Shown here: one piece after another, positions 1 through 20,736 of the stretch
Position numbering within the stretch: the first letter of the stretch is position 1
Layout of the letters: each line of letters starts with the position of its first letter
Notes under the pieces: model-generated
What the model saw: the letters and a program-made list of their open reading frames with translations, nothing else
What the model was told of the DNA's origin: nothing
Database searches by the model: none
IMG/VR virus record: IMGVR_UViG_3300009702_000017
Span: 100,315-121,050 of that record
Length of the DNA: 20,736 nucleotides
Reading direction: 5' to 3' (one strand)
Source: a virus
Program-made: the position numbers and the translations under genes

Positions 1-9
1 AGGAAAACC

Positions 10-204
10 ATGGATAACGAGAAACTGAAGAGGTTGGAGTGGCAGATCGACATGGATCGCATGCTGATCCGTTAGGCTTCTGGACACAAGGCACGATCAA
101 GCAGCCGGAAGACCCGGGAACGACTCCAGGGCATTCGGCAGCGGGCCGCCAAGCGCATCAGCGAGAAGTTGCGGGAGATTATCCGTGGCAGACGGGAGAC
201 GTGA
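10..204 (+). pseudogene. Small basic phage ORF interrupted by an in-frame TAG (73-75)
   Basis: AGGA then ATG at 10. The frame reads MDNEKLKRLEWQIDMDRMLIR*ASGHKARSSSRKTRERLQGIRQRAAKRISEKLREIIRGRRET and ends at TGA 202-204, overlapping the next ATG (TGATG coupling). Confidence 0.55.
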
Positions 205-649
205 TGACCAAAACCTTCTACCATACAGCAGCGCTTTTCTCATACCTTACGCTGGCCCATTTTGTAGCTGACTGGACCTACCAGTCGCACGTTACCACAA
301 TGGCCAAGTTGCATGCGCTTTCGTGCTCTTCAAGCATTGTGTGATCTACGCAACCGTGATGACTGTCTCATGGCTTTTTGTAGCTGGAGATACGGCGATG
401 CCAATTCAGACGTATGTGTTCTTCTTGATCCTACTTGGAAGCTACATGATCGAAGACATGTACCTACCAGTCTACTGGTGGATGAGGTACGTAAGGAAGG
501 TCTCGGTGGTACGAGAGCGGGGCATCGAAGACTTTAAGGAGTACGTCAAGACGCCTCTCGGTGCTATTCTGATGATTACCGTAGACCAGATTGTCCACCT
601 TCAGTTTGTTTGGTTGGTGGCTTGGTACGCTATATACACTAGTAGATAG
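204..649 (+). pseudogene. DUF3307-like membrane protein, frameshifted near 305-325
   Basis: The N-part (ATG 204, GGAG upstream) has LAHFVADWTYQS..MAK. The C-part in another frame (ORF 323-649) has LFKHCVIY, hydrophobic helices and a terminal DQIVHL. Together they give the DUF3307 AHxxxD..Q / H / DQxxH pattern. Confidence 0.7.
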
Positions 650-657
650 GAGAAAAC

Positions 658-920
658 ATGAGAATGAGGTTTGATGAAGACAAGAAGGGGTACGCTCCCA
701 ATTTCGGATTTCGAACCGGGTGACGTCTTGGAATGGAAGGGTCATATTGTCCTAGTGCTAGAGCAAAAAGCGCAAGCTAAGCCCTTATATTGATCATATT
801 GAAGTTGCAGAACTAGCTACCGGAAAGATATTCACTCTACTGCACTTTGCTCAGGTAAAGCGATGCATCGGGCTTGACGGAGAAGATGCACCAGTCCTGT
901 CCTTTCAAGTGGAGAAGTGA
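658..920 (+). pseudogene. Small phage protein, paralog A, with two +1 frameshifts
   Basis: AGGAG then ATG 658. MRMRFDEDKK, +1 at GGGG 687-690, GTLPISDFEPGDVLEWKGHIVLVLEQ, +1 between 762 and 790, PYIDHIEVAELATGKIF...VKRCIGLDGEDAPVLSFQVEK, TGA 918-920. Resembles the next gene. Confidence 0.55.
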
Positions 921-1190
921 TGAACATCGTAGAACAAGAGAGTACTTACAAGGGGGTTTGTGCGTCTTAAGGATGTGGAACCAGGAAGAGTGGTGTATGA
1001 GATGCACTATGGGAAATACCTGTATATTGCGCGTGACTGCATTACAGGGAAACTTCACCCATCATCAGTTCTCGTAGTGGATTTGAAGGAGAAGACAGCT
1101 ATCTGGGCATCTGGTGAAAACAAGGTGCGCATCTGCACTGCACCAGATGGGACAGAGCCAGTCCTCGTTGTTGGAAAGGAGAAGGGATGA
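920..1190 (+). pseudogene. Small phage protein, paralog B, probable +1 frameshift at G5 (952-956); alternatively an intact CDS from GTG 960
   Basis: GGAG and TGATG-coupled ATG at 920 give MNIVEQESTYKG, then ORF 960-1190 gives VRLKDVEPGRVVYE...VRICTAPDGTEPVLVV. Ends in an ATGA overlap with the next gene. Confidence 0.55.
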
Positions 1191-1462
1191 ATCTGGTTTC
1201 AGTTATTGTGGAGATCCTTGGATACTCGATTGCTCTGACGCTCTTGCTACTTGTGACGGTCGTACTCATGGCGAAGGCGCTGGATACGATTGCCCGTAAG
1301 GTCAGTGGCATGAAGTATACTGTAGACATTGTGCATTTCTTCAAACATGGCCGCTGCTACAACTGCGATGTTCGCATCGGAGCGGAGTGCAAGAAGCGTG
1401 AGAAGGTAGAGTATAGTTACTACGCTTACGATGGCGTAGAGGATATTTTTCACAGAGCATGA
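1187..1462 (+). CDS. Hypothetical membrane protein with an N-terminal TM helix and a CxxC-x6-C motif
   Basis: AGGAG upstream, ATGA coupling at both ends, hydrophobic N-terminus, HGRCYNCDVRIGAEC. Confidence 0.7.
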   Translation: MNLVSVIVEILGYSIALTLLLLVTVVLMAKALDTIARKVSGMKYTVDIVHFFKHGRCYNCDVRIGAECKKREKVEYSYYAYDGVEDIFHRA

Positions 1463-1863
1463 CACTCCTTTCAAGGCCCGCGCGGAAGCGTACGCCGCAC
1501 TAGACGCTCGACTAGAATCAGACTCCATGCAGGAAGAAGTTGCGGGCGACATTCACTGGGGGAGGCTCGTTCCCTTTCAAAAGAGCGTTATCGTCGATAC
1601 ATATCCTGCACCAGAAGGCCATGAAGCTGACACACGAAGTCAAGCAAGAACGCATCCGTGAGCTTGAGAGTAAGTGTGAGGGACTGGAACAAAGACTCAA
1701 GGTTGAACAGGAGGTCTCAAAGGAGCTTGCCGATGCCTTGGCAGGAATGTGTGATGTTGTGAATGAGTTCTGTTCGGACTCCCATACCATCATTCTAGAT
1801 GAGACAGAAAAAGCTCTAGATGCTTACGACAACATCCAAGAGAAGCAAGGTGCAAAGCCGTAG
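1459..1863 (+). pseudogene. Coiled-coil phage protein with a disrupted 5' part
   Basis: The coupled ATG at 1459 hits TAG at 1501. A shifted frame reads TPFKARAEAYAALDARLESDSMQEEVAGDIHW. The C-half (ORF 1540-1863) is a coiled coil (ERIRELESKCEGLEQRLKVEQEVSKELADAL). Confidence 0.45.
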
Positions 1864-1985
1864 ACAAATACACGGGGCATCAATGCCAGAGGGATCCAAA
1901 GCATTCCGATCTAAATGGCCAGAAATCGAATTGGCACATGTACACCGATCCCGTGACTGCCATTACCAATGCTTGGAAGAGCTAA
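1845..1985 (+). pseudogene. Start-less remnant of a small Cys/His (possibly zinc-binding) ORF
   Basis: The frame reads ARCKAVDKYTGHQCQRDPKHSDLNGQKSNWHMYTDPVTAITNAWKS to TAA 1983-1985, overlapping the convergent stop. No in-frame ATG lies upstream of the Cys residues. Confidence 0.3.
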
Positions 1986-2737
1986 TTGTTGGCGATGATA
2001 TACCACTGCGTTCCATCAGACTGCACAGTCACGTACTTGTACTGAGTGGATAGTACAAATGTATTGGCACCATCGATGAGTTCACCAGCTTGTGCAGTCA
2101 CAGTCACGGCATTGGCACTTGCGTCGGTCTTTTTGATGCGATATTCGCGTCCAGTGACTCCAGCAGCTGCTGGAAGCGTTGTAGCGAATGTGCCGGCGGT
2201 AGCATCTGCAAGTACGGTGTGATGGGCGTCCCCAAGAGTAGTTGCTGCGGTAATCTTCGCAACTGCACCCTCGATACCAGCTGCGGTCTTCACAACACCG
2301 GTGATGCTAGCTTCAAGAGCGACAATATTCCAGTTGACCATGATACCACAAGTACCGGCACCAGTTTGAGTGATACCAGCACCATCCCATGCATCAACAG
2401 CAATGTAACTGTCATGTGCGGTGTGATCATCTAGATAAATGAACGTTTCCCAGTCGGAGTTGGTGAGGTAAAAATTCTTGCCAGCATTATTGTGATAGTC
2501 ATTCCCCAAAAACCATTTTGGGCTACCGGCACGGATACTCTCAAAAGTGATCCAGTTAGCGTCTTTTGTTCCACTAGTGTTCTGTAGTGTGATGTTGGCT
2601 TTCTTCCCGTTGGTGATGTAACTCCCACCTAAAATATCACCTAGCCCAAAGCTGAGGGGCTTATATCCTAGTTGGTATGTAACCTTGGCTAGAATTTCGT
2701 TTAAAGTCTGTTGGTCTCTTTCGTTTTCGATTGCCAT
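1982..2737 (-). CDS. Virion fibre/decoration protein with a C-terminal phage fibre-type beta domain
   Basis: AGGAG RBS. The C-terminus ADATAGTFATTLPAA..GREYRIKKTDASANAVTV..GELIDG....L..QY..VTVQSDGTQWYII is a module common at the ends of phage tail and baseplate fibres. Confidence 0.75.
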   Translation of the reverse strand: MAIENERDQQTLNEILAKVTYQLGYKPLSFGLGDILGGSYITNGKKANITLQNTSGTKDANWITFESIRAGSPKWFLGNDYHNNAGKNFYLTNSDWETFIYLDDHTAHDSYIAVDAWDGAGITQTGAGTCGIMVNWNIVALEASITGVVKTAAGIEGAVAKITAATTLGDAHHTVLADATAGTFATTLPAAAGVTGREYRIKKTDASANAVTVTAQAGELIDGANTFVLSTQYKYVTVQSDGTQWYIIANN

Positions 2738-2749
2738 AGCGTGCTCCTG

Positions 2750-2761
2750 TAGATTAGATTG
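2750..2761 (-). promoter_or_regulatory. Tandem AATCTA motif (CAATCTAATCTA) upstream of an RBS
   Basis: Same core as at 3824, 8025 and 20336, in a 24-bp intergenic gap. Confidence 0.55.
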
Positions 2762-3178
2762 TTAGCGCCTACTGATTTTCAGGTTCTTGACTTGGCTACC
2801 TAGAAGATAGCTATAGACAGTGTTAGCCCCAATGCTTGCGAACGTCTGATGTGCGTCTGGCATCATAGTGGTTCCAGTCGTATTTGAAGCGACCAATATA
2901 CCGTCTCTATAGAGAAACATATTTCCGTTTCCCCAAGTTCCTTGAATAGCGTTCCCGTTAGCGTCAACGAAAGGCGTATTCTTTGGAGTAGCAGTCGTAG
3001 CGTTTTGAACCGGGACCTTTGTGCCATCGGCTAGACGGCATACCCATTCATTGCCTTCCATGGCGCAACGCATGAAGCCGCCTGGAAATGCTGACAATGC
3101 AGGTAGGTTCCCAGAGGTACGCAAAGATACCGACAGGATCTTGTCAGTATCAGTATCGCCGCCAGTAAGAAAGTTCAT
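2762..3178 (-). CDS. Small protein ending in a partial LamG/concanavalin-like segment
   Basis: GGAGG RBS. The segment GTWGNGNMFLYRDGILVAS...SIGAN....LGSQVKNLKIS resembles the last strands of phage LamG-like domains. Confidence 0.55.
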   Translation of the reverse strand: MNFLTGGDTDTDKILSVSLRTSGNLPALSAFPGGFMRCAMEGNEWVCRLADGTKVPVQNATTATPKNTPFVDANGNAIQGTWGNGNMFLYRDGILVASNTTGTTMMPDAHQTFASIGANTVYSYLLGSQVKNLKISRR

Positions 3179-3189
3179 CCTAGAACCTC

Positions 3190-3807
3190 CTAGGCGCTAT
3201 ACGGTGTGAACTGAAGGTCTCCTGTGGCGCCAGCAGAGCGGCCAGCTACAGAGGTCGAGGCAGCCACGTGAATGTACTTTGTCTGACCAAGAGCAATGCG
3301 CATCCCACCGGTAGCAACGGTGGTAGCAAAGTCAAAATAGACATCCTCGTTGAAGCAAGCCACCTCGTAGTCACCAGCGGGAAGAGTAGTAGTCGTAGAA
3401 CCATTGGCAGCGCAGCTTGAAAGCGTGACAACGCTGCCAGGAACATAGACGAGTCCAGTAGGTGAGGTAGTCGTAGACATGCTTCCTGCGCCCGTAGCAG
3501 CAGCAGCATTTGATTCGGGCTGTCGGTTGATTACCTGGGCTGGCTGAGTAATCATCGCCCCGTCTGCGACTAGGTAAGCGCTCATGTCGCTGTTGCCAGT
3601 TCCAGGACTGGAAGCTAGTCGAAGACCAAGCTTGCCACCAGTTGTACTGGTAATGACTACAGCAGCGCTACCCGCAGCTGAACTGTAGATGTTAGCGGTA
3701 GCCCCAACAAAGAAGTCGTTGGTGTTTGCTAGTCCGACGAGGCCGGTAGCAGTACCATCAACGGTGAGTGGGGCGGACTTCTTGGCAATCGAAAGGGATG
3801 CTGACAT
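3190..3807 (-). CDS. Putative virion structural protein, two small beta domains with an Ala/Thr linker
   Basis: AGGAG RBS and AATCTA motif upstream; G/A/S/T-rich composition; located in the late block. Confidence 0.7.
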   Translation of the reverse strand: MSASLSIAKKSAPLTVDGTATGLVGLANTNDFFVGATANIYSSAAGSAAVVITSTTGGKLGLRLASSPGTGNSDMSAYLVADGAMITQPAQVINRQPESNAAAATGAGSMSTTTSPTGLVYVPGSVVTLSSCAANGSTTTTLPAGDYEVACFNEDVYFDFATTVATGGMRIALGQTKYIHVAASTSVAGRSAGATGDLQFTPYSA

Positions 3808-3823
3808 AGTGACTCCTGTCTCT

Positions 3824-3830
3824 ATAGATT
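3824..3830 (-). promoter_or_regulatory. AATCTAT motif upstream of an RBS
   Basis: Same core and similar position as the other late-gene copies. Confidence 0.55.
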
Positions 3831-3831
3831 A

Positions 3832-4305
3832 TTACTTGGGTTCACTACACCTTTCAGGGAAGCCATCTCCCACATTCCAATACTTCAACTCCGAGTGGGT
3901 TGGGTCTGAGTCCCCCTTATACAAAGCCAACATGTAATGGGTAAGCTCGTGCAAGTACGCTGTCGCATACGTGCAACCACCGAAATCATAGAGCTTCAGA
4001 ACCGACCATTCTTCGAGGCCAGCACAGCCGTTCTTGCTAGCCCATGGACAAGCAAGCAAATGGTCGTAGATAACCAAATGGCTTGAGCGCATGGCCTTGA
4101 GCACCTGCGCCCGAGTGAAGTAGCCGCGCTCAGTCATCTGGAGGATGTACCAGCTTTCCATGGTGTCGGCTTGAGCACCATCAAAGCTGGCGTTACCATT
4201 GAGCTCAACAGACGCACCGTGGTCAGTTATGAGACTTGCGGTTGGCCAAATACCACCGCAAGCAGTGAGCCCAAGGAGGCATACTAAAGCCAGCCACTTC
4301 ACCAC
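3832..4305 (-). CDS. Lipoprotein with an HExxH zinc-metallopeptidase-like motif
   Basis: GAGGT RBS and GTG start. Signal MVKWLALVCLLGLTA-C has an LTAC lipobox. AYLHELTHYMLALYKGDSDPTH supplies HExxH plus a distal His. Confidence 0.75.
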   Translation of the reverse strand: MVKWLALVCLLGLTACGGIWPTASLITDHGASVELNGNASFDGAQADTMESWYILQMTERGYFTRAQVLKAMRSSHLVIYDHLLACPWASKNGCAGLEEWSVLKLYDFGGCTYATAYLHELTHYMLALYKGDSDPTHSELKYWNVGDGFPERCSEPK

Positions 4306-4308
4306 CCA

Positions 4309-4386
4309 CTACCTCTTTGACACGAGAGCAAGGACCCCAATAGCAAGCAGGCACACCAGTAGAATGGTCATGCTATTCCAATCCAT
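4309..4386 (-). CDS. 25-aa single-TM peptide MDWNSMTILLVCLLAIGVLALVSKR
   Basis: Hand translation; one hydrophobic helix with a basic C-terminus, directly upstream of the lipoprotein. No clear RBS. Confidence 0.4.
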   Translation of the reverse strand: MDWNSMTILLVCLLAIGVLALVSKR

Positions 4387-4393
4387 TGGTTTT

Positions 4394-4486
4394 TTACGGC
4401 TTCGATTGTTTCAACTTGAAATTGTCATAGAGGATGACAAAATCAAATCCGTATCTATCGAGAACGAAGTAGGCGTCATGGATCAT
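4394..4486 (-). CDS. 30-aa hypothetical ORF MIHDAYFVLDRYGFDFVILYDNFKLKQSKP
   Basis: Hand translation; ATGA coupling with the upstream frame ending at 4483; purine-rich upstream sequence. Confidence 0.35.
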   Translation of the reverse strand: MIHDAYFVLDRYGFDFVILYDNFKLKQSKP

Positions 4487-4667
4487 TCGTCAACCCTTTC
4501 CCTTTCCTGTACATGCTTGATCTTTTTCCTGAAGAACTCTCCCCTAGGAGCGTATGCCGTAAGTTCTCCAGCAGGAAGGTTTACCCATTGGACTACCACC
4601 CTCTCTGAATGGCTATGGATGCAAATCCCGTACTGATGTAAGTCATGTCATTTGTTTTAGTTCCCAT
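4483..4667 (-). pseudogene. Probably frameshifted small accessory ORF
   Basis: ATG 4667 (MGTKTNDMT...) stops after 24 aa. A second frame, HDLHQYGICIH...VVVQWVNLPAGELTAYAPRGEFFRKKIKHVQERERVDE, runs to TGA 4483, coupled to the next ATG. Confidence 0.35.
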
Positions 4668-4671
4668 GGCC

Positions 4672-4684
4672 TATATACAGCGAG
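4672..4684 (-). promoter_or_regulatory. CTCGCTGTATATA motif 4 nt before an ATG (copy 1)
   Basis: An identical 13-mer with the same spacing to an ATG occurs at 20360-20372 on the + strand. Confidence 0.55.
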
Positions 4685-4692
4685 GAATCTAA

Positions 4693-5031
4693 CTAGATGG
4701 TCGGAATCTTGACGAACTTATCCTGTACGAAAGCCCACGAACCATTCTGCCACATGAACAAAAGCGCAACTGGTTTGTCATCCACATGTAGAAGGACAAT
4801 GGCTACGTGCTGGGTTGGGTTCGTGTTCCCATAGACGGCATCCAGCGAACAAGGCTTGCCCGTTTGCGCTATCACCTTGGTACACATCTTCCCAACCATG
4901 TCGAGTAGCTGCGTCAACGGCGTAGCCTCCTTGAGTACCTGGGCGTGGCTCTGCGTAGGAGCGGACACGGAGACCGAATTGGGAATGGCAGTGAATGCCA
5001 GTGCGATTGCTACAGTGATTGCCTTCAGCAT
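4693..5031 (-). CDS. Secreted/periplasmic protein, 112 aa (likely start 5031 rather than 5256)
   Basis: GAGGAG RBS before ATG 5031. Sec-type signal MLKAITVAIALAFTA...SHA-Q and one Cys pair. Lies directly after the endolysin. Confidence 0.75.
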   Translation of the reverse strand: MLKAITVAIALAFTAIPNSVSVSAPTQSHAQVLKEATPLTQLLDMVGKMCTKVIAQTGKPCSLDAVYGNTNPTQHVAIVLLHVDDKPVALLFMWQNGSWAFVQDKFVKIPTI

Positions 5032-5048
5032 TTTGTTCTCCTCTCGTG

Positions 5049-5753
5049 TTACCAGCGATACTTGTCCAGCAAATGGTATACGGCGAGAATTCCGTTGGAA
5101 GCATAAAGCTCCCGCAGCTGATGCAGTCCGATTCCAGCCCGGGTTGTGTGCAGCTGCACGTGCGGAGGGTCCTTGAATGTATGCCAATCCAAGCCAGCTT
5201 CGAGGCCGAGCTTCTCCGCTTCCTCGGCTAGAATGCGGTAGTCTTCTGGATCCCAACTTGGCTGTACGCCCTTGGCCGCCTTCATGTCGCGAACAAAGTC
5301 ACAGGCCATGCCGAAGTTGTGGTAGGATTGGCCTCCACGAGCATTCGTCACGATCTTGCCAGGAGCACTTCTACCCTTCTCGTAGAGGGCATTCTGCTCT
5401 TCGTAGGTGCGGAGACCCTGCTGGGCTACATAATGCGCTCCACGGGCCTCACAGTTCTTCAGGAGGGTATGGAGCTTGCGAAGGAACGGTGGATAGAGGC
5501 CGTGTGGATTGATGCGGCGGAAGGGATCTTCCTTGTCGGCCCAGGTCTTCACCTTTGGTTCAGGATCTTCCTTCTTTGCCTCGGGCTTTGACTCTTCCTT
5601 CGGCGCAGCTTCGACTTCCTTGGCTACTTTCTGTGCCTTCTCTACCTCGGCTTCAGCGGCTACCTCTGGGGCAACGGCCTCTTCAACTGCCTTGGCGGCA
5701 TCCTCAACGGTCTCTTCGACCTTCTTTACGACTGTCTTTGTCTTCTTTGCCAT
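5049..5753 (-). CDS. Endolysin, M15C family (L-Ala-D-Glu peptidase-like), with a charged low-complexity N-terminus
   Basis: GLRTYEEQNALYEKGR..PGKIVTNARGGQSYHNFGMACD (SxH-x6-D) and FKDPPHVQL match the CwlK/Ply500-type catalytic motifs; TAAGGAG RBS. Confidence 0.92.
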   Translation of the reverse strand: MAKKTKTVVKKVEETVEDAAKAVEEAVAPEVAAEAEVEKAQKVAKEVEAAPKEESKPEAKKEDPEPKVKTWADKEDPFRRINPHGLYPPFLRKLHTLLKNCEARGAHYVAQQGLRTYEEQNALYEKGRSAPGKIVTNARGGQSYHNFGMACDFVRDMKAAKGVQPSWDPEDYRILAEEAEKLGLEAGLDWHTFKDPPHVQLHTTRAGIGLHQLRELYASNGILAVYHLLDKYRW

Positions 5754-5762
5754 ATTGACTCC

Positions 5763-8009
5763 TTATGTATTAGGCCTGATTGTATCGAGCGTATATGTCA
5801 CCGTCATGTAGAACAATGAAAATGTACCACTCGAAGGAATGGGTAGTGTGAATTCAAACACGATCGCGTCTGTTACTAGCCAGCTTACTCCAGTCACCAG
5901 ATTTACAACTTGACGAGTAGTGGCGTTTCCTGCAAATGTAGCAGTAGCGGACCCGCTGATGTTAAGAAGCGTTGCCGTCCACGTAGTACCAGCCAAGGTG
6001 TCCTTGTAGATTGAGATACTAGAGATACTGTGGGATACGGTATCCGTATTCCTGGCGGTGAAGGAAATGGACGTAATGGTCGCCCCAATCGGAATACGCA
6101 CACGGCCACCGATCAGTGGTGTACCGGTTGTGCTTGGTGAAGTTGAGATAGAAGGAATAATTCCAAAAGCAGAACCTCGAAGAACTCCTGTTGTGCCTGT
6201 ATCATACAAATACATCTCAGCTGCACTTACGTGTACAGAGAAGGTCTGTGGGGTTTTGAAATTGTGAGCATCTGTAGCGACACCGGTATTAAAGGTTGCA
6301 AGACCGGTAACTGTGATAGGAGGTGTGTGGGTTGAGTTGCCAATTTCAATTGTCTTGGCAAAAGATCCAATGACCAGATCGTTTACACCCCCACCACCAT
6401 CAGGCTCATAGGAAGTGGCTGAAATTACGCCAGCCGAAAGCGTGTCCACGAACCGTGCTGGACCATATACGGTCACTTGCTTTGTGCTTCTGCCAATCGC
6501 AATCCCAGTTGCAGTCGTAGTACCGATATTGATGGCGCCTATAGCGTCAATCGTCACATTGCCAGCTGTACCATTGATGAAGACAGCGGCACCGTTGAGG
6601 GTGAGGTTCGATGGGCCAGCATTGATGTCGGCTGCGGCAAGAATGCCTGCTACAACCGATGTCACACCGACTCTACCAATTGTTACACCAGTTGTATTGG
6701 TATCAGTACCAAGCTTCATCGTACCTGTGGTAGGACGTGAAATCCCATCTGCCAACACGCTGCCACCCGCATCGATCGTAGGTACGATAGGATTGGTAGC
6801 GCTCAATGGAGTTGTGTTTAGGGTAACTGTGCCATTGAACGCGGTTGTAGCTGGATTGACGATTAGGTTGCCAACTGCAAGAGGGAAGTCACGGGTATAG
6901 ACTACGCCGTTGTGCCGCCACGCAATGACAAAACGGCTGCCCGGGATAGCGCCAGTTCCGAGACTAGTTAGCTTCGTCTTCTTCGGCACCAACGCGCTAG
7001 CACCAGTGAGATTCTGAGTCCTGTCTACGTCTACGTAGATGCAGTAGTCATCGGCAAGGTCAGTCAGCCCAGGGCTGTCAGTAGTCTGGTCTGCGATGTC
7101 GTTGTAAATACCAGTCGAGTTGTCGAAGAGAAGGGTCAGGCCCTTCCAGTGCAGGTTGCTAGCAACCACTTCGAAGTAGTCCCCACTCGCAAAAGCGGCC
7201 CCACTACGAATCATGCGAACATTGCGGTCGGCTGCGGCACTGTACCAATACTCACCACCACCAAGCTCCCAGAGCCTAGTCATAATGGCGTCGCGCCAAT
7301 CCTTGTCGCTCAAGATGGCCTTGTCCCCGCCGCTGAAGATGTCCCCAGATGTATTTTCATAGCGGGTTCCAGGCCAAGAATAAAATGAACCGGTGTTCGG
7401 GGTAGAGCCACCTGAACCAAGCCGGAAATAGAGCTTACGTGCATCCTCAAGTGATGTGACATTGTTTGAGGCGTCTGTCGTTACCTTCGCGATTGGAAGC
7501 ACTGTCGTAGTGCTATCAAAAGGTAGCGTGCTGATGATGATGCGATAGTCAAGTACGCGAGCTAGAGGTACGACAGAATTGGTCTTCCCAAGTGTATTGG
7601 CGTCGAGGAAGAACACGGTATCGGCTGTCGTGGGATCGGCTGTACGAGTGAGGTTGAGCCCTACATAGTTGACGGTGTTGGCAATGAAGCCTCCAGTCAA
7701 CTTGGCGTTTGAGGTATCTAGTGTCTCTGGCGATGCATTGTCATCTGTCTCGAATACAGAACCAGATTCACTGGCTCCATAGTGGATGATGGCGCTGTTG
7801 GCCACCGCAAGCTGAAGGGATGTAGCCGGGCTTCCAACGGCATTTGTGGTGACCAGCTTGAACCCACGCACCACCAAGGGCTTCCTACCAGCAAAGACGC
7901 TTCCGATTACCGAATCGAAGTCTGCAGACACAGCTGACTCAAGGCTACGGAGATGGGGGACATCGATACGTTGCTGGCCAAGCCAGTTCTGTCTACGCTT
8001 GATAGCCAT
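5763..8009 (-). CDS. Tail fibre / baseplate-attached fibre protein
   Basis: AGGAG RBS. N-terminal attachment-like domain (LPIAKVTTDASNNVTSLEDAR), then G/T/I-rich shaft repeats (TTGVTIGR, INIGTTTATGIAIGR, TIEIGNS) and a C-terminal beta domain. Downstream of the baseplate genes. Confidence 0.75.
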   Translation of the reverse strand: MAIKRRQNWLGQQRIDVPHLRSLESAVSADFDSVIGSVFAGRKPLVVRGFKLVTTNAVGSPATSLQLAVANSAIIHYGASESGSVFETDDNASPETLDTSNAKLTGGFIANTVNYVGLNLTRTADPTTADTVFFLDANTLGKTNSVVPLARVLDYRIIISTLPFDSTTTVLPIAKVTTDASNNVTSLEDARKLYFRLGSGGSTPNTGSFYSWPGTRYENTSGDIFSGGDKAILSDKDWRDAIMTRLWELGGGEYWYSAAADRNVRMIRSGAAFASGDYFEVVASNLHWKGLTLLFDNSTGIYNDIADQTTDSPGLTDLADDYCIYVDVDRTQNLTGASALVPKKTKLTSLGTGAIPGSRFVIAWRHNGVVYTRDFPLAVGNLIVNPATTAFNGTVTLNTTPLSATNPIVPTIDAGGSVLADGISRPTTGTMKLGTDTNTTGVTIGRVGVTSVVAGILAAADINAGPSNLTLNGAAVFINGTAGNVTIDAIGAINIGTTTATGIAIGRSTKQVTVYGPARFVDTLSAGVISATSYEPDGGGGVNDLVIGSFAKTIEIGNSTHTPPITVTGLATFNTGVATDAHNFKTPQTFSVHVSAAEMYLYDTGTTGVLRGSAFGIIPSISTSPSTTGTPLIGGRVRIPIGATITSISFTARNTDTVSHSISSISIYKDTLAGTTWTATLLNISGSATATFAGNATTRQVVNLVTGVSWLVTDAIVFEFTLPIPSSGTFSLFYMTVTYTLDTIRPNT

Positions 8010-8024
8010 AGTGCTCCTACGATA

Positions 8025-8038
8025 ATAGATTGTGGCTA
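8025..8038 (-). promoter_or_regulatory. Candidate late promoter TAGCCACAATCTAT
   Basis: Exact 14-bp match to 20336-20349; lies just upstream of the RBS of the fibre gene. Confidence 0.65.
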
Positions 8039-8452
8039 AAGTGGACGTACTTCATTGTTATAGTCAAATGCGACAAAGGAAGCGCTTCCAAGCATTCGAG
8101 AGCCCACGCCCACTTGCCATTGTTGTTTGTTGATCTGACATCCATAAGCCTCGAAAATCACTGTATTGGTTACGCGATCCAGAAGCGTCATAGTGAAGTA
8201 GTTGGCCTTGGGGACATTGGCATAGATGGGCTTGATGCCGTTGCCTTCCAATCCACCGTCACGAACACGAACCATGCTAAGCTGACCTTGGATGGCCTGG
8301 ATTCCTGGTGAAATCTCAAACGGAGTAGCCTTGTCAATCCCCCTGCGCTGGATCTTCTGGTTCGTCTCATTGTAAGAGAAGCCAGTTACCTCCGCAAAGA
8401 AATTGCCGTTGATGTAGCACTTTACGTGTGCGCCTACGACTACCTGATTCAT
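8036..8452 (-). CDS. Tail-tube-fold protein (tube or baseplate tube initiator)
   Basis: 138 aa. GAHVKCYING..AEVTGFSY....RRGID...PFEI.PG...IQGQLS..R and FTMTLLDR......FEAYGCQI....W pattern typical of myophage tube-like proteins; ATGA coupling. Confidence 0.7.
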   Translation of the reverse strand: MNQVVVGAHVKCYINGNFFAEVTGFSYNETNQKIQRRGIDKATPFEISPGIQAIQGQLSMVRVRDGGLEGNGIKPIYANVPKANYFTMTLLDRVTNTVIFEAYGCQINKQQWQVGVGSRMLGSASFVAFDYNNEVRPL

Positions 8453-11400
8453 GCTCTCGCCTTCCTGTAGGCTTCGTCTACGTCTTCAGACCAGATACCT
8501 ACCTTCTCGCTCACCTTGTCTCCTGTGGTTGCGTAGCCGCCGTTCCCAAGGCCAATGTCGCTCGGGTACACCAAGTCTGCCACGAGTGGAATGCCAGTGG
8601 CGGCCACACGCTTCAACGCGGTCACTGCTGCGGCTGTTGCTGCGTTTGAGTCAGTTAAGAATGAGATACCCACGGATGCGGGGTCAGCTACATCGAGACT
8701 GGTTCTGGAAGTGAGGTAGATAACGCTTGCCCCAGCTGCCACTGTGACGGGGAAGCGATAGGTGGGGTCCAATACCAGTTGGGTAGAAGAGAGCTTATCC
8801 GTGTACTTCACTGGATAGATGGCGTTGTCGTTTCCATAGCCGATAGCAATATAGCCACTATTTGGAAAGGCTGTTGCATCTGCTACGGTGAGTACAAGGT
8901 AGCTTCTCTGCGTCACCAACTGCATTGTAGTCGTAGTGGCGTAGGCAGTGATTGATGGGCCATTGGGATCGAGTGAGAAGGGGCCCAAGAATGGAGATGT
9001 GGCAGCCGCTGTAGGCACAATGAGCGCGCTGGTCCCTTTGTAGTAAAGGGGTTCATCAGTGAAGGTGAATGTGGTGGCAGTCGGAGTGGTGAGAACAACC
9101 CCGTTGCGTGGCGGACGACCAATCTTGTCCGAACCAGGGATGAAAGCTGTCGAATAAGTAGGAGTTCCACTTGCGTTTGCACCAAGGCTCAATACAATCT
9201 CATTCGACAACTGTACCGAAGCAGAGTTGGCCTGACTGTACGGAGAAGGCTCGGGTACGAGTTCCCATTCGCCTGTCTCGACGTTGTAGTATTCGGCTTG
9301 AGTTACTGGGTTGCCAGATGCGTCTACTCCACCCCACACCAGTACCTTGTTGATACTGGCGATGAACTCTGCGTGACAGTAACGGCGGGCATACTTCATT
9401 GGCGGAATACTATATGAGTGAGTGTTGTTAGCTGTACCAAGCCAGTATAGCTCGGCATCATTAAGCACGCGATTGACACTTTCAAGGCGCTTGTTGCGTC
9501 CATACCCACCGACCACTAGCAACGTTCCGTTCTGCATGTCAGCTACGGCAAAGTTGCATCGTGCTACGTTAAGGGATGCAGTGCTCACCCAATAGCTACC
9601 GGCTATAGGAGTCATTTCATTACAGGTGTCAACAACCTCTGTGTTGGTGTCATCGAGTAGGATTGGCCCTGCACCTGCGCCACTTCCTAGGACAACGCCA
9701 GACGCGAGTTGCCGCCCACCCATGTTTAGGATGGCTGGTGAACCCCAGGCATCTACCCTGAGGGCTACTTGATCGTAGCAAGCATCTGGGAGCGTACCCA
9801 CCGCTACCACAGATCCAGTTGAGAAATCGTACTTCTCAACCGTGTTGGTTGGTGTTGCTCTATCTATGATACCACCGATCCAGTAGTTCTCGCCGTCAAC
9901 GACAACACCTTGTCCAAGTGCCCTTGGATTTAATGGTCCGGCACCAGGAATAGGAGTCCAACCGCTTGCTACATCGACGTATGTGTAGGCGTCTTGGAGT
10001 ACACCCGCCGCTGCGGAGTAACCTCCCCAGAAAATGGGATACTCGTCAATCACCATTCCGCCCATGGCGTAGCGGCGTGCTACGGCAATGGCTCCTGCGG
10101 AAGTAACGGTGTAGTCGTATTGAGTACGTCCGTCTGCGTCTCCACCACTCAACACAGCCGACCCGGTGAACGTGATGTAGGAAGACGTCGCGCTTTCTGT
10201 TGCACCGTCGTAGCCACCAACTAGCCATGCACCAGACCCATCGGTCTTTTTGATGACTAGCATGTCGTACAAGGTAGACGGCTGTGCTTGTGACCAGATG
10301 CTCATTTGTGATGCATCGAGCGTGTAAGGGGAGGTTGCAACTTGACCGGCGACGTGTGCGGGGAGTGAATAGTCGTTGGCTGGATTGTCAATGACAAAGG
10401 TATCGCCTACAGAGAGACCGTGAGAAGACGAGGTAGTAATCGTCGTAACCCCAGCTGTGGTACGCACGATGGAAGAAGCGTCTACAACGCTCCCGGGCGA
10501 GAGAAAGGAGGCTTGACCATTGCTTCGTTCGGTGATTGTAGAGGTGACAGGTAGATACGCTTCAGTCCCCTGATGTACGGAGATGAATGCTGACTTTGAG
10601 GCAGACTGAAGTGAAGCTGGCAATAAACGCCAGACAACGACGTCAGAAAGAGTGGTTGTAGTGACGCCTTGAGCTATTGCGTTGGAGTTGCTTACCTCTA
10701 CGTATTGGACTAGGGCAGAAGGTGTATCCACGAATACATTGGTTACTGGAAACGTACCACGATTGGCGTCATCGAATACGCCCCCAGACACATTCAAAAT
10801 GTCTCCGACCCTAACGCCTGCAAGAGTATTTGTACCCCCACTAGCGTCTGTGCTGATCTCGTATCTAGCCACTCCTGGTTCGGGAATTGTCACACTCCAT
10901 ACGTTGCCAACAGTATTGGACCATGGACTGGTACCGAACTGGAATGCATTCAAAGCGCTTCCGCCTGTCACTTGGATAAACGACCCAAGTCCCAACTCCT
11001 CGGAGAAGAGGACGAGCTTGCTGGTATTGGTAGTGGGATCGAGGTAGGCTGTAGCGTAGGCGCCCACACCCTGCCTATCCATTGCAGCTGTAATGACCGC
11101 CGCTACCTCGTTGACGGTGGCAGCTGCGATGTTAGCGAACTGGACTGCATGGAAGGTAACTCTAGCTGCGTGCTTGCGATTCACGAGGATGCTCAAGGTG
11201 TCACCGTCTACAAGAGCAAATGGTGACGAAGCATTGGTAACGACATGGGCTTGAGTGGCCATGTCTCCGTAGAATACGCCAAGTACCTGCATCAAAGCGT
11301 ATGGTGTGAGCTTATGAAACGCTTCGGTGAGAGCGAGAGCACGGAAGCTTTCGTCGCTCATTCCAATTTTATGGGACTTCTGCACACGGTAGTTGTTGGC

Positions 11401-11961
11401 CAGACGTGTCAGAAAAGGCCCTGTAGCAGTCTTAAGGAACAGCTGGTTGGTTGCTAGACGTGCATTGTCACGTTTGATGGTATCTCCGGTTGCCAAGGCG
11501 GCCACAACTGCATTCCACCCCGAGCCCGCGAACATAGGGGGCAGAAGGTCCTTGATGGAGTCTTCGGTATCGGGAGTGGTGGCTACACTAGGAGCGATAA
11601 CGTTAGCCCCTGCGGTCACTCCACTGTACATGAAAGAAAGGGATGTAGGAGACGTGAGAGGCGTACCAGAAAGTGTCTCGATGGCCGTTGACGCAGAGAC
11701 AGTCCAGTTACCAGTAGTGAGAGCACCAGACAAAAGCAAGTCAACCTGAAGCGTGTTTCCAGGCACGACGATAGCGTTTGTAACGGTGAGTGGTACTGTA
11801 CCGGTGAGAGTCCAGTTTGCTACGTTGAGCGCATCGTTCGTACCTGCGGGATCGCTTTGTTGCGGCGAATACGTGAACGTGACACGTAGGGACGCAGAGG
11901 TCAGTACAACAACCGATGACAACGCGAAGCTGCCTGAGCTAAATGTTGCTGTTGTTGTCAT
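8449..11961 (-). CDS. Large baseplate wedge-like protein (gpI/gp7 position) with N-terminal Ig-like domain and Kelch propeller
   Basis: QLFLKTATGPFLTRLANNY..GMSDESFRAL is wedge-like, as is the C-terminal ALKRVAATGIP. About 6-7 Kelch-type GG/Y/W repeats lie at about 9150-10290. TAATG coupling. Confidence 0.75.
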   Translation of the reverse strand: MTTTATFSSGSFALSSVVVLTSASLRVTFTYSPQQSDPAGTNDALNVANWTLTGTVPLTVTNAIVVPGNTLQVDLLLSGALTTGNWTVSASTAIETLSGTPLTSPTSLSFMYSGVTAGANVIAPSVATTPDTEDSIKDLLPPMFAGSGWNAVVAALATGDTIKRDNARLATNQLFLKTATGPFLTRLANNYRVQKSHKIGMSDESFRALALTEAFHKLTPYALMQVLGVFYGDMATQAHVVTNASSPFALVDGDTLSILVNRKHAARVTFHAVQFANIAAATVNEVAAVITAAMDRQGVGAYATAYLDPTTNTSKLVLFSEELGLGSFIQVTGGSALNAFQFGTSPWSNTVGNVWSVTIPEPGVARYEISTDASGGTNTLAGVRVGDILNVSGGVFDDANRGTFPVTNVFVDTPSALVQYVEVSNSNAIAQGVTTTTLSDVVVWRLLPASLQSASKSAFISVHQGTEAYLPVTSTITERSNGQASFLSPGSVVDASSIVRTTAGVTTITTSSSHGLSVGDTFVIDNPANDYSLPAHVAGQVATSPYTLDASQMSIWSQAQPSTLYDMLVIKKTDGSGAWLVGGYDGATESATSSYITFTGSAVLSGGDADGRTQYDYTVTSAGAIAVARRYAMGGMVIDEYPIFWGGYSAAAGVLQDAYTYVDVASGWTPIPGAGPLNPRALGQGVVVDGENYWIGGIIDRATPTNTVEKYDFSTGSVVAVGTLPDACYDQVALRVDAWGSPAILNMGGRQLASGVVLGSGAGAGPILLDDTNTEVVDTCNEMTPIAGSYWVSTASLNVARCNFAVADMQNGTLLVVGGYGRNKRLESVNRVLNDAELYWLGTANNTHSYSIPPMKYARRYCHAEFIASINKVLVWGGVDASGNPVTQAEYYNVETGEWELVPEPSPYSQANSASVQLSNEIVLSLGANASGTPTYSTAFIPGSDKIGRPPRNGVVLTTPTATTFTFTDEPLYYKGTSALIVPTAAATSPFLGPFSLDPNGPSITAYATTTTMQLVTQRSYLVLTVADATAFPNSGYIAIGYGNDNAIYPVKYTDKLSSTQLVLDPTYRFPVTVAAGASVIYLTSRTSLDVADPASVGISFLTDSNAATAAAVTALKRVAATGIPLVADLVYPSDIGLGNGGYATTGDKVSEKVGIWSEDVDEAYRKARA

Positions 11962-12635
11962 TAGGCCGCATTCCCAACCAAATCACGGACACCAGCTGCG
12001 CTTACCACATAGGTAGTAGCTGGATCCATCTCTTCTGTTACCAGTATGTATACTTGATCCGTCTCCTTAAAGATTGAGAGGATGGTAAGAGCAGGCGAGA
12101 TAGAGTAGTTGGTTGGATCCGTGGCGTCTGTGGTGTTGACTGATTCAGAAAAGGCAACTCGAATGTGGGTGCTGTTTAGCCATGTTCCATTGACAAACGT
12201 AGGCGCCACACCAGAACCAATAAAGGTGAATGAGTAGCTGCCTGCGTAGGCACCGCTTCCATCCGCACTCACAATACCAGCTGGCAATGATAGTGAGTAG
12301 ACACCATCTGTCTCTTGCTCTGTTGTCCCAAGTACAATGCTACTCGAATTGACAGTAAGGGAAGCGATAGATACTGCCGCAGCACCAGTCGTACTGATGG
12401 AGTATTTTGTTTGGTCAAGTGCGTCTCCGCTCACCGTAATAGGTGCGGTGAAGTTCAACGTTAGCAATCCAGCGCTTGCGGACAATGTAGCAGTTAGAGG
12501 TGCGGGTCCAGATGTAGGAGCATCGAAGAGCGCATTGATTCCCTGCATTGGCGTACTCGCGGGACGTGCGTAGATTGGAGTACCGACAAGAAAGCTCTCG
12601 GGGAACAAAATGTGGATCCCAGTGTAAGTAGCCAT
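11961..12635 (-). CDS. Virion protein with two bacterial Ig-like domains
   Basis: LTLNFTAPI....ALDQTKYSI....YSLSLPAGIVSADG and IRVAFSESV...ATDPTNYSIS...TTYVVSAAGVRDLVGN are SbsA/Big_5-type Ig-like signatures. Confidence 0.8.
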   Translation of the reverse strand: MATYTGIHILFPESFLVGTPIYARPASTPMQGINALFDAPTSGPAPLTATLSASAGLLTLNFTAPITVSGDALDQTKYSISTTGAAAVSIASLTVNSSSIVLGTTEQETDGVYSLSLPAGIVSADGSGAYAGSYSFTFIGSGVAPTFVNGTWLNSTHIRVAFSESVNTTDATDPTNYSISPALTILSIFKETDQVYILVTEEMDPATTYVVSAAGVRDLVGNAA

Positions 12636-12642
12636 CGTATGC

Positions 12643-13680
12643 CTATGTAGTCCTCAAGGCAATCCCACCACCAGCACTACACAGCAAGAACTTCCATGTT
12701 TGTCTAGTAAGAGGATTGGCTGGGTCTGTAGCGTTAATGTCCGATTGATCTGCCCATGGCCTGTGGATATTTCGCAACCAGCTTGGAAGCTGGCCATAGA
12801 TACCGACTTGGCCACTGCTGTATTGATTATACATGATACTGGGAAGGAGAGATGCAACCGGCGCTGCTCCAACAAGAGAATCGTACCAGGATGATGCGTA
12901 GTAGGGATAGCAATCCACATAAACGTATGGATTGTTTGTGTTGCCGTTGATAGAGGTCGGCATATTGAATTGCGCGCCGCCCGTATCCCCCCATTTAACC
13001 CCTGGTTGCATTAAACCCATGGGTAGAGCGTTCAGTCCGACTAGGGAGCCAATAGAGAATGCAGAGCCCACCGCCGCCGATACCGTGATTGTGTTAGCTA
13101 CGGTATCTACCGCAGTAACCTCGACTAGAGCAACAGGTAGATTTGCTCCAGACTTATCAGCGGCATTGATAGATGTCACGTTGACCCAATCGTTTACTGC
13201 AAAGATCGAAGCGTCTACCACAGAGAGAACCGTGTCTGTAGAGAGCGCCGCCGTCGATAGAGTAGTGAACCCATTGGCTCCCAAGTATGAGTCATAGTAG
13301 CCGCTGAAACTGGTCTTCCAATAGCCACTATCCAAGGGGCCTACTACAAAGGCGCATGGGTTTGCGTCGTCTCCGGCGAAAACTCCATTGTAGGGCGCTG
13401 CTGGAACGGGCCAGTAAGTGCTTGAAACAGCATTGAGGAGGGTTACGTTATCGGTGTCTATAGCTGGAGCAACCTGGATTCGATTTGAACCGAAATTGTA
13501 TGGAAGGCACTTTACGTAGAGTGGTCGTCCATCGGCAGTCGTATTGTGAACCACCCAGTTGTCTCCATCTGTGTATGAGTCTTGGGTGTACCCGAGGGTA
13601 CTAATAAGCCAGTCGTGTAGACCCTGCATGAAGTCGGTCTTGTTGGTAAAGCCCGTCTGAATGTCTACGTGGTATGCCAT
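12643..13680 (-). CDS. Putative baseplate-associated structural protein
   Basis: Intact 345-aa ORF tightly packed between baseplate genes. The internal module TTLSTAALSTDTVLSVVDASIFAVNDWV...EVTAVDTVANTITVS resembles modules in the wedge proteins. Confidence 0.65.
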   Translation of the reverse strand: MAYHVDIQTGFTNKTDFMQGLHDWLISTLGYTQDSYTDGDNWVVHNTTADGRPLYVKCLPYNFGSNRIQVAPAIDTDNVTLLNAVSSTYWPVPAAPYNGVFAGDDANPCAFVVGPLDSGYWKTSFSGYYDSYLGANGFTTLSTAALSTDTVLSVVDASIFAVNDWVNVTSINAADKSGANLPVALVEVTAVDTVANTITVSAAVGSAFSIGSLVGLNALPMGLMQPGVKWGDTGGAQFNMPTSINGNTNNPYVYVDCYPYYASSWYDSLVGAAPVASLLPSIMYNQYSSGQVGIYGQLPSWLRNIHRPWADQSDINATDPANPLTRQTWKFLLCSAGGGIALRTT

Positions 13681-13682
13681 AA

Positions 13683-16600
13683 CTAGTCTCCTACGAACTT
13701 GATTGTGATGTCGGTTGTGGGGTTCAGTGTTACCGGCTTCTCGTATGCTTGTACTGAGATTAGGTCATTCCCACTGTTGTACGAAGGAGAAAGTACAACC
13801 ACAGACTCCACCCCATTAACCGTGGTGGCAGCCGCAACCAAGTCACTGATAGTGATTGACTTGCCCACACCGCTTCGGTTGATCTCAGAAGCGACTGCCC
13901 CACGAACAGAGTTTTCGATATTGGTACGGTCAACGCTAGTCCAGGTACGAACTAACAAGCTGATTTTGATATTGTGGATGAGTGGCCCGTCAATAAGCAC
14001 GTCGGCACCAGAGGCAAGCAGACCGGGGTAGGCTGGATTGTCCAGGTCGCCGTAGATTGTCTTGGTGGCCTCCTCGAGCAAGCCAGTCCCAGCCTTGTAT
14101 CCATCGGTACCAAGGTGTAAGCTTGTATTAAACGAGAGCTTATCCAAAGAGGTTACGGTAGCGTCATTATTCTCACTGATGCGAGTGAGACCATTATCGG
14201 TATCGAACTTGAGGAAGGTATGTAATCCATCCGTAGAAGGGAAGATACTATGGATGTGCTTCACCAACTTGTTTGGTGTGCCTTCAGTTACATAGATGGA
14301 GTCTACATGTGTTCCCAACGCACCTGGGCTTCCACTCACAGAGGCCATTGGTCTATTGGATACGTCTACGCTAAAGTTGTAGGTGCTGTCGATAGAAAGC
14401 ACGGTCCAAGTACCCTTGTTGCCGCTACCCCAGAAGTCATCTTCGATGTGGATTTGATCCCCAGGCATCAGGCTAGCCTGATTGTAGAAGGTGGCATTGA
14501 CATATACCTCGTCCTCTTCCACACCATTGGGATTCTCAATCCAGAACCCATGCATACCCGGGATCTTGGATACAGAACGCACGACGGGAAATGTACCTTG
14601 GTTGCTTGACGATAGCGCAGTACCAGAGGTAGGTGTGGAGATGGTTACGTAGTCGCCTTCTGAGCCCACGGTAGTCCCAGCTGCATCATAGATAAAATAA
14701 GCCATGTACTTACCGTGCTTCTCCACTCGGATGCGAGTGCTGATCATAGAGGCGGTGGTGGTACGGAAGGCGTTGGTGAGAGTAACCTTGCCATCTGGAG
14801 TGATCCTGGAAAGAGTAGTTGCTGTTGTGAAAGTAGCCTTTTGTGCGGCAGTATTATTGGCAACCTCTACCATATCGCCGGCATGGAATGGCAAAGCCTG
14901 CTCATTGGGAATGAGGATACTCGCATACCCGAGATCCCCATTGCTATAGCCGAAGGTTGGCGTACCATACAAATTGGCTACGGCTATGTTCGCGGTTCCA
15001 CCATCGGTCTGGATAGAACCCTCAGAGCCAAGGGTGAGAGATGAAAGCTGAACGCTCCCATTTGCGTAAGAGACTTCTCCAACGGAAGGCAAGCCAGAAA
15101 CACTAGGAAGTCCCATGTACGCTACTATAGATGCCGGCAGAATGGGAACCAAGTAGATGTTCTCGTTAAACCAGTCCACAGAGCTACCTGCCAGTGAAGC
15201 GTCTACGCTACGCTTGAATGACAGGCTGTAGTTCGTACCAGGGGCAGTTGTGGTCTGCACCCAGTTGATCCCATCGGCAAACGAGTAGTAGGAGCGATAG
15301 GCAGTGAAAGCGTCATTGGTAGAATGCAACACAGAGCCAGTAGGAGTGGTCCCGACGAACGTTCCGGTCATGGGGGCATACGAGATAGCGGCAACAGAAC
15401 TAATGATTGTGCTGATGCCACAGCCGGCCGTATCGAGAGGGAAGAAGGTGAGTAGCGGAGAAGTGCTTCCACCACCTACGCCATCGTTACCCCAAGTCAC
15501 TACGCCATTTCCAGTCACCTGCGTTCTGGTATAGCCTTGAGCATACTGGCTTCCTACGTTGACAAGCTGTACGACCGTCCCACGCACATTGACATCCACA
15601 TGCGAGTTGTCATCAAAGTAGACGAGATCGTTGGCTGCCAATGTAGGCAGAAGGGTTTCACTATATCCTGGCGTGATAGTGCCAATAGCTGTACCCGTTG
15701 TAGTAGCTGTTCCACCGTCATTATATACAACTGTTGCTCCTGTGGTTCCGGCTTGGGTCGTGTAAAGACCAGAGGGGAAGTTCGCGTCAGACGAATTGAG
15801 GTAGAATGCGACTCCAGTTCCCAATCCAGCATCGGTGACTGTGGCAAACGCAGTAGACGGTAGGGTGAGTGTCAGTGTGACAGTTGAGCCCGTGCGACTT
15901 GCAGAGGCAGCAGAAAAACCAGAGACTAGCGTGAGCTTAGTGTAATCGGCCGACGTACCATGAAAGGACAGACCAAACTTTGTGGTAGCGTTGATGGTCG
16001 CCGAGGTCTTCTCTGCACCGGAGGGGAGAATGACTGCGATGTCAGTGTGCTCAGCTGCGGTAGCGCTTGTACCATCGATAGAGATAGTCAAAGCCTTGTT
16101 TGGCGCAGTAGGGTAGTCGAAGTACATCCGAGCCGTGTCGCCATCTGCACCAAGCCTACTGTAACGCCACAGGGTAGCTAATGTGGGATCGGTAGAATGG
16201 CTTACGGTACGAGAGTGCATGAAGACGGCCCAGTCATTGAAGTCAAAGGAATCGCCGAATGTGTTGGCCAACGTGAGTCCTGTAGCTGCATCCACATACG
16301 AGTTGGTGTTACCATAGGTCGCACTGGTAGGACTCACCTTCACACCCATTGGGACGGAGAACGAATGGCTTCCATCAACCATCAAGTTGAGTGTGTCATC
16401 AGGAGAAATGGCGTATGGATGGACTAGCTCAATGCGATCATGCGGAAGCGTTGTACCAAAAGGGGTACGAAGCGTTAAAAACGAGCAACCGTAGTTGACG
16501 GCTTCAGGCGTGATAGATGCGATAGCGCTTTCGTATCCCACAAGCGAGCCATAGCGCTCTATGTCTCCAGTCTGAGTAGGATAGTACGGAGTATTCTTCA

Positions 16601-19600
16601 GACCCTTTAGCACCATGTCTTCACGAATGGCATAGAGGTTCTGTACCGCTGCGTCAGAACTGAAATTGTAGACAGACACACCAGCAGAGTTCACTCCCAA
16701 TACGTTATTGAAGAAAAAATGTGGGGTTCTGGTATCGTCTCCACGCACGTAAGCGTATGTACCATTGTCAGATACCTGTGCTGTAGCTGGCGAGAGTGCG
16801 ATTGGTGTGGTGTCAGTGGCAGCGACCAAAGCCACGTCTCCATGGCTTCCAAATGTGTTGGTGCGAACCCTCAACGAAGCAGTGTTGTGCACATAAGCAA
16901 ACGCGCCGTTTATGCTTCTGTTGATGTACTCCGCAATGGTAGGAGCGAGGTAGCCGAGCCCTCCACCAAGTGTAGTCATTTGAAGCGCCTTGTCGGTACG
17001 TGCGAACGCAATGCCTCCATTGATAAACGCACCCACCATTCTTCCGATGTCGTGTTGGAACTGGTTTTGGCTGGTATCCAGAATTTCTGATGTAGCTACC
17101 CCAAGAGTCTGATTGGCGAAGTCTGCGCGTCCACCTACCATCATCAATAGCGCGGTATCAATGTAGGCAGAACGAGCACCGATAATATAGTTAGGCGTGA
17201 GGTTGTTGGCGTAGCTGCCCACTGCCCATGGGCCAGTCCCACTCCCATCTGTCTGGATCTCTACGAGAGCAGTAGACGCTCCACCGCCCATGGCGTAGAG
17301 TGAACTGGTAGTGGCATCTACAAGCAAATCGAAATCATAGCGTGAGTGATTGAGGCTGTTCGCAGAGGTTGTCCATGTTCCTCCAGTTATACTGTATGTT
17401 TCTACGCTCGTAAGGGTTGTGATAGTACCAATCCATCCGATTCCGCCAGCTGCTACCACATCTCCAGATGCCAGGACTGCCATACCAAACAGACTGCGAG
17501 GGGTATTGAGTGCGCCCGTGCTTGAAAAGGTACCTGCGGTGTGAGAGTAGATTTCACATGTCGAGATAGGGTCAGAAGGGCTGATCTCTCCACCTGCAAT
17601 GAGTGCGTCTCCATTGGGCAAAAGCACCTGACTGTGATTGGCTCGTGCATTTACCATTGGGATGGCTGCGCTCCATGTATTTGTAGTAGGATCGTATACG
17701 TAACCGACAGAAGAATAGTTGTTGGCAGTCGTAGCAGTATCGTTTGCCACACCACCGGTCACGAGTACGGTCCCGTCTCCCAGGAGCGTGGCCCTGTGTT
17801 GTGCCAATGCGATTGGTAAAGGGGCGGCAAGGCTCCATGTTTTTGTAGTAGGGTCATATAGTTCACAGGTGTCTGTAGCTTGAACTGCACCTGAGTCCGC
17901 ATTGGTAAAGCCACCGGTCACGAGTACCTTGCCAGTATTTAGCAGTGTGGCTGTATGGTCGTAGCGTGCATTAGCAAGCGAACCCACCGCAGTCCAGGTG
18001 AGTGTGGTATGGTCATACTCTTCTGTGATTGTGGTACCTGTGATGCCACCAACAGCGAGACCTTTGTCAGTTGCGATCTTGGTGAAAGTATGCCCGGCCC
18101 GTAACGCATTTAGACCACGGATTTCGATGTCAATATAGGTTCCAAGCGCATCTACATATGCCACCCGATGGCTACCACGAAGTACGTCTGGAGCGGTGAA
18201 GTCCCATACGATCATCCAATCACCAGCTCGTACATTCAGAAATGGTGCGCCGCTGGAAGCAGTGAGACGATAACGATAACCCCATCTCTCGTAGCTATGG
18301 ACACCACCCGTGAATGATGTAGACGCTGTGATGCCCGTGTTCACTACTGCGCCGCCGCCATCTACCACAAACCACATGCTCAAGTCAGATGTCAGAGGCG
18401 CACCAGTTATAGTACCGGATTCAATGAACTGTCTGATGTTTGCTGTGCCTACAGATAGACTGTCCCCTGCATTGAGAGGTGTCTTCAGCTTGATGTCGCC
18501 ACTGAAGCGATCCAACGTGTAATCTGAATTTTTGCCAATGGACACAGCCACATTGAATACGCCGTTGTTGATGAGCGTACCACCTGAAACAATTAGCTTT
18601 GACCTAAAAGAGTTAGCTAGGTTGCTTTTCATCAATAAAGTGTTACCGTTGACAGTGACCGTCACGCCAGGAATGACATAGTTCAAAACAGATGCCCATG
18701 CATCGAGTGAGTTTGGACCAACAGACGTGAACTTGGTGCCTGCATCAACGAAGTCTTGGTCGGTAATGGTATAGGTGGTACTTGCAGTACCATCTACTGA
18801 TAGCGTAAGTGTCTGGTTGCCTATAAGCGCCTTCCACTCACTGAAGCTGTTTCCCATTAGGGTTGCGGTCTTCCCGTCCCTGGACAAAAGTACGTCATTG
18901 CGATAGAGCCACAGAGTATCTGTCAGTGTGGTGGTGAACCCAAGAGCATCGTTGGCGTCTGTATAGGCTGTCTCCGCTGTCGTCACCTTTAGATACTCAT
19001 TGGTATGTGCCTTGGAAAATAAAGCTACCTGCGTGCCACTGTTGACAGTCCTGGCGCCAAAAGCGAGGGTGTTGTCGCGGTTGATTGAGGCAGCTATCTC
19101 ATAGGCAGTCGCAGCGCCAATGTCTCGGAAGTCGGCTGCCTCAAAGTAATGGACCGCAATGGCGTCTCCCACTATCACACGGAGTTGTGCGCCTGCGGTC
19201 AGGGTAAATGGTGCGCTTGATATAGATTGTACAAACGCCTTGGCTACTGGCACATTGGAGAGCTTGAAATATTGCTCACCACCTACCGCTGCCTCCACAA
19301 GAGGCTCACTGGGAATGGCATCGTAAGAGGGTTCGTATCCATTTCCATCATCAATGTACAGAACAGTCGGCTCACCCACACGCTTCACTAACTTTGATGA
19401 TGTGATGCGCTTGTTGTCTGTACTAGAGGTAAGCCCCAGTACACCATACTCAATAGCCGAGTCTACACCACCAATGACTCTGGAGGCTTCGATTGTGCGC
19501 AAACGATCGCGGTACTCTTCTATTGTCTCCGCGTCTCTACCATTGCTGAACCTCAATGGATTGGTTACGATAGCGCCTGTAAATGGATCTGCTACAAAAC

Positions 19601-20330
19601 TGTTGATTGCACCAGGAGGAACGTTACCATTAGATCCCTTTGTTTTTGCTACAACCAATACATTTGATACAGTCATCTCACCATCAGGAATGATTGCATC
19701 ATACTTGGTCTCGTAGATGATTGCGTTAGCTGCATTGCCATTGGCTGTTTGAGCCTGTGTACCAGCTGCTATCAATCTGTCTCCACCCTGTCCAACGACC
19801 ACCGTCTCATCTGCGTTGTGAGCACGGGCAGTGGCAGTCGAAAGAGTGATAATCCAATAATCGCCAGAGTTGGTCACGGATGTATAAGCAAGCGGGCCCT
19901 CATAGTTCTCTGTACCAAAGCCAATGTATACGGTTCCAGTGGCGGGAAAGGTCGAGGCGTCCTTGACGTAGATATCCGTTGTCCCTACGACTGGAAGAGG
20001 CTGGCCCGCGTACACAGTCGAGTAGAGCTTGGTGTAGGTGCTATCGGTGATAGTGACATACCCATATGCCGCAGTCTGCTTCGTTGGAGGGTAAGCCTGA
20101 GCGATGTCCCTATTGTACAAGGCGGTGCCAGTAGCACGGTCAAGAGACTGGGCATTGAGTAGCTGGAAGATGTCCTGGGTGTCGTGTGTGTCCGACTGCG
20201 CCGCCGCCTCGATGAGAGCCAGGATAGGGCTGCCCACCTGGAGGCTGGGAATCCCATACCTCGACAGGAAAGAATCAATCATGTCCTGACGGATCTGTGC
20301 GTAGGAGCGTGGCGTGGGGTAGTCTGCCAT
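13683..20330 (-). CDS. Giant baseplate J-like (gp6-type) wedge protein with an inserted Kelch propeller, 2215 aa
   Basis: N-terminal J-like motifs RSYAQIRQDMI..GSPILALIEAAA, SLDRATGTAL, GSNGNVPPGAIN, VTNPLRFSNGRDAETIEEYRDR. C-terminal VRGAVASEINRSGVGKSITISDLVAAATTVNGVESV. About 7 Kelch repeats at about 17060-18115. Confidence 0.88.
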   Translation of the reverse strand: MADYPTPRSYAQIRQDMIDSFLSRYGIPSLQVGSPILALIEAAAQSDTHDTQDIFQLLNAQSLDRATGTALYNRDIAQAYPPTKQTAAYGYVTITDSTYTKLYSTVYAGQPLPVVGTTDIYVKDASTFPATGTVYIGFGTENYEGPLAYTSVTNSGDYWIITLSTATARAHNADETVVVGQGGDRLIAAGTQAQTANGNAANAIIYETKYDAIIPDGEMTVSNVLVVAKTKGSNGNVPPGAINSFVADPFTGAIVTNPLRFSNGRDAETIEEYRDRLRTIEASRVIGGVDSAIEYGVLGLTSSTDNKRITSSKLVKRVGEPTVLYIDDGNGYEPSYDAIPSEPLVEAAVGGEQYFKLSNVPVAKAFVQSISSAPFTLTAGAQLRVIVGDAIAVHYFEAADFRDIGAATAYEIAASINRDNTLAFGARTVNSGTQVALFSKAHTNEYLKVTTAETAYTDANDALGFTTTLTDTLWLYRNDVLLSRDGKTATLMGNSFSEWKALIGNQTLTLSVDGTASTTYTITDQDFVDAGTKFTSVGPNSLDAWASVLNYVIPGVTVTVNGNTLLMKSNLANSFRSKLIVSGGTLINNGVFNVAVSIGKNSDYTLDRFSGDIKLKTPLNAGDSLSVGTANIRQFIESGTITGAPLTSDLSMWFVVDGGGAVVNTGITASTSFTGGVHSYERWGYRYRLTASSGAPFLNVRAGDWMIVWDFTAPDVLRGSHRVAYVDALGTYIDIEIRGLNALRAGHTFTKIATDKGLAVGGITGTTITEEYDHTTLTWTAVGSLANARYDHTATLLNTGKVLVTGGFTNADSGAVQATDTCELYDPTTKTWSLAAPLPIALAQHRATLLGDGTVLVTGGVANDTATTANNYSSVGYVYDPTTNTWSAAIPMVNARANHSQVLLPNGDALIAGGEISPSDPISTCEIYSHTAGTFSSTGALNTPRSLFGMAVLASGDVVAAGGIGWIGTITTLTSVETYSITGGTWTTSANSLNHSRYDFDLLVDATTSSLYAMGGGASTALVEIQTDGSGTGPWAVGSYANNLTPNYIIGARSAYIDTALLMMVGGRADFANQTLGVATSEILDTSQNQFQHDIGRMVGAFINGGIAFARTDKALQMTTLGGGLGYLAPTIAEYINRSINGAFAYVHNTASLRVRTNTFGSHGDVALVAATDTTPIALSPATAQVSDNGTYAYVRGDDTRTPHFFFNNVLGVNSAGVSVYNFSSDAAVQNLYAIREDMVLKGLKNTPYYPTQTGDIERYGSLVGYESAIASITPEAVNYGCSFLTLRTPFGTTLPHDRIELVHPYAISPDDTLNLMVDGSHSFSVPMGVKVSPTSATYGNTNSYVDAATGLTLANTFGDSFDFNDWAVFMHSRTVSHSTDPTLATLWRYSRLGADGDTARMYFDYPTAPNKALTISIDGTSATAAEHTDIAVILPSGAEKTSATINATTKFGLSFHGTSADYTKLTLVSGFSAASASRTGSTVTLTLTLPSTAFATVTDAGLGTGVAFYLNSSDANFPSGLYTTQAGTTGATVVYNDGGTATTTGTAIGTITPGYSETLLPTLAANDLVYFDDNSHVDVNVRGTVVQLVNVGSQYAQGYTRTQVTGNGVVTWGNDGVGGGSTSPLLTFFPLDTAGCGISTIISSVAAISYAPMTGTFVGTTPTGSVLHSTNDAFTAYRSYYSFADGINWVQTTTAPGTNYSLSFKRSVDASLAGSSVDWFNENIYLVPILPASIVAYMGLPSVSGLPSVGEVSYANGSVQLSSLTLGSEGSIQTDGGTANIAVANLYGTPTFGYSNGDLGYASILIPNEQALPFHAGDMVEVANNTAAQKATFTTATTLSRITPDGKVTLTNAFRTTTASMISTRIRVEKHGKYMAYFIYDAAGTTVGSEGDYVTISTPTSGTALSSSNQGTFPVVRSVSKIPGMHGFWIENPNGVEEDEVYVNATFYNQASLMPGDQIHIEDDFWGSGNKGTWTVLSIDSTYNFSVDVSNRPMASVSGSPGALGTHVDSIYVTEGTPNKLVKHIHSIFPSTDGLHTFLKFDTDNGLTRISENNDATVTSLDKLSFNTSLHLGTDGYKAGTGLLEEATKTIYGDLDNPAYPGLLASGADVLIDGPLIHNIKISLLVRTWTSVDRTNIENSVRGAVASEINRSGVGKSITISDLVAAATTVNGVESVVVLSPSYNSGNDLISVQAYEKPVTLNPTTDITIKFVGD
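17060..18115 (-). repeat. About seven Kelch repeats inside the baseplate J-like gene
   Basis: For example LANARYDHTATLLNTGKVLVTGG..ELYDPTTKTWS, QHRATLLGDGTVLVTGG..YDPTTNTWS and ARANHSQVLLPNGDALIAGG. Confidence 0.9.
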
Positions 20331-20335
20331 GCCTC

Positions 20336-20349
20336 ATAGATTGTGGCTA
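20336..20349 (-). promoter_or_regulatory. Candidate late promoter TAGCCACAATCTAT heading the baseplate operon
   Basis: Ends 5 nt before ATG 20330; identical to 8025-8038. Confidence 0.65.
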
Positions 20350-20359
20350 TGAAATTTTT

Positions 20360-20374
20360 CTCGCTGTATATAAT
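20360..20374 (+). promoter_or_regulatory. CTCGCTGTATATA motif (copy 2), overlapping a TATAAT
   Basis: 13-mer at 20360-20372 with ATG at 20377; TATAAT at 20369-20374 without a recognisable -35. Confidence 0.55.
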
Positions 20375-20482
20375 GTATGCGAGTGCAACCACCTCTACTA
20401 GCCAGTTGGTGGATCCCTATCCCAGCTTCGTCATCGTGGCGATTCCTTCTGTCTGGGCGTGGGCTTGTCCTGAGGAACAAAA

Positions 20483-20680
20483 ATGATTGTCATACACCAC
20501 ATCAACGGAACCGAAATCTATACCAGCCAAGCAACTACTAACGCCAAGAAGGCTCTTGAGGAGGGAGTCAAGAAGGGGTTTTCTTTCAAGAGTGCCGATC
20601 TGGTTGGTGCCTATCTGAAGTATGCCAATCTGGCTGGTGCCGATCTGGAGGGTGCCGATCTGGAAGGGCAGTGGCTGTAA
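20483..20680 (+). CDS. Short pentapeptide-repeat protein, possibly truncated
   Basis: GAGGA RBS. Repeats SADLV GAYLK YANLA GADLE GADLE follow an N-terminal leader of the kind seen in phage pentapeptide proteins. Confidence 0.75.
   Translation: MIVIHHINGTEIYTSQATTNAKKALEEGVKKGFSFKSADLVGAYLKYANLAGADLEGADLEGQWL
20591..20665 (+). repeat. Five imperfect 15-bp tandem repeats (NNTGCCNATCTGNNN)
   Basis: agtgccgatctggtt ggtgcctatctgaag tatgccaatctggct ggtgccgatctggag ggtgccgatctggaa. Confidence 0.9.
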
Positions 20681-20688
20681 AAAATACC

Positions 20689-20717
20689 TTGACACCTATC
20701 TCAAAATGAAGTACATT
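20689..20717 (+). promoter_or_regulatory. Sigma70-type promoter, probably giving a leaderless transcript
   Basis: TTGACA (20689-20694), 17-bp spacer, TACATT (20712-20717), 6 nt, then ATG 20724 with no SD; A-tract upstream. Confidence 0.8.
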
Positions 20718-20736
20718 GTATCCATGATGACGAACA

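Follow-up and report, generated by a model that had tools for sequence, protein, structure and literature searches.

A giant baseplate J-like protein with an optional Kelch beta-propeller nested between the two parts of its J core in a relative of Myxococcus phage Mx1

The DNA analysed here, a window of 20,736 nucleotides lying at the end of a 121-kb contig from IMG/VR (IMGVR_UViG_3300009702_000017, positions 100,315 to 121,050), comes from a relative of Myxococcus phage Mx1; only tblastn linked it to Mx1, a megablast search of phage genomes with the full window having returned no match. According to the open reading frame list and its translation, positions 13683..20330 of the minus strand form one ORF of 2215 aa, here called P0001, which encodes a giant, predicted baseplate J-like wedge protein. 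The start of the gene is indicated by a GAGG directly upstream of the ATG and by homologues that begin at the same motif, MA.(I)PTPRSY. A misassembly or fusion artefact was ruled out, the single ORF being kept in most of the 80 loci that we fetched from 159 IMG/VR loci encoding a relative, many of these lying on contigs of 165-182 kb. P0001 opens a conserved module in which it is followed by proteins of 1170, 138 and 748 aa and by an endolysin, in synteny with Mx1 and most of the fetched loci; the Mx1 operon likewise encodes a J protein, a Kelch-repeat protein, a small protein, a protein of ~700 aa and an endolysin. The downstream 1170-aa protein (8449..11961, minus strand) is conserved across the family in its N-terminal ~370 aa, and Pfam Kelch matches indicate that it has a divergent Kelch propeller of its own.

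The N-terminal J core of P0001 (residues 1-330; 19341..20330, minus strand) comprises three helices, predicted with pLDDT about 90 at residues 10-25, 35-60 and 69-78 in the first of two AlphaFold models (model A), and a Baseplate_J domain. The latter matches Pfam PF04865 over residues 169-295 (19446-19826, minus strand) with 40.3 bits against a cut-off of 21.1 (E 2.9e-10), and scored 45.2 bits in a genome-wide search with the same family. PHROG 6, the 'baseplate wedge subunit', matches P0001 with an E value of 3e-21, and the family profile recovered the solved Baseplate J proteins 9g8s_C (E 1e-9), 9euf_C and 8kea_b from the PDB. At the opposite end, residues 2115-2215 (13686..13988, minus strand) are assigned as the C-terminal domain of the J core on structural superpositions. 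A C-terminal J domain went undetected by Pfam on the C-terminal 400 aa and by a C-terminal-half profile against PDB sequences, Pfam on other isolated slices of P0001 gave nothing useful, and the PF26079 of the precomputed annotation of relatives was not reproduced as a match in our Pfam search; because the C-terminal-half profile found no PDB sequence match, the assignment rests on predicted structure. In model B, an AlphaFold prediction of residues 1084-2215 (pLDDT 83.6; the alignments for structure prediction were built from sub-ranges of IMG/VR loci), residues ~2115-2215 match the C-terminal domain of R-pyocin PA0618 (5ces) with a Foldseek probability of 1.0 and TMt 0.72, and VIA superposes 5ces on this end of P0001 with Z 10.9 and rmsd 2.9 over 90 of 91 residues. 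VIA also retrieves T4 gp6 (3h2t, Z 10.5), phi812 ORF62 (9euf_C, Z 10.5) and Mu gp47 (9ki1_H, Z 9.9), and the domain further matches those of diffocin, AlgoCIS, PVC and AFP. A homologue from a complete genome shows both parts in one ORF, in which Baseplate_J profile positions 33-132 are matched close to the N-terminus and positions 192-254 close to the C-terminus. The placement of J motifs in the first ~330 and last ~100 residues, proposed by a sequence-only reading of this DNA, is thus borne out by Pfam N-terminally and by predicted fold C-terminally, and on these two lines of evidence P0001 belongs to the Baseplate_J / gp6 / gp47 / TssF family.

T4 gp6, P2 gpJ, Mu gp47, R-pyocin PA0618, TssF and Afp11/Pvc11 share the N-terminal Baseplate_J and the C-terminal domain with P0001. 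Whereas canonical wedge proteins measure about 300-660 aa, the core of P0001 is split by ~1780 residues of nested beta domains, inserted at a point corresponding approximately to position 205-215 of wedge proteins of ~350 aa. In three complete genomes (Mx1 and two of ~170 kb) the giant J is the sole PF04865 match and so is probably the genuine wedge subunit, although a second J paralogue too divergent for Pfam may exist. Searches among the neighbouring genes, which included phmmer against the PDB and, for the N-terminus of the 1170-aa protein, the ESM Atlas, recognised no partner of the gpI/TssG/gp7 type.

The region between the J parts, earlier read as a series of beta modules, is indeed mostly beta strand in both AlphaFold models. 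Its first portion, residues 331-746 (18093..19340, minus strand), consists of conserved alpha/beta and beta modules specific to the giant family, with pLDDT 80-95 in model A; it matches no Pfam family and ends in a 'GDWMIVWD...RVAYVD' barrel, which is the host of the Kelch propeller. Beyond the propeller, model B, VIA and the distribution of insertion hot spots point to a chain of nested beta domains in residues 1100-2077 (14100..17033, minus strand). Model B predicts here a FliD-D2/D3-like and XM1-baseplate-like domain, an endosialidase-type beta-barrel at residues about 1470-1556 and an EF-Tu-domain-II-like barrel, and the VIA alignment ranges in this model (such as 108..993, 387..472 and 700..979) indicate domains assembled from distant segments. 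The scaffold comprises about 1770 core alignment columns across the giant J family and has several further insertion hot spots with unrelated inserts. One loop, residues 1901-1914 (14589-14630, minus strand), is a second Kelch insertion site (site B) in other members, namely P0075, L077 and four other representatives. The chain is joined to the C-terminal J domain by a near-invariant linker (residues 2078-2114; 13989..14099, minus strand), in which Y2078, G2083, Y2093, G2094, Y2101, P2102 and G2103 are invariant or nearly so in the family and pLDDT is low (34-53; model B residues 995-1031). We infer that this linker becomes ordered only within the assembled wedge.

Residues 747-1099 (17034..18092, minus strand) constitute a seven-repeat Kelch beta-propeller, an optional nested insertion at a position termed site A. 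Pfam detects Kelch_4 (81.7 bits), Kelch_1 (69) and Kelch_6 (59.4) with E values of 1e-16 to 1e-23, and self-alignment yields seven mutually alignable repeats. The predicted structure superposes on Keap1 (VIA Z 26.3, 271 aligned; Foldseek E 1e-17, probability 1.0), on AA5 copper oxidases (Z 25, rmsd 2.8 over 283), on YjhT/NanM (Z 24.5) and on the 7-bladed PLL lectin (Z 23.1), the last extending over the most residues (305). AlphaFold models just six of the blades with confidence: pLDDT is low at residues 1035-1080, and the seventh blade is poorly modelled. By these models the region is a closed propeller fold of 4-stranded blades, and the expectation of about seven Kelch repeats folding as a propeller has held, with seven repeats that align, the Keap1 match and six confidently modelled blades. 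A J-like protein with a Kelch propeller between its N- and C-terminal J parts is accordingly confirmed. Among 52 such inserts the conserved positions are those of the framework only (GG, W, R/H and E/Y/D), and this restriction to framework residues favours binding over catalysis as the function of the propeller.

An exhaustive search at E<=1e-30 placed P0001 in a family of 405 clusters at 50% identity, in which most proteins measure 1750-2770 aa (best 150 of the 405 representatives); its closest representatives share 44-49% identity with P0001 over residues 1-746, and family members already carry an automatic J-like annotation. Kelch is found at site A in 51 of the 138 full-length representatives and at the second site in 4, with none in 82, and a Kelch-bearing J is present in 18 of the 76 alignable ORFs from the 80 fetched loci, a count that takes in the near-identical L005, L007 and L011. 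As Kelch-less members have just 1-20 residues at the junction, the propeller is a clean nested insertion. The 'baseplate protein J-like protein' of Mx1 (WNM70274.1, 1925 aa; OR576727.2), which is not discussed in the Mx1 genome paper, has the same family membership and scaffold as P0001, with 40% identity over residues 1-746 and 31% over residues 1084-2215, but is without the propeller; since its two alignment blocks abut, residues 747-1083 of P0001 are an insertion relative to Mx1. The alignment of homologues, set as a test of whether the propeller is a variable insertion, thus showed it to be absent from Mx1 and about 59% of representatives. The sequence-only reading had also asked whether the architecture is already described and common: it is common, in at least 55 of the 138 clusters, and a literature search found no publication describing a giant J with a Kelch propeller, so that the design is undescribed in print yet common in sequence databases.

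In phylogenetic comparisons 19 of the 21 strong splits of the Kelch tree were found again in the tree of the N-terminal region, with one conflict, and presence or absence of Kelch changes at least 7 times on the N-terminal tree. Given this agreement between the tree of the propeller and that of its host protein, the data fit an old insert that was inherited with the protein and repeatedly lost. The propellers have diverged to about 30% identity with framework motifs intact in all seven repeats. Look-alikes outside the family are ordinary bacterial Kelch proteins with 35-45% identity, some of them from Myxococcaceae and many automatically named as mutarotases. A propeller tree against bacterial Kelch proteins was impeded by ambiguous repeat register, and of 122 outside proteins only one could be aligned to 230 or more consecutive positions of the profile. 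The low identity (27%) between the J propeller and that of the neighbouring 1170-aa protein ruled out a recent duplication of the latter.

Other very large multi-beta-domain proteins, annotated as 'Baseplate protein J-like' or as wedge proteins, come from uncultured Caudovirales and cyanomyoviruses and are represented by BFVD entries A0A6J5L250, A0A6J5KUV1 and A0A6J7WUL1, by Synechococcus phage ACG-2014f and by the Bellamy gp7-like protein. Of these, A0A6J5L250 truly belongs to the family (34% identity, E 6.5e-93, TMt 0.76), whereas the other giant entries give partial matches only (TM 0.05-0.19). Kelch virion proteins of jumbo phages, such as CBB_552 of vB_PcaM_CBB, were called unusual and of unknown role (PMC5259590); by description these stand alone, unlike the Kelch propeller of P0001, which is inserted in a J wedge subunit. 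In the fibres of phages and eCIS, propellers also serve to bind sugars (PMC7048315, PMC12923769). The Photorhabdus PLL lectin 5c9o is 7-bladed like the P0001 propeller, but shares 12% identity with it and belongs to a different repeat family; the receptor-binding protein platforms of staphylococcal phages are likewise receptor-binding 'platform' propellers.

In contractile-tailed phages host recognition is usually credited to fibres or tailspikes, and J/gp6-type proteins are deemed purely structural. On balance we favour the reading that the wedge subunit of an uncultured Mx1-related myovirus displays an optional Kelch propeller for host binding. The J core would form the inner ring of the wedges, as in T4, Mu and R-pyocin, and the inserted domains would project to the baseplate periphery, taking over from peripheral proteins that are separate in T4. 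At this periphery the propeller would be displayed, in twelve copies per virion if each wedge contains two J proteins by analogy with other systems, and its variable top and side loops may offer a low-affinity surface for a glycan or protein of the host envelope. It would thereby add adhesion or receptor sensing to that of the downstream fibre-like proteins, and probably helps to grip the host surface. Lectin and sugar-handling propellers (PLL lectin and YjhT/NanM) are among its close structural matches, and Kelch recruitment has been recurrent, at site A, at site B and in the neighbouring conserved protein, both here and in Mx1. The earlier proposal of a ring of propellers serving adhesion or receptor sensing apart from the fibres thus gains support for a binding role, from framework-only conservation and repeated Kelch recruitment, while host binding, the ring and independence from the fibres are parts that we infer. 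The propeller is not essential, as about 59% of relatives, including cultured Mx1, manage without it. A bolder version, which we regard as possible but doubtful, would make the wedge protein itself a main, modular receptor-binding device of Mx1-like phages, with its barrels as sockets for ligand-binding cassettes and host range tuned by gain and loss of modules rather than by swaps of fibre tips. The cassettes in this version are Kelch at two sites and other inserts elsewhere.

Kelch propellers are well known for mediating protein-protein interactions, and the structures that this one resembles most are Keap1 and KLHL substrate adaptors. It could be an internal docking platform for another virion protein (such as the 1170-aa protein, the 748-aa protein or a neighbouring wedge) instead of the host, and the downstream proteins, encoded in the same operon, are conserved partners of J. 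Yet these proteins are present with or without the J propeller, Mx1 assembles without it, and its surface is unconserved, contrary to what a fixed partner would lead one to expect; we consider docking unlikely. That the propeller is a tolerated passenger, stabilizing or decorative without a specific ligand and kept by drift in some lineages, would agree with its many losses from a retained protein and with the unrelated inserts at other hot spots, but appears quite improbable in view of the framework kept in all seven repeats despite divergence and because Kelch was gained independently at site B and in the adjacent 1170-aa protein. An enzymatic role on sugars of the host surface, either as a NanM-like mutarotase or as a galactose-oxidase-like radical copper oxidase, is suggested by the AA5 and YjhT/NanM superpositions, by weak Pfam NANM and Glyoxal_oxid_N matches in P0001 or relatives and by the mutarotase names of many bacterial look-alikes, but is very improbable, as NANM scores 23.2 bits against a cut-off of 45, the 52 inserts have no conserved polar residue outside the repeat framework, and AA5 domain 3, which contributes one Cu-ligand histidine, is absent.

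The large environmental family defined here, which counts the classic myxophage Mx1 among its members, spans at least 405 clusters at 50% identity, and in it an essential wedge subunit has been expanded six-fold by nested domains and can carry, lose and re-acquire a predicted ligand-binding propeller. Comparison of natural members that have the insert with those that lack it gives its exact junctions. If the propeller does not bind the host, these observations still help to annotate a giant protein that is widespread and uncharacterised; if it does, the family would illustrate how nature builds modules for receptor binding into a core component of the baseplate.

The J gene (window 13683-20330, minus strand) is a single uninterrupted ORF of 2215 codons with a GAGG directly 5' of its ATG. 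An AATCTA motif (window 20331-20345, minus strand) lies immediately 5' of this GAGG and ATG. The window forms the terminal 20.7 kb of an IMG/VR virus contig of 121 kb with an estimated completeness of 74%. Close upstream of the J gene, where the contig ends, is a small divergently transcribed ORF of 65 aa (window 20483-20680, plus strand), with pentapeptide repeats in its C-terminal half (ADLVGAYLKYANLAGADLEGADLEG). The J-like signal that the sequence-only reading had claimed at the N-terminus of the J protein is borne out by Pfam Baseplate_J (residues 169-295; 40.3 bits, cut-off 21.1), PHROG 6 'baseplate wedge subunit' (E 3e-21) and a family profile of 86 members, which recovers 9g8s_C (E 1e-9), 9euf_C (E 2.5e-8) and 8kea_b, all Baseplate J proteins of solved structure. 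Sequence searches with the C-terminal part alone found nothing. In the AlphaFold model of residues 1084-2215 (pLDDT 83.6, pTM 0.76) the last ~100 residues superpose on the C-terminal domain of J-type proteins, including pyocin PA0618 (Foldseek probability 1.0, TMt 0.72; VIA Z 10.9), T4 gp6 (Z 10.5), phi812 ORF62 (Z 10.5) and Mu gp47 (Z 9.9), with further structural matches to A-1(L) gp31 and to diffocin, AlgoCIS, PVC and AFP proteins. Additionally, the Pfam J model matches a homologue encoded in a complete 170-kb genome in two pieces of one ORF, positions 33-132 near the N-terminus and positions 192-254 ~1500 residues further on. These matches also bear out the C-terminal signal claimed earlier. 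Thus, the J core is split between the two ends of the chain in a protein of the J family; giant J proteins of this kind are the only J-family members detectable in three complete genomes.

Pfam Kelch_4, Kelch_1 and Kelch_6 match the J protein with E-values of 1e-16 to 1e-23, and residues 747-1099 can be divided into seven units sharing the pattern H..t.L...g.l..GG ... E.YD..t.tW, whose GG motifs are kept in 7/7 units across 52 homologous inserts. The AlphaFold model of residues 1-1135 (pLDDT 81) contains a propeller matching Keap1 (Z 26.3), AA5 copper oxidases (Z 25), YjhT (Z 24.5) and the 7-bladed PLL lectin (Z 23.1 over 305 residues); residues 1035-1080, where the seventh repeat begins, are poorly modelled. 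The proposed propeller of about seven Kelch repeats therefore stands, as does the co-occurrence of all three parts, N-terminal J, Kelch and C-terminal J, in one protein. Both models are predominantly beta. Some VIA alignments begin and end hundreds of residues apart, which points to domains nested within domains. In the numbering of the C-terminal model, VIA matches FliD D2/D3 and an XM1 baseplate protein at 108..993 and barrels of the EF-Tu domain II type at 700..979, and an endosialidase-type barrel occupies residues ~1470-1556 in protein numbering. The segment leading into the C-terminal domain (residues 2078-2114) is nearly invariant in the family, yet has low pLDDT, and probably becomes ordered only in the assembled wedge.

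A word-indexed search recovered at least 234 clusters at 90% identity, and an exhaustive search 405 at 50% identity (E<=1e-30), the best 150 of these 405 representatives being mostly 1750-2770 aa in size. IMG/VR contributes 159 loci, many on contigs of 165-182 kb, comparable to the 169.6 kb of Myxococcus phage Mx1, the sole cultured relative within the phage collection searched. The 1925-aa 'baseplate protein J-like protein' of Mx1 aligns to query residues 1-746 and 1084-2215, with no counterpart of 747-1083 and no Kelch match. The family shares ~1770 core columns and several insertion hot spots, of which the Kelch site is the largest. Alignment of homologous giant J proteins, suggested earlier as a check, showed the propeller to be a variable insertion: among full-length representatives of 50%-identity clusters it occurs at this site in 51/138, at a second site in 4/138 and in a longer form in 1/138, and is absent from 82/138. 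In an alignment of 76 locus ORFs, the columns of query 746 and 1084 are separated by just 1-20 residues in Kelch-less members. As 59% of relatives, Mx1 included, are without it, the propeller is accessory. The second site lies in a 'GDYVxI ... NxGxFRVVR' barrel, in the loop equivalent to query 1901-1914, with Pfam confirmation in the cluster representative P0075 (residues ~1597-1950) and the IMG/VR locus ORF L077:3690-10349 (residues ~1555-1690); P0326, P0330, P0343 and P0361 also carry it, and second-site carriers have no propeller at residue ~746. In one Kelch-less sub-family, whose ORFs of ~2185-2350 aa come from loci L049, L053 and L056-L082, the positions equivalent to query 1900 and 1939 are followed by different inserts of ~125 aa and ~225 aa, respectively, neither with a Pfam match; in L053 the first of these inserts is 290 aa long. 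On a FastTree tree of the N-terminal 720 residues, with approximate supports, presence or absence of Kelch requires 11 changes, at least 7 being forced by well-supported branches. When the 51 Kelch-bearing members are compared, the N-terminal tree reproduces 19/21 strong propeller-tree splits and contradicts one. Such a pattern is consistent with an ancient insertion that was passed on together with the J protein and repeatedly lost, with a possible additional contribution from recombination of larger segments.

The window and Mx1 share the operon order J, Kelch-repeat protein, ~140-aa protein, ~700-aa protein and then endolysin, and this module recurs in most related loci. Unlike Mx1, the window has two further genes after J, encoding a 345-aa protein (12643-13680, minus strand) with no relatives in Pfam, PHROGs or PDB, and a 224-aa protein (11961-12635, minus strand) with a Big_5 Ig-like domain, found again in only ~14 related loci. 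They separate J from the gene for a 1170-aa protein (8449-11961, minus strand) with its own divergent Kelch propeller (27% identity to that of J), which, judging from sequence, appears to be seated in a 'GDTFVID ...' module resembling the J insertion barrel. Among its homologues (loci L001-L082), which usually begin directly after J, only the N-terminal ~370 aa are conserved family-wide. This region may be the wedge partner of the gpI/TssG type, though searches with it recognised no such identity.

In the baseplates of T4, Mu and R-pyocins, the inner wedge and ring are made of N-terminal helices and a J domain together with a C-terminal domain. By analogy, the corresponding parts of the J protein would build the same structures, and since the J core would lie there, the chain inserted between its halves would extend outward and place the propeller at the baseplate periphery, in twelve copies per virion if each wedge contains two J proteins. 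We lean towards the propeller binding a component of the host envelope, because its conservation across the 52 inserts is restricted to framework residues, the Pfam NANM model scores under its cut-off against it and Kelch was recruited repeatedly in the J-family lineage. Alternatively, it might be an internal docking module, or a catalytic domain despite the low NANM score. It could also be a mere passenger, a reading set behind host binding by the repeated recruitment.

Neither the fold types nor the J family is new, and giant J-like proteins too were known before; BFVD holds one family member labelled 'Baseplate protein J-like' and other giant J-like proteins. The architecture combining J and Kelch is itself frequent in databases. 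The possibility that it was already described and common thus holds for its frequency (51/138 at the first site), but our literature search found no paper on J proteins that contain a Kelch insertion, and the announcement of the Mx1 genome is silent on the Mx1 J protein. In jumbo phages, virion proteins with Kelch domains have been remarked on as unusual (PMC5259590). What is newly described here is a split J core, its nested sockets and a Kelch module gained and lost at two sites.
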